This document shows positions 1 to 64,000 of a DNA stretch of 64,000 nucleotides, one piece after another. The stretch covers positions 9,514 through 73,513 of the forward strand of contig JAHJME010000035.1 in the NCBI GenBank assembly GCA_018821435.1, in the 5' to 3' direction. How positions within the stretch are numbered: the first letter of the stretch is position 1; every line of letters begins with the position of its first letter. Origin of the DNA: Alphaproteobacteria bacterium. GTDB lineage: Bacteria; Pseudomonadota; Alphaproteobacteria; Caulobacterales; Caulobacteraceae. The position numbers and the translations under genes are program-made. The notes beneath the pieces were generated by a model. That model had not been told where the DNA came from. It worked only from the letters and a program-made list of their open reading frames with translations, and ran no database searches.

Positions 1-812
1 AGCAGATAGCCGTCGGGATGCAGGATCCGCTCGCGCTTCTGCGGCACCCGGCCGGCCAGGGCGTTCACCAGCCCGGCGACCGTCTCGATCTCCTCGTCCA
101 GATCCTCGGGCGCCAGGTCGGCGCCGTCGCCGATGGCATGCTCCAGCTCCTCCAGCGGCGCGCGGCCATCCACGATCCAGCCCTCGTCGTCGGTGACGAT
201 CGGCAGGTAGGCCTGATCGCCCTCATCGTCGTGCTCGTCGTCGATGGCGCCCACCAGGGTCTCCAGCAGGTCCTCCAGGGTGACCAGGCCGTCCACGCCG
301 CCGAACTCGTCGATCACCAGGGCCATGTGGATGCGCTTGGCGCGCATGTTGGTCAGCAGCTGGGCGGCCGCCATCGACGGCGGCACATACAGCACCTCGC
401 GCACCAGGTGGTGGCGGCCCGACAGGATGTGGTCGTCCGGCTTCGGCTGGCGGGTCTTGCGGGCCAGCAGCTTGAAGACGTCCTTCACGTGGACCACGCC
501 CACCGGCTCGTCCAGGTTCTCCTTGTAGACCGGCATCCGCGAATGCTCGGCCTCCACGAAGCGCGCCACGATGTCGGCGAAGGTCGAGCTGCGCTCGACG
601 CCGACGATGTCGCCGCGGGGCTTCATCACGTCCTCGACGCGAAGATCCTGGAAGGCGCGGGCCTGGTTGACCAGCTCGCCCCCCGACTCCGTCAGGGGCT
701 CGGGGGACTCGTCGGCCGCCGCCTCGGCGGTGCGTCGGAAGAAGTCGAATAGGCCGAGGAGCCCGCGCCGCTGACGCGGGCTCTTTCGACTAGGAGGTTC
801 GGGGTCGTTCAT
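1..812 (-). CDS. CBS-domain hemolysin-family / Mg-Co efflux protein (CorC/HlyC-like), truncated at window edge
   Basis: Not in the ORF track. Manual translation from ATG at 812: MNDPEPPSRK...FQDLRVEDVMKPRGDIVGV...EHSRMPVYKENLDEPVGVVHVKD, a CBS-pair signature. Lies downstream of ybeY as in the usual phoH-ybeY-corC operon. Confidence 0.85.
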   Translation of the reverse strand, partial: MNDPEPPSRKSPRQRRGLLGLFDFFRRTAEAAADESPEPLTESGGELVNQARAFQDLRVEDVMKPRGDIVGVERSSTFADIVARFVEAEHSRMPVYKENLDEPVGVVHVKDVFKLLARKTRQPKPDDHILSGRHHLVREVLYVPPSMAAAQLLTNMRAKRIHMALVIDEFGGVDGLVTLEDLLETLVGAIDDEHDDEGDQAYLPIVTDDEGWIVDGRAPLEELEHAIGDGADLAPEDLDEEIETVAGLVNALAGRVPQKRERILHPDGYL

Positions 813-1266
813 GCTCTCCCTCGCCGGCCGCATAGGGGTCTGGAATACCCAGCCCGGCCAGCACCGCACGCTCAAGACCTTCCATGGTCTCGGCGTCATC
901 ATCGCCGATGTGATCGTATCCGAGAAGATGCAACACGCCATGGACGGTCAAGTGCTGCAAATGATGGCTTAGCGGCTTGCCCTGTTCGACCGCTTCGCGC
1001 GCGCAGACGCCATAGGCCAGGGCCACGTCGCCCAGGTGATCCTCGGGGTTCGGCGGCGCCGGAAACGACAGGACGTTGGTGGCGGTGTCCTTGTCTCGGA
1101 ACCGGGCGTTCAACTCGCGCACGCTCTCGTCGTCGGTCAACAACAGGGTCACGCCGCCCGTCAAGTCCTCGCTGGCCAGCGCCGCCGCCGCCGCGATGCG
1201 CACCAGGGCCTCGGCGTCCGGCAGGGCGTCCGTCCAGGCGGCGTCTTCGACCTCGATGTCGATCAA
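790..1266 (-). CDS. ybeY: rRNA maturation endoribonuclease YbeY
   Basis: LNARFRDKDTATNVLSFP and HGVLHLLGYDH zinc motif; follows phoH. Confidence 0.95.
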   Translation of the reverse strand: MIDIEVEDAAWTDALPDAEALVRIAAAAALASEDLTGGVTLLLTDDESVRELNARFRDKDTATNVLSFPAPPNPEDHLGDVALAYGVCAREAVEQGKPLSHHLQHLTVHGVLHLLGYDHIGDDDAETMEGLERAVLAGLGIPDPYAAGEGEHERPRTS

Positions 1267-2230
1267 ACCGTCCGCCCGTGCTTGGCCGCGTCGGCGTCGT
1301 AGGCGCGGACGATCCGCTCCACCAGCGGGTGGCGGACCACGTCCTCGGCCGAGAATCGGGTGACGCCGATGCCCTTCACGCCCTCCAGAAGTCCCACGGC
1401 GTGGGCCAAGCCGGAATCGCGGGGGTTGGGAAGGTCGATCTGGGTCGGGTCGCCGGTGACCGCCATGCGCGCGCCCTCGCCCAGGCGCGTCAGCACCATC
1501 TTCATCTGGGCGCGGCTGGCGTTCTGGGCCTCGTCGACGATGACGAAGGCGTGGCTCAGCGTCCGGCCGCGCAGGAAGGCGATGGGCGCGACCTCGATCT
1601 CGCCCTTCTCACGCCGGCGGCGCAGCTGTTCGGCGCCCAGGATGTCGGTCAGCGCCTCCCAGACGGGCGCCATATAGGGGTCGACCTTTTCGTTCATGTC
1701 GCCCGGCAGGAAGCCCAGGCGCTCGCCGGCCTCCACCGCCGGCCGCGCCACGATCAGCCGGTCCACCGCGCCACGCAGCAGCATCCCCGCGCCGTGGGCC
1801 ACGGCCAGGAAGGTCTTGCCGGTGCCGGCCGGTCCCAGGCCGAACACCAGGTCGCACTGGCTCAGCGCGTCGAGATACTTCGCCTGGGTGGGCGTCTTGG
1901 GCGCCACCTGACCGCGCTTGCCCACCGGCAGGATCGAGCCCGGGCTGGTCGAGCCCACGCTCCCGCCGCCACCGCCCCGCGCCTGGCCGATGGCCACGCG
2001 CACGTCGGCCTCGCCGATCTCCAGGCCCTGGTCGGCGCGCTCGGCGATGGCGAGCACGGTCTTCTTGGCCTGCCCCCGCGACTTGGCGTCGCCCGATATG
2101 GAGACGCCGCCGCCGGGGGTTTCCACCAGGACGCCGAAGGCGTCCTCGATCAGGGCGGCATGACGGCTGTTGGCGCCGGCGACCGCGCGGACGGCATCGT
2201 CGGACAGGGCGATGAACTCAGGGGCTCGGC

Positions 2231-2234
<4 letters not shown>
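1263..2234 (-). CDS. phoH: PhoH family ATPase
   Basis: [13 protein letters not shown] Walker [32 protein letters not shown]. Confidence 0.93.
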
Positions 2235-3586
<1,352 letters not shown>

Positions 3587-3624
3587 GGCAGGCGTTATGG
3601 GGTTGGGGAGAGGCTCGCGCAAGT

Positions 3625-3765
3625 TTCCCTCCCTTGATGGGGAGGGACAGACGGCGAAGCCGTCAGGGTGAGGAGATGTGTGCCAGAGTGCGGGCGCGGG
3701 AGCTTGAGCCCGGCTCCCTCACCCTGCTCGCTGCGCGAGCGGTCCCTCCCCATCAAGGGAGGGAA
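3625..3765. repeat. CIR/RIME-like palindromic intergenic element
   Basis: Perfect 24-bp terminal inverted repeat ttccctcccttgatggggagggac (3625-3648 / 3742-3765), inner IR cagggtgagg/cctcaccctg, and a small hairpin in each arm. Confidence 0.85.
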
Positions 3766-3766
3766 G

Positions 3767-4177
3767 TCACTCGTCGATCGGCATCCCGTAGAGTTCCAGC
3801 CGGTGATCCACCAGGCGGTAGCCCAGCTTCTTGGCGATCGCGACCTGCAGGGCCTCGATCTCCTCGTCGACGAACTCCACCACCTTGCCGGTCTTCATGT
3901 CGATCAGATGGTCGTGGTGGTCGTCGGAGTGTTCCTCGTACCGCGAGCGGCCGTCGCGGAAGTCCAGGCGATCGATGATCCCCGCCTCCTCGAACAGGCG
4001 CACGGTGCGATAGACGGTGGCGATGGAGATGTGCGGGTCCACGGCGTGGGCGCGGCGATGCAACTCCTCCACGTCCGGGTGGTCAGAAGCCGACGACAGC
4101 ACGCGCGCGATGACGCGGCGCTGCTCGGTCATGCGCATGTTCTTCTCGAGGCAAAGTTTCTCGATGCGGTCCGACAC
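3767..4177 (-). CDS. fur: Ferric uptake regulator family protein
   Basis: RMTEQRRVIARVL, HPDVEELHRR, ISIATVYRTVRLFEE, HHDHLID motifs. Confidence 0.92.
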   Translation of the reverse strand: MSDRIEKLCLEKNMRMTEQRRVIARVLSSASDHPDVEELHRRAHAVDPHISIATVYRTVRLFEEAGIIDRLDFRDGRSRYEEHSDDHHDHLIDMKTGKVVEFVDEEIEALQVAIAKKLGYRLVDHRLELYGMPIDE

Positions 4178-4209
4178 AGGGGCCTCTCTCGTTTGTGTTG
4201 AGGATAGGT

Positions 4210-4665
4210 CTAGTCAGGTCCGGATGTAAGGTCGAGACGCATGACGAGCGCGTCCGCACGTCCATTCGCGCCGCGATCGTAATAGGCGCGCCGCAAGCCC
4301 GCCCGCGCGAAGCCCAGGCGCTCGTAGAGGGCCAAGGCGCCGTCGTTGGCGACATCCACCTCCAGGAACATCGCCTGGGCGCCCGCCTCCCGCGCCACGC
4401 CGATCGCGGCGGTCATCAGCGCCTGGCCGATGCCTTGGCGCCGCGCCCAGGGCGCCACGCCCACGGTCAGGATCTCGGCTTCCCCGGCCATGGTGCGGCA
4501 GATCAGGACGCCCGCCGGATCCTCGGCGCGGACCAGGAAGCCGAACACGCCGATGCCCTCCAGCAGGTCCTCGAAGTCGGTCTCGTCCCAGGGGGTGTCG
4601 AAGGCCTGGGCGTGGGCCGAGGCCATGTCCGGCGCGTCGGCGGCGATCGCGGCGGTCAGCTTCAC
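4210..4665 (-). CDS. rimI: RimI-like GNAT N-acetyltransferase
   Basis: EAEILTVGV, RRQGIGQALM, MFLEV...N..ALALYERLGF...RRAYY; coupled to tsaB. Confidence 0.85.
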   Translation of the reverse strand: MKLTAAIAADAPDMASAHAQAFDTPWDETDFEDLLEGIGVFGFLVRAEDPAGVLICRTMAGEAEILTVGVAPWARRQGIGQALMTAAIGVAREAGAQAMFLEVDVANDGALALYERLGFARAGLRRAYYDRGANGRADALVMRLDLTSGPD

Positions 4666-5303
4666 AGGCTGATCCCGCCGGGCAGCTTCGCGTCGGGCGC
4701 GCGCAGGTAGAGGGGCCGGATCGGCGTCGGCGCACTCGCGGCGGCCAGGCGGGCGACGGCGCGGGCGTCGCAGCCCTCGGGCGTCAGGATCCTGGCCCCC
4801 GGCGCGGCGTCGCCGAGCAGATGCGCGCCGGATCCCACCAAGGTCAGGGGCCGGCCCATGGCCAGCTCGGCCAGCCGCGCGGCGGCGGTGCCGATCGGCA
4901 GAACGTCGGCCGCCATCAGGGCCTCGCCGTCCTCGAAGATCTGCAGATAGATCTGGTCGCGCCGCGCATCGATTGCCGCCGCCACCAGGCCGGACGCCTC
5001 GGCCGCCAACGCCTCCAGCGCACCGACGCCGACGGCGGGGATGCCCAGCGCCGAGCCCAGGCCCTTGGCGAACGCCACGCCGACCCGCAGGCCGGTGAAC
5101 GACCCCGGGCCGACGGTCGCGCCGATGCGGTTCAGCCTGGAAAACGGAAGGCCGGCTCTGGCCATCACCGCCTGGGCCATCGGGGCCAGCCGTTCCTGGT
5201 GGCCGCGCGCCATCGCCTCGGAGGCATGGGTCAGCACGGTCTCGCCATCGAGTACGGCGACCGAGCAGGCGTTGAGGCAGGTGTCGAGTCCGAGGACGAT
5301 CAT
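4662..5303 (-). CDS. tsaB: tRNA t6A biosynthesis protein TsaB
   Basis: LGLDTC N-terminus, GPGSFTGLRVG, IDARR. Confidence 0.93.
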   Translation of the reverse strand: MIVLGLDTCLNACSVAVLDGETVLTHASEAMARGHQERLAPMAQAVMARAGLPFSRLNRIGATVGPGSFTGLRVGVAFAKGLGSALGIPAVGVGALEALAAEASGLVAAAIDARRDQIYLQIFEDGEALMAADVLPIGTAAARLAELAMGRPLTLVGSGAHLLGDAAPGARILTPEGCDARAVARLAAASAPTPIRPLYLRAPDAKLPGGISL

Positions 5304-5334
5304 CGGCTCTCGGGTAGCCGGTTCGAGGCCGAGC

Positions 5335-5910
5335 TTAAAGGGCCTGTTCGACGGCGGTCACTTCCGGAACGTAGTGCTTGAGCATGTTCTCCACGCCGGC
5401 CTTGAGCGTTGCCGAGGACGACGGGCAGCCCGAGCAGGCGCCGCGCATGTTCAGCCAGACGACCCCGGTCTCGACGTCGAAGCGGTTGAACAGGATGTCG
5501 CCGCCGTCCTGGGCCACGGCCGGGCGGATGCGGGTGTCCAGCAGGTCCTTGATCTCGGCGACGATCTGGGCGGTCTCGCCCTCGTAGACGCCCTCGTCAT
5601 GGCCGCCGGCCTCGCTGTCGCCCGCGTCGGCGAACAGGGGCTGGCCCGAGGTGAAGTGGTCCATGATCGCGGCCAGGATCGGCGCCTTCAGCAGCGGCCA
5701 GTCCACCGATTCGTGCTTGCCCACGGTGATGAAGTCCGGGCCGTAGAACACCCGGTTCACGCCGGTGACCTCGAACAGCTCGGCCGCCAGCGCCGAGGCG
5801 GCGGCTTCTTCCGGCGTCCGGAAATCGCGCGTGCCTTCGCCCAGCACGGCCTTGCCGGGCAGGAACTTCAGGACCTCGGGGTTCGGCGTGGCTTCGGTCT
5901 GGATGAACAT
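5335..5910 (-). CDS. NifU/Nfu-type Fe-S cluster carrier (Nfu_N + NifU domain); start probably ATG 5910
   Basis: MFIQTEATPNPEVLKFLPG, IRPAVAQDGGDI, GACSGCPSS CxxC motif. Confidence 0.92.
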   Translation of the reverse strand: MFIQTEATPNPEVLKFLPGKAVLGEGTRDFRTPEEAAASALAAELFEVTGVNRVFYGPDFITVGKHESVDWPLLKAPILAAIMDHFTSGQPLFADAGDSEAGGHDEGVYEGETAQIVAEIKDLLDTRIRPAVAQDGGDILFNRFDVETGVVWLNMRGACSGCPSSSATLKAGVENMLKHYVPEVTAVEQAL

Positions 5911-6020
5911 GGAAGGAGATGTGGCGCTGTGGCCGCCCGGAAGCAATAGCGACATAAATTCCAACGGCGCGTGGGGCATGATCCAGGCAGGGACGCCGAC
6001 ATTATCCGTTGGAGCCCCTC

Positions 6021-6602
6021 ATGACGCCAATACGCCTGACCCTCGCCACGGCCGCGGCCCTCCTCATCGGGCACGGCGCCCGCGCGGCGCCGACGGCCAG
6101 CGGAGCCATCGTCGACGCCTTCCGGACAATCTGCGCCACCGACGACCCGACCCCCGAAGCCACGCTCGCCAGGGCCGAAAGCCTGGGATGGCGCAGGTCC
6201 GGGCCGGACGCCCCTCCGGACTTCGACCCCAAGAGCCAGCGGCTGGCGCCGACCGGCGCGGGCGGCCTGATCCTCGGCGCCCAGGCCGAAACGACCACGA
6301 CCGTGCGCGTCGACAGTTGCGGGGTTTCTGCCCCGGTCCCGGTGCATGGCCTCGCCGAGGCGACCGAGGCTTGGCTGGGAAGCCAGCCGATCTTCGCCAT
6401 GCGCCACTCGGCCAGCTTCTCGGCGGTTCGGATCGACGGCGCCCTGCGGCCGGCCGTCGGACTGGATCAAGACCAGATCCAGGCGGCCCGTCGCGACGGC
6501 CGCCTCTACAGCCTCATGGTGCTGGACGATGAAACCGGCGCGACCGGCAAGGGACGCGCCACCCTGGCGCTGCTCAGGATCGAGCCCGAACCCGGCCCTT
6601 AG
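6021..6602 (+). CDS. Hypothetical exported protein
   Basis: Signal-peptide-like N-terminus (RLTLATAAALLIGHGARA), GC-rich third positions, fills the gap between nfu and usp. Confidence 0.65.
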   Translation: MTPIRLTLATAAALLIGHGARAAPTASGAIVDAFRTICATDDPTPEATLARAESLGWRRSGPDAPPDFDPKSQRLAPTGAGGLILGAQAETTTTVRVDSCGVSAPVPVHGLAEATEAWLGSQPIFAMRHSASFSAVRIDGALRPAVGLDQDQIQAARRDGRLYSLMVLDDETGATGKGRATLALLRIEPEPGP

Positions 6603-7075
6603 GCCAGGTCCGCGATCTCGTCGTCGGTGAGGTCGCCGGGGACGATGGTGATCGGGACCTTGCGGCTGCCCCACTTCACCCCCTCCTTGGCGATGGCGCT
6701 GACCAGCGGCCCCGGGCCGCGCCCGCCGACCGCGGCGGCCAGCACCATGATCTTGATGTCCGGGTCGTCGCTCAACACCTGCTTCAGGGCCGCGCGGGCG
6801 GAATCGGCTTCCTTGATCAGGAATTCCGGCGGCAGGCCGGTCTCGGCCTGGACGAACTCGGCGCTCGCCTGCAGTGAGGCCTCGGCCTCCTGCCGCTGCT
6901 GGCGGGCGATCTCCTCGCGGACGCCGGACCAGTGCTCGAAGACCGCTGGCTCGATCACCTTGAGCAGGGCGACATAGCCGCCGGTCGAGCGCGCACGACG
7001 GCAGGCGAAGCGCAGCGCCACCTGGAACTCCGCCGTCTCGTCGGCCACCACGAGGAACTTGCGCCGGGTGCTCAT
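6599..7075 (-). CDS. Universal stress protein (UspA family)
   Basis: KFLVVADET...ALRFA, and C-terminal VPITIVP typical of USP. Confidence 0.85.
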   Translation of the reverse strand: MSTRRKFLVVADETAEFQVALRFACRRARSTGGYVALLKVIEPAVFEHWSGVREEIARQQRQEAEASLQASAEFVQAETGLPPEFLIKEADSARAALKQVLSDDPDIKIMVLAAAVGGRGPGPLVSAIAKEGVKWGSRKVPITIVPGDLTDDEIADLA

Positions 7076-7111
7076 GATCCGAGCGTGGCCCGGCGCAACA
7101 TCATCCGCAAG

Positions 7112-8146
7112 TCAGCCGGCCCAGAAGCCGACCAGCTTCTTCACCTCGGCCACTGTCGGCGCCGCCAGTTCGCGGGCCCGCAGCGCGCCGTCGCCCAGCA
7201 CCCGGTCGATCTCGGCGGGGTCGGACAGCAGCCGGCGCATCTCGCCGCCGATCGGGCCCATGACCGACACGGCCAGGTCGGCGAGCTTGGGCTTGAACGC
7301 GCCGAAGCCCTGGCCGGCGTATTCGGTCAGCACGGCGGCCTCGGTGCTGCCGGACAGCGCCGCGTAGATGGCCACCAGGTTCTTGGCCTCGGCGCGGCCC
7401 TCCAGCCCCTCGGCCGTTTCCGGCAGCGGGTCGGCATCGGTGCGCGCTTTGCGGACCTTCTGGGCGATCGCGTCGGCGTCGTCGGTCAGGTTGATGCGCG
7501 AGTTGTCCGACGGGTCGGACTTGCTCATCTTGGCCGTCCCGTCCCGCAGGCTCATCACCCGCGCGCCCGGCCCCTGGGTCAGGGGTTCCGGGAGGGGGAA
7601 GAAGCCCGGCGCGGAGAAGTCGTTGTTGAACTTCTGGGCGATGTCGCGCGTGAGTTCCAGATGCTGCCGCTGGTCATCGCCCACGGGGACCTTGGTCGCC
7701 TTGTAGGCCAGGATGTCGGCCGCCTGGAGCACCGGGTAGGTATAGAGCCCGACGCTCTCGCGCTCCTTGTGCTTGCCGGCCTTGTCCTTGAACTGGGTCA
7801 TCCGGTCCAGCCAGCCCAGGCGGGCGACGCAGTTGAACACCCAGGCCAGCTCGGCGTGCTCGGGCACCGCCGACTGGGCGAAGATGGTGGCGACCTTGGG
7901 GTCGAGGCCGGTCGCCAGATAGGCCGCGGCGATCTCGCGGACCTGGTTCTTCAGCTTCGACGGCTCCTGCCACGCGGTGATGGCGTGCATGTCGGCGACG
8001 AAGATGTAGGTCGGGATCTCGTGCTGCAGGCGCGCGAACTTCACCAGGGCGCCCAGGTAGTTGCCCAGGTGCAGGTCGCCGGTCGGCTGGACGCCGGACA
8101 GCACACGTTCGGGGCCCGCGTACGGGGTCGGAGCTTGGTCGGTCAT
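7112..8146 (-). CDS. trpS: Tryptophan-tRNA ligase
   Basis: [16 protein letters not shown] (HIGH-like), [27 protein letters not shown]. Confidence 0.96.
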
Positions 8147-8272
8147 GATGTGAGGCTTCTCGAAGAACTGGCAGGCGGGCGCAAGCCCGGTTTCGCGGGG
8201 GTCAGCGGGTCAGCGCCATCGCCAAGTGAGACGTTCGAAAGCCATGCCGATGCCGATACCGCCGCCAGCGCG

Positions 8273-9913
8273 TCAGGGCAAGTCGGCCGACGGTGCGGCC
8301 ACGTCGCCCTTTCGCCGGCGGAAGGCGGCCTTGGCCTCGGCCGGTGTGACCCCGCCGAACGCGAACAGCAGCGCCGGATAGAGCGCCGCGCCGGCGATGC
8401 AGACCAGGATGACGGTGATCTCCTTCGCCCCGCCGCCGCCGGTCAAGGCCGCCACCGGCCGCTCCAGCAGATCGCGGAAGTGCGAGGCCAGCGCCGCCGC
8501 GGCGCCCAGGCCGATGCTGGCCAGGGTGACCCGGATCACCTTGCCCGTCGCGCGCGCCGAGGGGGTCCAGATCGACTTTGCCCGCAGGTAGACCAGCATC
8601 TGGATCACCGTGATCCACGAGGCCGCCGCCGTGGCGAAGGCGATGCCCTGGAAGCCCAGGGTGAAGAACAGCGCCACGCCCAGAGCGATGTTCACCCCCA
8701 CCGAGATCAGCGAATAGATCATGGGGTTCTTGGTGTCGCCGCGGGCGAAGAACGCCGGCTGCAGGATCTTGATCAGCACGAACGCGGGCACGCCCCAGCC
8801 GTAGTGGAACAGCAGCTTGGCCGAATCCAGCGCATCCTTGCTGGTGAACGCGGCCCGGGCGAAGAAGCCGTCGGTCAGGTAGAACGGCATGCCCATCAGC
8901 GCCGCCGCCGCCGGCAGGCTCAGCGCCAGGCCGAACACCACCGCCTGGTCCATGGCGGCCTGGGCGTCGCCCTTGTCTTCGACCTGCAAGGCCGTGGAGA
9001 GCCGGGGCAGCAAGGCCACGCCGATCGCCACGCCCACTAGGCTCAAGGGCAATTGGTAGAACCGCTCGGCCACGTTCAGCCACACCCGCATCCCCGCCAC
9101 CTGGCTGGCCAGCATCGCCGAGATGAACAGGTTGATCTGGGTGGCGCTGGACGCGATCACGCCGGGCACCATGCGGCGCACCAGCGCCTTGATCTCCGGC
9201 GTCAGCTTCAGGTGGCGCGGATGGATCCGCGCGCCGCTGCGACGCGCGCCCCACCAGCAGAGCGCCGCCTGGCTGACCCCCGCCACGACCACGCCCCAGG
9301 ACGCGGCGTAGGCGGCCTGGGTCGGGTCCTTCTGCGGCAGCACCACCGCCAGCATCACCACGTTCAGGACCGTGGGATAGAACCCGTAGACGATGAAGCG
9401 CCCCCGCGCCTGCAGCGTGCCGGCGAACAGCGCCGCGATCACCATGCAGGGCAGATAGGGCATGGTGATCTGAGTCAAGATCACCGCCAGCTTGAACTTA
9501 GCCGGGTCCTCCAGGAAGCCATAGCTGTAGACCGTCATGATCCACGGCATGGCCAGCTGGCAGGCGATGGTGATCGCCACGGTCGCCGCCGCCATGGTCG
9601 CCAGGGCGTCGGCGGCGAAGCGGTCGGCGGCCTCCTTGCCGTCCGATACCAGGCGCTTGGCGTAGTCGGGCACGAAGGCGGCGGCGAACGCGCCCTCGGC
9701 GAACATTCGGCGGAACAGGTTCGGGAAGGTCAGCGCCGTGTAGTAGGCGTCGGCGGCGATGGTCTGGCTGGCGCCCAGCTTGGCGGTGATCACCAGGTCG
9801 CGCGCCAACCCCAAGAACCGGCTGACCAGCGTCAGGCCCGAAAAGATCGCCGACGACCGGATCAGCCCGCCCTGTTTGGCGGGAGGCTTGGCGTCGCTCT
9901 TGGGCTTGGTCAC
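8273..9913 (-). CDS. murJ: Lipid II flippase MurJ (MviN)
   Basis: SRFLGLARD, FPNLFRRMFAEGAF, RFYQLPLSLVGVAIG; many TM helices. Confidence 0.95.
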   Translation of the reverse strand: MTKPKSDAKPPAKQGGLIRSSAIFSGLTLVSRFLGLARDLVITAKLGASQTIAADAYYTALTFPNLFRRMFAEGAFAAAFVPDYAKRLVSDGKEAADRFAADALATMAAATVAITIACQLAMPWIMTVYSYGFLEDPAKFKLAVILTQITMPYLPCMVIAALFAGTLQARGRFIVYGFYPTVLNVVMLAVVLPQKDPTQAAYAASWGVVVAGVSQAALCWWGARRSGARIHPRHLKLTPEIKALVRRMVPGVIASSATQINLFISAMLASQVAGMRVWLNVAERFYQLPLSLVGVAIGVALLPRLSTALQVEDKGDAQAAMDQAVVFGLALSLPAAAALMGMPFYLTDGFFARAAFTSKDALDSAKLLFHYGWGVPAFVLIKILQPAFFARGDTKNPMIYSLISVGVNIALGVALFFTLGFQGIAFATAAASWITVIQMLVYLRAKSIWTPSARATGKVIRVTLASIGLGAAAALASHFRDLLERPVAALTGGGGAKEITVILVCIAGAALYPALLFAFGGVTPAEAKAAFRRRKGDVAAPSADLP

Positions 9914-10041
9914 GGGGCCTTGGTCGGCTGCGTCGGGAGGCGCGTCAACCTAGCCGCTGGCCGCGCCGCGGGCGTGTGGAATCTTGGTGCAGGATCGTCG
10001 CGCTTCGTTAGGGTTCTAACGAACACGCTTGGGAGGGCGTC

Positions 10042-10695
10042 ATGGCATTGCAGGTTATCGGCTCGGGCCTCGGCCGCACGGGCACGCTGTCCACGAAGCT
10101 GGCGCTGGAGGCCCTGGGCTTCGGCCCCACCCACCACATGGTCGAGGTGTTCATGCACCCCGACAGCGTGCCCCTCTGGGTCGAGGCGGGGAACGGCCGG
10201 CCGGACTGGGATGCGATCTTCGCCGGCTACGGCTCGATGGTCGACCACCCGGGCTGCTGCTACTGGCGCGAGCTGATGGATTACTATCCGGACGCCAAGG
10301 TGCTCCACACCGTGCGCGACCCCGACAAGTGGTTCGACTCCACCCAGGCGACGATCTTCAACCCCGAGCGGCCCGCGCCGCCGGAGGGCACGCCCATCCG
10401 GCCGTTCTTCGACTGGCTCAACGGCTGGTACGGGGGCGACATGCACGATCGCGGCTTCATGACCGACTTCTTCCGCCGCCACACCGAGGCGGTGGTGGCC
10501 GGCGTGCCCAAGGATCGCCTGCTGGTGTTCCAGGTCTCGGACGGCTGGGCGCCGCTCTGCGAGTTCCTGGGCGCGCCCGTGCCCGACGCGCCGTTCCCGC
10601 GTGAGAACAGCAGCGAACAGTTCAAGGTCAACCTGACCGGCACGCGCGAACCGGCGGCCCTGCGGGCGATGCTGGAGGCGGCGAAGCCGGTCTAG
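10042..10695 (+). CDS. Sulfotransferase-family protein (Sulfotransfer_4-like P-loop fold)
   Basis: VIGSGLGRTGTLS N-terminal loop, PDAKVLHTVRDPDKW, LLVFQVSDGWAPLCEFLG..VPD.PFPREN. Confidence 0.8.
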   Translation: MALQVIGSGLGRTGTLSTKLALEALGFGPTHHMVEVFMHPDSVPLWVEAGNGRPDWDAIFAGYGSMVDHPGCCYWRELMDYYPDAKVLHTVRDPDKWFDSTQATIFNPERPAPPEGTPIRPFFDWLNGWYGGDMHDRGFMTDFFRRHTEAVVAGVPKDRLLVFQVSDGWAPLCEFLGAPVPDAPFPRENSSEQFKVNLTGTREPAALRAMLEAAKPV

Positions 10696-12557
10696 TTCGG
10701 CTTGCGCTTGCCCTTGGGCGGACCCTTGCGCGGCGGACCATCGCTGCGCGGGCCGTTGCTGCGGGGTCCATCGCTGCGGGGACCGGCGGGATTGTAAGGC
10801 GGGCGCGGGCCGTCGGCGCGGGGACCGCCCGGCTTCGGACCACCGGGACCGCCCGGAGGCCGGGGACCCAGGCCACGATCGGCGCGCGACGGCGGCGCGG
10901 CGCCCGGCGAGCTGGCCGGGTTGATGCGGATCTCGCCGGCGTCCGACGCCGACTTGATCGATTCCAGGAAGCGCGGCTCGGCCTCGCGGGTGATCTCGAA
11001 CTTGGTCTCGTGATCGAAGATCCGGATGACGCCGATGTCCTTCTTGGTCACGTGACCCAGGCGGCAGATCAGCGGCACCAGCCACTTGGGGTCGGCATTC
11101 TTCGAACGGCCGACCGGCAGGCGGAACCAGGCGGCGTCGCTGCCGGCCCCCGGCAGGTCCGGGCGCGGACCACGGTCCAGGCGCGGCGCGCGCGGCTCCC
11201 GATCCCGGCCGCGATCCTGGCCCCGGTCCGAGGGACCCCGGTGGTCGGGCACGTCGCCGAACATCTCTTCCGGCGCGGGCAGGCGCGAGCGGTGCAGGCG
11301 GATCAGCGCGGCGGCCACAGCCTGGGGCGTGCGATCGGCCAGCAGGCGCTCGGCCAGCTCCAGCTCCTCGGGCGAGGCCGGCTCGTTCAGCAGCGGGTCT
11401 TCCAGCATCCGCGTCTGGTCCTTGGCGCGGATTTCCTCGGCCAGGGGGGGGCCGGACCATTCCACGTCGAGGTTGGCGGTGGCGAACAGGCGCTCGGCGG
11501 GGCGGCGCTTGGTGTAGGGCACGATCACGACCGAGACGCCCTTGCGTCCGGCGCGACCGGTCCGGCCGCTGCGGTGGAGCAGGCCGGCGGTGTTGGTCGG
11601 CAGGTCGGCGTGGATGACCAGGCCCAGCTCGGGCAGGTCGAGGCCACGGGCGGCGACGTCGGTGGCGATACAGGCCTTCGCATGGCCGTCGCGCAGCGAC
11701 TGGAGCGCATCCGAGCGCTCCTTCTGCGACAGCTCGCCGGACAGCTGGACAACCGAGAAGCCGCGTTCGCGCAGGCTGCCGTAGAGGTGGCGGACCCGTT
11801 CGCGGGTGGCGCAGAAGATCAGCGAGCCGGGGCTCTCGAAGTAGCGCAGCAGGTTGACCACCGCGTTCTCGATCTCGTTCGGCGCCACGCGGACCGCGCG
11901 GTACTCGATGTCGCCGTGGGCCTCGTCGCGCCGCAGCGTGTCGATCCGCACCGCGTCCTTCTGATAGCGCTTGGCCAGCGCCGCGATGTCCTTGGCGATG
12001 GTGGCGGAGAACAGGAACGTGCGGCGTTCCTTCGGCGTGGAGTCGAGGATTTCCTCGAGGTCCTCGCGGAAGCCCATGTCCAGCATCTCGTCGGCTTCAT
12101 CCAGCACCACGACCCTGAGGGCCGTCAGGTCCAGGTTGCCGCGCTCGATGTGGTCGCGCAGGCGGCCCGGGGTGCCGACCACGATGTGCGCGCCGGCGGA
12201 CAGGGCCCGCTGCTCCTGCCGCGCATCCATGCCGCCGACGCAGGTGACGATACGGGCGCCGGCCGGGGCGTACAGCCAGGTCAGTTCCCGGCTGACCTGC
12301 ATGGCCAGCTCGCGGGTGGGGGCGATGGCCAGGAACAACGGCGCCTCGGCCCGCCCGAACCGCTCCTCGTCACCCAGCAGCGGGGCCGCGGCCGCCAGGC
12401 CGAACGCCACCGTCTTGCCCGAGCCGGTCTGCGCCGAGACCAGCAGGTCGCGGTTGGGCTCGGCGGCCAGCACGGCCTCCTGGACGGGGGTCGGCTCGAG
12501 ATAGCCTTGGGCGCCGAGCGCCTTGGCGAGCGCCGGATGGGTGGGCGGGAATGGCAT
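10692..12557 (-). CDS. DEAD/DEAH-box RNA helicase with DbpA-type RNA-binding domain and Gly/Pro/Arg tail
   Basis: AQTGSGKT, PTRELA, TPGR, DEAD, FSAT, ATDVAARGLD, HRSGRTGRAG, WFRLPVGR C-terminal domain. Confidence 0.93.
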   Translation of the reverse strand: MPFPPTHPALAKALGAQGYLEPTPVQEAVLAAEPNRDLLVSAQTGSGKTVAFGLAAAAPLLGDEERFGRAEAPLFLAIAPTRELAMQVSRELTWLYAPAGARIVTCVGGMDARQEQRALSAGAHIVVGTPGRLRDHIERGNLDLTALRVVVLDEADEMLDMGFREDLEEILDSTPKERRTFLFSATIAKDIAALAKRYQKDAVRIDTLRRDEAHGDIEYRAVRVAPNEIENAVVNLLRYFESPGSLIFCATRERVRHLYGSLRERGFSVVQLSGELSQKERSDALQSLRDGHAKACIATDVAARGLDLPELGLVIHADLPTNTAGLLHRSGRTGRAGRKGVSVVIVPYTKRRPAERLFATANLDVEWSGPPLAEEIRAKDQTRMLEDPLLNEPASPEELELAERLLADRTPQAVAAALIRLHRSRLPAPEEMFGDVPDHRGPSDRGQDRGRDREPRAPRLDRGPRPDLPGAGSDAAWFRLPVGRSKNADPKWLVPLICRLGHVTKKDIGVIRIFDHETKFEITREAEPRFLESIKSASDAGEIRINPASSPGAAPPSRADRGLGPRPPGGPGGPKPGGPRADGPRPPYNPAGPRSDGPRSNGPRSDGPPRKGPPKGKRKPN

Positions 12558-12635
12558 GGGAAGTCCTTAGTCGCGCTTCACGCGCGAAACGGCGGCTCTT
12601 GGACGCCTCCTCGCGCCAAAACGCAAGTTCAATCG

Positions 12636-15455
12636 TCAGCGTGCGACGCTGGCGCGCGCTCGGGACAGGTTGCCGCGGCGGCCTTGGCCGGCTTCCGCTT
12701 CGCTGTCGTTGAGCGCCGAAAGCAGCGCCGCCTTCAGCGCATTGCCCTTCCGGGCGTCGGTGATCTTTTGCCCGTCCTTGCCCACCACATAGAAGGCGTC
12801 GACGGCGCGCTCGCCGTAGCCGTCGATGTGCGCGGAGGTGATTTCCAGCCCGGCATCCGACAGCGTGCGGGCCAGGGCGGCCAGCAGGCCGGGCCGGTCG
12901 CGGCCCGAGGCCTCCACCACCGTCGAGGTCTCCGAGGCGTCGTTGTCCAGCATCACCGCCGTGGTGATCGCGAAGGCGGCCGCGCGTCCCAGGTCCTGGC
13001 GGCGGGGCTCCCGGCCATGGGGCTCGCCCCGCGCGGCGCCGGCCAGGCTGTCGGCCAGTCGCGTCAGCACCCGCGCATCGGTGTCGCCGAACGGCTGGCC
13101 GGTGACGTCCTGGACATAAAATACGTCCAGCGCCTGGCCCCTGTTCGAGGTGAAGACCCGCGCCCCGACGATATTGGCGCCCGCCGCGGTGATCGCCTCG
13201 GCCAGGTCCACGAACAGGCGCGGCCGGTCGGTGGCGGCGACGGCGACTTCGGAGGCGTTGAGATCGTTGCGGATCCGGCATTCCGCCGCCCCGCCCGCGC
13301 CACCGGCCGCCGCGGCGGCGAGGCGCGCGTGGATCTGCACCTCCTCGTCGGTGAAGGCGGTGAAATAGGCGTCCTCCATGGCGTCGCCCCAGGTCTCGGC
13401 GCCGGGCTGGGCCTTGGCCAGGCGGACGCGGGCGTCGTAGGCGGCGTTCTCCTGGTAGCGGCGCAGCGCCGCGGCGCCGTCCGACCCGCGGCCGCCCCGG
13501 AACACGGCCTCGGTGGCGGTGTACAGCTCCCGCATGAGCTGACCCTTCCAGCCGTTCCAGACCCCCGGGCCCACGGCCCGGATGTCGGCGACGGTCAGCA
13601 CCAGCAGCAGGCGCAGCCGCTCCGGCGTCTGCACGATCTGGGCGAAGTCCGACACGGTGCGCGGGTCCGAGATGTCGCGCTTCTGCGCGTAGTCGCTCAT
13701 CACCAGGTGATGCTCGACCAGCCAGTCGACCAGCTCGATCTTCGACCGCTCAATGCCCAGCCGCTCGCAGGCCTGGCGCGCGGCGCGGGCCCCGGCCACC
13801 TCCTGGCCGCCCGCCCCGCCCTTGCCGGTGTCATGCAGCAGCATGGCCAGGAACAGCGCCTCGCGGTCGACGATCAGCGGCATCACCTGGGTGGCCAGCG
13901 GATGGTCTTCAGCCATCCGTCCCGCCGCGATGTCGGCGATGACGCCGACCGCGCGCAGCGTGTGCTCGTCCACCGTGTACGAGTGGTACATGTTGAACTG
14001 CATCTGGGCGACGATGCGCCCGTATTCCGGTAGATAGCGGCCCAGCACGCCTGCCTCGGTCATCAGGGTCAGGGTCGTGCGCGGATCGCGGCCCCGGGCC
14101 AGGATATCCAGGAACACCTTGGCCGCGTGACGGTCGCGCCGCACCGCCGAGGTGATCAGTTGGATCGACCGCGAGGCCGCGGTGAAGGCGTCCGGGTGCA
14201 GGTCCAGGTTCCGCTGGTCGGCGATCCGGAACAGCCGCAGCAGGTTGATGGGATCGTGCTCGAAGATGTCGGGATCGACGTCCAGGCGTCCGCCGATCTC
14301 GTGGAAGCCCGGCTCGGCCAGCGGCTTGCGCTTCACGCTGCGGCCCGGGATGAACCGGCTGATCCCCTTGGGCGCCAGCTTCACCTGGTCGGCTTCCAGC
14401 TTGGCGGCGAACACCCGGGTCAGGGCGCCCACATCCTTGGCGATCAGGAAGTAGCGCCGCATGAACCGCTCGACCGCCGGCGCGTCGCCCCGATCGCCAT
14501 AGCCCATCCGCCGCGCGATCTCGGGCTGCAGGTCGAACGTCAGCCGCTCTTCCGGCCGGCCGGTGGTGAAGTGCAGGTGGCTGCGCACCGCCCACAGGAA
14601 GTCGAACGCCTGGATGAACGCCCGGACCTCGCGGCGCGCGAACATCTCCAGCTGCAGCACCTTCTCGATCGACTGACCGGGGTGCAGGTACTGGGCGATC
14701 CAGAACAGGGTGTTCAGGTCGCGAAGTCCGCCCTTACCCTCCTTGATGTTCGGCTCGACCATATAGCGGCTGGCGCCGGCGCGGGCATGGCGCTCGTCGC
14801 GCTCCTTGAGCTTGGCGGCGACGAACTCGGCGCCGGTGCCCCGGACGACCTCCGCCTGGAACCGCCGGACCAGCTCGTCGGCGAGCTGCTCGTCGCCGGT
14901 CAGGCGCCGCGCCTCCAGGATCGTGGTGCGGATCGTGAAGTCCTCGCGGGAGAGCTTGATGCACTCCTCGACCGTCCGCGAGGCGTGGCCGACTTTGAAG
15001 CCCAGGTCCCACAGGGCGTAGAGCATGAACTCGATCACGCTCTCGGTGTGGGCGGTCTGCTTGTAGGGCCGCACGAACAGCAGATCGATGTCGGAATAGG
15101 GCGCCAGCGTCCCGCGCCCGTAGCCGCCGACGGCCATCAGCGCCAGGCGCTCGCCCTCGGTCGGATTGCGCGCCCGGAAGACGTGGACGGTGGTGAAATC
15201 CCAGAGCGCGGTGATCACCTCGTCGGTGACGCCGGACAACAGGCGCGCGGTCTCGATGCCGCCGGCGCCGTTCTCCAGCCGCTCCTTGGCGATCATCCGG
15301 CCGCGGAACAGCGCCGCCTTGAGCACTTCCAGCGCCGCCTTCCGCTGCGCGGCCTGGTCGCCCAGGTTGTCCAGCGCTGCACCGGACAGCTGGGCGCGCA
15401 GCCGCACGCCGTCGACGACGTATTCCAGGCGGGTGGGTTTCAGACGGGTGACCAT
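12636..15455 (-). CDS. glnD: Bifunctional PII uridylyltransferase / uridylyl-removing enzyme
   Basis: AVGGYGRGTLAPYSDIDLL NTase motif, KEGKGGLRDL, HSYTVDEH...LLHDTGKG HD domain, two C-terminal ACT domains (DRPRL, DRPGLL). Confidence 0.96.
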   Translation of the reverse strand: MVTRLKPTRLEYVVDGVRLRAQLSGAALDNLGDQAAQRKAALEVLKAALFRGRMIAKERLENGAGGIETARLLSGVTDEVITALWDFTTVHVFRARNPTEGERLALMAVGGYGRGTLAPYSDIDLLFVRPYKQTAHTESVIEFMLYALWDLGFKVGHASRTVEECIKLSREDFTIRTTILEARRLTGDEQLADELVRRFQAEVVRGTGAEFVAAKLKERDERHARAGASRYMVEPNIKEGKGGLRDLNTLFWIAQYLHPGQSIEKVLQLEMFARREVRAFIQAFDFLWAVRSHLHFTTGRPEERLTFDLQPEIARRMGYGDRGDAPAVERFMRRYFLIAKDVGALTRVFAAKLEADQVKLAPKGISRFIPGRSVKRKPLAEPGFHEIGGRLDVDPDIFEHDPINLLRLFRIADQRNLDLHPDAFTAASRSIQLITSAVRRDRHAAKVFLDILARGRDPRTTLTLMTEAGVLGRYLPEYGRIVAQMQFNMYHSYTVDEHTLRAVGVIADIAAGRMAEDHPLATQVMPLIVDREALFLAMLLHDTGKGGAGGQEVAGARAARQACERLGIERSKIELVDWLVEHHLVMSDYAQKRDISDPRTVSDFAQIVQTPERLRLLLVLTVADIRAVGPGVWNGWKGQLMRELYTATEAVFRGGRGSDGAAALRRYQENAAYDARVRLAKAQPGAETWGDAMEDAYFTAFTDEEVQIHARLAAAAAGGAGGAAECRIRNDLNASEVAVAATDRPRLFVDLAEAITAAGANIVGARVFTSNRGQALDVFYVQDVTGQPFGDTDARVLTRLADSLAGAARGEPHGREPRRQDLGRAAAFAITTAVMLDNDASETSTVVEASGRDRPGLLAALARTLSDAGLEITSAHIDGYGERAVDAFYVVGKDGQKITDARKGNALKAALLSALNDSEAEAGQGRRGNLSRARASVAR

Positions 15456-15567
15456 GGCGGAATACGCATATAGGCGACTTCGTTAACGCGCGCAGGAGGT
15501 TCCGGCTTTTCCTGGCGTCGAGCGCCCGCTATGCCCGCGCCCCGCGTGCGAGAGTTGGCGTAACCCC

Positions 15568-15915
15568 ATGGGAAGAGGATCGTATCGCGGCGGCTCCACG
15601 CCGGTTGGCTGGAACGCCAACAGCTATGTCGCGCCCAAGCTCACCGGCCGCACCCGCAACGGCAAGGCGCTGATCAAGGACCTGACCGCGCGGACCGCCC
15701 AGAGCCGCGCCGAACAGGCCGGTCAGGACGAACGCGCGCGCAAACGCCACGGCCTGGCGCCGGCGAAGGCCAAACCGGTCTCGGCCCAGCCTCTGGCCGT
15801 CAGCACCGGCAAGTCCAGCATCGCCAACGCCGCCCGCAAGCGATTGAAGGCCAAGGCTGGGTCGGCGTTCACGGTGACGGTGGTGAAGCGGAAACGGGCG
15901 AAGCGCCTGAAATAA
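15568..15915 (+). CDS. Small highly basic hypothetical protein
   Basis: 115-aa ORF with GC-rich third positions filling the glnD-mutS gap; very Lys/Arg/Ala-rich. Confidence 0.6.
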   Translation: MGRGSYRGGSTPVGWNANSYVAPKLTGRTRNGKALIKDLTARTAQSRAEQAGQDERARKRHGLAPAKAKPVSAQPLAVSTGKSSIANAARKRLKAKAGSAFTVTVVKRKRAKRLK

Positions 15916-15923
15916 CTACGCGA

Positions 15924-18614
<2,691 letters not shown>

Positions 18615-18693
18615 GAAGCGGCAGACGTTAACGGCCGCATTCGAGTCCCGCACCCCCTTGAACCGCGTCATCCGAGCGCCAAGCTGTGGATAG

Positions 18694-19242
18694 ATGGCCC
18701 ACGACAGCATCGATACGCGGTTTGTGCTCTTCCCCGCCGGCCCGGCGGACGCGGAAGCGCTGGGGCAGGCGCACGTCACGTCCTGGCGCGAAACCTATCG
18801 CGGCCTGTTGCCCGACGCCTATCTGGCCCGGATGTCGGCGGACAGCCACACCCGCCGCTTCGCCCGCGCCCTGCTGCATCCCGGCCCCCGGGACGTCACC
18901 CTGGCGGCCGCCGACCGCGCCGGGATCGTCGGCTATGCCCAGGGCGGGCCCTCGCGTCGGGGTCACCCCGAGGAAGCGGAGGTGGCGACGCTCTATCTGC
19001 TGAAGAGCGCCCAGAACCGGGGCGTCGGGACCCGCCTGCTGACCGAGACGGCGCGCGCGCTGGCGGCCAATGGCGCGACGGCGCTGATGGTGTCGGTGTT
19101 GCGGGACAACGTGGCGGCACGGGGATTCTACGAGCACCTGGGCGGCGTCGCAGAACCGTCGCGCCTGGAGCCCGGTCCCGGCGGCGGTCTCCTGCACGAG
19201 GTGGCGTATCGGTGGCCGGATATCCGGACGCTGATCGGCTGA
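18694..19242 (+). CDS. GNAT family N-acetyltransferase
   Basis: SWRETYRGLLP, LYLLKSAQNRGVGTRLL, N.AARGFYEHLGG. Confidence 0.85.
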   Translation: MAHDSIDTRFVLFPAGPADAEALGQAHVTSWRETYRGLLPDAYLARMSADSHTRRFARALLHPGPRDVTLAAADRAGIVGYAQGGPSRRGHPEEAEVATLYLLKSAQNRGVGTRLLTETARALAANGATALMVSVLRDNVAARGFYEHLGGVAEPSRLEPGPGGGLLHEVAYRWPDIRTLIG

Positions 19243-19286
19243 ATCGCCCCTCCCTCGTCGCGCAGACGACGAGCTAGGAGCGGGTC

Positions 19287-20234
19287 CTACGCCAACACCG
19301 CCGGCGCCGAGGTCAGCGAGACGAACACGTCCTCCAGGTCCGGGTCCTCGGTGGAGATGTCCTTGATGTGCAGGCCGGCGGCGCGGATGGCGGCCAGGAC
19401 CTGCTCCACGCTGGACTGCCCCGTGCGGTAGGTCACCGAGAACCCGCCCGCCTTCGTCAGCTTGGTCTCGAAGCCCGCCAGGGTCGGCGCCGCTTCGAGC
19501 GGCTCGTCCGGCGTCACCAGCACCATGCGCGTATCCATCCGGCGCAGCAGGGTCGTGGTCGGCTCGCAGGCCACCACCTGGCCGCGGTTGATGATGGCGA
19601 TCTGGTCGCACAGCTCCTGGGCTTCTTCCAGGTAGTGGGTGGTCAGCACGATGGTCACACCCTTGCGGTTCAGCTCCAGCACATAGTTCCAGAGCTGCTT
19701 GCGCAGTTCGACGTCCACGCCGGCGGTGGGCTCGTCCAGGATCAGCACCGGCGGGTTGTGCACCATGGCCTTGGCCACCATCAGCCGGCGCTTCATGCCG
19801 CCGGAGAGCTGGCGGACATAGGCCGAGGCCTTGTCCGCCAGGCCCAGGGCGGCCAGCAGTTCGTCGGTGCGGCGCTCGGCCTTGGGCACAGCGTACATGC
19901 CGGCGGCCACGTCCAGCGCCTCGCGCGGCGTGAAGAAGGGGTCGGCGGCGATCTCCTGCGGCACCACGCCGATCGCCGCGCGGGCGTCGCGCGGCGTCTT
20001 GTCGATGTCGCGGCCCCAGATCGAGACCGTGCCGGAGGTCTTCTGGCAGAGGCCCGCCAGGATATTGATGAAGGTCGACTTGCCCGCGCCGTTCGGCCCC
20101 AGCAGGCCGAAGATCGATCCGCGCGGTATCACCAGGTCCAGACCCTTCAGGGCCTGCATTTCCGGCGTGGTCTTGGTGGCGGCGTAGGTCTTGACCAGGC
20201 CCTTGGCCTCGATCGCGTATTCCGGAAGGTCCAT
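19287..20234 (-). CDS. ABC-2 type transporter ATP-binding protein
   Basis: GPNGAGKST, LSGGMKRR, LILDEPTAGVD, TTHYLEEA. Confidence 0.93.
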   Translation of the reverse strand: MDLPEYAIEAKGLVKTYAATKTTPEMQALKGLDLVIPRGSIFGLLGPNGAGKSTFINILAGLCQKTSGTVSIWGRDIDKTPRDARAAIGVVPQEIAADPFFTPREALDVAAGMYAVPKAERRTDELLAALGLADKASAYVRQLSGGMKRRLMVAKAMVHNPPVLILDEPTAGVDVELRKQLWNYVLELNRKGVTIVLTTHYLEEAQELCDQIAIINRGQVVACEPTTTLLRRMDTRMVLVTPDEPLEAAPTLAGFETKLTKAGGFSVTYRTGQSSVEQVLAAIRAAGLHIKDISTEDPDLEDVFVSLTSAPAVLA

Positions 20235-20344
20235 GGGGTCCTAAACTTTAGACGGGCGGTCGTTGACGACGAAACCCACGCTCGCATACCTAGGGCCGCG
20301 CCGCCCCTCAGCCAAGCCGGGCGGCCCTAAAGGTATCGAAGAAC

Positions 20345-20626
20345 ATGGCCCGTAAAGCTGCCGCCAAGCCCGAGCCCGCGCCCGCCAAGCCGGCGCTGAC
20401 CGTGGACGCCAACCCACCTGAGGTGATCATCGTACGCACCGGCCGCATCGCCTGCGACGGCGTCGGCGGGGCGCTCGGCCATCCGCGCGTCTGGCTGGAG
20501 ATGGGCGAGGCCACCTTCGTCGAGTGCCCCTACTGCGACCGCCGCTTCCAACTGGCCGTCGGCAGCGAAGGTCCGGAGGACGAGTACCTGGCCCCCGGCG
20601 TATATGAAGGCCCGCACGGGCACTGA
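20345..20626 (+). CDS. Zinc-finger (zf-CHCC / NDUFS6-like) domain protein
   Basis: IACDG...LGHPRVWL...VECPYCDRRF, a C-H-CxxC arrangement. Confidence 0.85.
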   Translation: MARKAAAKPEPAPAKPALTVDANPPEVIIVRTGRIACDGVGGALGHPRVWLEMGEATFVECPYCDRRFQLAVGSEGPEDEYLAPGVYEGPHGH

Positions 20627-20631
20627 ATTCG

Positions 20632-21135
20632 ATGGCCACCGCCCTGGACGCGGATCCCGCCACCCTGGACCCGCAGGAGACCGCGTTCGTCGCGGCCATT
20701 CGAACCTACGGCTGGTTCGTCACCCACGTGGGCGCCGGCGACGGAGCGCCTGGCTTTTCCTATACGACCGGCTTCCAGCTCACGCTGGGCGCACCCGAGA
20801 TCATGATCCAGTCCTTGCGTCCCGACCTGGCCCATCAGGTGCTCCGGGACATCTTTGAAGACATCAAGGCAGGACGATCGCCGCCCATCAGGACGCCGAC
20901 GGACCAAGTGTTCGCCAACTTGAGCGCCTGCCTCCTCCCGGTCGACAAGGCGCATTATGCCGAGCACCTGGGCTGGAACCGGTGGTTCTACGCCGGGGAT
21001 GACTTCGAATGCCTGCAACTGGTCTGGCCCGACCGCGCCGGCGTCTTTCCCTGGGAGCCGGGGTTCACCGAGGCCATGCGCGGCGACCAGACCGATCTCA
21101 CCGCGCGCGGATGGCCCGCGGAGCTTCTCGGCTAG
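20632..21135 (+). CDS. DUF4262-like protein
   Basis: YGWFVTHV...PGFSYTTGF...GAPEIMI, and C-terminal LQLVWPDRAGVFPWE. Confidence 0.75.
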   Translation: MATALDADPATLDPQETAFVAAIRTYGWFVTHVGAGDGAPGFSYTTGFQLTLGAPEIMIQSLRPDLAHQVLRDIFEDIKAGRSPPIRTPTDQVFANLSACLLPVDKAHYAEHLGWNRWFYAGDDFECLQLVWPDRAGVFPWEPGFTEAMRGDQTDLTARGWPAELLG

Positions 21136-21136
21136 C

Positions 21137-22255
21137 CTAAACCCGCAGCGGCATCAGGATGTACTGCACATCCGCGTCGCCCGGATCGAGCACCAGGGCC
21201 GGGTCGTTGGGGCCGCCGAAGCGGAGCTCCATCGTGCCGCCGGAGATCTGGTCGGTGATATCCATCAGGTAGCGGGCGTTGAACGACAGCTCGAAGGGCT
21301 CGCCGTCGTAGTCGATCTCCAGCTCTTCCACCGCCTGGCCGGCTTCCATGTTGCGGACGGTCAGCACCACGCGGCCCGACTCGATCGCCATGCGCACCGA
21401 TCGGCTCTTCTCGGCCGAGATCGTCGCCACCCGGTCCACGGCCTGGGCGAACACCTTGGCGTCGACCATGACCGTGCGGTTGTTGTCCTTGGGGATCACC
21501 CGGCCGTAGTCCGGGAAGTTGCCGTCGATGACCTTGGAGGTCAGCGCCGCGCCGCCCAGCTCCAGCCGCACCTTCTGGGGGCTGATCTGAAGATCGACCG
21601 ACTCACCCGCGTCCTCGAGCAGCCGGCGGATCTCGCCGATGGTCTTGCGGGGGATGATGACGCCCGGCGTCCCGGCCGCGCCCTCGGGCGCCGGCATGTC
21701 GGCCAAGGCCAGGCGCGAGCCGTCGGTGGCCACGGCGCGCAGGCGGGCGGCGCCGTCGATGATCACGGTGTGGACGTACAGGCCGTTCAGATAATAGCGC
21801 GTCTCTTCCGCCGAGATCGCGAAGCGGGTCTTGTCGATCAGCCGGATCAGGTCGTTGACGTCGACGGTCATCTTGCCGGCGAAGCCTTCGGCCGACATCA
21901 CCGGGAAGTCGCCGGCCGGCAGGACCGGCAGGTTGAAGCGCGATCGGCCGGCGGCGACGGTCAGCCGCGGATCCTCGCCGGTGAAGCTCAACGAGACGTC
22001 GGCGCCCTCCGGCAGCTTGCGGACGATCTCGTACAGCGTGTGCGCCGGCGCGGTGATCTGGCCGGGCTGGTCCACCTGGGCCAGCGCCTCGTCGATGATC
22101 TCCATATCGAGATCGGTCGCCGAGAACGTCAGCCGGTCCCGTTCCGCCGACAGCAGCACGTTCGACAGGATCGGAATGGTGTTGCGGCGCTCCACCGCGC
22201 TCTGGACGTGGCCAAGCGCCTTGAGCAACGCGGCGCGTTCAATGGTCAGCTTCAT
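21137..22255 (-). CDS. dnaN: DNA polymerase III beta clamp
   Basis: VERRNTIPILSNVLL, ATDLD, EETRYYLNG, VATDGSRLA, FPDYGRVIP, terminal LMPLRV. Confidence 0.96.
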   Translation of the reverse strand: MKLTIERAALLKALGHVQSAVERRNTIPILSNVLLSAERDRLTFSATDLDMEIIDEALAQVDQPGQITAPAHTLYEIVRKLPEGADVSLSFTGEDPRLTVAAGRSRFNLPVLPAGDFPVMSAEGFAGKMTVDVNDLIRLIDKTRFAISAEETRYYLNGLYVHTVIIDGAARLRAVATDGSRLALADMPAPEGAAGTPGVIIPRKTIGEIRRLLEDAGESVDLQISPQKVRLELGGAALTSKVIDGNFPDYGRVIPKDNNRTVMVDAKVFAQAVDRVATISAEKSRSVRMAIESGRVVLTVRNMEAGQAVEELEIDYDGEPFELSFNARYLMDITDQISGGTMELRFGGPNDPALVLDPGDADVQYILMPLRV

Positions 22256-22440
22256 GTCGGTCCCGGCTCGCCAATCATGCGCCTGCTAGCGAATCACGCC
22301 GCCCAGCGCACGCCCCGAAGGGAGGGGACTTCGGACATTAGCGATTTAATAACCGCGATAAAGAGCCCCGCGGCGTCACCCACAGCAAAACGCCTCGCGG
22401 AGACCGCGAGGCGCGTTGCAAAGGCGCCCGATGCGGGTCG

Positions 22441-23052
22441 TCAGGCGCGGGTGTCGACCGAACCGCCACCGGCGTCGCCGCCGCCTTCGCCATCGGCATC
22501 GGCATCGGCATAGGGATTGGCCGCCGGAGCCGCCGACGCGCCCTTGGCGGCCACGACCACCATGGCCGGGCGAACCAGCCGGCCCAGCAACTCGTAGCCG
22601 GGCTGCATCACCTGGATCACGCCGCCCGGGGGCACGTCCTCGCCGGGCTGTTCCATCATCGCCTGGTGCTTGTGCGGGTCGAACTTCTCGCCCTTGGCCG
22701 GCTCGATACGCTTCAGGCCGTTGCGGTCGAAGGCGCCCTGCAGCTCCTTGGCGGTCATCTCGACGCCGACGATGAAGTTCTTCATCGGCCCGTCCACCTC
22801 GGTCGGCGCCGCGGCCAGCGCCCGGTCGAAGATGTCGGCGGCGCCCAGCAGGTCGCGGGCGAACTTGGTGATCGCATAGGCGCGCGCGTCGTTCATCTCG
22901 CGCTCGGCGCGGCGCTTGGTGTTCTCCGCGTCGGCGGCGTAGCGGAGCACCTGCTCCTTCAGCGACTGGATCTCGGCCAGCAGCCGGTCGATGTTGGCGT
23001 TGCCTTCGTCGCCATCCGCTTCGAAATCGGCGGGCGTGTGATCTTCGGACAT
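22441..23052 (-). CDS. grpE: Nucleotide exchange factor GrpE
   Basis: LRYAADAENTKRR, FDPHKHQAM, QPGYELLGRLVRPAMVVV. Confidence 0.95.
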   Translation of the reverse strand: MSEDHTPADFEADGDEGNANIDRLLAEIQSLKEQVLRYAADAENTKRRAEREMNDARAYAITKFARDLLGAADIFDRALAAAPTEVDGPMKNFIVGVEMTAKELQGAFDRNGLKRIEPAKGEKFDPHKHQAMMEQPGEDVPPGGVIQVMQPGYELLGRLVRPAMVVVAAKGASAAPAANPYADADADGEGGGDAGGGSVDTRA

Positions 23053-23068
23053 AGCTCTCGTTCGGTCC

Positions 23069-24136
23069 TTACGCGTTCATCACCTGGCCAAGCACGCGGG
23101 CGGTGTAGTCCACCAACGGAATGATCCGGGCATAGTTCAGTCGGGCCGGGCCGATCACGCCGATCGCGCCCACGACCTTCTGCGAGCCCGTCATATAGGG
23201 CGCCGCGATCACAGCGGAACCGGAAAGGGAAAAGAGTCGCGTCTCGGCGCCGATGAAAATTCGCACGCCCTGGCCGTCGCGAACCCCGTCCAGCAGGCCG
23301 ATCAACTGTTCCTTCTGCTCCAGGTCCTCGAACAGCGAGCGCACCCGCTCCATGTCCTCGGCCGCCCCGCTATCCTCCAGCAGGTTGGCCCGGCCCCGCA
23401 CGATCAGGGCCCGATCCTCGGCCTCGCCGCCGCCCCAGGCGGCCAGGCCGTGCTCGACCAGGCGGGCGGCGGTGGCGTCCAGGTCGCGCCGCGCCAGGTC
23501 CAGCTCGACGCGCAGATCGGTCTTGGTCTCCATCAGGGTCCGCCCGCGCATGCGGGCGTTCAGGAAGTTGGACGCCTCCTGCAGCGCCGAGGGCGTGACG
23601 CCCATGGGTAGGCGGATCAGCCGGTTCTCTACGACGCCGTCGTCGAAGACCATGATCGCCAGGGTGCGGTCGCCCGACAACGGCACGAATTCCACATGGC
23701 TGACGCCCGCGTCGCGGATCGGCGTGACGACGATGCCCGCCCCGCCGGCTAGGCCGGACAGGATCTTCGACGCCTCGTTCAGCGCGTCCTCGTAGTTGCG
23801 GCCGTGGGCCAGCAGGCGCGCCTCGATCGAGCGCCGCTCCTCGTCGCCGACGTCGCCCACCTCCATCAGCCCGTCCACGAACAGCCTGAGCCCCGCATGG
23901 GTCGGCAGCCGCCCGGCGCTGACGTGCGGCGCGCCCAGCAGGCCAAGCTGGGTCAGATCCTGCATGGTGTTGCGGATCGAGGCCGGCGACAGCGACAGGC
24001 CGCCCTTGGAGAGTGTGCGCGACCCGACCGGCTCGCCGGTCTCCAGATAGCTTTCCACGATGCGGCGGAAAATCTCGCGCGCCCTGGAGTCCATGTCAGT
24101 GAGCGTCGGCCCACGGGAGAAGAGGGGAGGCGTCAC
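23069..24136 (-). CDS. hrcA: Heat-inducible transcription repressor HrcA (start probably GTG 24136)
   Basis: [46 protein letters not shown]. Confidence 0.95.
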
Positions 24137-24175
24137 GGCGAACGGCGGGGGGCCATGGACGGGATCATCGCGATC

Positions 24176-24205
24176 TAGGATAAGCCCGGCCTTCGGCGGC
24201 GCAAG
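24176..24205 (-). promoter_or_regulatory. Putative sigma32 (RpoH) promoter of hrcA-grpE
   Basis: Minus strand CTTG-N17-CTTATCCTA resembles the alphaproteobacterial RpoH consensus and lies just upstream of hrcA. Not verified. Confidence 0.4.
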
Positions 24206-24228
24206 CCGCACCCTTCCGAGTTCCCAAC

Positions 24229-24942
24229 ATGCGCCCCTCCGAACGCACCCCCGACCTGCTGCGCACCATCAAGCTGGAGACCGGCGTCACCCGCTACGCC
24301 GAAGGTTCGTGCCTGATCACCGCCGGCCACACCAAGGTGCTGGTGACCGCCAGCCTGGAGGAAGGCGTCCCCGGATTCCTGCGCGGCAAGGGCCAGGGCT
24401 GGGTCACCGCCGAGTACGGCATGCTGCCCCGCGCCACCCACACGCGCGGCCGCCGCGAGGCCGCCGCCGGCAAGCAGTCGGGCCGCACCCAGGAAATCCA
24501 GCGCCTGATCGGCCGCTCCCTGCGCGCCGTCACCGACATGAAGGCCCTGGGCGAGCGCCAGATCACGGTCGACTGCGACGTGCTGCAGGCCGACGGGGGC
24601 ACGCGCACCGCCTCGATCACCGGCGCCTGGGTCGCTCTGCGGCTGGCGACAAAGTACCTGCTGGACGAGGGCGTGATCACCACCGACCCGATCCTGGATC
24701 AGGTGGCGGCGGTGAGCTGCGGGATCTTCAACGGCGTGCCGGTGCTGGACCTCGACTACGAGGAGGATTCCAACGCCGAGGCCGACTCGAACTTCGTGCT
24801 GACCGGGTCGGGGGCCATCGTCGAGGTCCAGGCGACCGGCGAGAAGCGCGGCTTCAGCCAGGCGGAATTCGACGAACTGTTCTCGCTGGCCCGCAAGGGC
24901 ATCGGCGAACTGTGCGAGATGCAGCGCGCCGCGACGTCCTAG
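24229..24942 (+). CDS. rph: Ribonuclease PH
   Basis: [51 protein letters not shown]. Confidence 0.96.
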
Positions 24943-24965
24943 CCAACGCCTCCGATGCAGAATCG

Positions 24966-24999
24966 AAACGGCGCCGCCCAGCCAAGGACGGCGCCGTTT
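24966..24999. terminator. Hairpin, possibly a bidirectional terminator, between rph and a convergent small ORF
   Basis: aaacggcgccg (24966-24976) pairs perfectly with cggcgccgttt (24989-24999). Confidence 0.55.
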
Positions 25000-25057
25000 G
25001 CGTTCGTGATCCCGGTCTCAGGCTCGCGCCAGAACCGGATGACCTAGCTTTTGTCGA

Positions 25058-25162
25058 TCAGAAGAACACGTTGAAGCGCATGGCCGCAGGCGGCAGGCGC
25101 TCGAGTTCGCGCGCCAGGGGGGCGAACATCGCGTCGAGGAATTTTTCGATCCGGGCGACCAT
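25058..25162 (-). CDS. Small ORF A, 34 aa (MVARIEKFLDAMFAPLARELERLPPAAMRFNVFF)
   Basis: Manual translation. AAGGAG RBS 8 nt upstream, GC-rich third positions, sits in intergenic space. Confidence 0.6.
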   Translation of the reverse strand: MVARIEKFLDAMFAPLARELERLPPAAMRFNVFF

Positions 25163-25328
25163 CTGCGTCACTCCTTGTGTGCAGTGCAGCGTAGCTCTGC
25201 AGATAGGCCTGACCCTCGGCGAAATCAAGTATTTCCCATCTCGATGAAATTATCTGCGCTGCAATGCCGCATCATCCGCATTGCGGTGCAGCAGCGCGGA
25301 TGAGCCTGAATGGCGCTGAGCCGAGCTC

Positions 25329-25571
25329 CTAGCCGTCCTCTTCCTCGTCGGGGAAGCCGTCGTCGGGGCCGGCTTCGTAGACCAGCAGGTCGCCCGGCTG
25401 GCAGTCCAACTCACGGCACAGCGCGGCCAGGGTGGAGAACCGCACGGCGCGGGCCTTGCCGGTCTTGAGGATCGACAGGTTGGCGATGGTCACGCCGACG
25501 CGGTCGGCAAGCTCCGTCAGCGACATGCGCCGCTCTAGGAGAACACGATCGAGGCTTACGCGGATCGGCAT
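25329..25571 (-). CDS. Cro/C1-type HTH regulator (YozG-like)
   Basis: MPIRVSLD..LLERRMSLTELADRVGVTIANLSILKTGKARAVRFSTL..LC..LDCQPGDLL; canonical partner of DUF2975. Confidence 0.9.
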   Translation of the reverse strand: MPIRVSLDRVLLERRMSLTELADRVGVTIANLSILKTGKARAVRFSTLAALCRELDCQPGDLLVYEAGPDDGFPDEEEDG

Positions 25572-25579
25572 CGGCGGCC

Positions 25580-26137
25580 CTAGATGGTCAGCTCGGCTTC
25601 GCGGCGCAGGCGCGCGCCCTCGCGGAACACCTCCGCGAGCACGAAGACCACGAGGACGGAGAACCAGGCGGTGAGGCTCATGGTCGGTTCGATCCGGCCG
25701 ACGCCGGGCAGCAGCCACGCGCTCACCGCCCAGAAGGCGTAGCGGCCCAGTTCCAGCCCGGCCAGCATCAGACCGATCAGGCGCAGCCGCGCCACATTGT
25801 CGGGGTGAAAGGGGTCGCCGGCGGTGAGCGTCGTGAAGATCCGCCGCAGCGAACCGACGATGACCAGGATGCCCCCCAGGTAGAGGGCGGCGGCCAGCAG
25901 GCCGCTTGTAATGGAGGACCCCTTGGACGCCAGCTCGCCCAGTGCGCTGTCCCGCGCGGCGGAGGCGGGGTCGTTCCCCAGCTTCAGGTTGGCGAGAAGG
26001 TCGGGGTTGAAGCTCAGCAGCAGGGCCGCGAGCGTGAACAGGGAAAGGGCGGCGACGCCAATCCAGAGGGCTGCGAAGACCACGTCGAGGATGATCTTCA
26101 GAAAGCTCGAAACCGAACCCGGACCCAAGGCGCGCAT
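25580..26137 (-). CDS. DUF2975 family membrane protein
   Basis: Multiple TM helices, GDPFHPDNVARLRLIG, terminal VLAEVFREGARLRREAELTI. Confidence 0.88.
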   Translation of the reverse strand: MRALGPGSVSSFLKIILDVVFAALWIGVAALSLFTLAALLLSFNPDLLANLKLGNDPASAARDSALGELASKGSSITSGLLAAALYLGGILVIVGSLRRIFTTLTAGDPFHPDNVARLRLIGLMLAGLELGRYAFWAVSAWLLPGVGRIEPTMSLTAWFSVLVVFVLAEVFREGARLRREAELTI

Positions 26138-26254
26138 GCCGGATTGCTCCCCCGTCTTACTGGTCTTCGTATCTGCTCGTCTGGATCCGCCGCGGCGCCG
26201 GCTGCAAGCCGAGGGCCGAGGCGGATCGGACGAACCACATACTCGAACTGGGTC

Positions 26255-26362
26255 TTAGAGGAAGGCGGCGCGGGCGACGAGGCTCAGGATCGGCGTGGCG
26301 GCCAGGACGACGACGAAGAGCATGGCGACGCGGTCGAGTTGGTTCATGGCTTGAGTGAACAT
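26255..26362 (-). CDS. Small ORF B, 35 aa hydrophobic peptide (MFTQAMNQLDRVAMLFVVVLAATPILSLVARAAFL)
   Basis: Manual translation. GGAG RBS 7 nt upstream, GC-rich third positions, downstream imperfect hairpin at about 26176-26234. Confidence 0.6.
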   Translation of the reverse strand: MFTQAMNQLDRVAMLFVVVLAATPILSLVARAAFL

Positions 26363-26446
26363 GTTTTAGCTCCGTTTGGTTATGCTGCACTGCAGCGTCG
26401 GGTGGCTCAGGACCCGTTGTCCTGATGTGATTATCGATACGCCCAC

Positions 26447-26484
26447 ATCGATTTTCGATCACGTGAATATCGAGTAACGATATT
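26447..26484. promoter_or_regulatory. Tandem palindromic operator-like sites ATCG-N5-CGAT
   Basis: atcg-atttt-cgat (26447-26459) and aatatcg-agtaa-cgatatt (26466-26484) in an AT-rich intergenic stretch. Confidence 0.55.
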
Positions 26485-26550
26485 AAACTTTCGCAATGCA
26501 ACACGATGGGCCGGGGGTAATGTCCGGTCCGGGCAAACATGGAGTTAACG

Positions 26551-27150
26551 ATGGCCTTGAAGCTGGAGCCTGGGACGCGGCTGGTGGTCGCCACCCACAA
26601 CCCCGGCAAGGCGCGCGAACTGGCCGAGATCCTGGAGGGCCGGTTCCAGCTGGTCGCCGCCGGGGAACTGGGCCTGCCCGAGCCGGACGAGACCGAGACC
26701 ACATTCGTCGGCAACGCGCTGCTGAAGGCCCGCGCGGCCGCCGACGCCTCGGGCATGATCGCCCTGGCGGACGACTCCGGCCTGTCGGTAAAGGCGCTGG
26801 ACGGCGCGCCCGGAATCTTCTCGGCCCGCTGGGCCGGGCCGGAGAAGGACTTCGCCATGGCCATGCGCAAGGTCGAGGAACGGCTGGAGGAAGTCGGCGC
26901 CGACGACCTGTCCGCCTGGTTCACCTCGGCGCTCGCGGTCGCCTGGCCGCACGGCCCGGCCGTGGTGGTCGAGGGCGAGGTTCACGGCGTGTTGAGCTTC
27001 CCTCCGCGCGGCGACAAGGGCTTCGGCTACGATCCCATCTTCCTGCCGGAAGGCCTGGAGCAGACGTTCGGCGAGATGGCGCCCGAGGCAAAGGACGGCA
27101 TGAGCCACCGCGCCCGGGCGTTCGTGAAGCTCAAGGCCGCCTTGCTTTGA
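26551..27150 (+). CDS. rdgB: Non-canonical purine NTP pyrophosphatase RdgB (HAM1)
   Basis: [53 protein letters not shown]. Confidence 0.95.
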
Positions 27151-28307
27151 CCGCCCTGGCCCCATTGGGGGTCTACGTCCACTGGCCCTACTGCGCGAAG
27201 ATCTGCCCCTACTGCGACTTCAACGTCTTCAAGGCCAAGGGCCGTGACGCCGAGGCCGCCGATCTCGCGCGCGCCATCGTCGCCGACCTGGCGGCGCAGC
27301 GGGCGCTCACGGGTCCCCGCGACCTGGTGTCGATCTTCTTCGGCGGCGGCACCCCCTCGCTGATGGACCCCGCCTGGGTGGCCGCGATCGTCGGCGCCGC
27401 GCGCCGGCTTTGGACGCCGACCGCCGATCTGGAGGTCAGCCTGGAGGCCAACCCCACCGACGCCGAGGCCGGCCGGTTCGCCGCCCTGGCCGACGCCGGG
27501 GTGAACCGGCTGTCCCTGGGCCTGCAGGCGCTGGACGACGCGGCGCTCAAGTTCCTGGGCCGCAACCACGACGCCGACGAGGGGCGCCGCGCGGCGCACG
27601 CCGCCGCGAAAGCGTTCCCGCGCCTGTCGCTGGACCTGATCTACGCCCTGCCCGGCCAGACGCCGGCCGCCTGGGCGGACGAACTGCGCGCGGCGGTGGC
27701 GATCGGCGCCGAGCACGTCTCACCCTACCAACTGACCATCGAGACGGGCACGGCCTTCGACCGCGCCGTGCGGCGGGGGTCCTTCAAGGTCGCCGACGAA
27801 GACCTGGGCGCAGAGCTCTACGACACCACCCAGACCACCCTGGAAGCCTTGGGCTTCGAGGCCTACGAGGTCTCCAACCACGCCCGGGGCGAGGCCGCCC
27901 GCTCGCGCCACAACCTGGTCTACTGGAAGGGCTGGGACTACGTCGGCGCGGGGCCGGGCGCGCACGGCCGCCTGACGGTCGCCGGCGCGCGGGAAGCCAC
28001 CAAGGCCGCCGATCGCCCCGCCGACTACATCCGCCGCGTCGCCGAGACCGGGATGGGCTTCGAGGACCGCGAGCGCCTCAGCCCCGTCGAAGCCGCCGAG
28101 GAACGCATCCTCAGCGGCCTGCGGATCGCCGACGGCGTGCCGTTCGAAGACGTCGCCGCGCTGGCGCTCCAGGCGGATCATCCGACCGTGCGCCGGATGG
28201 TCGAACTAGGCCTGGTGGTCGACGACTCCAGCCGCCTGCGCGCAACAGCCGACGGCCGGCGGGTGCTGGACCGCCTGACGTCCGAGCTGGCGATCAACGG
28301 CGGCTAA
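27147..28307 (+). CDS. hemW: Radical-SAM heme chaperone HemW (TTG start overlapping rdgB stop)
   Basis: [40 protein letters not shown]. Confidence 0.92.
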
Positions 28308-28316
28308 GCCAGCTCA

Positions 28317-29150
28317 CTACGCCAGCGGCAGCCAGACCTCGAAGCCGCCGGCGCCCGATACGTGGTCGAAGCGTTCCGGGTAGCGCTCGAAGAACGGCGC
28401 GTCGGCCAGCTTGACGCCTGCGTTCGGCGCCCACTCGCCCCAGATGGTCCGCCACACCGAGCGGATTTCCGAGATGTGGCCGGGGTGATCCCAGACGATG
28501 TAGCGCCGGGCGGGCACCCGCAGGCGGCTGAGCTCGTCCGGCAGGGCGGCGAAGCTCGAGACCTCGACGGCGGCCAAGTAGTCGGTCGTGCGCTCGTCGT
28601 CGCCGTTCCAGACGACGCCATACGCGACGCGGCCGTTCGTCTGGCCGGGCACGTTGTCGATCCAGGGGGTGAACCGCTGCCACTGGTTCGGCACGCCGGC
28701 CATGACGCCGTCGTAGTAGTGCTCGGCCAGGCCGGCCAGCAGCAGCTGCGGGCCGTCCACCTGGCGCGGCGGGGCGAGGTTCAGGATGCGGGTTTCGTCC
28801 AACTTGATGGGCTCCACGAGCGCGAGTTTGCCGATGCAACCTTGGCCGCGCACCTGCTCGGGGGTGACCCCGAACTGCTCGCGAAAGGCGCGGGTGAACG
28901 CTTCGTGGGAGCCGTAGCCGGCTTCCAGGGCCACCGTCAGGATATCGGGCGCGCCGCCCGCCAGACCGCGCGCGGCCTCCGAGAGGCGACGGGCCCGGAC
29001 ATAGCGCATGACGGACCGGCCGGTGATCTGGCCGAAGGCGCGGACCATGTGGTGGCGCGACAGGCCTGCGACCTCGGCCACGTCCTCGAGGGCGAAATCC
29101 TCGCCGAGGTGGCCTTCCACGAACCAGATCGCCTTCTGTACGGAGTCCAT
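28317..29150 (-). CDS. AraC family regulator with GyrI-like effector domain (start probably ATG 29150)
   Basis: N-terminal double HTH (LEDVAEVAGLS...VALEAGYGSHEAFTRAF) and C-terminal GyrI-like region (APFFERY...FEVWLP). Confidence 0.88.
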   Translation of the reverse strand: MDSVQKAIWFVEGHLGEDFALEDVAEVAGLSRHHMVRAFGQITGRSVMRYVRARRLSEAARGLAGGAPDILTVALEAGYGSHEAFTRAFREQFGVTPEQVRGQGCIGKLALVEPIKLDETRILNLAPPRQVDGPQLLLAGLAEHYYDGVMAGVPNQWQRFTPWIDNVPGQTNGRVAYGVVWNGDDERTTDYLAAVEVSSFAALPDELSRLRVPARRYIVWDHPGHISEIRSVWRTIWGEWAPNAGVKLADAPFFERYPERFDHVSGAGGFEVWLPLA

Positions 29151-29271
29151 GTGCGAGCCCACGAAACGTAGGTCCTTCTGCGCCCCTGCAACCCTAGGCG
29201 CTTGATCGTGGTTGCGTTTGCAATGGTCGCTGAGCTTGCCTTTGCGCGCCAACGCGGCGAACCCTCCCGCC

Positions 29272-30153
29272 ATGGCCCGCGCCCTGCCCACACCTGTCCT
29301 CGACGACGCGCCGCTGGCGCCGGGGCTCTATGTCGTGGCCACGCCCATCGGCAACCTGCGCGACATCACGCTCCGCGCCCTCGACGTGCTGAACCAGGCC
29401 GACCTGATCCTGGCCGAGGACACGCGGGTCTCGGGCAAGCTGCTCGCGGCCTTCAAGATCAAGGGCAAGATGGAGCGGCACGACGAGCACGCCGCCGAGC
29501 GGGTCCGACCCCGGGTGATGGCCGCCCTGGCCGAAGGGCAGCGGGTGGCGATCATCTCCGACGCCGGCACGCCGCTGATCTCCGACCCCGGCTATCGGCT
29601 GGTGCGCGAGGCGGCCCAGGCCGGCCACAAGGTTTTCCCGATCCCCGGCGCGTCGGCGGTGCTGGCGGGGCTGTCGGCGGGCGGCCTGCCCACCGACCGT
29701 TTCCTTTTCGTGGGTTTCCCGCCGCCCAAGAGCGCCGCGCGGCGCACCTTCCTGGCCGAGTTCGCCGGCATTCGCGCCACCCTGGTGTTCTTCGAGGGCG
29801 GCTCGCGCCTGGCCGACAGCCTGGCCGACATGGCCGCTGTTCTGGGCGACCGCGAGGCGGTGGTCTGCCGCGAGCTGACCAAGCTTTACGAGACCTTCTA
29901 TCGCGGGCCGCTCAGCGTCCTGGCCGCCGATCCCAAGCTGGATGCGCCGAAGGGCGAGATCGTCATCCTGGTCGCGCCGGGCCGCGAGACCGAGGCGACG
30001 GCCGCCGACGCCGATACCGCCCTGCTGGACGCCCTGTCCCGCCTGAAGCCCGCCGACGCGGCGGCCGAGGTGGCCAAGGCCCTGGGGCTGTCGCGCCGCG
30101 ACCTCTACCGCCGGGCGATGGAGCTGCGCCAGGACGGGGAGCCGAGGCGTTGA
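29272..30153 (+). CDS. rsmI: 16S rRNA C1402 2'-O-methyltransferase RsmI
   Basis: LYVVATPIGNLRDITLRA, AEDTR, ISDAGTPLISDPG, CRELTKLYE. Confidence 0.95.
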   Translation: MARALPTPVLDDAPLAPGLYVVATPIGNLRDITLRALDVLNQADLILAEDTRVSGKLLAAFKIKGKMERHDEHAAERVRPRVMAALAEGQRVAIISDAGTPLISDPGYRLVREAAQAGHKVFPIPGASAVLAGLSAGGLPTDRFLFVGFPPPKSAARRTFLAEFAGIRATLVFFEGGSRLADSLADMAAVLGDREAVVCRELTKLYETFYRGPLSVLAADPKLDAPKGEIVILVAPGRETEATAADADTALLDALSRLKPADAAAEVAKALGLSRRDLYRRAMELRQDGEPRR

Positions 30154-30521
30154 ATTCCCGTACGGCCCGCGGCGCCCAGGCGCGCCTCTCCGGCCGCCGC
30201 GCCGAGGCCTGGGCCGCCGCCTGGCTGATGGCCAAGGGCTACCGTATCCTGGGGTTCCGGCTGAAGACGCCCCAGGCCGAGATCGACCTGCTGGCCAAGC
30301 GCGGCGACGTGCTGGCGGTGGTCGAGGTGAAGCGCCGGACGACCCTGGAGGTGGCGCTGGAGACCGTCACCTTCGACCAGCGCGACCGCCTGCGTCGCGC
30401 TGGCGCCGCGCTTGCAGCGAACCGGCCAGGCCTTTCGAGGTGTGCCGTCCGGCTGGATCTGCTGGCCCTCGCGCCCGGACGGCTTCCTAGGCATATTCCC
30501 GACGCCTGGAAGGGCGGTTGA
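30150..30521 (+). CDS. yraN: YraN family (UPF0102) nuclease-fold protein, TTG start
   Basis: GRRAEAWAAAWL..KGYRIL, EIDLLAKRG..LAVVEVK, RLDLL; overlaps rsmI stop. Confidence 0.88.
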   Translation: MNSRTARGAQARLSGRRAEAWAAAWLMAKGYRILGFRLKTPQAEIDLLAKRGDVLAVVEVKRRTTLEVALETVTFDQRDRLRRAGAALAANRPGLSRCAVRLDLLALAPGRLPRHIPDAWKGG

Positions 30522-30528
30522 GGCACGG

Positions 30529-31344
30529 ATGGACCGCGACGAAGCCGAAAGCATCCTCTCGGAAGCGGGGGGCGTTCCCGAAGGCGACTTCCCGTTGCTG
30601 GAGGCCGCCATCGCCTGCGCGATCCATGAGGACCCGGCCCGCGATCCCGGCTCGGCCCGCGAGGTCGCCGCCATCGCCGTGGACCGCCTGTCAGAGCGGC
30701 TGAAGCGCGAGAGCCCGGAGGAGGCGCTGGCCGAGACCATGGCCGGCGACCTGGGCCTGTCCGGCGACCTGTTCACCGTGGAAGACCCCGAGAACGCCGA
30801 CGTCATCTCGGTGGCGGGGCGACGCAAGGGCCTGGCCGTCACCGTGGGCCTGTTCTACCTGCACGCCGCGCGCCGCTGCGGCCTGACCCTCAAGGGCGTC
30901 GACTTCCCCGGCCATTTCCTGCTGCGGATCGAGACCGACGAGGGCCCGCTGGCGCTGGACCCGTTCTCGGAGGGCCGCGTGGTGCTGCCGTCCGAATTGA
31001 CCCGGCGCGCCCTGCACGCGGGCCTGACCCCCAACGTCGCCGACCGCCTGGACCGGCTGATGGCGCCGGTCAGCGACCGGGCCGTGCTGCTGCGGCTGCA
31101 GAACATCGTCTACGCCAACGCCACGGCGTACGGCGACTTCGCCCGCGCCGAGCGCGCCGCCCTGCGCCGCGCCCTGCTGGATCCCACCGACCACCGCCCC
31201 TGGCTGGACGTCGCCGCCGCCCGCGAGGGCCAGGGCGCCCTGGCCGGCGCGCTGGAGGCCCTGCAGCGCGCCACCGCCCTGGACGGCGGCGCCGCCCTCG
31301 CGGCCCGCGCCCAGCGCGAACGGGTCAGGTTGCGCCTCAACTAG
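30529..31344 (+). CDS. SirB1 / transglutaminase-like protein with C-terminal TPR-like helices
   Basis: RRKGLAV...GVDFPGHFLLR...LDPF motif. Confidence 0.8.
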   Translation: MDRDEAESILSEAGGVPEGDFPLLEAAIACAIHEDPARDPGSAREVAAIAVDRLSERLKRESPEEALAETMAGDLGLSGDLFTVEDPENADVISVAGRRKGLAVTVGLFYLHAARRCGLTLKGVDFPGHFLLRIETDEGPLALDPFSEGRVVLPSELTRRALHAGLTPNVADRLDRLMAPVSDRAVLLRLQNIVYANATAYGDFARAERAALRRALLDPTDHRPWLDVAAAREGQGALAGALEALQRATALDGGAALAARAQRERVRLRLN

Positions 31345-31432
31345 CGAGCGCTGCGACGAGCGCAGGTTGCATCGGCGCGCGTTCGCCGTTCACATGGCGC
31401 CGAATCGCAAGTGGAGCGCCCGGCGGCCGAAG

Positions 31433-32863
31433 ATGGTCTTCAGTTCGATCATCTTCATCTTCTACTTCCTGCCGATTTTCCTGCTCGGCTACTACCTCTC
31501 GGGCTGGCGCCCGGCCGTGCTGCTGGCCGGCAGCGTCGCCTTCTACGTCTGGGGCGAAGGTCCCTACATCTTCCTGCTGGCCGCCCTGATCGCGGCGAAC
31601 TACGCGGGCTCCCGCGTGCTGGCCGGCGCGGAAAGTCAGGGGCGACGGCGGGCGATCCTCACCGGCCTGATCGTCCTCGACCTGGGGGTGCTGGGGGTCT
31701 TCAAGTACGCGGGCTTCCTGGCGCACAACCTGAACGCCCTGGGCCTGCATCTGCCCGAGCTGAAGCTGGCCCTGCCGCTGGGCATCTCGTTCTTCACCTT
31801 CCAGCTCATCAGCTATGTGGCCGACGTCTACTGGCGACGCGTCGCGGTCGAGCCCAGCCTGACCCGCTTCGCCGCCTACATCCTGATGTTCCCGCACCTG
31901 ATCGCCGGGCCGATCGTGCGCTTCGCCAACATCGCCGAGGAGCTGCACGCAGACCGCCGCAAGAGCGGCCGGATCGGCCTGGGCTTCCAGTATTTCATCG
32001 TCGGCCTCTGCCAGAAGGTGCTGGTGGCCAACAGCGTGGCGCCCCTGGCCGACCATGCGTTCGGCCTGGGCGGGGCGCTGGATCAGGCGACGGCGTGGCT
32101 GGGCGCCCTGGCCTATGCGCTGCAGATCTACTTCGACTTCTGCGGCTACTCGAACATGGCGATCGGCCTGGCCTTCATGCTGGGCTTCACCTTCCCGAAG
32201 AACTTCGACCACCCCTATGCCTCGCGCTCGATCACAGAGTTCTGGCGGCGATGGCACATCTCGCTGTCGTCGTGGTTCCGCGACTACGTCTACATCCCGC
32301 TGGGCGGCAACCGGGCGGGGTCGGCCAAGACGGTGCGCAATCTGCTGGTCGTGTTCCTGCTGACCGGCGTCTGGCACGGCGCGGCTTGGACGTTCGTGGT
32401 CTGGGGCCTCTACCACGGCGCCTTCCTGCTGATCGAACGCTTCGGCCTGGCCCGCCTGCTGGCGCTGGCGCCGCGGTTCGTGGGCCACGCCTACGCGCTG
32501 CTGGTGGTGCTGGTCGGCTGGGTGCTGTTCCGGGCCGACACCCTGCCCCACGCGCTGGACTACCTGGCGGTGATGGCGAACCCGGCGACGGCCGCCGCCC
32601 CGCCCATCTCCACGCGCATCCTGCTGAACGCCCAGACCCTGGCGGCCCTGGCCGCCGGCATGGTCTTCGCCGTCCCGACCCTGCCGTGGTTGCTGGAGCG
32701 CCTGCGCACGCCTCGGCTGGCGCCGGCCCACACCCTGGAGGCGCGGCTGGACACCCAGGGCGTCCACGTCCTGGCCACCGCGGCGCTGATCCTGGGCCTG
32801 CTGCTCAGCATCGCCCTCCTGGCGGGCACGACCCTCAACCCCTTCCTGTACTTCCGGTTCTGA
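31433..32863 (+). CDS. MBOAT family O-acyltransferase (AlgI/DltB-like)
   Basis: MVFSS..F...FLP, LPLGISFFTFQ.ISY, NF..PYASRSITEFWRRWHISLSSWFRDYVYIPLGG, catalytic WHGA. Confidence 0.93.
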   Translation: MVFSSIIFIFYFLPIFLLGYYLSGWRPAVLLAGSVAFYVWGEGPYIFLLAALIAANYAGSRVLAGAESQGRRRAILTGLIVLDLGVLGVFKYAGFLAHNLNALGLHLPELKLALPLGISFFTFQLISYVADVYWRRVAVEPSLTRFAAYILMFPHLIAGPIVRFANIAEELHADRRKSGRIGLGFQYFIVGLCQKVLVANSVAPLADHAFGLGGALDQATAWLGALAYALQIYFDFCGYSNMAIGLAFMLGFTFPKNFDHPYASRSITEFWRRWHISLSSWFRDYVYIPLGGNRAGSAKTVRNLLVVFLLTGVWHGAAWTFVVWGLYHGAFLLIERFGLARLLALAPRFVGHAYALLVVLVGWVLFRADTLPHALDYLAVMANPATAAAPPISTRILLNAQTLAALAAGMVFAVPTLPWLLERLRTPRLAPAHTLEARLDTQGVHVLATAALILGLLLSIALLAGTTLNPFLYFRF

Positions 32864-34512
32864 TGACCGATCCCCTGCGCGCACATTGGGGACGGCTGAT
32901 CGGCGCCACGCTGGTGGTGATCGCGGGCGCGTTCGTGCTGCCGCACGTCGTCCCCGTCCCGACCCTGCTGGAGAACCGCCGCCTGGCCGAGGCGCCGGCC
33001 TTGCCCGCCGACCTGAGCGGGCTCACCGCCTACCGCAGGGCGACCGACGCCTATGTGGCCGACCATTTCCCGCCCCGCACCCACCTGATCGGCGCGCTGA
33101 ACACCCTGCGCCTGTGGCTCGGCGTCAGCGGGTCGTCCCGGGTGATCGTCGGCCACGACAGCTGGCTGTTCAGCGACAACGGCTCACATCTCAGCGCGGC
33201 GCGCGGCGACCCGGCGATGTCCAACGCCGAGGCCCGCGCATGGCTGGGCGGCCTGGCCAGCCGGACCGAGGCGCTCAAGGCCGAAGGCCGCACCTATGTC
33301 GTCCTGGTGGCCCCGGTGAAGGAGACGGTCTACCCCGGCGCCGCGCCCGACTGGTTCGCGCTGGATTTCAACCGCCGCGCCGCGATGCTGAACCGCCTGG
33401 CCGCGGCCTCCGGCGCCGGCGACCTGATCTATCCGCAGGAAGCTCTGGCTCAGCAGGCCCGGTGGGGCCTGCGCGTCTACGACCGCTATGACAGCCACTG
33501 GAGCGGCCTGGGCGCCTATCAGGCCTATGTGGCCCTCATGCGCCGGCTGGAGCGGCAGGGCGTGACCGAAGGTCCGCGGCCGCTGGAAAGCTTCGCCGAA
33601 CGCACCGACATGCCCGACAGCGCCAAGGCCCACGACCTGGCGCTAATGCTGGGCGCGGGCAGCTTCGTGAAGGTGCGGTTCCCCGAGTTCACCGACCCGG
33701 CGGCGGTGGAGCGACTGCGCATCGCCTACCTGGACCCCGCCCGGCGCGACTGGACGGGACTGCGGGTGATCGACACCGGCCAGACGGGCAAGCCGGTCCT
33801 GCTGATCACGGTGGATTCGTTTTCCAATGCGCTACTGCCGTTCCTTTACGGCCACTTCAGCCGCATCGTGACGGCCCACAACGACCAGGGGGTCTGGCGC
33901 CGCGACCTGATCGACCGGTTCCAGCCGGACGTGGTGGCCATCGAGACGCTGGAGAACGGCGCGGCGCTGATCATGGGCGACACGGCGGCGCCATCGGCCG
34001 ACGCCCGGGCCCGGATCGCCCGGGCCGTGGCCCGCCGACGGGCCTATGCGGTGGTTCCACCCCACGACGTGTACGGCGGGGAGCGCCGGATGGTCGAGGG
34101 CGGCGAGGGCGACGACAAGCTCAAGGGCTCGCGCCGGGCGGACGACATCCAGGGGCGGCCCGGGAACGACAGCATCTCCGGGCTGGGCGGCGACGATATC
34201 CTGCGGGGCGGCCGCGGCCGCGACACCCTGGATGGCGGGCCCGGAAACGACTGGCTGTCCGGCGGGCGCGACGCCGACATCCTGCGGGGTGGGCCGGGCG
34301 CCGACGTCTTCAACAGCTTCGAAGAGGCGGGCGTCGATCAGGTCATGGACTTCAACGCCGCCGACGGCGACCGCGTCGAGATCGCGGCGGGCGCGGCCTA
34401 CACGGTGCGCCAAGTGGGGCCGGACGTGGTGGTCACGCTGCGGGACGCCAGCCTGATCCTGCGCGGCGTCGCGCTGATCGACCTGCCGAACGGCTGGATC
34501 CGAAACAAATAG
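32863..34512 (+). CDS. AlgJ/AlgX-like SGNH O-acetyltransferase with N-terminal TM anchor, fused to C-terminal RTX (hemolysin-type Ca-binding) repeats
   Basis: ATG overlaps the MBOAT stop (TGATG). [26 protein letters not shown] (DxH) and VDSFS (Ser) motifs, then seven GGxGxD-type nonapeptides at 34099-34314. Confidence 0.85.
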
Positions 34513-34576
34513 GCCGGCTGGCGCTCGACGCCGCGACCCCCTATGTCGGCTGAGCTTCAAGCCAAGGAACACCCGC

Positions 34577-35524
34577 ATGTCTCTGAAGGTCGCTGTCCAG
34601 ATGGACCCTATCGAGGGGATCAACATCGAGGGCGACACCACCTTCCTGATGATGGAGACGGCCCAGGCGCGCGGCCATTCCCTGTTCGTCTACACCACCA
34701 ACACCCTGGCCATGGACGAGGGCCGGGTGTTCGCCACCGGCCGCGACGTGGCGGTCCAGCGGGTGAAGGGCGACCACGCCACCCTGAGCGAGCCGCGCCG
34801 GGTGGAGCTGACCGAGTTCGACGTCATCCTGCTGCGCCAGGATCCGCCGTTCGACATGCACTACATCGACACCACCTTCTTCCTAGAGGTCGTGCACCCG
34901 AAGACCCTGGTGGTGAACAATCCGGTCGAGGTGCGCAACGCGCCCGAGAAGCTGTTCGTCACCAAGTTCCCGGGCCTGCAGCCGCCCACCCTGATCACCT
35001 GGGACAAGGCCGAGATCCTGGATTTCCGCGCACGTCACGGCGACTTGGTGATGAAGCCGCTGAACGGCCGGGGCGGCTCGGGTGTCACCCGCCACCTCAA
35101 GGACGACCCCAACCTGGACACCCTGCTGGAGCTGCACGCCGAGCTGGGCCGCGAGCCGGTGATCGTGCAGAAGTTCCTGCCCTCGGTGACCAAGGGCGAC
35201 AAGCGCATCCTGCTGATCGACGGCGAGCCGGTGGGCGCCATCAACCGCGTGCCGGCCAAGGGCCAGATCCGGTCCAACCTCGCCGTGGGCGGCGAGGCTC
35301 AGCCGGTGGAGCTGACCGCCCGCGACCGCGAGATCTGCGCCGCCATCGGGCCGGAGCTGAAGGCGCGCGGCCTGATCTTCGTCGGCATCGACGTGATCGG
35401 CGAGTGGCTCACCGAGATCAACGTGACCTCGCCCACCGGCGCCGTGGCGCTGAAGCGTTTCACCGGAATCGACGCCACCGAGGTGATGTGGCAACGGATT
35501 GAGGCACTTCGGGCCCAGGCTTAG
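34577..35524 (+). CDS. gshB: Glutathione synthetase
   Basis: [45 protein letters not shown]. Confidence 0.96.
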
Positions 35525-35658
35525 AGTGTCGCGCAAGAGACGTCCGGAAGTTACGGAAGTGTCTCACTTTCCCCCTAGGTTCATTTTTTGTTCTTGATCT
35601 GAGCTTGGCCTCGTGCTGGGTTGTGGATAACTTCGGCCGAACCACAAGGGGTTGAGCG

Positions 35659-37200
35659 ATGGCGGCGCGCGTGGTGACCCTGGCCTTCCGGGGCGTCGAG
35701 GCTGTGCGCGTCGATGTCCAGGTTCAGTTCACCAGCGGCGAGCAGAAATTCTTCCTGGTCGGCATGGGCGACAAGGCGGTGTCCGAGAGCCGGGAACGGG
35801 TGCGCGGCGCCTTCCAGGGCATGGGCTTGGCCCTGCCGTCGCGGCGGATCATCGCCAACCTGGCGCCCGCCGACCTGCCCAAGGAGGGCAGCCACTACGA
35901 CCTGCCCATCGCTCTGGCGATCATGGCCGGCATGGGCATCATTCCGCCTGACGCGCTTGAGGGTTGGGCCGCCGTGGGCGAGCTGGCCCTGGACGGGCGG
36001 ATCACGCCGGTGACCGGAGCGCTCCCCGCCGCCGTGGCCGCGGGCGGCCTGGGGTTGGGCCTGATCTGTCCCGAGGCCTGCGGACCCGAGGCCGCCTGGG
36101 CCGGCGACACCCGCGTGCTGGCGGCCCCGTCGCTGATCGCCCTGGTGAACCACTTCCGCGGGACTCAGATCCTGTCGCAGCCCAAGGCCGGCGACATGCT
36201 GGACGGCGAGCGCGTCCCCGACCTGCGCGACGTGAAGGGCCAGGAGAACGCCAAGCGGGCGCTGGAGATCGCCGCGGCCGGCGGCCACAACCTGTGCTTT
36301 GTCGGCCCGCCGGGCTCGGGCAAGTCGATGATGGCGGCGCGGCTGCCGGGCCTGCTGCCGCCCCTGACGCCGGGCGAGCTGCTCGAGACCTCGATGATCC
36401 ATTCGGTCGCCGGCCTGATCGCCAAGGGCCAGCTCAGCCGCGCCCGGCCGTTCCGCACGCCGCATCACTCCGCCAGCATGGCGGCGCTGACCGGCGGCGG
36501 GCTGAAGGCCAAGCCGGGCGAGGTCAGCCTGGCGCACAACGGCGTCCTGTTCCTGGACGAACTGCCGGAGTTCGGGGCCCAGGCTCTGGACAGCCTGCGC
36601 CAGCCCATCGAGACCGGCGAGGTGGTCGTGGCCCGGGCCAACGCCCACATCCGCTATCCCGCCCGCTTCCAGCTGGTGGCGGCGATGAACCCCTGCCGCT
36701 GCGGGCACGGCGGCGCCGGCCGGGGCGCCTGCGGGCGCGCGCCGCGCTGCCAGACCGACTACCAAAGCCGCATCTCGGGTCCGCTGATGGACCGCATCGA
36801 CCTGCAGGTCGAGGTGCCGCCGGTCACCGCCGCCGACATGGCCCTGCCCGCGCCGGCCGAGGGCACGGCCCAGGCTTCGGCCCGCGTGCTCACCGCCCGG
36901 GCGATGCAGGCCGAGCGGGCGGCGGGAACGGACGGCGCGCCGCTGAACGCCCTGGCGGAGGGCGACTTCCTGGAGACCATCGTCGATCTGGATCCGCCGG
37001 CTCGCGCGCTGCTGGCCAAGGCGGCGGAGCTGGGCGGCCTCTCGGCGCGCGGCTGGACCCGCACCCTGCGCCTGGCCCGCACCATCGCGGATCTGGAGGG
37101 TTCAGGCCCGGTGCGGCGCGTCCATGTGGCCGAGGCGCTGATCTATCGCCGCGTGGCGCCGGGGACGTCGTTGGGTTCGAGCGCGTCGATCTCAGCGTAG
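35659..37200 (+). CDS. comM: YifB/ComM Mg-chelatase-like AAA+ ATPase
   Basis: ESRERVR, NLAPADLPKEGSHYDLPIAL, GPPGSGKSM, PFRTPHHS, LAHNGVLFLDELPEF, RISGPLMDRIDL. Confidence 0.92.
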   Translation: MAARVVTLAFRGVEAVRVDVQVQFTSGEQKFFLVGMGDKAVSESRERVRGAFQGMGLALPSRRIIANLAPADLPKEGSHYDLPIALAIMAGMGIIPPDALEGWAAVGELALDGRITPVTGALPAAVAAGGLGLGLICPEACGPEAAWAGDTRVLAAPSLIALVNHFRGTQILSQPKAGDMLDGERVPDLRDVKGQENAKRALEIAAAGGHNLCFVGPPGSGKSMMAARLPGLLPPLTPGELLETSMIHSVAGLIAKGQLSRARPFRTPHHSASMAALTGGGLKAKPGEVSLAHNGVLFLDELPEFGAQALDSLRQPIETGEVVVARANAHIRYPARFQLVAAMNPCRCGHGGAGRGACGRAPRCQTDYQSRISGPLMDRIDLQVEVPPVTAADMALPAPAEGTAQASARVLTARAMQAERAAGTDGAPLNALAEGDFLETIVDLDPPARALLAKAAELGGLSARGWTRTLRLARTIADLEGSGPVRRVHVAEALIYRRVAPGTSLGSSASISA

Positions 37201-37616
37201 CGTTTCGGGGCGGTCAGCGAGCCGTATGCGATGGCGGCGATCACCATGTAGCTCCAGATGATGCCGGCGGTTTGATAGGCCCAACCGCTGACGCCCGCGT
37301 CTAGCGCGCGCGCAATGTGAGTGAGGACACCCAGTAGCTGAAAGCCGGCGGCGAAGAGTGGCCAGAAGCGTTCGCTACGCAGGGCAAGCACGACCAGGAT
37401 GCCCAGCAGACAGGCGTCGATTATCAGGACGGGCCATTGGATGTCTTCGCTATGCGAGCGGAACACCACAAGCGTAAGCGCCCAGGCGGCCAGGTAGACA
37501 CCGGCGGCCAGACGCTCCTGATCACGGCCCCGCCAGACGGCCAGCACGCAGGTGGCGATCACGGCCGAGGGCCAGACCCAAGGGGGTAGCTGATACAAAT
37601 CTGAGCCCTCGGTCAC
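37143..37616 (-). CDS. Hypothetical multi-pass membrane protein (start may be TTG 37598)
   Basis: About four to five hydrophobic segments, RFWPLFAAGFQLL motif. The 3' end overlaps comM convergently. Confidence 0.75.
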   Translation of the reverse strand: MTEGSDLYQLPPWVWPSAVIATCVLAVWRGRDQERLAAGVYLAAWALTLVVFRSHSEDIQWPVLIIDACLLGILVVLALRSERFWPLFAAGFQLLGVLTHIARALDAGVSGWAYQTAGIIWSYMVIAAIAYGSLTAPKRYAEIDALEPNDVPGATRR

Positions 37617-37700
37617 CCGAGAGCTCAGTCTGGCAGAGGCGCTCCGTAGTTGGAACCTCCAGCGACTCGCCGCGAAGACGAGCCGCCATCGTCGGGGCTT

Positions 37701-38063
37701 TTAGGATGCGATACGCAGGTTGCGCATGCGGACCCGCTCGGTCTCCATGCCCTGCGGCGGCGGCTTATCTCCACCTTCGCCGGCCATCTTCACCGCGCCC
37801 AGGCCGATCTGGCCCTGAACGACGCTGAGTTCCTTGTGGGTCTCGACGATGGCCCGGCGGGCTTCGGCGAGGGCCATGATGGCCTGGCTGGCGCGTTCGA
37901 CCGCATCCTGACCGATCAGCGCCGAGGCGCCGGCGGCCTTGCGAAGGTTGGGCATGACGCCCGCCAGCATCGCGGTTTTCGAGAGGGCCATGTCGATCGC
38001 GGATTCGGCTTCGAAGAGGGCGCCAGCGACTTGTTCGGCGGCCATACGGCGTTCTTTGAGCAT
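37701..38063 (-). CDS. Hypothetical alpha-helical protein, 120 aa
   Basis: GGAGAG RBS, Ala/Glu-rich helical pattern (MLKERRMAAEQVAGALFEAESAID...), Gly/Pro-rich tail. Confidence 0.8.
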   Translation of the reverse strand: MLKERRMAAEQVAGALFEAESAIDMALSKTAMLAGVMPNLRKAAGASALIGQDAVERASQAIMALAEARRAIVETHKELSVVQGQIGLGAVKMAGEGGDKPPPQGMETERVRMRNLRIAS

Positions 38064-38133
38064 GAGTTCTCTCCATGCGCGGCGTGGATCACGGCGCGCC
38101 GATAATTGTTTCAGAACAGGGTTTCTTGGCCGT

Positions 38134-38886
38134 TCAGGCCTTTAGTAAATTCGCCGCCAGATCGTTCAGATAGTGGAGCCCGGCCAACATCCCCCCGAAG
38201 GCGAGGGCGGTGACGAGGGCAATCCCCACGATCGCGCCGATCCTGAGCGCGGGGCTCAGGTCGTTTCTGCGGCTCCAAGCTCCGGCTCGCCCTTGAAGTT
38301 CTCGTCCAGGAGAACCCAGGTCAGGCAGAGGATTTCGCGGAGCACCATTTCCGGCGGCTTGAAGGGCGCCAGTTTCCGGGTAGCCGAAACCAGGTGCCGC
38401 GCCATGTCCGCCTGCGTCGACGTCGCCGCCAGATCGACGAGCTGCCGCTCGAGCTGCGTCCAGGAGAAGCCGGGAAGAAGTTCCTCCCGCTTCGCCAGAG
38501 CCGGCCAACGCGCTTCGAAGTCGTCGATCTCCCGGCGAAGGCGGAGCGCCCTCCCAATCACCGCTCTGTTCTCGAAGTTCGGTTGCTGACCCATCGGACG
38601 CCCCATCTGTTGCCGGCTCATCGAGCCAGTTCGGGGCGGGCCTGTCTGTCCTGATCGCGTCCTGTCCTGACGCGATCAGGACAGGTTTCACCTCGACGTC
38701 GCGCAGAATCTTCGCCGCCTTGAAGCGGTCGTCGACGCCCAGCTTGCGGCGGGCGCGGTCGCAGTAGGTGTCGACGGAGGTCTTCGACATGCCCAGTTCA
38801 CGGGCAATCTGCTTGGAGCTCAGATGCTGGTCCACGAGGCGCAAACAATCGCGCTCTCGTTGCGTCAAAAGCTCCACAGGGTTCAT
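38134..38886 (-). CDS. LuxR-type HTH regulator with long linker and C-terminal TM helix (start ATG 38886 or TTG 38898)
   Basis: LTQRERDCLRLV...SSKQIARELGMS..SVDTYCDRARRKLGV LuxR/GerE HTH; hydrophobic tail LRIGAIVGIALVTALAFGGMLAGL. Confidence 0.8.
   Translation of the reverse strand: MNPVELLTQRERDCLRLVDQHLSSKQIARELGMSKTSVDTYCDRARRKLGVDDRFKAAKILRDVEVKPVLIASGQDAIRTDRPAPNWLDEPATDGASDGSATELREQSGDWEGAPPSPGDRRLRSALAGSGEAGGTSSRLLLDAARAAARRSGGDVDAGGHGAAPGFGYPETGALQAAGNGAPRNPLPDLGSPGRELQGRAGAWSRRNDLSPALRIGAIVGIALVTALAFGGMLAGLHYLNDLAANLLKA
38256..38621 (-). CDS. Hypothetical protein nested within the LuxR gene (+1 frame); possible starts 38621, 38606 or 38594
   Basis: Protein-like composition. In 38281-38400, 33 of 39 codons end in G/C in this frame versus 15 of 40 in the LuxR frame. 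Confidence 0.75.
   Translation of the reverse strand: MSRQQMGRPMGQQPNFENRAVIGRALRLRREIDDFEARWPALAKREELLPGFSWTQLERQLVDLAATSTQADMARHLVSATRKLAPFKPPEMVLREILCLTWVLLDENFKGEPELGAAETT
38646..38684. repeat. Perfect 16-bp inverted repeat inside the LuxR CDS
   Basis: ctgtcctgatcgcgtc - 7 nt - gacgcgatcaggacag. Confidence 0.85.
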
Positions 38887-39049
38887 GACGCCCCCCAAAG
38901 CGCACTACGGACCACTCGCCCTAGTAAACGACGGGTTTCGCCCCGCGTCTACTTTACCGGCGGGAAAAGGCCGCTTCGCGTTGTTTTGTAGCAGCCGGCG
39001 GCCCGAGCTTGACCGACCGTTAAGTCGTTGGCCCTAAGCCTTCCGCGTC

Positions 39050-40591
39050 ATGCGCAGACCCTCTCGCCCCCTATCCGAGCGCCGGCCCAACCGCGCCCAG
39101 ATCAGCGCGGAACAGCTCGCCTCGCTCAGCCATGAATTCCGCACGCCCCTGAACGGCGTGCTGGGAATGGCCCGCCTTCTCGAAGGCACGAAGCTCACCG
39201 CCGAGCAGAAGTCCTATGTCGCGGCGCTCCACGACAGCGGCCAACACCTGTTGACCCTGGTCAACGACGTCCTCGACTACGCCAAGCTGGGCGCGGGTCG
39301 TGTCGAGCTGCATCCCGCGCCGATGGAGGTGGAGAGCCTGCTGCGCGGCGTGTCCGAGCTGCTGTCGCCCCGCGCGCGCGAAAAAGGCATCGAGATCGCC
39401 TGGGCGGCGCCCGCGACGCCGGCCGCGGTCCAGGCCGACGAGGGCCGCCTGCGCCAGATCCTGCTCAATTTCGCAGGCAACGCCGTGAAGTTCACCGAGA
39501 CGGGCGGCGTGCTTATCGCCGCCTCGGTCCCGAAGCCCGGCCGCCTGCGCCTGCGGGTCGAGGACACCGGCCCCGGGGTCTCCCAGTCCGACCGCGAACG
39601 GATCTTCGAGGAATTCGCCCAGGCCGAGGCCGCGCACGCCGACCTGGGCGGCGCGGGCCTGGGCCTGGCCATCGCGCGCCGGCTGGCGCACGCCATGGGC
39701 GGCGAGGTCGGTGTCGACACCGCGCCCGGCGGCGGCGCCTGTTTCTGGTTCGAGGCTTCCTTCCCGGCCGTCACGGCGGCGGTCCCCGCCCGCGCCCTCG
39801 AGGGCCGCATCATCGGCGTCGCCTCGCCCAACCCCATCGTCCGCGAGGCCGCCCGGCTGCAGATCGAGGCCTGTGGTGGCGAGATGGTCGCCACTTCCGC
39901 CCTGCCCGAGGCCATCGCCCGCACCAAGCCGGGCGACGTGATCCTGGTCGACGCCGCGCTGGCGACACCCAACGGCACGCTGCGCCCGCCGCTGCAACGC
40001 CACGCCATCGTGCTGCTGGCGCCGGACGAGCGCGACCGCATCGCCCGATACCGCCGCGCGGGCTTCGCCGGCTATCTGATCAAGCCGCTGCGCCGCGCCT
40101 CGCTGGCCGAGCGGGTGTTGATCGCCGCCGGCGCCGTCGCCGATCCCACCCAGCCGCTGCAGGTGGACGAACGCGCCACCAGCGCCGCCGCGCCCGGCGC
40201 ACGGATCCTGCTGGTCGAGGACAATCCGATCAACGCCCTGCTGGCCCGCGCCCTGCTGGCCCGCGAGGGCTGCGAGGTCGAGCACGCCATCGGCGGGACC
40301 GAGGCCCTGGCCGCCGTCGAGGTCGAGGCTTACGACCTGATCCTGATGGATATGCGAATGCCCGGCCTGAACGGCGAGCAGACCGCCCGCAAGATGCGCG
40401 AGAATGGCGTGAAGACCCCGATCGTGGCGCTCACCGCCAACGCCTTCGAGGACGACCGTCACGCCTGCCTGGCCGCCGGCATGGATGACTTCCTGGTCAA
40501 GCCGCTGTCGCCCGACGCGCTTCGCGCCGCCCTCACCCGCTGGACCGGGCCCGCCTTTACGAAGCCTGCGGCGCGCGCCAAGTTCGGCTGA
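39050..40591 (+). CDS. shkA: Cytoplasmic hybrid histidine kinase, ShkA-like (HisKA-HATPase-pseudoREC-REC)
   Basis: No sensor domain; SHEFRTPLNG at the N-terminus; degenerate REC1 with GYLIKPLRR; canonical REC2 (LLVEDN, LMDMRMP, ALTAN, VKP); 513 aa; next to comM/gshB as in Caulobacter. Confidence 0.8.
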   Translation: MRRPSRPLSERRPNRAQISAEQLASLSHEFRTPLNGVLGMARLLEGTKLTAEQKSYVAALHDSGQHLLTLVNDVLDYAKLGAGRVELHPAPMEVESLLRGVSELLSPRAREKGIEIAWAAPATPAAVQADEGRLRQILLNFAGNAVKFTETGGVLIAASVPKPGRLRLRVEDTGPGVSQSDRERIFEEFAQAEAAHADLGGAGLGLAIARRLAHAMGGEVGVDTAPGGGACFWFEASFPAVTAAVPARALEGRIIGVASPNPIVREAARLQIEACGGEMVATSALPEAIARTKPGDVILVDAALATPNGTLRPPLQRHAIVLLAPDERDRIARYRRAGFAGYLIKPLRRASLAERVLIAAGAVADPTQPLQVDERATSAAAPGARILLVEDNPINALLARALLAREGCEVEHAIGGTEALAAVEVEAYDLILMDMRMPGLNGEQTARKMRENGVKTPIVALTANAFEDDRHACLAAGMDDFLVKPLSPDALRAALTRWTGPAFTKPAARAKFG

Positions 40592-40621
40592 TCCCGAGGG
40601 GCTTGTCGCCCGGAGATCAGA

Positions 40622-41968
40622 ATGTCCGAAAAGCCCGCGGCCAAGCGCAAGCGCACCGCCATGGATGTGGTTCGCTCGCTGCGTCAGCCCAAGGTCGCGG
40701 TGATGCTGGCGCTGGGCTTCAGTTCGGGCCTGCCGTTCCTGCTGACCGCCGGCACGTTCGGCTACTGGCTGCGCGACGAAGGCACGACCCTCAAGGCCAT
40801 CGGCTTCATCTCCTGGGTCGGGATGGCCTATGTCCTGAAGCCCATCTGGGCGCCGATCGTCGATCGCGTGGACGTGCCGATCTTCGGGCGCCTCGGACGC
40901 CGGCGCGGCTGGATGCTGCTGTCGCAGCTGGTCGTCGCCTTCGGGCTGATCGCGATGGCCGTGTCAGGCCCCGCCGATCTCACCAAGATCGGCGCGTTCG
41001 CCCTGCTGGTCGCCCTGGCCTCCGCCACCCAGGACATCGTCGTGGACGCCTGGCGGATCGAGGCCTCGTCCGATCCCGAGGAGATCGGCCTCCTCGCCTC
41101 GGCCTACTCCATGGGCTACCGCGTCGCCATCATCGTCGCCGACGCGGCCATCATCGCCTATGCCGCGCATCTCGGCTGGCCCCAGTCCTATGTCGCGATG
41201 GCGGTGCTGATGGGGATCGGCGTGGCCGCCAGCTTCTTCGCCATGGAACCGGCGAAGGCCGACGCCGTGATGCAGGCGAAGGCGCCGCTGTGGACGCCGC
41301 GCGGCTTCTTCGACGCGGTGGTCGGCCCGTTCATCGACTTCTTCGCCACCCACAAGACGCTGGGCTTCCTGATGCTGGCGGCCATCGCGGCCTACCGGCT
41401 GCCCGACTACCTGATGGGGCCGATGTACAACCCCTACTACCACGATCTGGGCCTGACGAAGGACACGGTGGCGGTGGTTCGGGCCGCCACCGGCCTGCCC
41501 GGCGCCTTCATCGGCATCGCCGTCTCGGGGCTGTGCGCGGTGCGGTTCGGCCTCTTCCCGACCCTGATCGTCGGCTCGGTGTTGCAGGGCGTGGGCACGG
41601 CGGCCTTCGCCCTTCTGACCCTGTCGCACGACATACCGATCTTCACGGCGGTGATGGCGCTGGACAACTTCGCCCAGGCCTTCGCCGGCGTGGCCCTGGT
41701 GGCCTACATGTCCAGTCTCACCGGGCTGGGCTACACGGCCACCCAGTACGCCCTGCTGTCCTCGACCTATGCCTTCCTTGGCAAGTTCCTGAAGGGCTTC
41801 TCCGGCGCGGCGGTCGACGGCCTCGCCCAGACCCAGGGGCTGATGGGCGCCTACGCCACCTCCTGGATCGTCACCGGCCTGACGGCGATCCCGCCGATCC
41901 TGCTGTTCCTGCTGTTGGCCCGCTATCAGCGCCGCCGCGACGAGGCCGCGGCAACGGTCGCGGATTAG
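40622..41968 (+). CDS. ampG: AmpG-like muropeptide MFS transporter
   Basis: LGFSSGLPFLL, KPIWAPIVDR, GRRRGWMLLSQ, SATQDIVVDAWRIE, TATQYALLSS. Confidence 0.85.
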   Translation: MSEKPAAKRKRTAMDVVRSLRQPKVAVMLALGFSSGLPFLLTAGTFGYWLRDEGTTLKAIGFISWVGMAYVLKPIWAPIVDRVDVPIFGRLGRRRGWMLLSQLVVAFGLIAMAVSGPADLTKIGAFALLVALASATQDIVVDAWRIEASSDPEEIGLLASAYSMGYRVAIIVADAAIIAYAAHLGWPQSYVAMAVLMGIGVAASFFAMEPAKADAVMQAKAPLWTPRGFFDAVVGPFIDFFATHKTLGFLMLAAIAAYRLPDYLMGPMYNPYYHDLGLTKDTVAVVRAATGLPGAFIGIAVSGLCAVRFGLFPTLIVGSVLQGVGTAAFALLTLSHDIPIFTAVMALDNFAQAFAGVALVAYMSSLTGLGYTATQYALLSSTYAFLGKFLKGFSGAAVDGLAQTQGLMGAYATSWIVTGLTAIPPILLFLLLARYQRRRDEAAATVAD

Positions 41969-42792
41969 TCCAGGCAGACCACCTGGGCGACCTGCAGCTC
42001 GCGGCGCAGGTTGTCGGCCACGTAGAAGTAGTTCTGCGGCGTGATGGATTCGCCCAATGCCGTCGCGTCGGCGCGGCGGTTGCTCGTGGCCAGCGTCGCG
42101 CGCACGACCTCCGGCGCGGTGGTGTAGATCCGGCCCCGGCGGGGGCTTTCGGCGATGGTCACGCCCAGCACCCGGCCCTGGGCGTCCAGCGCCGGGGCGC
42201 CGGACAGTCCGCCCAGCGTGCCCTCCAGGCCCTCCGTCCGACCTGTCTCGGCCCAGACCAGCACCGGTTCGGTGCGCGCGCCATGCCCCCTGACGACCAG
42301 GTTCTCCCGGCCCAGCAGCCGCGAGCTGGCTTCGCCCGGCTCGCCCTGCGGGAAGCCCGGATGGAACGCCCGTTGCCCGCGCCGCAGCGGTTCGGCCAGG
42401 CCCAGCGGCAGCGGCGCGGCGCCGCCCTCGGTGAACAGCAACGCCGCCTCGCCGCGCGGATCGACGCGGACGTTCACCGCCACGCCCGTCCCCGGACCGA
42501 CCACGATGGCCACGCGACGGCAGCCGTCCACCACATGGCGCGCGGTCAGCCAGACCCCGGCCCGGGCGATGGAAAAGGCCGTGCCCGCGGCCGGTCCCGT
42601 CTTGGCGGGCACGTCCACCACCACCGAGGGATCGAACGGCGAGGCCGGCCCCAGGGCCTCGCCCAGCGGGTCGGCGCCCTTGGGCGGCGGCGGCGGCGCG
42701 TCGGTGCGCTCGTCCCGTCCCAGGGCGGCGAACAGCAGCACCACCACGATCGCGGCGTAGACCACCCAATCCGGCAGCCGTGGGAACTTCAT
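41965..42792 (-). CDS. Membrane-anchored trypsin-like serine protease
   Basis: GTAFSI, WLTARHVVDGC (His), GLSGAP (Ser); N-terminal TM. Confidence 0.85.
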   Translation of the reverse strand: MKFPRLPDWVVYAAIVVVLLFAALGRDERTDAPPPPPKGADPLGEALGPASPFDPSVVVDVPAKTGPAAGTAFSIARAGVWLTARHVVDGCRRVAIVVGPGTGVAVNVRVDPRGEAALLFTEGGAAPLPLGLAEPLRRGQRAFHPGFPQGEPGEASSRLLGRENLVVRGHGARTEPVLVWAETGRTEGLEGTLGGLSGAPALDAQGRVLGVTIAESPRRGRIYTTAPEVVRATLATSNRRADATALGESITPQNYFYVADNLRRELQVAQVVCLD

Positions 42793-42793
42793 C

Positions 42794-43213
42794 CTAGCTA
42801 CGGGCGGCCGCGATGATCATGGCGGTGGCGATCTTGGCGCCCACCAGCAGGGCCGCGGCCGACATCTCGCCGTCCTGGATGCGCTTGGGCAGGCCCCGCA
42901 GCAGCATGTCCACCAGCCGGAAGACCAGGAGCTGGACCACGACCGTGACCGCGCCCCAGAGCCCGATCTCGATGACGTTGGTCGACGCCCTGAGCGACGC
43001 CGCCAGCGGGATCGCCAGGCCCAGCAGCACCCCGCCCAGCGACACCGCCGCGGCCGTGTTGCCCTCCCGGATCAGGGTGATCTCCTTGTGCGGCGTCAGC
43101 AGCACATAGAGCGCGGCCGCCGCGAACAGGATGATCACCGTGACCCCGGCGTGGGCCAGGAAGACCGGGAACCCGGCGGCGAAAGCCTGAATCTCAGGCG
43201 ATGGTGTGGGCAT
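42794..43213 (-). CDS. DUF350 family membrane protein
   Basis: LTPHKEITLIREGNTAAAVSLGG motif; four TM segments. Confidence 0.85.
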   Translation of the reverse strand: MPTPSPEIQAFAAGFPVFLAHAGVTVIILFAAAALYVLLTPHKEITLIREGNTAAAVSLGGVLLGLAIPLAASLRASTNVIEIGLWGAVTVVVQLLVFRLVDMLLRGLPKRIQDGEMSAAALLVGAKIATAMIIAAARS

Positions 43214-43263
43214 GCAAAACGTCCCCCAAAACTGCGGGGCGCATCGTTAGCACGGCGCCGCTT

Positions 43264-44415
43264 CTATTCCGAAACGGCCACCTTGCGACGCGCGCTGGCC
43301 CGCTGCTTCTCGCTCTCGCTCTTGAGCTGGCCGCAGGCGGCGAGGATGTCGCGGCCGCGCGGCGTGCGGATCGGCGAGGCATAGCCGCCGTTGTTCAGGA
43401 TCGCGGCGAACGCCTCGATGGTCGACCAGGACGAGCAGACATAGTCCGTGCCCGGCCACGGGTTGAACGGGATCAGGTTGATCTTGGCCGGAATGCCCTT
43501 GAGCAGCTGAACCAGCGCCTTGGCCTCGGCCGGGCTGTCGTTGACGCCCTTCAGCATCACATATTCGAACGTCACCCGGTTGGCGTTCGACAGGCCCGGA
43601 TAGGCCCGGATGCCGGCCATCAGCTGGTCCAGCGGGTACTTCTTGTTGAGCGGCACCAGCTTTTCGCGCAGCGCGTCGTTGGTGGCGTGCAGCGAGATGG
43701 CCAGGCCCGCCCGGGTCTTCTCGCCCAGCGCGTGGAGCTGGGGCACGACGCCCGAGGTCGAGACCGTGATCCGCCGGCGCGAGATCGCGATGCCCTCGTT
43801 GTCGGCGATGATGTCGATGGCCTGGGCGACGTTGTCCAGATTGTAGAGCGGCTCGCCCATGCCCATGAAGACGATGTTGGTGAGCTTGCGGTCCTCTTTC
43901 GGCGAGGGCCATTCGCCCAGGTCGTCGCGGGCCACCTGCACCTGGGCCACGATCTCGGCGGCGGTCAGGTTGCGCACCAGCGCCTGGGTGCCCGTGTGGC
44001 AGAACGTGCAGTTCAGCGTGCAGCCCACCTGCGAGCTCACGCACAAAGCCCCGGCCCGGCCGACGTCGGGGATGTAGACGGTCTCGACCTCGATGCCCGG
44101 GCTCATCCGGATCAGGTATTTGCGGGTGCCGTCCTTGGAGACCTGCCGCTCGACGATGTGCGGGCGGGCCAGGCTGAACGTCGCGGCCAGCGCGGCGCGG
44201 GTGTCCTTGGCCACGTCGGTCATCTGGGCGAAGTCGGTGACGCCGTAGTGATGGATCCAGCGCCAGAGCTGGGTAGCGCGCATCTTGGCCTTGGCCGCGG
44301 GCACGATGCCGGCGTCGACCAGCGCGGCCGCCAGCTCCGTCCGGTCGAGGCCGGTCAGGTTGGGCGGCGCAACGGGTTTGGCCGCCGCGCGGCTGAGATC
44401 GAGGGTCACGCCCAA
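43264..44415 (-). CDS. rlmN: 23S rRNA/tRNA m2A methyltransferase RlmN (start probably TTG 44415)
   Basis: [61 protein letters not shown]. Confidence 0.95.
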
Positions 44416-44523
44416 GGCGTTCAATTCCTTCTGGAGAGCGGCGAATATAGGGGAGGCGCCGCGTTCGACCAAATCACCGGTCGCCTTGACGACAGGTTGA
44501 GGCCGGAGGCCTATCGTCGCGCC

Positions 44524-45303
44524 ATGCGCCAGTTGCTGCTCGCCGCCGTTCTCGCCAGCCTCGCCACGACCGCCGCCGCCGCCGATCCGCGCGAGTTCTG
44601 CGCCGAGCGGCCGGGCAAGGCGACGCCGCCCTGCATCCTGGACGCCGGCCGCTTCCAGCTCGAAACCGGCCTGGCCGACGCCGTGTTCCTGCGCGGGCGG
44701 GCGGGCCATGAAGACACCTACACGCTGGGCGCCAGCGAGGTTCGGTTCGGCGTCTCGTCGCGCACCGAGATCGAGGCCGGCTGGTCGCCGCTGATTGTCG
44801 ACCATCAACGCGGCGCGGGCCGCACCACCGGGGTCGGCGACGCGATGCTTGGCGTGCGGACCGCCCTCACCGACCCGGACGCGGACGGGCCGGCCGCTTC
44901 GATCCAGGGCTTCGTCACCGCGCCCACGGCCACCCACGGCCTGGGCGCCGGCGGCTGGACGGGCGGGCTGCGGCTGCCCCTGGCCATGCCGCTGGGACAC
45001 GACCTGGACCTGGGCGCCACCCCTGAGGTCGACCTTGTCCGCGACGCCGACGGCCACGGGACACACCTGGCGCTGCAGGCCGCGGCGGGCCTGAGCCACG
45101 GCTTCGGCGCCCTGACCGCCGGGGCCGAGCTATGGGGCCAGGTGGACGACGATCCCGCCCATCGCGCCTGGCAGGCCAGCGCCGACCTGACCGCCGCCCT
45201 GATGATCGGCAAGAACGCCCAGATCGATGCGGGCGTGAACCTGGGCCTGACCCACGCCACGCCCGACGTTGAAATCTACGCAGGCGTCGCGCGTCGCTTC
45301 TGA
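44524..45303 (+). CDS. Outer-membrane beta-barrel 'transporter' (Phenol_MetA_deg-like)
   Basis: Signal peptide, [22 protein letters not shown] motif, alternating beta pattern, terminal YAGVARRF. Confidence 0.75.
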
Positions 45304-45408
45304 GGTCAGGGCGCGCTTGCGTTCAAACGCCCGTTCGGATTTGGCCTTCCGCCGTCCCGGTCGCTGGGCTAGCGTCCCGCCGCAATTCGAGAACCGGGAG
45401 ACACGTCC

Positions 45409-46407
45409 ATGAAAGCCCTTCTGAGCAAGGCCGTCGGCGGCCCTGAGACCCTGGTGCTGGAGGACGTCGCGTCTCCCGAGGCCAAGCCCGGCCAGGCCGT
45501 GGTTTCGGTTAAGGCGATCGGCGTCAACTTCCCCGACGTGCTGATCATCGAGGACAAGTACCAGTTCAAGCCCGAGCGCCCGTTCTCGCCCGGCGGCGAG
45601 ATCAGCGGCGTCGTCAAGTCGGTGGGCGAGGGCGTGACCCATGTGAAGCCGGGCGACCGGGTGCTGGGCAACACCGGCTGGGGCGGCATGGCCGAGGAAC
45701 TGGCGCTGGACGCCAGCCGGCTGGTGAAGATTCCCGACTCGATGCCCTTCGACGACGCCGCCGCCTTCATCATGACCTATGGCACCAGCTGGCACGCCCT
45801 GAAGGACCGCGCGAACCTGCAGGCCGGACAGTCGATGCTGGTGCTGGGCGCCGCCGGCGGCGTCGGTCTCGCGGCCGTCGAGCTGGGCAAGGCCATGGGC
45901 GCGAACGTCATCGCCGCCGCCTCCAGCCAGGAGAAGGTCGACCTCTGCCTCAGCCGCGGCGCGACCTCGGGCGTCGTCTATCCGAAGGGCCCCTTCGACA
46001 AGGAGGGCCAGAAGGCCCTGGGCGCGCTGTTCAAGGACGCCACCGGCCCGAACGGCGCCGACGTGATCTATGACGGCATCGGCGACGCCTACGCAGAACC
46101 CGCGCTGCGCTCCATCGCCTGGGAAGGCAAGTACCTCGTGGTCGGCTTCGCGGCCGGCGAGATCCCGAAGATCCCGCTGAACCTGGCCCTGCTGAAGGGT
46201 TGCGAGATCGTCGGCGTGTTCTGGGGCGCCTGGGTGGCCAAGAACCCCAAGCGGCACCAGGAAAGCGTCGCCGAGCTGATGCAGATGTACGCCGACGGCA
46301 AGATCAAGCCGCACGTCTCCGAGACCTTCGCCCTGGCCGACGCCGCCAAGGCCATCGCCCACCTCGCCAGCCGCAAGGCCATGGGCAAGGTGGTGGTGAC
46401 CGTCTGA
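45409..46407 (+). CDS. NADPH:quinone oxidoreductase family (MDR) protein
   Basis: GVNFPDVL, PFSPGGE, VLGAAGGVGLAA, GKYLVVGFAAG, GKVVV. Confidence 0.92.
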   Translation: MKALLSKAVGGPETLVLEDVASPEAKPGQAVVSVKAIGVNFPDVLIIEDKYQFKPERPFSPGGEISGVVKSVGEGVTHVKPGDRVLGNTGWGGMAEELALDASRLVKIPDSMPFDDAAAFIMTYGTSWHALKDRANLQAGQSMLVLGAAGGVGLAAVELGKAMGANVIAAASSQEKVDLCLSRGATSGVVYPKGPFDKEGQKALGALFKDATGPNGADVIYDGIGDAYAEPALRSIAWEGKYLVVGFAAGEIPKIPLNLALLKGCEIVGVFWGAWVAKNPKRHQESVAELMQMYADGKIKPHVSETFALADAAKAIAHLASRKAMGKVVVTV

Positions 46408-46416
46408 TTGCCGCAC

Positions 46417-46688
46417 CCTTCTCCCCTTGCGGGAGAAGGTGGCTCGCAACGCGAGACGGATGAGGGGTCGCGCTAACCTTTCAGCCGCGGTGGCGCGTCA
46501 GCGCCGCGATATCGACCGCGAACCACACGAATAGGCCTTGCCGCTCGTAAGGCCCGTGGAAGCCGGAACCCGTTCGTGTGGTTCGTGGTCAAACAAGCCC
46601 GCCCGAGGCGCGCACTGAGCCGGACAGGCCGGCGCGACCCCTCATCCGTCACCCTTCGGGCGACACCTTCTCCCGCAAGGGGAGAAGG
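46417..46688. repeat. CIR/RIME-like palindromic element with a second palindrome inside
   Basis: Perfect 25-bp outer IR (46417-46441 / 46664-46688), perfect 18-bp inner IR (46455-46472 / 46633-46650), and a further 18-bp IR with one mismatch (46514-46531 / 46573-46590). Confidence 0.88.
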
Positions 46689-46700
46689 ACGTCCCTGACC

Positions 46701-48884
46701 TCACGGCGTCGGCCCGCTGGCGCCGCCCCCGAAGTCGAAGCCCTGGTCGCGCGGCTTGCCGCCGCCCAGGGTCCAGACGATGCCGATCTGAACGCCCCGG
46801 GTGTCGATGGTCTGGCGGATACGGCGTTGCAGGATCGGAGTGTACACCACCTCCTCCAGGGTGAATGTGTCCAGCACGTCCTGGAAGGTCACCAGACCCG
46901 AGATCCGGTCGTTGAACTTGTGGCGATAGCCGATGTTCAGCATGCCCGCCGGCTTGATGTAGCCCTGCGCGGTCAGGCGCCGGGCGTTGGCGAACCCGTT
47001 CACCTGGATCAGGTCATCCGGGGTCACCTGCCAGCTTAGACTGGCACGGCCCGCCACAGTGACCGTAGAGCGCTTGTGCGCGAGGCCTTGGGCCGAGCCG
47101 TCCAGCTCGTTCCAGTAGAGGTTGCCGCTGACGTTGTAGGTGAGCTTCGCGGACAACCGGCCATTGGCCACCAGCTCCAGTCCGCCGGCCCGTGTCTGGG
47201 CGACGTTCTCGCGGGTGATCTCGAACACGCCGCCGCCGATGTCGCGGGTGACGTCGGACAGCACCTTGTCGTTCTCGCGGTAGTACAGCGTCGCCAGATA
47301 GTTGGCCGGGCTCTTCCGGTACTGCCAGCCCAGCTCGTACGACCGCGTCTGCTGCGGCTTCAGGTCGGGATTGCCCGTCCGATAGGTCACAGGGTCGATC
47401 AGGAACGGGAAGGGATTGTAGAAATCCGGATCCGGTCGCTGCACCCGCTGGCTGTAGCTGGCGGTGAAGGTCTGGGCGTCGCTCGCCTTCCACGACATGT
47501 GCAAGCTGGGATAGGCGCGCAGGTCGTTGTTGTCGTCCCCCCGGCCCAGGGTGACCTGGGTCAGGTCGATCCGGGCGTCCTCCAGGCGCAGGCCGGCCAG
47601 CACCGTGACCTCGCCGATCGGCCGCTCGTAGGTGACGTAGGCCTGGCTGAGCAACTGCTCGAACTTGAATTCGCTGCTGAGCGCGGGGTCGGGGATCGAC
47701 GCCGGCGCGCTCGGCCCGCGGAAGCCGCGGTTGTTCTGGCTGTTGTCGTCGCGCTGGAGGTCGAAGCCCAGCTTGAGCTTCGAGCCGTCTGCGAAAGGCC
47801 GGACATAGTCGCCCTTCAGCTGAACCTGCTGGTAGTCGTTGTAGGTCAACTGGTCGTCGAAGGCGCCTGGAAGCACCGGCAGGCGCCCGACCGTCGCGCC
47901 CGTGCGCCGCCGGTCGAAGTCGGTCGCCTCGTAGCTCAGGCTCACCGAAACCTCGTGACCCTCGCCGTCCAGCTTGCGGCGCAGGCCGGCGGTCAGCTCG
48001 CGGTTGAACCGCCTTTGATCCGCGCTGACGCTGCGGTCGTAGACCTGGACCAGCGCGCCGGACGCATCCTCGCGCCGGGTCTGGTTCAGGATGTCGATAT
48101 CGAAGCGAAGGCGCTGCACCCGCAGCTCGGCGTTCAGCCGGGTGTCGGCGTCCAGGTCGTAGTCGGCGCTCACCCGTCCGCCGACCAGATCCAGAACGGC
48201 GTGATTGACGCCGTCGATCCGGGAACCGCTGAGCGCGCCCGTCGACGGATCGAACTGCGTGCGTACGTCGTGGCTCGGCTGCTTCTGCGGGTCGTGGCGC
48301 AGGAAGGCGTCGGCGGTGATCGACAGTTTCTCGCCATTGTAGCCGGTGCTGGCATTGGCGAAGACCCGCTCGCTGGTGCCGACCGTCAGCCGGGCCGACG
48401 CGGTCTGTCCGACGCCCTTCGCCTTCTTGGTGATCAGGTTGATGACACCCGCGGTCCCGTCGGCGCTGAACTCGGCCGAGGGATTGGTGATCACCTCGAC
48501 GCGATCGATACGCTCGGCCGGCAGGGCCTGCAGCGCCTGGCCCTTGCCCTCGCCGCGGAACTGGCCGGAGGGCTTGCCGTCGATCAGGATGGTGACGTTC
48601 GGATCGCCGCGCAGAGCCACGTTGCCGTTCACGTCAACCTCGACGGACGGCACGTTGCGAAGGGCGTCGCCGATCGAACCACTTTGTGCCTGCAGATCGC
48701 TGGCGACGCTGTAGCTGCGGCGGTCGATGGAGGTCTGCACGGCCGGCGCCTGGCCTGTCACGACGATCTCGCCGACCGTGCCGGCGGGCGGCTTCGCCTC
48801 GGGCTTTTGCGGCGCGGGGACCTGCGCCATCGCCTGCGCCGGAACCATGGCGACCGCCGCCAGCCAGATCAGCCTGTGATGCAC
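46701..48884 (-). CDS. TonB-dependent receptor (outer-membrane beta-barrel; start probably GTG 48884)
   Basis: Signal peptide, TonB-box-like EIVVTG, plug region (DALRNVPSVEVD, RIDRVEVITNPSAEF, AGVINLITKK), long beta-barrel. Confidence 0.92.
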   Translation of the reverse strand: MHHRLIWLAAVAMVPAQAMAQVPAPQKPEAKPPAGTVGEIVVTGQAPAVQTSIDRRSYSVASDLQAQSGSIGDALRNVPSVEVDVNGNVALRGDPNVTILIDGKPSGQFRGEGKGQALQALPAERIDRVEVITNPSAEFSADGTAGVINLITKKAKGVGQTASARLTVGTSERVFANASTGYNGEKLSITADAFLRHDPQKQPSHDVRTQFDPSTGALSGSRIDGVNHAVLDLVGGRVSADYDLDADTRLNAELRVQRLRFDIDILNQTRREDASGALVQVYDRSVSADQRRFNRELTAGLRRKLDGEGHEVSVSLSYEATDFDRRRTGATVGRLPVLPGAFDDQLTYNDYQQVQLKGDYVRPFADGSKLKLGFDLQRDDNSQNNRGFRGPSAPASIPDPALSSEFKFEQLLSQAYVTYERPIGEVTVLAGLRLEDARIDLTQVTLGRGDDNNDLRAYPSLHMSWKASDAQTFTASYSQRVQRPDPDFYNPFPFLIDPVTYRTGNPDLKPQQTRSYELGWQYRKSPANYLATLYYRENDKVLSDVTRDIGGGVFEITRENVAQTRAGGLELVANGRLSAKLTYNVSGNLYWNELDGSAQGLAHKRSTVTVAGRASLSWQVTPDDLIQVNGFANARRLTAQGYIKPAGMLNIGYRHKFNDRISGLVTFQDVLDTFTLEEVVYTPILQRRIRQTIDTRGVQIGIVWTLGGGKPRDQGFDFGGGASGPTP

Positions 48885-48942
48885 GAACGCCTCCCGACAT
48901 GAACACAAAGTCACTGGCCACGGCGGCCAGGGTCGGTGAGGA

Positions 48943-48979
48943 TACAGCTGTACTTTCGTCCAAAATACACGTGTATTTT
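48943..48979. promoter_or_regulatory. Two BlaI/MecI/CopY-type operators
   Basis: TACA-GC-TGTA (48943-48952), and TACA-CG-TGTA within the perfect 18-bp palindrome AAAATACACGTGTATTTT (48962-48979). Both match the TACA-N2-TGTA box of this family. Confidence 0.8.
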
Positions 48980-49000
48980 CGGTAACGCGGAGGACCGGGC

Positions 49001-49372
49001 TTGGCTGTGAAGATCTCGGGGGCCGAGAGTCAGATCATGGAGGCGCTGTGGCGGGAGGGGCCGCTGACGCCCGACGGAATCGTGGCCGAGGTGGGCGACG
49101 CCCACGGCTGGGCGCCCGGCACCGTGAAGACCCTGATCACCCGCCTGCTGCGCAAGAAGGCCATCGACGGTCGGCGAGAAACCGGAGGCTATCTTTATCG
49201 GCCCCTGCTCAGCCGCACCGACTACGTACAGTCCGAGAGCCAGAACCTGGTCGATCGCCTGTTCGACGGCGAGGTCGCCCCCCTGGTCGCCCACTTCGCC
49301 GAGCACCGGGCGCTGACGCCGAAGGACATTTCGCTGCTCAAGAAGCTGATCTCGGACCTCGAAGATGAGTGA
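49001..49372 (+). CDS. BlaI/MecI/CopY family repressor
   Basis: ISGAESQIMEALW, WAPGTVKTLITRLLRKK, YLYRPLLSR, LVDRLFDG; GGAGG RBS. Confidence 0.92.
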   Translation: MAVKISGAESQIMEALWREGPLTPDGIVAEVGDAHGWAPGTVKTLITRLLRKKAIDGRRETGGYLYRPLLSRTDYVQSESQNLVDRLFDGEVAPLVAHFAEHRALTPKDISLLKKLISDLEDE

Positions 49373-50945
49373 GGCGCTGAACCCCTTCCTGCTGGCGAAC
49401 CTCGCCGCCGCCGTCGCGGTGGTGGTGGTCCTGGCGCTGCGGTTGCCCGCCCGCCGGCTGTTCGGGGCCCGGATCGCCTACGGCCTCTGGCTGCTGGTCC
49501 CCATGGCGGCGCTCGCCACGCTGCTGCCGGCCCGGGTGGAAACGGTGCGTGTCGCGGCGATGAGCGAGGTGGCGGAGCCGATCATGCGCGCCTCCACGAC
49601 CGCGCCGGCGGTCGCCCTTGCCGTCGCCGTCGATCTTGGTCCGCTGCTGCTGGCGCTGTGGCTCGGCGGCGCCGCGCTCAGCCTGGGCTGGCTGGCCTGG
49701 CGTCAGGCGCAGTTCGGCCGTGCGGTGCGCGAAGGTCTGGCGGGCCCCGCGGTCGTCGGCGTCCTGAAGCCCCGGATCGTCACCCCCGACGACTTCGACC
49801 ACCGCTACACCCCGCGCGAGCGGTTCGTGGTGCTGGCCCACGAGGAAACCCACATCGCCCGCCACGACTCGCGGATCAACGCCCTGGTGGCGGCGGCGCG
49901 CTGCGTGAACTGGTTCAATCCGCTGCTCCATGTGCTGGCCCGCTGCCTGCGGATGGACCAGGAGCTGGCCTGCGACGCCCAGGTGGTCGCGGCCCACCCC
50001 ACGGCGCGCCGTTCGTACGCCGAGGCGATGCTGAAGGCGCAGCTGGCGGCCCGCCCGCTGCCGCTGGGCTGCTATTGGCTGGCGGAGGCGCCGCATCCGC
50101 TGGCCGAGCGCATCCGCCTGCTCTCGCGCTGCACGCCGGGCCCGGCCCAGCGCGCGCTGGGCGTCGCGGTGCTGGCCCTCCTGGCCGCCGCAGCCATCGG
50201 CGCGACCTGGGCCGCGAAGCCGGCGCAGGTAACGTTCGTGCAGACGCCGACGCCGCAGCTGGCCTTGCCGGGCGCCTTGACCGCCCCGGCGCCTGCCACG
50301 CCCGCGCCGATCCATCAGGTGAGGTCCGTCACCGGCGCGCCGCCGCCTGAGACCACCCCGGCCGAACCGCCCGCCGACCCGGTCATCGCGATGACCCAGG
50401 CCCAGGTCGACGCGGACGCCGCCCCCATGCTCGCCGAAACCGATGGCGTCCGCGGCGCCGTCGAGCGACCGCCGCACGTTCCGCGCCTGCCGCGCGAGCG
50501 CCGCATCTACGCCATCGCCAACCGCTCGTCGGTCGAGCCGGGGTCGGCGGTGCGCGTGGTGGCCAGCGCCTTCGACCGCGAAGGCCGCGCGCTGATGGCC
50601 GACCTCACCTCGTTCGGCTCGCAACATTACTACCGCACCGGATCTTACGTGACCTCGGGCAGCAAGCAGGCGGTGTTCACCGCCGTCGTGCAGCGCGGCG
50701 ACCGGCTGTGGGTCACCGTCAGCCTGAATCGCCGCTTCGAGGGCGACGAAGTCGGCACGATCGAGATGAGGTCCGGCGAGACGCGCAACATCGCCCTGCC
50801 CAACGGCCAGGTGGTCACCGTCACGCCCACCCTGCGGCCCGAGACCGCCGAGGAGGCCGCCGGCGCCCACGAGGCGCTCCGCCGGGTCGACGTCGATCTT
50901 GATCGCTCCAGCCGGGAAGCCTGGGAGGCGCTGCGGCGGCGCTGA
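49365..50945 (+). CDS. BlaR1/M56 family membrane metallopeptidase-sensor with Pro-rich linker and unrecognised C-terminal domain
   Basis: GPAVVGVLKPRIV, LAHEETHIAR (HExxH), WFNPLL, DQELACD, YAEAML, LAERI. Confidence 0.88.
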   Translation: MSEALNPFLLANLAAAVAVVVVLALRLPARRLFGARIAYGLWLLVPMAALATLLPARVETVRVAAMSEVAEPIMRASTTAPAVALAVAVDLGPLLLALWLGGAALSLGWLAWRQAQFGRAVREGLAGPAVVGVLKPRIVTPDDFDHRYTPRERFVVLAHEETHIARHDSRINALVAAARCVNWFNPLLHVLARCLRMDQELACDAQVVAAHPTARRSYAEAMLKAQLAARPLPLGCYWLAEAPHPLAERIRLLSRCTPGPAQRALGVAVLALLAAAAIGATWAAKPAQVTFVQTPTPQLALPGALTAPAPATPAPIHQVRSVTGAPPPETTPAEPPADPVIAMTQAQVDADAAPMLAETDGVRGAVERPPHVPRLPRERRIYAIANRSSVEPGSAVRVVASAFDREGRALMADLTSFGSQHYYRTGSYVTSGSKQAVFTAVVQRGDRLWVTVSLNRRFEGDEVGTIEMRSGETRNIALPNGQVVTVTPTLRPETAEEAAGAHEALRRVDVDLDRSSREAWEALRRR

Positions 50946-51010
50946 TCCGGGTTGCCGCCCGGCGCCCACGCCCCTACTGATCGGCGATAACCAACCAGAG
51001 GGGAAGCGGC

Positions 51011-51871
51011 ATGGCGGGCAGGCTCGAAGGCAAGGTCGCGGTGATCACAGGCGGGGTTTCGGGCATCGGCCTGGGGACCGTCGAGCTGTTCGTGGCCGAG
51101 GGCGCCAACGTCATCGCCGCCGACATCCAGGACGAGAAGGGCGCCATGCTGGAGAAGCGGTTCCCCGACCGCGTCCGCTACGCCCACTGCGACGTGACCA
51201 AGGAGGCCGAGATCAAGGCGGCCATGGACCTGGCGGCCAGTGAGTTCGGCGGCCTGGATATCCTGTTCAACAACGCCGGCATCTCGGACGGCATGCGGGT
51301 GCTGGAGGAGATCGAGGCCGAGACCTGGACCTGGATCTACGACGTCCTGGTGCGCGGCCCGGCGCTGGGCATGAAGCACGCCGTGCCGCTGATGCTGGCG
51401 CGCGGCGGCGGCTCCATCGTCAACACCGCCTCTATCGCCGGCCTGCAGGCCGGCTGGGGCCCCATCGCCTATTCCTCGGCCAAGGCCGCGGTGATCCACA
51501 TGAGCCGGGTGGCCGCCGCCCAGCTTTCGCCGCGCAAGATCCGCGTCAACGCCATCTGCCCCGGCCTGATCGCCACCTCGATCTTCGGCGCTTCGCTGGG
51601 CCTGCCCCGCGCGGTGGCCGACCAAATGGCCGCCCGCGTCGCCGACAACGCCGCCAAGGTTCAGCCGGTGCCCAAGGCCGGCCTGCCCGACGACATCGCC
51701 CAGGCGGCGCTCTACCTGGCCTCCGACGCCTCGGCCTTCGTCAGCGGCACGCACCTGGTCGTCGACGGCGGCATCACCGTTGGCTCGCGCCACGCCTGGG
51801 ACCAGTCCGGCCCCTCGCCCTTCGCCGAGCTGTTCGGGGAATTCTCGGCGCCCCAGCCCGGCCAGTCGTGA
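51011..51871 (+). CDS. Short-chain dehydrogenase/reductase
   Basis: TGGVSGIG, NNAG, YSSAK (YxxxK), RVNAICPG. Confidence 0.92.
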   Translation: MAGRLEGKVAVITGGVSGIGLGTVELFVAEGANVIAADIQDEKGAMLEKRFPDRVRYAHCDVTKEAEIKAAMDLAASEFGGLDILFNNAGISDGMRVLEEIEAETWTWIYDVLVRGPALGMKHAVPLMLARGGGSIVNTASIAGLQAGWGPIAYSSAKAAVIHMSRVAAAQLSPRKIRVNAICPGLIATSIFGASLGLPRAVADQMAARVADNAAKVQPVPKAGLPDDIAQAALYLASDASAFVSGTHLVVDGGITVGSRHAWDQSGPSPFAELFGEFSAPQPGQS

Positions 51872-52785
51872 GCGGACCAACCGCGAGGCTCTCGCCCAAC
51901 CTCGAGGGCGCGGTCTGGATGCTGGCCTCGGCGGTGGCGTTCACGGCCATGACCGTGCTGATCAAGTACCTCGGCGACTATCCGCCGGCGCTGCAGACTT
52001 TCTACCGCCAGGCCGCCGGTTTCGCGGTGCTGCTGCCGCTGATCCTGCGCCAGGGCCGCAAGGCGTTCGCCACCACCCGGCCCGGCATCCTGTTCTTCCG
52101 CTCGGCGGCGGGAACCGTCGGCCTGATGCTGTCGATCTACGCCTATCAGGAGATGCCGCTGGCCGACGCCAACGCGCTCTCGTTCACCCGCACCCTGTGG
52201 CTGGTCCCGCTGGCGGCCTTCGTGGTGCGCGAGAAGGTCGGGCCGTTGCGGATCTTCGCCGCCCTGGTCGGTTTCGCAGGCGTCCTGCTGATGGTGCGGC
52301 CCGGCGCCGATGGCCATTTCGCCCTGGGCCTGCCGGCGCTGGGCATGCTGCTGGCGTCGTTCCTCTTCGCGCTCACCATCACCGGCATGAAGGTGATGAC
52401 CCGCGACCACGCGCCGACGGTGCTGCTGGTCTGGGCCGTGACCCTGGGTCTGATCTTCGCGATCCCCGGCGGCGTCCTGGACTGGCGCGTCCCGGCGCCC
52501 CGGGACTTCGTCCTGCTGTGCCTGATGGGCGTTCTGGGGACGATCACCCAGGGCTGCTACATCAAGGGCATGCAGCGGGGCGACGCCGCCGCCATGGCGC
52601 CCATCGACTACACCCGCCTGGTCTTCGCCACCGCCGCGGGGATCCTGCTGTTCCATGAGGTCCCGTCCGTCTGGACCCTGGCCGGCGCCGGCGTCGTGGT
52701 CGCGTCGACCCTCTTCATCACCTTCCGCGAACAACAGCTGGCGCGGTCGGCGAAGCTTAGCGCTGTACCGGAGGTCGACGGCTAA
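51868..52785 (+). CDS. DMT/EamA family transporter
   Basis: About ten TM helices, two EamA repeats (MPLADANALSFT, AAMAPIDY). Confidence 0.88.
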   Translation: MSGPTARLSPNLEGAVWMLASAVAFTAMTVLIKYLGDYPPALQTFYRQAAGFAVLLPLILRQGRKAFATTRPGILFFRSAAGTVGLMLSIYAYQEMPLADANALSFTRTLWLVPLAAFVVREKVGPLRIFAALVGFAGVLLMVRPGADGHFALGLPALGMLLASFLFALTITGMKVMTRDHAPTVLLVWAVTLGLIFAIPGGVLDWRVPAPRDFVLLCLMGVLGTITQGCYIKGMQRGDAAAMAPIDYTRLVFATAAGILLFHEVPSVWTLAGAGVVVASTLFITFREQQLARSAKLSAVPEVDG

Positions 52786-53195
52786 CCATCGCGCATCCGG
52801 TCGATGTCGCGCTGCGCCGCCAGCTTGTGCTTGGGCTTCAGGTTGCGGCCCAGCAGAGCCAGCAAGGCGGTGAAGACCGCCGCGTCGTCGGTGTAGCCCA
52901 GGCCGGCGATGAAGTCGGGGACCGCGTCGATGGGCATGACGAAATAGGCCAGCGCCGCCAGCATCATGCCCTTGGCCGCCAGCGGGGTGTCGTCATCCTT
53001 GGCGCAGTACCAGACCGACAGCGCCTCCTTGGCGAAGGGGACCTTGGCCACGACCCGGCGCATCTTGGGCCAGAAGCCCTGCTCCACCCGCTGCTCGTTC
53101 AGCTTCATGACGGCGGGCACGAGGGCGCGGCCGGGGGCGATCTCCGCCTCCGGATCGAAGGTGACGTCGGGTGACGCTTTTTTGCGGACGCTCAT
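52782..53195 (-). CDS. YkvA / DUF1232 family membrane protein
   Basis: ALAYFVMPIDAVPDFIAGLGYTDD. Confidence 0.88.
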   Translation of the reverse strand: MSVRKKASPDVTFDPEAEIAPGRALVPAVMKLNEQRVEQGFWPKMRRVVAKVPFAKEALSVWYCAKDDDTPLAAKGMMLAALAYFVMPIDAVPDFIAGLGYTDDAAVFTALLALLGRNLKPKHKLAAQRDIDRMRDG

Positions 53196-53249
53196 CGGGC
53201 TAAGGCTTCGCCGAAATTACTCACGCCATCATATGGGAGCGAAGCGTCC

Positions 53250-54029
<780 letters not shown>

Positions 54030-54042
54030 GAACGACGAGAAG

Positions 54043-54201
54043 CCTTCTCCCCTTTCGGGAGAAGGTGGCCGGCGCGAGCCGGTCGGATGAGGGGTCGCAC
54101 GGAGCCATCCGTCGCGACCCTTCTTCGTTTGGGGGAAGAGGTTGGCGCAACCCGTCATCCGTCAGCCTTCGGCTGACACCTTCTCCCGCAGGGGGAGAAG
54201 G
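54043..54201. repeat. CIR/RIME-like palindromic element (sibling of 46417-46688)
   Basis: Near-perfect 25-bp outer IR ccttctcccctttcgggagaaggtg / caccttctcccgcagggggagaagg and inner cggatgagggg / cccgtcatccg; lies between convergent genes. Confidence 0.85.
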
Positions 54202-54204
54202 ACG

Positions 54205-55719
54205 CTAGTATCGTCTCCGCCGCGTCGGGCGGCTGCTTCCGACCAATCCCCCAAGCACGCCCCGGATCAGCTCGCGGCCGACCTGGCTGCCCAGGGTGCG
54301 GAGCATCGACTTGGCGAAGGCCTCGCCCATGCTCTGGCGGTTGGAGGCGCGAGCCTTGGGCGCCGGCTGGCCCGAGGCGTCGTCGCCGGCCCAGGGGCCG
54401 CCGTGCGGCTTGGGCTCGGGCGCGGCCTGCGGCGCGGGTTCCGGCTCGGCCTTCTTCTGCAGCATCTCGTAGGCGGACTCGCGGTCCACCGCCGTGTCGT
54501 AGATCCCGCGCACCGGGCTGGCGGCCATCACCCCGGCCCGTTCGGCCGGCAGCAGCGGGCCCAGCCGCGAGGCCGGCGGTCGGATCAGGGTCTTCTGCAC
54601 CACGGTGGGCGCGCCCTTCTCGTCCAGCACCGAGACCAGCGCCTCGCCGACGCCCAGGCCCTGGATGGCCTCGGCCGTGTCGAACGCCGGATTGGTGCGG
54701 AAGCTCTCCGCGGCGGCGCGCAGGCCCTTCTGGTCGGCGGGGGTGTAGGCGCGCAGCGCGTGCTGGATGCGGTTGCCCAGCTGGCCCAGCACCGTGTCCG
54801 GGATATCCGCGGGGTTCTGGGTGACGAAATAGATACCCACGCCCTTCGAGCGGACCAGGCGGACGACCTGCTCCACCTTTTCCAGCAACGACTTGGGCGC
54901 GTCGCGGAACAGCAGGTGGGCCTCGTCGAAGAAGAAGGCCAGGCGCGGCTTCTCCGGATCGCCCACCTCGGGCAGTTCCTCGAACAGCTCGCTCATCAGC
55001 CACAGCAGGAACGTCGCGTAGAGCCGCGGGCTGGCGATCAGCTTGTTGGCCGCCAGGATGTTCACATAGCCCTTGCCCGAGGGGTCGGTGCGCATGATGT
55101 CGGCCAGCGCCAGCGCCGGTTCGCCGAAGATGTGGGTCCCGCCCTCGGTCTCCAGGACCAGCAGGTTGCGCTGGATGGTGGCGATGGTGGTGGGCGAGAT
55201 GTTGCCGTACTTGGCCGACAGCTCCTTGGCGTTGTTCGACGCATAGGTCAGGGCCGCCTGCAGGTCCTTGAGGTCCAGCAGCAGCAGGCCCTCCTCGTCG
55301 GCGGCCTTGAACACCACCATCAGGACGCCTTCCTGGACGTCGTTCAGCTCCAGCATCCGGGAGATCAGCAGGGGCCCCATCTCCGAGATGGTGGCGCGGA
55401 TCGGGTGGCCGGCCTCGCCGAACAGGTCCCAGAATACGGTGGGCGCGGCGGTCGGGGTCAGCGTCAGGTTCATGCCCTGGGCGCGGGCCAGCATCTTCTC
55501 GTTCGGCGCGCCGACGGCGGCGATGCCGGACAGGTCGCCCTTCACGTCGGCGGCGAAGACCGGAACGCCCGCGTCCGACAGGCCCTGGGCCAGGATCTGC
55601 AGGGTCACCGTCTTGCCGGTGCCCGTGGCGCCCGCCACCAGGCCGTGCCGGTTGGCCCGGTTCAGCAGCAGCAGCTCCGGATGATCGGAAAACCCGATCA
55701 GGACACCGTTGTCGGCCAT
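54205..55719 (-). CDS. HerA-like ATPase (DUF853 / YjgR family); start ATG 55719
   Basis: [67 protein letters not shown]. Confidence 0.9.
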
Positions 55720-55965
55720 GGTTCGCTCCTTGTGCTGAACACCTTCACTAAGCATCGCGGGCGGCGCGCACAAAGGCTCTTGTCGGCGCCGGGCGACATC
55801 GCCGCGAACGATCCGCGACGGATTGGCGACGATCCTTGCCGAAAATCCGGCGAATAGCGGCAAATCCGCTCCCAATCGGTTAGGAAGCGGGGTAGAGCAC
55901 GCCCGATTTGACGGCGGCGCCGACGCCGCCGACATTGCCCGCCCGAGCCTCTCCCGAAAGCGCGC

Positions 55966-57105
55966 ATGCCCCCCACCGCCGCCGATCCGGTCTCGCGAAA
56001 CGCCCTGGTTATCCTGGCGACCGTCGCGGGCGGAGTTGTCCTCTACCTCCTGTCCGACATCCTGACGCCGCTGGCGCTGGCCCTGTTCCTGGCCGTGATG
56101 ATCGACGGGTTCGCCCGCGTGCTGCAGACGCGGCTGCCCCAGGTCCCCGCCCCCGCCTCCGTACCGCTCGCGATCATCCTGTCCGTGGTGATCTTCGGCG
56201 GCGCGGCGTTCTTCATCGCCGACAACGCCAGCAGTTTCGCCGCCCAGCTGGTCACCTACGCCCCCAAGCTGAACGGCCTGATCGCCCGGATCGCGGGGAT
56301 GTTCGGCATGGACGTGCCGCCGACTCTGACCCAGCTGGTCCAGCGCCTGGATCCCGCGAGCCACCTGGGCCAGGTGGCGCGGGGTTTGCAGAGTTTCGTC
56401 TCTACCGCCGCGTTCGTCCTGGTCTATCTCGGCTTCATCCTGGCCTCGCGGAAGGGCTGGGAGCGCAAGGCGGTCAACCTGTTCGCCAACCGCGAGGAGC
56501 GCCAGGACGCGGTCGCCGCCTTCCTGCGGATCCGCAACGGCGTCGAGCAGTACCTGTGGGTCCAGACGGTCACCGGCCTGATGATTGCGGTGGCGTCATG
56601 GCTGGCCATGGTGGCGGTCGGCCTCGACAACGCGCTGTTCTGGGCGATCCTGATCTTCATCGCCTCCTACATCCCCGTCGTCGGGGGGATCGTCGCGGTG
56701 GCGCTGCCGCCGATCTTCGCCCTGGTCCAGTTCGAGGGTCTCTGGCAGGCGCTGGTGCTGTTCGGGGTGCTGCAGGCGATCGGCATGTTCGTCGGCAATG
56801 TGGTCCAGCCCCGGATGCAGGGCCGCAGCCTCAACATGGACCCCATCGTCTTGCTGCTGGCGCTGGCGTTCTGGAGCGTGCTCTGGGGCCTGCCGGGCGC
56901 TTTCCTGTCCACGCCGCTGACCACCGTGATGATGGTGATCCTGGTGCAGTTCCAGGGCACCCGCTGGATCGCCGTGCTGCTGTCGGCCGACGGCGACCCC
57001 GGACAGATGAAGGGCTCGCCGCCCGCGGTCCACGACCACGGACCCGCCGCGCCGCCCCCGAAACCGGCCGCCAAGCCGCCCGCGAAACGCCGCCCCAAAA
57101 CTTGA
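55966..57105 (+). CDS. AI-2E family transporter
   Basis: Multi-TM; [38 protein letters not shown]. Confidence 0.9.
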
Positions 57106-57176
57106 GACATGGGACTTAAACAGTGACCCACCTCTCCCTATCTAATGTTGGTCGGACGACACATTCGTCCGGCAGG

Positions 57177-57312
57177 TGCGTCCGTCCTCCAACCCCACGG
57201 ACGCAGCGAGCACTGAGCTTCCCGCCGCTCCCCCTCGGCGGAAGCCCGCGGCGCCGGACTCTCTCCTCCGGCGCCGTACTCGCCTCCGGCCCGGTCCTTT
57301 CCCCCGAGGATC
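57177..57312 (+). ncRNA. Candidate structured RNA or leader: tandem hairpins with C/U-rich loops upstream of the glutamate dehydrogenase gene
   Basis: Perfect stems of 9, 11 and 10 bp with loops CCUCCAACCCC, CUCCCCU and CUCUCUCC, plus a weaker fourth stem with loop UUCCCCCG. Confidence 0.45.
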
Positions 57313-57340
57313 TCGCCGTTCCGGCCGAGGAGCCGCGGTC

Positions 57341-60300
57341 ATGAGCCGCGCTCCCCGTGCCGGATTGGGCTTGGCCCGATCCCTCCAGAACGAACTCAAG
57401 GACGACGCCTCCGCGCTGGGCGTGAAGGCGTTCGCCAAGCAGGCCGCCGAGGACGCGCAGCCGGACGAGTTGCCCGAGCTGTCGCCCGCCGACCTGGCGA
57501 AGAACCTCGCCGACTTCTGGCGCTACGCCGAGCGCCGCCGCGGACGTGGCCCGCAGATGCGGATCACCCCGGCCCTGGGCGCCAAGCTGGACCGCCTGGA
57601 GATCGTCCAGGACGACGCGCCGTTCCTCGTGGACAGCGTCATGGGCGAGATCGCCGACCAGGGCCTGTCGGTCCGCGCGATGTTCCACCCGATGGTCGAG
57701 ATCCAGCGCGACCGCTCCGGCGTCCGCGGCGACGTCGGCGCGCTGCGCAAGGAATCGATGATCGAGGTGTTCCTCGAGGACATCGGCCGCGACCGCGAAC
57801 AGGCGCTGGTCGAGGGGATCAAGGCGACGCTGGCCGACGTGCGCGCGGCGGTCGACGACTTCCCGGCCATGCTGGACCTGCTGGCCGCGACCACGGACGA
57901 ACTGCGCACCTCGGGCAAGGCCGGCGGCGAGGAGACCGAGTTCCTGGAGTGGATCCGCGCCCACTTCGTGTTCCTGGGCGCCCGGGTCTATGAATATCCC
58001 CGCCTGAAGAACGGCGCCTATGCGCCGGAAGAGCCGCTGTACCAGCCCAAGGACGGCCTGGGCGTGCTGCGCGACCCCGAGCGCACCGTCCTGCGCAAGG
58101 CCAACGAGCCCGCCGTGCTGATGGGCCAGGCCGAGGACCGCATCGTCCGCGACCCGGCGCTGACCATCGCCAAGTCGAACGTGAAGAGCCGCGTCCACCG
58201 TCGCGGCTACATGGATTACGTGGGCATCAAGCGCTATGGCGCCGATGGCCTGCCGTCCGGCGAGGTCCGCTTCGTGGGCCTGTTCACCGCCGAGGCCTAC
58301 GACGAGCCCGCCAGCTTCGTACCGCTGATCCGCCAGAAGGTGGCCCGGGTGATGAAGCGCGCCGGCGCCGCGCCCGGCAGCTACAACGAGAAGCGCCTCA
58401 AGAACATTCTCGACAACCACCCCCGCGACGAGCTCTTCCAGATCCCGGAAGACGAGCTGCTGGAGACGGCCCAGGGCATCCTGCACCTGGCCGACCGGCC
58501 GCGTGTCCGCGTGTTCGAGCGCCGCGATCCGTTCGACCGCTTCGTCTCGGTGCTGCTGTTCGTCCCGCGCGACCGCTACGACAGCGACCTGCGCAAGCGC
58601 GCGGGCGAGATCCTGGCGGCGGCCTACGGCGGCCGGATGTCGGCCTACTATCCCAGCTTCAACGACACCCCGCTGGCCCGCGTCCACTTCATCATCGGCC
58701 TGGATCGGGGCGACGTGCGCAAGCCCGACCTGCGCAAGGTCGAGGCTGAGATCACCGAGGCCGCCCGCACCTGGGAAGACAGGTTCGACGCCGCCGTGCG
58801 CGGCAGCGGCCGCGATCCCGACGCCGTGTCGGCCACCGTCGCCGGCTATCGCGACGCCTTCCCCGCCGGCTACCGCGACCGCTTCGACGCCGCCGAGGCC
58901 CTGGCCGACGTGGCCGAGATCGAGGCGTTCGGCGCCGACCAGACGCTGCGCGCCCGGGCCTATCGCACCGCCGCCGACGGCCCGCTGCACTTCCGGGTCA
59001 AGCTCTACCGCAAGGGCGAACCCGCCGCCCTGGCCGACGTCCTGCCGATCCTCGAGAACATGGGCCTCAAGGCCATGGCCGAGGCAGGCTTCCAGGTTAC
59101 GCCCGAGGGCCGTGATCCGGTCTGGGTCCATGACTTCGAGATCGAGGACCCGCGCGGCGGCAATCTGGTCTTCGACGAGATCCGCGATGTCTTCGAGGAC
59201 GCCCTGGTCGCCGTCTGGACGGGCCGCACCGAGAACGACGGCTTCAACCGCCTGGTGATGGAGCTGGCCATCCCGTGGCGCGACGCCGCGCTTGTCCGCG
59301 CCCTGGGACGCTACAGGCAACAGTCCGGCCTGGACCCGTCTCAGCGGGTGCAGGAGCAGGCGCTGTCGAACCATCCGGGCGTGACCCGACTGATCCTCGA
59401 CCTGTTCCGCATCAAGTTCGACCCGGCCATCGCCGTCGACATCGAGGCCCGCCAGGCCCAGGCCGGCGCGGTGATGGACGAGATCGTCGAGGCGCTGCAG
59501 CTGGTCGAGAGCCTGGACGACGACCGCGTCCTGCGCCGCCTGGCCCTGCTGGTCGCGGCCATCCAGCGCACCAATTTCTACCAGCGCGCGCCCGACGGAT
59601 CGGTGAAGCCGTACATCTCGTTCAAGGTCGCCTCCGGCGCCCTGGCCGACCTGCCGGCGCCCAAGCCGTTCCGCGAGATCTTCGTTTGGTCGACCCAGGT
59701 GGAAGGCATCCACCTGCGCTTCGGCCCCGTCGCGCGCGGCGGCCTGCGCTGGTCCGACCGGCGCGACGACTTCCGCACCGAGGTGCTGGGGCTGGTGAAG
59801 GCCCAGCAGGTCAAGAACGCGGTGATCGTGCCCGTGGGCTCCAAGGGCGGCTTCTATCCGAAGCAGTTGCCGAAGGGCTCGCCCGACGCCATCCGCGCCG
59901 AGGCGATCAGCGCCTACAAGACCTTCCTGTTCGGCCTGCTGGACCTCACCGACAACCTGGACGCCAAGGGCAAGATCATCAGGCCCGAGGGCGTGGTGGT
60001 CCACGATGGCGACGACCCGTATCTGGTCGTGGCCGCCGACAAGGGCACGGCCACCTTCTCCGACATCGCCAACGGCGTGGCCGAATCCTACGGCTTCTGG
60101 CTGGGCGACGCCTTCGCCTCGGGCGGCTCGGTCGGCTACGACCACAAGGTCATGGGCATCACCGCCCGCGGCGCCTGGGAAGCGGTCAAGCGCCACTTCC
60201 GCGAGATGGGCAAGGACATCCAGTCCGAGCCCTTCACCGTCGTCGGCTGCGGCGACATGTCGGGCGACGTGTTCGGCAACGGCATGCTGCTGTCGCGCCA

Positions 60301-62179
60301 GACCAAGCTGCTGGCGGCCTTCGACCACCGCGACATCTTCCTCGATCCCGACCCGGACACGGCCAAGAGCTACGCCGAGCGCGAGCGGATGTTCGCCCTG
60401 CCTCGCTCGTCCTGGGCCGACTACGACAAGAAGAAGATCAGCAAGGGCGGCGGCGTCTTCTCCCGCAGCCTGAAGTCGATCCCGTTGACCGCCGAAGTGC
60501 GCAAGTTCCTCGGGACCGAGGCCGAGGCCCTGTCCCCGGCCGAGCTGATCAACCTGATCCTCAAGGCCCCCGCCGAACTGCTCTACCTTGGCGGCATCGG
60601 CACCTATGTGAAGGCCAAGACCGAGTCCAACATGGACGCCGGCGACAAGGCCAACGACGCTGTGCGGGTCAACGGCTCGGACCTGCGGGTCAAGGTCGTG
60701 GGCGAAGGCGCGAACCTGGGCCTGACCCAGGCGGGCCGCATCGAGTTCGCCGAGCACGGGGGCCGGATCGAGACCGACGCCATCGACAATTCGGCCGGCG
60801 TCGACAGCTCGGACCACGAGGTGAACATCAAGATCACCACCGGCATCCTGGAGCGTCAGGGCAAGCTCACGCGCGCCCAGCGTAACAAGCTGCTGCCGTC
60901 GATGACCGACGACGTGGCCAAGCACGTGCTGATCCACAACTACGACCAGACCCTGGCGCTCTCGCTGCTGGAGCTGGACACGGTGGGCGAGCTGGAGCCG
61001 CACGCCCGGTTCATGACCGAGCTGGAACAGGCCGGGCGCCTGGACCGCGCGGTCGAGGGCCTGCCCGACGCCCTGGTGGTCTCGGAGCGACTGAAGGCCG
61101 GCAAGGGGCTCTATCGCCCCGAACTGGCCGTGCTCCTGGCCTACGGCAAGCTGGAGCTGAAGCGCGAGATCGTCGCCGGCCACGCCCCCGACGATCCGTT
61201 CTTCGAGAGCCGGCTGGAGGACTACTTCCCCAAGCCGCTGCGCAAGTACAAGGACGCCATCCGCCAGCACCGCCTGCGGCCCGAGATCATCGCCACCGTG
61301 GTCGCCAACGACATCATCAATCGCTGCGGCCCCAGCTTCCCGTCCCGGACCATGACCTCGGCGGGCTGCGATGTGGTGGCGTTCACCGCCGGCTACGAGG
61401 CGGCCAAGCAGGCGCTCGATTTCGAGAAGCTTTGGGCCCAAGTCGAGGCGCTGGATCTCAAGATCCCGGCGTCGGGACAGATGGCGCTGTTCCGTCGCCT
61501 GGTCACCGGGCTGCGCGGCGCCACCTTCTGGCTGGCGCGTCGCGCGGGCCGCGAGGGCCTGAGCGTCGCTCAGCTCACCGCCCGCTATGCCCCCGGCTTC
61601 AAGAACCTGCACGCGCTGCTGCCCGAGATCCTGTCGAAGGCCGAACGCGCCGGAGTCGACCGCCAGGTCGATCGCCTGACCGAGGCCGGCGCCCCGCCGG
61701 CCATGGCCCAGGCCGCCGCCGTGCTGGGTCCCCTGACCAACGCCGCCGACCTGGTGGACCTGGCCGAGGCGTCCAGCTGGCCGTTGCCCAATGTGGCGCG
61801 TCTCTACTACGCCACCGGCGCCGCCTTCGCCTTCGACCGCCTGCGGGCGGCGGCGGGCGAGTTCCGGGCCGGCGACATCTTCGAGCGGACCGCGCTTCGG
61901 CGCCTGATCGAGGACCTGCTGGCCGAACAGGCCCAGCTCACCCGCGCGATCATGGCCTTCGCCGGCGGCGCCCAGGCCGGCGAGGACGACGCCCACGCCA
62001 AGAACGCGGTCTCGGCCTGGGTGGCGCTCCGGCCCGATCAGGCCCGCGCCGCGACGCGGACGGTGGAGGAGATCGAGCTGGGCGGCGGCGCCTGGACGTT
62101 CGCCAAGCTGACGATCGCCAACGCCGCCCTGCGCGAACTGGCGGCGGAGGCGGGCAGCGGGCGCAAGCGGAAGGGCTAG
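57341..62179 (+). CDS. Large NAD-specific glutamate dehydrogenase (Bac_GDH; GdhB/GdhZ type)
   Basis: GAGGAG RBS before ATG 57341; EGIHLRFGPVARGGLRWSDR, QQVKNAVIVPVGSKGGF, YLVVAADKGTATFSD, GDMSGDVFGNGM, VGEGANLG, DAIDNSAGVDSSDHEVNIKI. Confidence 0.95.
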   Translation: MSRAPRAGLGLARSLQNELKDDASALGVKAFAKQAAEDAQPDELPELSPADLAKNLADFWRYAERRRGRGPQMRITPALGAKLDRLEIVQDDAPFLVDSVMGEIADQGLSVRAMFHPMVEIQRDRSGVRGDVGALRKESMIEVFLEDIGRDREQALVEGIKATLADVRAAVDDFPAMLDLLAATTDELRTSGKAGGEETEFLEWIRAHFVFLGARVYEYPRLKNGAYAPEEPLYQPKDGLGVLRDPERTVLRKANEPAVLMGQAEDRIVRDPALTIAKSNVKSRVHRRGYMDYVGIKRYGADGLPSGEVRFVGLFTAEAYDEPASFVPLIRQKVARVMKRAGAAPGSYNEKRLKNILDNHPRDELFQIPEDELLETAQGILHLADRPRVRVFERRDPFDRFVSVLLFVPRDRYDSDLRKRAGEILAAAYGGRMSAYYPSFNDTPLARVHFIIGLDRGDVRKPDLRKVEAEITEAARTWEDRFDAAVRGSGRDPDAVSATVAGYRDAFPAGYRDRFDAAEALADVAEIEAFGADQTLRARAYRTAADGPLHFRVKLYRKGEPAALADVLPILENMGLKAMAEAGFQVTPEGRDPVWVHDFEIEDPRGGNLVFDEIRDVFEDALVAVWTGRTENDGFNRLVMELAIPWRDAALVRALGRYRQQSGLDPSQRVQEQALSNHPGVTRLILDLFRIKFDPAIAVDIEARQAQAGAVMDEIVEALQLVESLDDDRVLRRLALLVAAIQRTNFYQRAPDGSVKPYISFKVASGALADLPAPKPFREIFVWSTQVEGIHLRFGPVARGGLRWSDRRDDFRTEVLGLVKAQQVKNAVIVPVGSKGGFYPKQLPKGSPDAIRAEAISAYKTFLFGLLDLTDNLDAKGKIIRPEGVVVHDGDDPYLVVAADKGTATFSDIANGVAESYGFWLGDAFASGGSVGYDHKVMGITARGAWEAVKRHFREMGKDIQSEPFTVVGCGDMSGDVFGNGMLLSRQTKLLAAFDHRDIFLDPDPDTAKSYAERERMFALPRSSWADYDKKKISKGGGVFSRSLKSIPLTAEVRKFLGTEAEALSPAELINLILKAPAELLYLGGIGTYVKAKTESNMDAGDKANDAVRVNGSDLRVKVVGEGANLGLTQAGRIEFAEHGGRIETDAIDNSAGVDSSDHEVNIKITTGILERQGKLTRAQRNKLLPSMTDDVAKHVLIHNYDQTLALSLLELDTVGELEPHARFMTELEQAGRLDRAVEGLPDALVVSERLKAGKGLYRPELAVLLAYGKLELKREIVAGHAPDDPFFESRLEDYFPKPLRKYKDAIRQHRLRPEIIATVVANDIINRCGPSFPSRTMTSAGCDVVAFTAGYEAAKQALDFEKLWAQVEALDLKIPASGQMALFRRLVTGLRGATFWLARRAGREGLSVAQLTARYAPGFKNLHALLPEILSKAERAGVDRQVDRLTEAGAPPAMAQAAAVLGPLTNAADLVDLAEASSWPLPNVARLYYATGAAFAFDRLRAAAGEFRAGDIFERTALRRLIEDLLAEQAQLTRAIMAFAGGAQAGEDDAHAKNAVSAWVALRPDQARAATRTVEEIELGGGAWTFAKLTIANAALRELAAEAGSGRKRKG

Positions 62180-63588
62180 GTCCCGAGCGTGAACGGCACC
62201 GTGCGGCGCTCGTGCTGGGGCACGCTGAGCCGCCGGTCCACCGGCGGGAAGGCGCGCTGGGCGCAGTCGTCGCGCTCGCAAATCCGGCAGCTCACGCCGA
62301 TCGGCGCCGCAGGCCCCTTCAGGTCCAGGCCCTCGGAATAGACCAGCTCGTGGGCGTGGGCGATTTCGCAGCCCAGGCCCAGGACGTAGCGCCGGTCGGG
62401 GGCCAGATAGCTCTCGGATCGCTTCACCACCGCGCGCGCCACGCAGAGGTAACGGTCGCCGTCCGGCATCGAGGCCACCTGCACCAGGAAGCGGTCCGGC
62501 GACGCCACGGCGTCGTGGACGTTCCACAGCGGACACGCCCCGCCGAACCGGGCGAAGCGGAAGCGGGTGGCGCTGTGGCGCTTGGTGATGTTGCCCGCGT
62601 AGTCCAGCCGCACGAAATAGAACGGCACGCCTCGCTGGCCGGGCCGCTGCAGGGTGGAGAGCCGGTGGCAGACCTGCTCCAGGCTGGCCCCGAAGTGCGC
62701 CGCCAGCTGCTCCACGTCGTGCCGCTGTTCCCGGGCCGCGGCGGCGAAGCGGCGGTAGGGGGTCAGCAGGGCGCCGGCCGCGTAGTTGCCCAGCCCGATG
62801 CGGCAGACGTCCACCGCCTCCGAGCTCTTGAACCGCGCCTGGTCCAGCTCGGCCTCGATGATGTCGGAGAGGTTGGCCACCGCCACGTGGTAGGCTAGCT
62901 GGAACGCCCGGGTCGCCGCCGGCTGCGACACGTTCAGCCACAACTCGTGCGAGACGGGATCGTAGCGGCGCATCACGTCGCCCAGCGGCGCATAGCGCAC
63001 CCGCACCCCCAACCGCTCGCGCAGGTACATCTCCAGCAGCATGTCGGCCGAGGCCGGCTGGTCCAGGCCGATCTCCTGGGCCAGGTCCTCGGCGGCCCGA
63101 TCCAGGGCGTCGATGTAGTTGTCCTTGAAGTGGAAGAAGTCGCGGACCTCCTCGTAGGGCAGCAGCGAACTGGCCGACATGGCCTCGTCCAGGGCCACCG
63201 CCTGCTCGGTCAGCTTCAGGCGTTCGCCCAGCCGGTGATTGGCGCGGTGCAGGTCCAGGAACCGGCGCGCGAGGCCCGGCGACTGCTGGGCCACCTGGCG
63301 CAGTTCGCTGAGCGGGATCGGCAGCTCGGCGGACCCGCTCTCGGCCACCGCTTCGCGCAGGTCGGCCAGCAGGCGCTGGTCGTCGTCCGCCTCGAAGGTC
63401 TCGGCGGGCACGCCGAACGTCTCGATCAGCCCCATCAACACCCGGTCGGTGACCGGCCGCTGGTTCGCCTCGATCTGCGAAAGATAGCTCACCGAGATGC
63501 CCAGCCGGCGGGCGCAGCCTTCCAGCCGCCACCCCTGCCGGGCGCGCAAGCTGCGCACCTTCGGTCCGACAAAAAGCTTGTATCGCAT
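62176..63588 (-). CDS. XRE-family short-chain fatty acyl-CoA regulator (RamB/PrpR/PccR-type)
   Basis: N-terminal HTH (LGISVSYLSQIEANQRP), PYEEVRDFFH, SLEQVCHRLSTLQRPG, GGACPLWNVH, IGVSCRICER.DC.QRAFP. Confidence 0.9.
   Translation of the reverse strand: MRYKLFVGPKVRSLRARQGWRLEGCARRLGISVSYLSQIEANQRPVTDRVLMGLIETFGVPAETFEADDDQRLLADLREAVAESGSAELPIPLSELRQVAQQSPGLARRFLDLHRANHRLGERLKLTEQAVALDEAMSASSLLPYEEVRDFFHFKDNYIDALDRAAEDLAQEIGLDQPASADMLLEMYLRERLGVRVRYAPLGDVMRRYDPVSHELWLNVSQPAATRAFQLAYHVAVANLSDIIEAELDQARFKSSEAVDVCRIGLGNYAAGALLTPYRRFAAAAREQRHDVEQLAAHFGASLEQVCHRLSTLQRPGQRGVPFYFVRLDYAGNITKRHSATRFRFARFGGACPLWNVHDAVASPDRFLVQVASMPDGDRYLCVARAVVKRSESYLAPDRRYVLGLGCEIAHAHELVYSEGLDLKGPAAPIGVSCRICERDDCAQRAFPPVDRRLSVPQHERRTVPFTLGT

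Positions 63589-64000: not shown

What the first reader, a model, noticed from the sequence alone, without database searches (positions are those of the whole stretch)
31433..34512. AlgI-AlgJ type O-acetylation pair in which AlgJ is fused to RTX calcium-binding repeats
Seen: translationally coupled MBOAT and SGNH-like genes with intact DxH and Ser motifs. The second carries an N-terminal TM anchor and seven GGxGxD nonapeptides plus a typical post-RTX tail. No polysaccharide synthase or AlgF-like gene is in the window; the pair is inserted between yraN/sirB1 and gshB. Established: AlgI/AlgJ-like pairs O-acetylate exopolysaccharides in the periplasm, whereas RTX repeats normally mark type I-secreted proteins such as the Caulobacter S-layer protein RsaA. 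Inference: the mix of an inner-membrane anchor and RTX is paradoxical. It suggests a Ca-gated periplasmic acetyltransferase, or a secreted enzyme modifying O-antigen, holdfast or S-layer-associated glycan.
Basis: partly seen in the sequence, partly recalled or inferred. Interest (0 to 1): 0.7.

Follow-up and report, generated by a model that had tools for sequence, protein, structure and literature searches.

The report
Membrane acetyltransferase pair carrying captured RTX domain
This is a real, conserved two-gene cassette for acetylating a cell-envelope sugar polymer, in which the periplasmic enzyme has swapped its usual C-terminal beta-sandwich domain for a calcium-binding RTX module copied from secreted proteins; that is an unusual but lineage-restricted variant of a known enzyme system.

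Summary
An MBOAT gene (31433-32863) overlaps by one base (TGATG) an AlgJ/AlgX-type SGNH gene (32863-34512). The second gene encodes an N-terminal membrane helix, intact P-x-K / D-x-H-W / Ser motifs, eight nonapeptides in perfect 9-residue register (four canonical GGxGxD) and a post-RTX cap.

The fusion is not an artefact. The identical protein lies on 8 contigs from at least 3 samples, and more than 120 protein clusters share the architecture, all from Phenylobacterium-like genomes.

New findings:
- The MBOAT ends in FLYFRF, the FXYXXF acyl-shuttle motif. The pair therefore fits the PatAB-type relay: acetyl-CoA to MBOAT Tyr to SGNH Ser to glycan.
- The RTX-plus-cap module is 45-49% identical to the C-termini of at least six type-I-secretion-type proteins in the same genome, and it was captured once.
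- It replaced an ancestral Cys-bearing Ig-like beta-sandwich, which sister clades keep at the same position.
- The cassette is accessory: about 46% of genus genomes carry it. It sits in four unrelated housekeeping contexts, never beside a glycan synthase. Genomes without it show an empty site between sirB1 and gshB.

Best reading: a Sec-exported, inner-membrane-anchored periplasmic acetyltransferase whose beta-roll is an accessory domain and not a secretion signal. The target glycan is unknown. This is a new variant of a known kind and of moderate interest.

The parts
31433..32863 (+). MBOAT (AlgI/PatA-like) acyltransferase gene, 476 aa
   Evidence: Pfam MBOAT 9.8e-32. Matches DltB structures 6bug and 8jem at 6e-33. 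Homologues are 60-91% identical in 60 related loci.
32255..32257 (+). Codon of the predicted catalytic His275 (in RWHIS)
   Evidence: It lies inside the matched MBOAT core region (residues 140-340). Its role is inferred from PatA His315 in PMC12148441.
32843..32860 (+). C-terminal acyl-shuttle hexapeptide F471-L-Y473-F-R-F476 (FXYXXF)
   Evidence: All 60 MBOAT homologues in the fetched loci end in FLYFRF followed by the stop codon. The motif and its acetyl-Tyr role are described in PMC12148441.
32861..32865 (+). TGATG stop/start overlap (translational coupling)
   Evidence: Sequence read directly. The same TGATG junction occurs in many related loci.
32863..34512 (+). AlgJ/AlgX-type SGNH acyltransferase fused to an RTX beta-roll, 549 aa
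   Evidence: Pfam ALGX plus HemolysinCabind. AF2 model with pLDDT 92. More than 120 homologous clusters share the architecture.
32875..32952 (+). N-terminal signal-anchor / transmembrane helix (residues ~5-30)
   Evidence: Kyte-Doolittle mean 2.28 over residues 12-30. The segment is conserved in 93 of 100 homologues. Modelled as a helix at residues 5-29.
33013..33117 (+). Two helices after the TM helix (residues 51-67 and 72-85), a likely membrane-peripheral 'Y' region as in PatB
   Evidence: Secondary structure of the AF2 model. The comparison with the PatAB model description in PMC12148441 is an inference.
33133..33987 (+). Circularly permuted SGNH catalytic domain (residues ~91-375)
   Evidence: Foldseek matches: PatB1 5v8d at 1.1e-9, DHHW protein 4nzk, AlgJ 4o8v at 7e-9, and AlgX 4knc/7ula. 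Sequence match to AlgJ 4o8v at 1.4e-5.
33313..33321 (+). P151-V-K153 AlgJ signature motif
   Evidence: K153 invariant, P151 conserved in at least 90%. The equivalent PaAlgJ residues P135/K137 are given in PMC4148444.
33490..33501 (+). D210-S-H212-W213 (the DxHW catalytic Asp/His block)
   Evidence: H212 and W213 are invariant and D210 is conserved in at least 90% of 100 sequences. This corresponds to the AlgJ D-x-H-W block.
33817..33819 (+). Codon of the predicted nucleophile Ser319 (in VDSFS)
   Evidence: D318 and S319 are invariant in 100 sequences. The position corresponds to the AlgJ GTSYS serine.
33988..34092 (+). Variable linker (residues 376-410)
   Evidence: This is the least conserved region (mean column conservation 0.42 against 0.66-0.70 for the domains) and has the lowest pLDDT in the model.
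34099..34314 (+). Eight RTX nonapeptides (residues 413-484), a Ca-binding beta-roll
   Evidence: The Ca-ligand Asp and Gly residues are invariant (D436, D445, G450, D454, G461, D463, G476, D481).
34315..34509 (+). Post-RTX C-terminal cap (residues 485-549), homologous to T1SS-type tails but ending in ...GWIRNK
   Evidence: The C-terminal 144 aa (RTX plus cap) is 45-49% identical to the tails of six paralogous proteins in the same genome. Fold matches CyaA block V with its cap. The AlgJ-type tails form one clade with 96/96 support.
30529..31344 (+). Upstream flank: sirB1-like gene (Transglut_core2/TPR), part of the conserved backbone and not of the cassette
   Evidence: In genomes that lack the cassette it directly abuts gshB.
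34577..35524 (+). Downstream flank: gshB (glutathione synthetase), part of the conserved backbone

Best explanation
The locus is a self-contained two-gene MBOAT-SGNH O-acyltransferase cassette, most likely an O-acetyltransferase.

Proposed relay. The MBOAT takes the acyl group from cytoplasmic acyl-CoA using His275. It loads the group onto Tyr473 of its own C-terminal FLYFRF shuttle peptide at the periplasmic face. It then hands it to Ser319 of the partner enzyme (Ser319/His212/Asp210 triad), which transfers it to a hydroxyl of an envelope glycan. This mechanism is inferred from the motifs and from PatAB.

Topology. The partner is exported by Sec and stays tethered to the inner membrane next to the MBOAT through its N-terminal helix. 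This is inferred.

Origin of the C-terminal module. The C-terminal 140 residues, an eight-repeat RTX beta-roll plus cap, were captured once from a type-I-secreted protein of the same lineage. They replaced an ancestral Ig-like, two-Cys beta-sandwich at the same position. This is shown by sequence homology and by trees.

Role of the RTX module. In this setting I infer that the module folds with periplasmic Ca2+ and acts as an accessory domain that binds or positions the substrate. Analogues would be the C-terminal CBM of AlgX or the alginate-binding R-modules of AlgE epimerases. I do not think it works as a secretion signal.

Target. The target glycan is not identified. Alginate and cellulose machinery are absent. 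Because the cassette is always 'orphan', the target is probably a polymer made elsewhere in the genome, such as peptidoglycan, LPS/O-antigen or another envelope polysaccharide.
For: Domains and motifs.

Shuttle motif: FXYXXF is invariant in 60 of 60 MBOAT homologues. The mechanism is described in PMC12148441.

Fold: the SGNH fold matches PatB1, AlgJ and AlgX, and the RTX part matches CyaA block V and the AlgE R-modules. The AF2 model has pLDDT 92, with a TM helix followed by two helices, as described for PatB.

N-terminus: the hydrophobic segment is kept in 93 of 100 homologues. T1SS-type paralogues have no such N-terminus.

Origin of the tail: it is homologous to the tails of at least six T1SS-type proteins in the same genome. 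The AlgJ-type tails are monophyletic (96/96) on a long stem.

Replacement: on the SGNH tree the RTX forms fall in one clade of 24, nested among forms carrying the Cys domain. The Lysobacteraceae outgroup also carries the Cys domain.

Selection: RTX and cap are as conserved as the catalytic domain (0.67 and 0.66 against 0.70), while the linker scores 0.42.

Divergence from secretion-type tails: the AlgJ-type tails have about 14 basic residues against 5.6, and end in IRNK/R or carry variable extensions instead of WIFGA.

Precedent: the AlgE4 R-module binds its polysaccharide (PMC4619708).

Copy number: usually one copy per genome.

Context: none of the four contexts contains a synthase. There is no BcsB, and the only Alginate_exp porin is an orphan.
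Against: - No experiment exists for any family member. Localisation, Ca dependence, donor and acceptor are all inferred.
- The N-terminal segment could be a cleavable signal peptide (consensus AAA|F) and not an anchor.
- The cap still resembles functional T1SS tails, and a bona fide PrtD-type T1SS exists in the genome, so secretion is not excluded.
- The clade that unites all RTX forms has only moderate support (80/76).
- The ancestral Cys domain has no demonstrable carbohydrate-binding homologue: only generic Ig-like hits were found. 'Substrate-binding' is therefore an analogy and not a result.
- The inter-domain geometry of the model could not be inspected, because neither coordinates nor PAE were available.
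Confidence: 0.6

Rival explanations
1. The protein is a genuine type-I-secreted or surface-exposed enzyme. Its C-terminal RTX-plus-tail is recognised by the genome's PrtD-type T1SS, and the SGNH domain acts outside the cell (as an esterase or transacetylase) on O-antigen, S-layer-associated glycan or EPS. A variant is that the protein spans the envelope, with the N-terminus held in the inner membrane.
For: The tail is 45-49% identical to the tails of T1SS-type proteins such as a serralysin-like protease. The genome has a T1SS ABC transporter scoring over the curated cut-off. Polysaccharide-modifying RTX enzymes secreted by T1SS are known, for example the AlgE epimerases.
Against: - A conserved N-terminal hydrophobic helix (93 of 100) would direct co-translational Sec insertion. 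The T1SS-type paralogues lack it.
- The enzyme is strictly coupled to an inner-membrane MBOAT whose FLYFRF tyrosine must reach Ser319.
- The extreme C-terminus has diverged (IRNK/R, or 8-9 residue extensions) from the WIFGA of the paralogues.
- Sister clades carry a two-Cys Ig-like domain in the same slot.
- The cassette is not linked to T1SS genes.
Confidence: 0.1
2. The RTX module is a periplasmic Ca2+ switch. Below a threshold Ca2+ concentration the beta-roll is disordered and the enzyme is inactive or degraded, so glycan acetylation is gated by environmental calcium. It is compatible with the topology of the best explanation but assigns the module a regulatory role and not a binding role.
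For: The Ca-ligand Asp and Gly residues are invariant across 100 homologues. RTX blocks with a C-cap undergo Ca-induced disorder-to-order folding (PMC6891781). The fold matches CyaA block V.
Against: Nothing in the sequence distinguishes a switch from a constitutively folded domain. The ancestral domain at this position is a disulfide-type beta-sandwich with no Ca motif, which argues for a structural or binding role that either fold can supply.
Confidence: 0.15
3. The RTX module is a neutral passenger or mere spacer left by an illegitimate recombination with a T1SS-type protein gene, and has no specific function. The cassette works as a plain AlgI/AlgJ- or PatA1/B1-like pair.
For: Three lineages inside the RTX clade have lost the C-terminal domain altogether and keep an ORF of about 385-417 aa (L051, L062, L066). 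So the catalytic part can persist without it.
Against: RTX and cap are as conserved as the catalytic domain over sequences down to about 48% identity, while the linker is not. The Ca ligands are invariant. The module is retained in more than 120 clusters. The long stem with systematic substitutions (Arg enrichment) suggests adaptation after capture.
Confidence: 0.1

Closest known systems
PatA/PatB peptidoglycan O-acetyltransferase pair of Gram-negative bacteria (Neisseria, Campylobacter; PMC12148441)
   Same: A two-gene MBOAT plus SGNH module. The MBOAT ends in the FXYXXF acyl-shuttle motif. The SGNH partner has an N-terminal TM helix followed by two helices. No AlgF-like third protein is present. 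The pair is not embedded in a polymer-synthesis operon.
   Different: PatB is a canonical-order SGNH enzyme with the Ser first. Here the domain is the circularly permuted AlgJ/AlgX/DHHW type. No ape1-like esterase gene is adjacent. PatB has no C-terminal accessory domain. The substrate here is unknown.
AlgI/AlgJ/AlgF/AlgX alginate O-acetylation system of Pseudomonas (PMC4148444)
   Same: The Pfam ALGX domain. The P-x-K, D-x-H-W and Ser signature residues. An N-terminally anchored periplasmic AlgJ-like enzyme beside an MBOAT. The layout of an SGNH domain followed by a C-terminal accessory module mirrors AlgX (SGNH plus CBM).
   Different: No alginate operon is present. No AlgF was found (weak control). 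There is only an orphan Alginate_exp porin. Sequence identity to AlgJ is low (E 1.4e-5). The accessory module is an RTX beta-roll and not a CBM.
Bacillus cereus PatA1/PatB1 secondary-cell-wall-polysaccharide O-acetyltransferase (PDB 5V8D/5V8E)
   Same: It is the best structural match to the catalytic domain (Foldseek E 1.1e-9, TM 0.69 on the target). It is also a two-protein MBOAT plus DHHW/AlgX-like module acting on a wall-associated glycan.
   Different: It belongs to a Gram-positive envelope. Identity is only 12-13%. It has no RTX module.
AlgE1-7 mannuronan C-5 epimerases of Azotobacter (R-modules; PDB 2AGM, 2ML1-3)
   Same: A polysaccharide-modifying catalytic domain followed by an RTX beta-roll module. 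The R-modules match the RTX part by sequence and by fold. The AlgE4 R-module binds the polymer.
   Different: The AlgE enzymes are T1SS-secreted, lack an N-terminal anchor and act outside the cell. Their catalytic domain is a beta-helix epimerase and not an SGNH transferase.
T1SS-type RTX proteins of the same genome (serralysin-like protease on contig C22, metzincin on C8, beta-helix protein on C10, and others)
   Same: The C-terminal 135-140 residues (RTX repeats plus cap) are 45-49% identical and align end to end.
   Different: Those proteins have no N-terminal hydrophobic segment, end in ...GWIFGA, and have about 5-6 basic residues in the tail. The AlgJ fusion has about 14 basic residues and ends in ...GWIRNK.

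Membership tests
Bacterial MBOAT-SGNH envelope-polymer O-acyltransferase pairs (PatAB / AlgIJ / WssHI / PatA1B1 type) | MBOAT membrane protein with a conserved catalytic His | tested here: met
   Pfam MBOAT 9.8e-32. DltB structures match at 6e-33. His275 lies in RWHIS.
Bacterial MBOAT-SGNH envelope-polymer O-acyltransferase pairs (PatAB / AlgIJ / WssHI / PatA1B1 type) | C-terminal FXYXXF acyl-shuttle hexapeptide on the MBOAT | tested here: met
   The protein ends in FLYFRF, and so do all 60 homologues in the fetched loci. The motif is defined in PMC12148441.
Bacterial MBOAT-SGNH envelope-polymer O-acyltransferase pairs (PatAB / AlgIJ / WssHI / PatA1B1 type) | Adjacent, co-oriented SGNH-fold partner with a Ser/His/Asp triad and an N-terminal membrane helix | tested here: met
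   TGATG overlap. S319, H212 and D210 are conserved. A helix is modelled at residues 5-29. The hydrophobic segment is kept in 93 of 100 homologues.
Bacterial MBOAT-SGNH envelope-polymer O-acyltransferase pairs (PatAB / AlgIJ / WssHI / PatA1B1 type) | Acyl transfer from acyl-CoA through acyl-Tyr and acyl-Ser to a glycan | not testable with these tools
   This needs biochemistry.
AlgJ/AlgX (Pfam ALGX, PF16822) circularly permuted SGNH acetyltransferases | Profile match above the curated threshold | tested here: met
   56.6 bits against a cut-off of 26.5.
AlgJ/AlgX (Pfam ALGX, PF16822) circularly permuted SGNH acetyltransferases | Signature residues P-x-K and D-x-H-W upstream of the catalytic Ser (permuted order) | tested here: met
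   P151/K153, D210/H212/W213 and S319 are present. The definition comes from PMC4148444.
AlgJ/AlgX (Pfam ALGX, PF16822) circularly permuted SGNH acetyltransferases | Fold similarity to solved AlgJ/AlgX/PatB1 structures | tested here: met
   Foldseek matches: 5v8d at 1.1e-9, 4o8v at 7e-9, 7ula at 1.1e-5 and 4knc at 4.6e-5.
Alginate O-acetylation system AlgIJFX | AlgF-like periplasmic partner | tested here: inconclusive
   No PF11182 match in the genome, but the control genomes were also silent. None is present within +/-10 kb.
Alginate O-acetylation system AlgIJFX | Location within, or co-occurrence with, an alginate synthesis/export operon | tested here: not met
   The flanks are housekeeping genes. 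The only Alginate_exp porin, at C16:354606, is not in an alginate operon.
Cellulose acetylation system WssFGHI | Bcs cellulose synthase present | tested here: not met
   No BcsB (PF03170) in the genome. The controls did respond.
Type I secretion RTX proteins (T1SS cargo) | Tandem GGxGxD nonapeptides followed by a C-terminal cap/signal region | tested here: met
Type I secretion RTX proteins (T1SS cargo) | No N-terminal Sec signal or membrane anchor | tested here: not met
   A hydrophobic 19-mer (Kyte-Doolittle mean 2.28) is conserved in 93 of 100 homologues. The paralogous T1SS-type proteins lack it.
Type I secretion RTX proteins (T1SS cargo) | Extreme C-terminus like that of the co-resident T1SS-type proteins | tested here: not met
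   The fusion ends in IRNK/IRNR or in variable extensions, against W-I-F-G-A in the paralogues.
Type I secretion RTX proteins (T1SS cargo) | Export by an ABC/MFP/OMF system | not testable with these tools
   A PrtD-type ABC transporter exists at C26:33067-34671, unlinked to the cassette. Secretion itself needs an experiment.
AlgE-type polysaccharide-binding R-modules | RTX beta-roll module resembling the R-modules | tested here: met
   Sequence matches to 2ml3, 2ml2, 2ml1 and 2agm at 7.6e-7 to 2.6e-5. Foldseek matches at 3e-5 to 5e-4. Other RTX domains, such as CyaA block V, match better.
AlgE-type polysaccharide-binding R-modules | Binds the polymer substrate | not testable with these tools
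   Analogy only (PMC4619708).

The most novel reading that the evidence does not exclude
The captured RTX-plus-cap is still a working T1SS signal, so the enzyme is handled by two export routes at once. The N-terminus would be inserted by Sec beside the MBOAT, and the C-terminal beta-roll would be threaded or ratcheted outward through a T1SS/TolC-like duct. The result would be a trans-envelope tether that places an acyl-relay enzyme at the route of an exported glycan. Alternatively, a pool of the enzyme would be released to remodel surface glycan. Either case would be an unprecedented Sec/T1SS hybrid topology.
Probability: 0.06. Interest if true: 0.85.

Novelty: new variant of a known kind. Interest (0 to 1): 0.45.

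Why it matters
MBOAT-SGNH pairs are the general route by which bacteria acylate envelope polymers, including peptidoglycan, alginate, cellulose, teichoic acids and secondary wall polysaccharides.

This family shows that the accessory C-terminal domain of the SGNH partner is an exchangeable slot: it can be empty, hold an Ig-like sandwich, hold an SLH domain in distant relatives, or hold an RTX beta-roll. It also documents a clean, datable case in which a T1SS-type cassette was moved into a Sec-exported, membrane-anchored periplasmic enzyme and then kept under selection.

That makes two questions testable:
- Can RTX beta-rolls have periplasmic functions unrelated to secretion?
- What do the accessory domains of AlgX-like transferases contribute?

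The presence/absence polymorphism of the cassette in about half of the genus also gives natural controls for finding the unknown acetylated glycan. The practical impact is modest until the substrate is known.

Tried and rejected
1. Assembly artefact: rejected. The identical protein lies on 8 contigs from at least 3 samples, and more than 120 clusters share the fusion.

2. Alginate or cellulose as the target: rejected as unlikely. There is no BcsB, no AlgF (weak control), and only an orphan Alginate_exp porin with unrelated neighbours.

3. Finding the substrate from gene neighbourhood: this led nowhere. The four contexts are all housekeeping or unrelated genes:
   - the window and Group A;
   - Group B (TonB receptor, PepSY_TM, histidine kinase);
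   - Group C1 (DUF418, LytTR, gltBD);
   - Group C2 (YGGT, ammonium transporter, metallophosphoesterase).

4. First family-level genome search with the full protein: RTX hits swamped it, so it seemed to show no orthologues. Repeating it with the SGNH part alone and then at genus level resolved this.

5. Identifying the ancestral Cys domain by fold: only generic Ig-like, FN3 or CBM21-like hits appeared, none convincing, and there was no Pfam family.

7. Promoter/terminator scan: nothing above the shuffled expectation.

8. Literature on AlgX/AlgJ plus RTX or Phenylobacterium: none found.

9. Earlier notes from this scan: nothing on this locus or on look-alikes.

10. MBOAT-SGNH complex model and inter-domain geometry: not possible.

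Full report
**1. What is in the sequence**

Two co-oriented ORFs fill 31433-34512.

The first ORF (31433-32863, 476 aa) is an MBOAT.
- Pfam scores it at 9.8e-32.
- Its closest solved relatives are DltB structures, at 6e-33.
- It carries the conserved His in RWH275IS.
- It ends exactly in F-L-Y-F-R-F.

The second ORF starts at the A of the MBOAT stop codon (TTC TGA / ATG ACC) and runs to 34512 (549 aa).
- Pfam finds ALGX (SGNH-like, 4e-15, residues 94-267), a weak DHHW match, and HemolysinCabind (3.2e-19, three stretches).
- Residues 413-484 are eight nonapeptides in perfect register. Four are canonical GGxGxD and four are degenerate.
- The N-terminus has a 19-residue hydrophobic stretch (residues 12-30, Kyte-Doolittle mean 2.28) preceded by Arg and His residues.
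- The AlgJ signature residues are all present: P151-x-K153, D210-x-H212-W213 and Ser319 in VDSFS (residue roles from PMC4148444).

**2. The fusion is real and conserved, but restricted to one lineage**

- The identical protein is encoded on 8 contigs from at least three samples.
- A search of 5.8 billion proteins returned at least 120 clusters with 48-86% identity. All are about 530-570 aa, all carry PF16822 plus PF00353, and every named one comes from Phenylobacterium or Caulobacterales.
- In an alignment of 100 members, the catalytic residues and the Ca-ligand Asp and Gly of the repeats are invariant.
- Mean column conservation is 0.70 for the SGNH domain, 0.67 for the RTX repeats, 0.66 for the cap and only 0.42 for the linker. 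The RTX module is thus under the same purifying selection as the enzyme.
- In a library of 1.84 billion representatives, only one of the 150 best SGNH-domain clusters carries RTX repeats.
- No paper mentions such an architecture.

**3. Structure**

An AF2 model built on the 100-sequence alignment is confident (pLDDT 92, pTM 0.74). In order, it shows:
- a long helix at residues 5-29;
- two helices at 51-67 and 72-85;
- an alpha/beta domain;
- a lower-confidence linker (376-410);
- a beta-roll with a strand every nine residues;
- a beta-rich cap.

Foldseek places the catalytic domain next to these structures:

| Structure | Protein | E-value |
|---|---|---|
| 5V8D | B. cereus PatB1 | 1.1e-9 |
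| 4NZK | DHHW protein | 1.1e-9 |
| 4O8V | AlgJ | 7e-9 |
| 7ULA / 4KNC | AlgX | 1.1e-5 / 4.6e-5 |

It places the C-terminal part next to CyaA RTX block V with its cap, to T1SS lipases and to the AlgE4/AlgE6 R-modules. Sequence searches give the same matches.

The arrangement of a TM helix followed by two helices matches the membrane-associating region described for PatB in the PatAB complex model (PMC12148441).

**4. Mechanism of the pair**

Work on PatAB shows three things:
- bacterial MBOATs that partner SGNH proteins carry a C-terminal FXYXXF motif;
- the MBOAT acetylates the Tyr of that motif from acetyl-CoA;
- the acetyl-Tyr peptide then donates to the SGNH serine, which acylates the polymer.

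Here the MBOAT and all 60 homologues in the related loci end in FLYFRF. I therefore infer this relay: acyl-CoA, then His275/Tyr473 of the MBOAT, then Ser319 (with His212 and Asp210) of the SGNH protein, then a glycan hydroxyl. The motif evidence is direct. The chemistry is inferred by homology.

This relay requires the SGNH domain to sit at the periplasmic face of the inner membrane, beside the MBOAT.

**5. Where the RTX module came from**

A tblastn search of the C-terminal 144 residues against the window's own genome finds six other loci that align over the full length at 45-49% identity. They belong to:
- a serralysin-like metalloprotease (HEIGHAIGMAHPGDY);
- a second metzincin;
- a right-handed beta-helix protein;
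- three smaller proteins.

None has an N-terminal hydrophobic segment. Five of the six end in ...GWIF(G/S)A-like residues and one in ...TWITVG. The genome also encodes a PrtD-type T1SS ABC transporter that scores above the curated cut-off, next to another RTX protein. The module is therefore the lineage's standard C-terminal cassette for type-I-secreted proteins.

In a tree of these tails, the 23 AlgJ-linked tails form one clade (96/96 support, found in 94% of bootstrap trees). The clade sits on a long stem (0.5 substitutions per site) rising from the unresolved set of T1SS-type tails. This points to one capture followed by divergence.

The divergence is systematic. The AlgJ-type tails have about 14 basic residues against about 5.6. 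They show TVRQ where the paralogues have TV(A/S)Q, and LRGV where the paralogues have LVGV. Their extreme C-terminus is IRNK/IRNR, or carries 8-9 residue extensions, in place of WIFGA.

**6. What the RTX module replaced**

A scan of one genome per species returned 66 related loci. They fall into three groups:
- loci where MBOAT-AlgJ carries RTX;
- about 35 loci where the same SGNH domain (45-54% identical) is followed by an unrelated ~130-residue domain;
- a few loci with no C-terminal domain (~385-417 aa).

The unrelated domain has two invariant Cys residues and the motif C-N-x-E ... GW ... RPDVAAYFK ... SGF ... YRR ... GWIxC. It has no Pfam match. It models confidently (pLDDT 90) as a seven-strand Ig-like beta-sandwich, but has no specific PDB relative. 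Two conserved cysteines suggest a disulfide-bonded domain outside the cytoplasm; this is an inference.

On the SGNH-domain tree, the Cys-domain forms are paraphyletic and include the Lysobacteraceae outgroup. All RTX forms fall in one clade of 24 (support 80/76), which also contains three secondary losses.

The parsimonious history is that an AlgX-like architecture (anchor, SGNH domain, beta-sandwich) was ancestral, and that one Phenylobacterium sublineage exchanged the beta-sandwich for the RTX cassette. More distant relatives carry other envelope-targeting C-terminal domains, for example SLH in P0226. Genomes nearly always hold a single copy, which fits the idea that the two forms are functional equivalents.

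**7. Genomic behaviour**

Within the GTDB genus, 81 of 197 species genomes have a homologue. Among high-quality genomes the figure is 66 of 143, or 46%. Outside the genus, the family sample holds only distant relatives of 35% identity or less.

Sixteen loci share the window's synteny: rdgB-hemW-rsmI-yraN-sirB1-[MBOAT-AlgJRTX]-gshB-comM. In these loci the identities to the window are:

| Genes | Identity to the window |
|---|---|
| gshB, comM, sirB1 and most other neighbours | 75-97% |
| hemW | 51-68% |
| AlgJ (SGNH) part | 55-66% |
| RTX part | 47-71% |

In nine of ten genus genomes that lack the cassette, sirB1 abuts gshB with a gap of only 61-493 bp. This is a clean presence/absence polymorphism.

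Other members sit in three further, unrelated contexts. None of the four contexts, nor the +/-10 kb around the window locus, holds a glycosyltransferase, a synthase, an exporter or an AlgF-like gene. The genome lacks BcsB and AlgF (with a silent control). It has only an isolated Alginate_exp-family porin among unrelated genes.

The cassette is therefore an autonomous, horizontally shuffled two-gene module. It acts on a polymer made elsewhere. That polymer is not alginate or cellulose.

**8. Interpretation**

Best-supported reading (confidence about 0.6): a Sec-exported, inner-membrane-tethered periplasmic O-acyltransferase working with its MBOAT. Its captured beta-roll plus cap folds with periplasmic Ca2+ and serves as an accessory domain. 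The most plausible accessory role is binding or positioning the substrate, by analogy with:
- the domain it replaced;
- the CBM of AlgX;
- the AlgE4 R-module, which binds its polysaccharide.

What is shown: the domain composition, the motifs, the fold, the homology of the tail to the T1SS-type cassette, the single origin, the replacement of the Cys domain, the conservation, the accessory distribution and the orphan context.

What is inferred: the topology, the acyl relay, Ca-dependent folding in the periplasm, the binding role and the non-use of T1SS.

Rivals:
- true T1SS secretion (about 0.1);
- a Ca2+ regulatory switch (about 0.15, compatible with the same topology);
- a functionless passenger (about 0.1, contradicted by the conservation).

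The substrate stays open. Peptidoglycan (by analogy with orphan PatAB pairs), LPS/O-antigen and another envelope polysaccharide are all possible.

**9. Comparison and novelty**

The cassette meets every testable defining feature of the bacterial MBOAT-SGNH acyltransferase pairs and of the AlgJ/AlgX (ALGX) SGNH family.
- It is not a member of the alginate or cellulose acetylation systems, because their context features are not met.
- It shares the RTX-plus-cap anatomy of type-I-secreted proteins, but it fails two of their features: it has an N-terminal anchor, and its extreme C-terminus has diverged.

It is best described as a new variant of a known kind. It is moderately interesting as a documented transfer of a T1SS-type cassette into a periplasmic enzyme, and as evidence that the C-terminal slot of AlgX-like transferases is modular. 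It is not a new system.

**10. Limits**

- No complex model or inter-domain geometry could be obtained.
- Only +/-10 kb of the window was annotated with Pfam, not the full 64 kb.

Noticed in passing
genome contigs C22:134445-136220(-), C8:116788-118737(+), C10:129300-130925(-), C37:5910-6875(-), C16:4095-5270(-), C41:206244-207017(+): Six proteins share one ~135-aa RTX-plus-cap C-terminal cassette, and five of them end in ...GWIF(G/S)A. They are a serralysin-like protease, a metzincin, a beta-helix/pectate-lyase-like protein and three small proteins. The same cassette occurs 6-21 times per genome in sister species. It looks like the genus-wide C-terminal cassette for type-I-secreted proteins.
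   Followed up: partly
genome contig C26:29619-34671(-): A PrtD-type T1SS ABC transporter (640 bits, above the curated cut-off) lies next to a 607-aa RTX-repeat protein with a different tail type (...RTLADISAANIV). This may be an S-layer-like protein with its own dedicated exporter.
   Followed up: no
L049:11189-11584 and ~35 other loci (e.g. L045-L083, L087): A ~130-aa two-Cys Ig-like beta-sandwich domain (motifs CNxE, GW, RPDVAAYFK, SGF, YRR, GWIxC) sits at the C-terminus of AlgJ-like enzymes. It has no Pfam family and no specific PDB relative. It is widespread among the 50%-identity cluster representatives.
   Followed up: partly
window 28317-29150 (-): An AraC/GyrI-like (Cass2) regulator gene sits between hemW and rsmI in this genome. 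It is absent from the syntenic loci of relatives, where hemW and rsmI are about 80 bp apart (e.g. L030). This is a second small indel in the same backbone.
   Followed up: no
window 29212-30521 (+): The public gene call on the matching record (L108:6361-7659) is one 432-aa 'UPF0102' ORF whose first ~300 residues are an Arg/Pro/Gly-rich out-of-frame reading across rsmI. The rsmI frame (29212-30153) is 76-92% conserved in relatives. rsmI therefore appears to be missed, and yraN over-extended, in that annotation.
   Followed up: partly
window ~40622-41968 (+): A 448-aa MFS transporter with Pfam Acatn (acetyl-CoA transporter / AmpG-like) hits lies about 6 kb downstream of the cassette. It is probably an AmpG-type muropeptide permease. 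No link to the cassette was established.
   Followed up: no
L049:7831-8514 (+) and equivalents in L045, L050, L055, L061, L063, L067: A conserved ~227-aa protein with no Pfam hit lies immediately upstream of the MBOAT (gap of about 30 bp) in the gltBD-context group. It could be a third component of the cassette in that clade. AlgF-like proteins are of similar size, but no homology was shown.
   Followed up: no
G299:C24:22676-23842: One genus genome carries two copies of the SGNH gene. One is RTX-clade-like at 60% identity. The second is 50% identical and is interrupted by an in-frame TAG, so it may be a decaying redundant copy.
   Followed up: no
L098:1007-1501: In one genome that lacks the cassette, the sirB1-gshB gap is 493 bp, against about 60-80 bp in most of the others. 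It might hold a remnant of the cassette or another small insert.
   Followed up: no

Follow-up and report, generated by a model that had tools for sequence, protein, structure and literature searches.

A cytoplasmic N-terminal DNA-binding domain is combined with a membrane span in the regulators ToxR, TcpP, CadC and BcrR, and small partners can modulate such proteins, as ToxS does with ToxR. The DNA-binding domains in this group are of OmpR or XRE type, and the sensing part is periplasmic or multi-pass. Genes nested out of frame on the same strand are described as well. Examples are comS, contained in srfAB of Bacillus subtilis, and Rz1, contained in Rz of phage lambda, each with its own start and each acting in the same pathway as its host. 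To our knowledge, no LuxR-type regulator anchored by its tail has been described, and our literature searches found no description of one.

Here we analyse four genes within a window of 64,000 nucleotides (the whole stretch of DNA under study). We suggest, with somewhat more confidence than doubt, that they form a lineage-specific, vertically conserved operon, which would encode a membrane-tethered transcription switch together with three partner proteins.

Layout and distribution of the module

The four genes, A, B, hel and mem, are co-oriented on the minus strand and sit between yifB/comM, encoding a YifB/ComM-family ATPase (35659-37200, plus strand), and a gene for a soluble hybrid histidine kinase of ShkA-like architecture (39050-40591, plus strand). 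The name shkA is tentative, as no curated model matched the kinase at its cut-off. Read 5' to 3' on the minus strand, A comes first, with B nested inside it, and is followed by hel and mem. The preliminary description had placed four co-oriented ORFs here, and the ORF list returns all of them: the LuxR ORF (38134-38898), the nested ORF (38256-38621), the helical ORF (37701-38063) and the membrane ORF (37143-37616). Their coordinates stand and their starts are refined, to ATG 38594 for B and probably to ATG 38886 for A and TTG 37598 for mem. The lower GC content reported for the region is found again, at 0.61-0.68 between 37200 and 39000 versus 0.73-0.77 in comM and the kinase. For B, hel and mem, searches of family, defence and phage databases gave no relative whose function is known.

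About 20 of the 24 genomes of the genus have these four parts in identical order, and 18 loci in other Caulobacteraceae genera carry the four-part layout in different contexts. Given this recurrence, the set is far beyond chance. B is present in 61 of 201 family genomes and 15 of 27 genera; in Caulobacter it was found in 109 of 121 genomes, with two to three copies of the module per genome. Paralogous copies share the layout, B being nested in A in every copy examined. A, hel and mem also occur without B in Sphingomonadaceae. That the genes constitute a single module, as had been proposed, is thus borne out decisively against non-co-occurrence: A, hel and mem go together in two alphaproteobacterial families, and B always lies inside A. 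The module is fixed between comM and the kinase in Phenylobacterium and has unrelated neighbourhoods in other genera. A promoter region held in common with the ShkA-like kinase, which had also been suggested, is not supported; the arrangement is confined to Phenylobacterium. A second hel-mem pair, equally fixed, lies at the serC locus.

Two reading frames in one stretch of DNA

Gene A (38134..38886, minus strand) is recognised by its ORF, its GerE match and its open frame as a tail-anchored LuxR/GerE-type regulator of 250 aa. It probably starts at ATG 38886, the ORF itself being open from TTG 38898 (254 aa). Its parts follow one another as HTH, conserved motif, low-complexity tether of about 140 aa, RNDL juxtamembrane motif, TM helix and a tail of 16 residues. 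The LuxR/GerE HTH (38710..38871, minus strand; residues 10-63 of the 254-aa ORF) matches Pfam PF00196 above the gathering threshold (48.1 bits, cut-off 23.5; 9e-13). Neither Pfam nor NCBIfam contains another domain that matches A, the remainder consisting of the tether and one TM helix. The protein departs from the usual LuxR architecture, with the HTH at its N-terminus instead of its C-terminus and with no regulatory domain, be it a receiver, an autoinducer-binding domain or another. The C-terminal helix (38185..38235, minus strand) is the single hydrophobic one, with mean hydropathy of 2.28 and Arg-rich residues at its N-terminal side, and all A homologues printed have a hydrophobic C-terminus. 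An N-terminal DNA-binding domain and a single membrane span are therefore both present in the predicted topology, in agreement with the earlier account of an N-terminal HTH, a C-terminal TM helix and no receiver or ligand domain. There is no periplasmic sensor domain, and the HTH is GerE-type, not winged-helix. With only about 16 residues after the helix, any sensing must fall to the partners.

Gene B (38256..38594, minus strand) lies wholly within A (38134-38886), on the same strand and in the +1 frame of the tether. From a conserved ATG at 38594 it encodes a protein of 112 aa with four helices; ATG 38621, further upstream, probably goes unused. Codon signature, fold and translation start all speak for this gene. 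Position-specific GC matches frame A in the HTH region, switches to frame B between 38630 and 38270, and from 38270 to 38150 the GC3 signature is back in frame A. Entropy at B codon positions 1, 2 and 3 is 0.66, 0.48 and 1.01, the third position being the most variable. Amino-acid identity amounts to 0.70 in frame B versus 0.485 in frame A, and is higher for B in 99.3% of pairs. A Shine-Dalgarno-like tract precedes the ATG in 78 of 79 sequences, stops lie just upstream of it in three loci, and the AF2 model has a confident four-helix fold (pLDDT 88.2). B is intact in 115 of 116 loci; its protein sequence is conserved among paralogues and in further genera, with identities down to 30-37%, and its exact sequence is a recorded NCBI protein. 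Judged by these signatures, it appears to be a real, independent protein gene. The nested gene had been noticed before and its importance underrated: it is the most constrained sequence of the locus and the one that annotation pipelines call.

DNA of 67-75% GC often contains long spurious ORFs, many of which are in the ORF list, so that a chance open frame encoding nothing might be suspected. In real genes, however, just 3.2% of windows leave a +1 frame open for 113 codons, and chance would not give B its conserved Shine-Dalgarno and ATG. The GC signature, the 61 of 201 family genomes, the fold and the identity in frame B effectively refute this reading, whose probability we take to be negligible.

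Conversely, one may ask whether the genes here are B, hel and mem alone, the LuxR ORF being an artefact of high GC, a decaying remnant, or an HTH and a TM segment made separately. In the gene calls of six assemblies, which come from three sources, B, hel and mem are recorded and no product covers the HTH; A is never called, and none of the A variants tried is present in the protein collection. Frame A is compositionally off-frame throughout the overlap, chance alone keeps an alternative frame of its type open in 62% of windows, and one genome has a frameshift between HTH and B. Yet in 115 of 116 loci frame A runs open from HTH to TM helix, uninterrupted by a stop. At B codons where T in the third position (T3) would create a stop in A, T3 occurs in 0 of 2894, although 64.7 are expected from codon usage, that of this genome only, and although T3 is enriched at other B sites (9.9%). 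Since the loci in both of these tests are related, the counts overstate independence. The HTH, the motif after it and the RNDL-TM end are conserved with frame-A coding signatures, and the TM segment has no conserved start codon in front of it. The homologues in Sphingomonadaceae are plain single ORFs with the same ends, with which A aligns from HTH to TM end. B is always +1 to A: in the 115 loci with A open throughout, the distances from A stop to B stop, counted with the true stop of B, form ten length classes, each of which leaves a remainder of 2 on division by 3. The conserved RRNDLSP motif before the TM helix of A overlaps the stop codon of B. Both overlapping frames appear to be maintained by selection, and evolutionary signatures suggest that both are translated across the overlap. 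We regard an artefactual A as very unlikely. We hypothesize instead that B now dictates the DNA sequence of the tether, while selection on A would only keep its frame free of stops.

Just 3' of the HTH in A lies a nucleotide element (38644..38683, minus strand) of the form TGTCCTGA-N5-TCAGGACA-N8-TCAGGACAGAC, that is, a 9-mer in one inverted and two direct copies. It occurs once in the genome, where it extends to a perfect 16-bp hairpin with a strong predicted fold. The core is invariant in 79 distinct Phenylobacterium sequences, though rare codons are used, and one clade has a compensatory CCCGA/TCGGG change. The inverted copy is limited to Phenylobacterium and missing in other genera. The element may be an RNA hairpin or a DNA operator; because it is invariant, covariation cannot tell an RNA structure from a DNA site.

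A strong conserved hairpin with Shine-Dalgarno-like AGGA repeats, placed exactly at the switch from A to B coding, also brings to mind a single gene with programmed frameshifts, +1 near the hairpin into B and perhaps back at the B stop, giving HTH-B or HTH-B-TM fusions. The relative frames, constant in all loci, would fit. Several observations count against it. Firstly, a frame-B TGA lies within the element (CTGATC), three genomes have a further stop before the B ATG, and B has a conserved Shine-Dalgarno and ATG of its own. Secondly, the element has neither a slippery heptamer nor a 0-frame stop, and other genera do without the inverted copy. Moreover, two shifts would be required to reach the TM helix, and stop avoidance in frame A would be needless if ribosomes had left that frame. 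We find such frameshifting highly improbable.

Partner proteins and a proposed switch

The gene hel (37701..38063, minus strand) is delimited by its ORF, predicted fold and family alignment, and a GGAGAG Shine-Dalgarno lies upstream of its ATG. The 120-aa product, described before as a helical protein with Gly/Pro tail, is predicted to be a cytoplasmic hairpin of confident helices 2-44 and 52-85, followed by a disordered tail. Conservation and a confident fold are found in the first 85 residues; the tail is variable apart from a near-invariant K-P, mostly (D/E)KP. The family comprises 1440 clusters at 50% identity, and a search for known relatives found none. Among 150 family representatives, 85 (57%) end in -AA and 115 in -A; hel of this window and its subclade end in -IAS or -VAS, not -AA. 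A non-polar C-terminus ending in -AA is the feature of the ssrA tag, found on ClpXP-type substrates. The Ala-Ala ending of most hel relatives looks like such a cytoplasmic protease tag, not like an export signal.

The gene mem (37143..37598, minus strand; ORF and hydropathy) encodes an inner-membrane protein of about 151 aa with five predicted TM helices. Its start is probably TTG 37598 (151 aa), the ORF being open from GTG 37616, and homologues begin at query residues 7-10. Four hydrophobic segments are strong and one is moderate, which accords with the 4-5 TM helices counted earlier. An Asp in TM3 is invariant, and a WRGGxPER loop, an RxxRxW loop and a His in TM4 are conserved. Database searches gave no family match and no transporter, ABC, MFS, peptidase or defence signature. 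Between hel and mem lies a GC-rich 12-bp hairpin followed by a T-rich run (37601..37628, minus strand, by folding); the probable mem start codon falls within this run. We describe the hairpin as terminator- or attenuator-like, and an equivalent one occupies this position in most orthologous loci from the various genera.

One example in the preliminary description was a peptide-signalling circuit; hel would then be a secreted signal precursor and mem an exporter, receptor or immunity protein. The Gly/Pro-rich tail, the adjacent membrane protein and regulator, and the co-occurrence of the genes are what such a circuit would show. But hel has no signal peptide, double-glycine leader, Cys/Ser/Thr-rich core or hydrophobic N-terminus; its conserved part is the stable 85-residue hairpin and not the tail, and most of its relatives have a C-terminus that resembles a cytoplasmic protease tag. 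As an exporter, mem would be a protein of about 150 aa and five TM helices that lacks ABC, peptidase and MFS features, and no modification enzymes are encoded nearby. The precursor and exporter roles are not supported, and we find the circuit scarcely credible.

Another possibility is an accessory stress, defence or toxin-antitoxin-like cassette, in which mem would damage membranes, hel or B would be the labile neutraliser and A the regulator. GC below that of the flanks, the patchy lineage-restricted spread with two to three copies per Caulobacter genome and neighbourhoods differing between genera, the tag-like end of hel and a small multi-pass membrane protein behind a terminator-like hairpin are all in keeping with this. 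Nevertheless, the position between comM and kinase is fixed genus-wide, which implies no recent mobility, and so is that of the hel-mem pair at serC. The ORF list contains no integrase or mobile-element genes adjoining the module. B, hel and mem matched none of the PADLOC-DB and PHROG families, where A had generic HTH matches only. We consider the cassette unlikely.

Within the tethered switch that we favour, A would be held at the inner membrane, probably with mem, while hel and B would act as cytoplasmic modulators of its HTH, hel possibly as an unstable inhibitor or adaptor. The 9-mer repeats would provide local control as a site for the HTH, be it an auto-operator or part of an internal promoter; alternatively, they might form an mRNA hairpin that couples translation of B to that of A. 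The earlier idea of a membrane-anchored regulator with dedicated partners remains a reasonable frame.

From their distribution, A, hel and mem would be the older core. Because Sphingomonadaceae carry them without B, B would be a Caulobacteraceae novelty, and it probably arose by overprinting in the lengthened tether of A; loss, not later birth, could also account for its absence there. We see about equal reason to accept and to doubt a wider proposal, that B was overprinted in the disordered tether of a LuxR protein, became the dominant constraint and has been locked in its host across family divergence and repeated duplication because both products cooperate, B from the same mRNA possibly controlling the HTH of its host, and that a whole family of regulators anchored in the membrane is thereby invisible in current Caulobacteraceae annotations.

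As the caller keeps nested B, the transcription factor A is missing from every gene-call set examined. This is an annotation blind spot: in Caulobacter, a major model genus of cell biology, the regulator family would escape regulon and comparative studies. The locus is also an unusually clean bacterial case of same-strand dual coding, about 340 nt long and retained family-wide. Because each frame has evolutionary signatures of its own and a sister lineage lacks B, the locus is well suited to the study of gene birth by overprinting. Three uncharacterised protein families (B, hel and mem) and a tail-anchored LuxR architecture are defined, all testable in genetically tractable Caulobacter.

Comparison with described systems

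The closest counterpart is the three-gene module of Sphingomonadaceae, where Sphingomonas sp. S1-29 has a homologue of A (WP_265549285.1, "helix-turn-helix transcriptional regulator", 200 aa) and, as part of the same module, the hypothetical protein WP_265549286.1. Like A, the Sphingomonadaceae regulator begins with a LuxR HTH and ends in a TM helix, with a tether and an RP-x-ND juxtamembrane motif between them, and is followed by hel and then mem. Its tether is shorter (about 50-90 aa), of ordinary composition and without B in any frame. Unlike A it is annotated normally; it is likewise uncharacterised. A resembles GerE in lacking a receiver or autoinducer-binding domain, and differs from the GerE/LuxR family (PF00196) in its N-terminal HTH and in the long disordered tether that links this HTH to a membrane anchor. 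With ToxR, TcpP, CadC and BcrR it shares the N-terminal DNA-binding domain and membrane span; it differs from them in the GerE type of HTH and in having about 16 residues after its single TM helix.

As in comS/srfAB and Rz1/Rz, the inner gene lies wholly within its host, out of frame and with its own start. Unlike in those pairs, the host encodes a transcription factor, and only the unstructured tether of this factor is overlapped. B, the passenger, is here the more constrained frame, which callers pick over host A, and the arrangement is kept family-wide and in all paralogues examined.

Organization of the locus

The preliminary description listed four minus-strand ORFs at 37143-38898, and all of them are present in the positions given. 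They comprise A, the gene of a LuxR/GerE-type regulator (38134-38886), B, the gene of a 112-aa protein nested in the +1 frame of A (38256-38594), hel, the gene of a 120-aa helical hairpin (37701-38063), and mem, the gene of a 5-TM protein (37143-37598). We are highly confident of this anatomy of the module, as deduced from the sequence. The locally lower GC content is likewise borne out, with values of 0.61-0.68 over the cluster versus 0.73-0.77 in its flanks. Recent horizontal transfer as its source is rejected in view of genus-wide fixed synteny, the gene order gshB-comM-[mem-hel-A/B]-kinase-ampG being constant throughout Phenylobacterium, the genus to which the names of homologues assign this genome.

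The plus-strand upstream neighbour encodes a YifB/ComM-family ATPase. The divergent neighbour (39050-40591, plus strand) encodes a soluble hybrid histidine kinase composed of HisKA, HATPase, an unassigned middle region of ~150 aa and a C-terminal receiver. This architecture is ShkA-like, in line with the name shkA proposed earlier, but the name itself is confirmed by no curated model. Outside the window, the same genome contains another hel-mem pair (locus L046:3285-4176, contig C22, ~118.8-119.7 kb) that lacks both A and B; it is flanked by serC on one side and by a divergent gene for a membrane-bound hybrid histidine kinase on the other. As this arrangement, kept in seven other Phenylobacterium genomes, also adjoins a hybrid kinase, both hel-mem modules of Phenylobacterium face one.

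The ORF of A has 254 codons, with the GerE/LuxR HTH at residues 10-63 (48.1 bits); beyond it, no further domains are recognized by Pfam or NCBIfam. The only hydrophobic helix lies at the C-terminus, and the ~140 residues between HTH and helix are rich in Gly, Ala, Arg and Pro. Because alignments of relatives begin at about residue 4-6 and ATG 38886 has a G-rich tract ahead of it, A probably starts at this codon and codes for a protein of 250 aa. Gene calls in six assemblies (NCBI, ENA, Logan) include B, hel and mem, with ~420-450 nt over the HTH remaining uncalled (38460-38886 in the window and its equivalents in loci L077 and L187-L192). B and hel have RefSeq accessions, and no plausible A sequence from three genomes occurs in a collection of 15 billion proteins. 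The gap over the HTH and this absence together indicate that A is systematically missed in Caulobacteraceae; a LuxR-type regulator is missing from protein collections. In the literature, we found no relevant description of a tail-anchored LuxR regulator or of a Caulobacter nested gene.

Two genes in overlapping frames

Position-specific GC content places the coding frame in A at 38898-38640, in B at 38630-38270 and again in A at 38270-38150. Among 109 distinct sequences, variability of the overlap is lowest at the second codon position of B (0.48 bits) and highest at the third (1.01). Mean pairwise amino acid identity across the overlap is 0.70 in frame B versus 0.485 in frame A, B exceeding A in 99.3% of pairs, and B retains 30-60% identity with other genera and with paralogous copies. 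Were A the sole gene, 3.2% of windows in genes of this genome should show a +1 frame open over 113 codons. AlphaFold2 models B as a four-helix protein (mean pLDDT 88.2, pTM 0.70) from an alignment of 19 sequences, and our structure models generally are built on such shallow alignments. ATG 38594 is the true start of B, judging by its universal conservation, by frame-B stops directly upstream of it in three genomes and by an SD-like tract at -17 to -5 in 78 of 79 distinct upstream sequences. Codon-position pattern, conservation, fold model and the SD-like tract with its ATG all speak against a chance ORF, which we reject; on this evidence, B is a real gene. Its 112-aa product is a recorded NCBI protein, and all 468 clusters of its family are named "hypothetical protein".

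To follow frame A, 116 loci containing both HTH and B were collected: genus relatives, 18 loci from other genera of Caulobacteraceae, one paralogue and 80 Phenylobacterium loci from a species collection. Many of them come from metagenome-assembled genomes, and the locus search with a narrower B alignment returned Phenylobacterium loci only. B occupies the +1 frame of A without exception, and frame A is free of stops from the HTH through the overlap to the hydrophobic C-terminus in 115 loci. In these, the distance from A stop to B stop (computed with the true stop of B) falls into ten length classes, all equal to 2 mod 3. The sole exception, L061 (G134:C1, ~722.8-723.5 kb), has a frameshift between HTH and B relative to a close relative; in one further genome, G024 (L044/L138), B contains an internal stop after ...REIDDF. 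These are the only two broken copies in the set and could represent sequencing errors or natural knock-outs, affecting one frame each.

Taken alone, the open frame A of one genome says little, since 62% of windows of 113 codons in ordinary genes lack stops in the corresponding alternative frame. A stop in A requires a B codon ending in T followed by a codon that starts with AA, AG or GA. At such third positions T was found in 0 of 2894 sites versus 64.7 predicted from genome usage, while it reaches 9.9% at the remaining 9446 sites in these B genes, 2.7 times the genome expectation; the counts derive from related sequences and so overstate independence, yet the contrast is too large to be dismissed. 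Further, there is no conserved start codon ahead of the TM segment of A, and A of the window aligns from HTH to the end of the TM segment with single-ORF proteins of Sphingomonadaceae. Frame A is, as far as these comparisons tell, kept open and in register despite B. A programmed frameshift from A into B, yielding a fusion product, is unlikely because a TGA in frame B lies within the conserved element described below and three loci carry further stops ahead of the ATG of B.

Nucleotide elements and the accompanying proteins

Directly after the HTH, inside A, lies the element TGTCCTGA-N5-TCAGGACA-N8-TCAGGACAGAC (38644-38683, minus strand). Its core contains rare codons (TCA, GGA, AGG, ACA) and yet is invariant among 79 distinct sequences from Phenylobacterium. 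In one clade CCCGA/TCGGG change as a pair with the inverted repeat preserved, and related repeats occur in other genera in direct orientation, as TCGGGAC or TCGGAAC, present twice 16 nt apart and changing together. Since the repeats stand in different codon phases, the constraint acts on nucleotides rather than amino acids. In the present genome, pairing reaches beyond the element to give a perfect 16-bp hairpin, and a second predicted stem involves the G-run ahead of the ATG of B. The element could serve the HTH of A as an operator or as an internal-promoter site; equally, it could form an mRNA structure that makes translation of B dependent on ribosomes reading A. The 9-mer palindrome occurs once in the genome, which argues for local control and leads us to reject a regulon-wide operator.

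Between hel and mem lies a terminator-like hairpin of 12 GC-rich bp followed by a T-run (37601-37628, minus strand), with equivalents in this position in the majority of orthologous loci, other genera included. Mem probably starts at TTG 37598, inside this T-run, because its homologues begin with "MY..." at query residues 7-10. The 3´ arm contains GAGGG. The hairpin may sequester the Shine-Dalgarno sequence of mem, and expression of mem probably differs in level from that of the upstream genes. Hydropathy indicates five likely TM segments in mem, of which TM3 contains an invariant Asp and TM4 a conserved His. Two conserved loops, WRGGxPER and RxxRxW, are predicted to be cytoplasmic.

Hel is modelled as two long antiparallel helices (pLDDT >95 over residues 1-85) followed by a disordered tail with a near-invariant K-P, usually (D/E)KP. 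Its family comprises 1440 clusters at 50% identity. In one Caulobacteraceae genome two tandem hel genes and a single mem follow a receiver-domain gene (L169/L172, G041:C3:48061-48771). B, hel and mem have no family match in Pfam, NCBIfam, PHROGs or PADLOC; their profiles reach a best E-value of 0.2 against PDB sequences, and Foldseek finds only generic helical matches to the B and hel models in PDB (best E-values 0.5-0.6).

Distribution, origin and possible function

In other genera of Caulobacteraceae the module occurs in different genomic contexts, often duplicated or triplicated within a genome, and B lies inside an A gene in every copy examined. The sequence signatures taken together bear out dual coding, inheritance of the parts as a unit and their order. 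In two unrelated genera of the family (L158:1604-2038, L072:5115-5489), the module has as its neighbour a gene for an XRE-family HTH protein with a similar QQVQKYERG-NRVSAS motif; in Caulobacter sp. 73W, cheW and cheR come next after such a gene beside the module. The association may be coincidental.

Among 351 alphaproteobacterial genomes sampled across the class, hel is confined to Caulobacteraceae and one genome of another family. Within the order of that genome, 19 of 151 genomes have hel, all from one family, Sphingomonadaceae according to protein names. There A is a plain ORF of 150-210 aa, in which 50-90 aa of tether with normal composition and a PFPT..RP-x-ND motif connect the HTH to the TM; hel and mem follow it, and neither a B-like sequence nor a conserved +1 ORF was found in these loci. 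In the simplest history, the A-hel-mem trio would be ancestral and B would have been born inside a lengthened tether on the line leading to Caulobacteraceae, with loss of B in Sphingomonadaceae as a possible alternative. B ends where the conserved juxtamembrane RNDL motif of A begins, its stop codon being inside the motif, as would suit a gene restricted to that part of its host which is free of constraint.

As for function, we tentatively propose an outline that is somewhat less probable than its alternatives taken together. A would be a membrane-tethered transcription factor whose activity is controlled from the membrane by mem and from the cytoplasm by hel and B, and the internal repeats of A would mediate local feedback or translational coupling. 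The peptide signalling suggested in the preliminary description, with hel as precursor and mem as exporter, finds no support; a stress or defence-like cassette is a minor alternative. Hel might be protease-labile. For hel of the window the point is only suggestive, because its own subclade ends in -IAS or -VAS. Among the best 150 representatives of the family, 85 end in Ala-Ala and 115 in Ala. ClpX recognizes ssrA-like C-terminal -AA, and the Ala-Ala ends of the hel family suggest, by analogy, regulated proteolysis.

Follow-up and report, generated by a model that had tools for sequence, protein, structure and literature searches.

The locus occupies the minus strand of the window (the whole stretch of 64,000 nt that was analysed, 70% G+C). 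It consists of an outer gene, A, which encodes a LuxR-type regulator, an inner gene, B, which lies within A in the +1 frame on the same strand, and two further genes, D and E, which follow A (Table 1).

Table 1. Features of the A/B locus and of the genes that follow it, in window coordinates
Feature	Coordinates	Strand	Description
Outer gene A	38134-38898	minus	Open reading frame from TTG 38898; 254 aa; GerE HTH, linker and C-terminal helix
GerE/LuxR-type HTH of A	38710-38871	minus	Residues 10-63; Pfam PF00196
Conserved element TGTCCTGA-N5-TCAGGACA-N8-TCAGGACAGAC	38644-38684	minus	Inside the A coding sequence; encodes VLI.SGQD.IRTD
Shine-Dalgarno-like GGGG	38601-38604	minus	6 nt upstream of the B start
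Inner gene B	38256-38594	minus	Frame A+1; 112 aa; predicted four-helix protein; ATG kept in 30/30
CTGA overlap of A Leu codon and B stop	38256-38259	minus	CTG in motif RNDLS; B stop TGA
C-terminal membrane helix of A	38167-38241	minus	Residues about 220-244; hydropathy, AF2
Gene D	37701-38063	minus	120 aa, predicted helical; second gene of the A(B)-D-E module
Gene E	37143-37616	minus	Third in the A(B)-D-E module; 157 aa, multi-pass membrane protein

The 254-aa LuxR reading frame described in the earlier note is present as reported. Translation of A likely starts at the ATG at 38886 (38134-38886), giving 250 aa as in annotated homologues, which are recorded as LuxR regulators of 250-256 aa, for example in Phenylobacterium zucineum HLK1. 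The N-terminal HTH that the note had recognized matches PF00196 in a Pfam scan with 48.1 bits (cut-off 23.5; E = 9e-13), which makes it LuxR/GerE-type, and is modeled by AF2 with a pLDDT of about 95. Some homologues bear an NCBI name that makes them response regulators, a designation that we reject for A: there is no match to the receiver domain PF00072 in Pfam or NCBIfam, the HTH already begins at residue 10, and NarL-type models align to A through their HTH part only (model positions 153-208). A quorum-sensing LuxR was likewise considered and rejected, the autoinducer-binding domain PF03472 being absent from the Pfam scan. The linker behind the HTH comprises about 140 residues and is predicted to be disordered, in keeping with the tether that the note had proposed; AF2 gives residues 74-207 a pLDDT below 50 and no secondary structure. 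A C-terminal helix at residues 212-249 is predicted with moderate confidence (pLDDT 72-80), and the tail reaches a Kyte-Doolittle 19-residue maximum of 2.0-3.2 in all 30 loci. With one hydrophobic helix within the last ~40 residues and no N-terminal signal, A has the layout of a tail-anchored protein, and its membrane insertion is predicted. The tail motif RNDLS..RLG.I..IA..SALAFG..LAGL is common to sphingomonad homologues; because it is kept in sphingomonad HTH-linker-membrane helix proteins that have no B, the sequences identify the HTH and the tail of A as a single protein family. A hybrid histidine kinase gene (39050-40591, plus strand) lies divergently about 150 bp upstream of A, a position kept in most of the Phenylobacterium loci examined and not in other genera. 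A sigma-70 promoter scan of 37600-39100 gave zero matches.

That a complete gene is nested in the +1 frame, at 38256-38621, was the central claim of the note. The open reading frame is there (minus strand, 121 aa), and its start has to be moved inward, to the conserved ATG at 38594, which gives the protein of 112 aa. The ATG at 38621 is missing in several species, and in three (L002, L044 and L069) in-frame stops lie between 38621 and 38594. The ATG at 38594 is found in 30/30 Phenylobacterium species, and the base preceding it varies while the ATG itself is constant. Public gene calls yield the same 112-aa B. A Shine-Dalgarno-like motif is present within -18 to -5 of the B ATG in 44 of 45 distinct upstream sequences, compared with 15% of random genomic windows, and the Caulobacter copies of B have the start region GAGGAAGGA-N7-GTG. 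B thus has initiation signals independent of those of A, a conserved ATG or GTG together with a Shine-Dalgarno-like motif. Single-sequence folds often pair the Shine-Dalgarno window of B; a conserved stem that hides it was not supported, as RNAalifold found zero consensus pairs in the fixed-length region.

Which of the two frames is under selection changes along the gene. The GC3 profile peaks in frame A over the HTH, in frame B from ~38630 to 38270, and in frame A again over the tail. The codon-bias switch was already visible in the single sequence, and the counts given in the note for 38281-38400, 33/39 G/C-ending codons in the nested frame versus 15/40 in the LuxR frame, were reproduced exactly; after the nested stop, 33/39 codons of the LuxR frame end in G or C. 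Per-position entropy was calculated from a codon alignment. Over both the HTH and the tail the wobble position of A is the most variable, bearing out the claim that the two flanks of the outer gene are selected. Between 38568 and 38284 the entropy of the B codon positions instead follows the order b3 > b1 > b2, b3 being the first position of A codons and b2 the wobble position of A. With b3 the most variable and b2 the least, amino-acid selection in the overlap acts on B. At the two junctions, 38643-38570 and 38298-38254, all codon positions are variable. B protein identity among congeners is 51-88% and is above that of the A linker in every relative, which together with the entropy order confirms the purifying selection on the inner frame that the note had supposed. 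The 4-fold sites of B are as divergent (0.43) as those of neighboring genes (0.41-0.51), so the A linker is free of amino-acid constraint except for the avoidance of stops. Its lack of stops and the conservation of the tail are the two grounds on which translation of the linker is inferred.

The avoidance of stops in frame A requires a careful baseline in a genome of this composition. Of the 113-codon windows in the genome's own genes, 62% are open in the -1 frame, so an open frame A in one sequence alone is not beyond chance. Long off-frame reading frames are common in this 70% G+C genome; one of 446 aa (35964-37304, plus strand) lies inside the 513-aa gene at 35659-37200. We therefore used the -1 frame of three neighboring genes in the same 30 Phenylobacterium loci as a same-phylogeny control. 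These control frames contain 110 stops in 13,264 codons and are open in only 11/30, 15/30 and 5/29 loci. Frame A across B has 0 stops in 3,505 codons in the 30 congeners, where 29 would be expected, and is open from HTH to tail in 30/30, while the +1 frame of B is normal with 110 stops. Pooling 143 distinct B loci from 13 genera gives 14,924 codons with 0 stops in frame A, compared with about 124 expected from the neighboring genes and 432 in the other (+1) frame of B. The bias can be seen at the level of single bases: T at b3 before GA/AA/AG codons occurs in 0/825 cases versus 9.4% elsewhere in B, and 2.5% in a genome-wide control. Chance openness of frame A is thereby ruled out by the same-phylogeny controls, and the outer frame does stay open through the relatives, as the note required of a dual-coding gene, far beyond expectation.

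The two genes also meet at the end of B. The stop codon of B overlaps the conserved Leu codon in the RNDLS motif of A, and across the 143 loci the A codon at this position is CTG in 62, CTA in 75, TTA in 5 and ATG in 1, and never GTG or TTG. CTA or TTA is thus used in 80/143 loci (56%), compared with 1.2% of the Leu codons of the genome. With either of these codons the next base, G or A, completes a TAG or TAA stop in frame B, a direct mark of double constraint. Another candidate is disposed of by these codon counts, namely that the membrane tail has its own start or is translated by termination-reinitiation at the B stop: the A codon there is CTG, CTA or TTA in 142/143 loci, which excludes a separate start codon for the tail. 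One Phenylobacterium species (L012, G024:C40:250068-250424) has a TAG in place of a conserved Glu of B (EIDDF*AKW), with frame A open; either its B is a pseudogene or this is a sequencing error.

The nested arrangement is widespread within the Caulobacteraceae. The window itself comes from a Phenylobacterium. B is present in 30/37 Phenylobacterium genomes, and in all 30 the HTH and the tail share a frame with B in the +1 frame. A scan of species-representative genomes with a 14-sequence B alignment recovered 80 loci in Phenylobacterium and Caulobacter, 79 of which have HTH and tail in one open frame spanning B; the exception stops at a contig end. A profile search of the family found B in 54/151 genomes and 13/27 genera, often in two copies, and a class-level search found it in 2/401 genomes, both Caulobacteraceae. 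In 30/30 strong and 19/20 weak loci, B is spanned by a -1-frame reading frame that encodes a LuxR HTH before B and a hydrophobic tail after it. Identity of B falls to about 30% across the Caulobacteraceae, and the B proteins comprise 138 cluster representatives and 468 members, annotated mostly as a 112-aa 'hypothetical protein'. Depending on the pipeline, the locus is annotated either as the 250-aa regulator or as that 112-aa protein. All 143 loci examined are nested, and the stand-alone homologues of the inner protein that the note had suggested looking for are not among them. An assembly or sequencing artefact, which the note had named as a possible undoing, is excluded, because more than 140 assemblies, independent of one another, show the same A/B/A succession of frames.

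The product of B is predicted to be a compact cytoplasmic four-helix protein. From a 60-sequence alignment AF2 gives four helices with a mean pLDDT of 92 and a pTM of 0.78, so that the same DNA yields a pLDDT of 92 when read in frame B and below 50 when read as the A linker. B has no relatives in Pfam, NCBIfam, PADLOC or a PDB sequence profile search, and a Foldseek search of the PDB for structural relatives returned a best E-value of 0.79, which was not credited. B may act with A, D or E, perhaps as the anti-activator or partner of A that the note had proposed.

Upstream of the B start, and within the coding sequence of A, Phenylobacterium loci contain a conserved nucleotide element with 27 invariant positions, the wobble positions of both frames included. 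It is made up of an inverted repeat and a third direct half-site. The first GTCCTGA heptamer begins 88 nt upstream of the B ATG in 29/30 species, as follows from an extract that runs from 4 nt before this heptamer to 15 nt past the ATG and measures exactly 107 nt in those 29. Pairing in the 8-bp stem reaches 99.6%, and one of its pairs covaries (UA22/CG6/UG1); in 80 further loci this pair is T-A in 51, C-G in 11 and T-G in 3. The element folds with -61.5 kcal/mol (z = -5.0). An alternative 13-bp pairing was discarded, being only 86.7% paired and equalled by shuffles; the 8-bp stem is better supported. The element occurs only once in the genome, at this locus, and it is absent from Caulobacter loci. 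A repeated operator was also rejected as an explanation of the palindrome, since it occurs nowhere else in the genome. The element could be an RNA signal or hairpin for the expression of B, or it could be an operator.

How would one stretch of DNA yield both proteins? Ribosomes that enter at the 5' start of A would read frame A through to 38134, and their product would be a tail-anchored LuxR-type regulator in which some 140 disordered residues tether a cytoplasmic HTH to a C-terminal membrane helix. A second set of ribosomes would initiate at the internal Shine-Dalgarno motif and the ATG at 38594, in frame A+1, and produce B, which would end at the TGA lying across the conserved Leu214 of A. 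In the overlap, amino-acid selection bears almost only on B, and the sole demand on A would be that its frame stay open, because the HTH has to remain joined to the membrane anchor. That two functional proteins, A and the nested B, are encoded here is in our judgment highly probable, and the dual-coding locus put forward in the note is upheld by the open frames, the selection in frame B, the start signals, the stop codon and the predicted fold; translation of both products is what this pattern of conservation points to.

Three other explanations have to be weighed against two separately initiated proteins. Programmed frameshifting would join B to its host, as an HTH-B fusion through a +1 shift, a B-membrane helix fusion through a -1 shift where B ends, or an HTH-B-membrane helix protein through both. 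Genes expressed in this manner, such as dnaX, the orfAB pair of IS3-family elements and prfB, have a conserved shift site and give fusion or truncated products, and they resemble A/B in that two frames of one mRNA region are in use. A fusion would account for why B is never found outside A and why its stop always coincides with one and the same A codon, immediately ahead of the membrane helix, and the strong conserved hairpin upstream of B in Phenylobacterium could be counted in its favor. This hairpin, however, is 5' rather than 3' of the putative shift zone and is absent from Caulobacter, and a -1 slippery heptamer (X XXY YYZ) was not found in B in 29/30 species. Both junctions, where a shift would have to take place, are variable at all codon positions. 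The A/B locus differs from the known frameshift genes in that a shift site was not found, that the inner frame starts from a conserved ATG or GTG with a Shine-Dalgarno motif of its own, and that the outer frame is kept open; a fusion has no need of this, yet there are 0 stops in 143 loci. Three database proteins (P0144, P0207 and P0189) do contain HTH and B in one frame, but we rejected them as natural fusions: all are singletons, and P0144, the only one examined, comes from a metagenome-assembled genome (MAG) and owes its fusion to an indel of a single base within B, which disrupts both genes. We regard frameshifting as very improbable. An artificial fusion of this kind is annotated in a MAG record as a 225-aa 'helix-turn-helix transcriptional regulator' (L166 197-874; GCA_020852035.1, JADZBR010000070.1), in which a one-base indel in the middle of B joins HTH and B and leaves the tail one frame further on.

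The remaining explanations each dispense with one of the two genes. If B and a short HTH protein were the only real products, frame A would be open merely through GC-rich composition, and the tail would be unjoined or a micro-protein. The 62% baseline, the abundance of long off-frame reading frames such as that of 446 aa inside the 35659-37200 gene, and the lack of amino-acid constraint in the A linker all fit such a view. It fails to account for the absence of stops (0 versus 29 expected in 30 loci, and 0 versus about 124 in 143), for a tail that is under frame-A purifying selection without a start codon of its own, and for the homology of this tail to that of sphingomonad proteins whose HTH, linker and tail belong without ambiguity to a single gene; the chance that it is correct is slight, a shade below that of frameshifting. 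Conversely, A might be the only gene, with the signal in frame B arising secondarily from constraints that act on A or at the RNA level, and with a 112-aa product that is absent or non-functional. In favor of this, B has no known domain and is interrupted by the nonsense codon of one species (G024/L012). Side effects of A would nevertheless not make b2, which is the wobble position a3 of A, the least variable position and b3 the most, the signature of selection in frame B. Nor would they raise B identity above that of the A linker in every relative, conserve the start, Shine-Dalgarno motif and stop of B at the cost of rare A codons, or produce an alignment that folds with a pLDDT of 92 in frame B from DNA that encodes a disordered linker in frame A. 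We consider this explanation just as improbable as a gene B with an unjoined tail.

With a protein predicted to fold encoded inside a tether predicted to be disordered, the A/B pair can be set beside several known arrangements. The embedded spanin genes Rz and Rz1 of phage lambda encode two products that work together, the inner one being a lipoprotein. Like Rz1, B lies wholly within its outer gene on the same strand in the +1 frame, has its own start and is inherited with its host as a unit. Unlike Rz/Rz1, the A/B pair belongs to a chromosomal bacterial operon rather than a phage, the overlap falls in a disordered tether, and B is predicted to be a soluble helical protein of 112 aa instead of a lipoprotein. 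By analogy, Rz/Rz1 may serve as a model for the hypothesis that B is a partner of A. In Bacillus subtilis, comS is a cellular gene nested out of frame on the same strand inside srfAB, with an internal start. The E. coli gndA frame inside gnd is likewise a same-strand, out-of-frame nested ORF with an internal start (PMC11230408). The products of comS and gndA are 36-46 aa long and of narrow distribution, whereas B has 112 aa and a confident predicted fold, and is conserved together with its host frame in no fewer than 13 genera, with several paralogues in each genome. Longer bacterial overlapping genes, olg1/olg2 of P. aeruginosa and nog1, pop and laoB of E. coli, have been described as non-trivial overlaps for which overprinting has been proposed and which annotation pipelines exclude (PMC8850804, PMC4683798, PMC7103648, PMC5810103). 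They are antisense, mostly young and taxonomically narrow, and are supported by expression data with weak conservation; A/B, in contrast, is same-strand, family-wide and old, and the evidence for it is very strong conservation. Our literature search found no description of the A/B locus.

Annotation pipelines handle a long out-of-frame overlap in a cellular genome as an artefact, and the bacterial cases published so far are for the most part young, antisense and disputed. The evidence for A/B comes from conservation and is unusually clean: B carries the amino-acid selection, frame A stays open and rare codons are forced upon A. If B was born de novo in the tether and then locked to its host, a proposal taken up below, A/B would be among the clearest cellular, non-viral cases of an old and conserved same-strand nested pair, and a natural test case for disordered linkers as nurseries of new folded proteins. 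The case would also indicate that a second protein, and a folded one, can be encoded inside a disordered tether, and it exposes an annotation problem, as pipelines record one of the two products.

The age of B relative to its host can be judged from the operon in which it lies. Of the 50 family-level loci, nearly all have D downstream of A, as do sphingomonads, and the order A(B)-D-E holds for nearly all Caulobacteraceae loci. Neither D nor E has a credible match in Pfam, NCBIfam or PADLOC. The module, a tail-anchored LuxR regulator followed by a helical protein of ~120 aa and a multi-pass membrane protein of ~150 aa, has the composition of an uncharacterised membrane signalling unit. It occupies 37143-38898 in the window (L163 3001-4557 and L165 3001-4619 in sphingomonad loci) and is present as several paralogues per Caulobacteraceae genome and also in the Sphingomonadales. 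The shorter LuxR-membrane helix homologues without the insert, which the note had suggested seeking, were found in this order. Proteins of Rhizorhabdus wittichii (198 aa) and Polymorphobacter fuscus (225 aa) have, like A, the HTH and the tail motif RNDLS..RLGWI..IA..SALAFG, and D-like and E-like genes lie downstream of both, as they do at A. The sphingomonad linker is unlike that of A: it is shorter, is under frame-A selection and has its own motif, YQSxIYQxP. The B profile matches none of the frames of the Rhizorhabdus and Polymorphobacter linkers. Since the sphingomonad homologues keep the A-D-E operon without B, the module is older than B. As these outgroups have A without B and zero stand-alone B homologues occur among the 143 loci, B probably arose by overprinting of the linker, when the A-D-E operon already existed, in the ancestor of the Caulobacteraceae; it would then have been carried along in every paralogue. 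Alternatively, B may have been lost in the outgroups. That B is a well-folded family born de novo by overprinting of the tether, and locked to its host through paralogue expansion because it acts directly on the regulator that its host encodes, or on D/E as partners of that regulator, is a proposal we advance tentatively, giving it a little less than an even chance. A/B is a dated candidate for de novo gene birth. The conserved Leu-Ser of the tail motif (CTG AGC) is a ready-made stop in the +1 frame and may have set where B ends. In Rhizorhabdus wittichii (L163 3001-3597) the linker read in the +1 frame stays free of stops for ~135 codons, up to the TGA that RNDLS supplies there too, and shows no similarity to B. 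The multi-copy A(B)-D-E membrane signalling module is here defined in the Caulobacteraceae and Sphingomonadales, and it is amenable to genetics in laboratory strains of Caulobacter.
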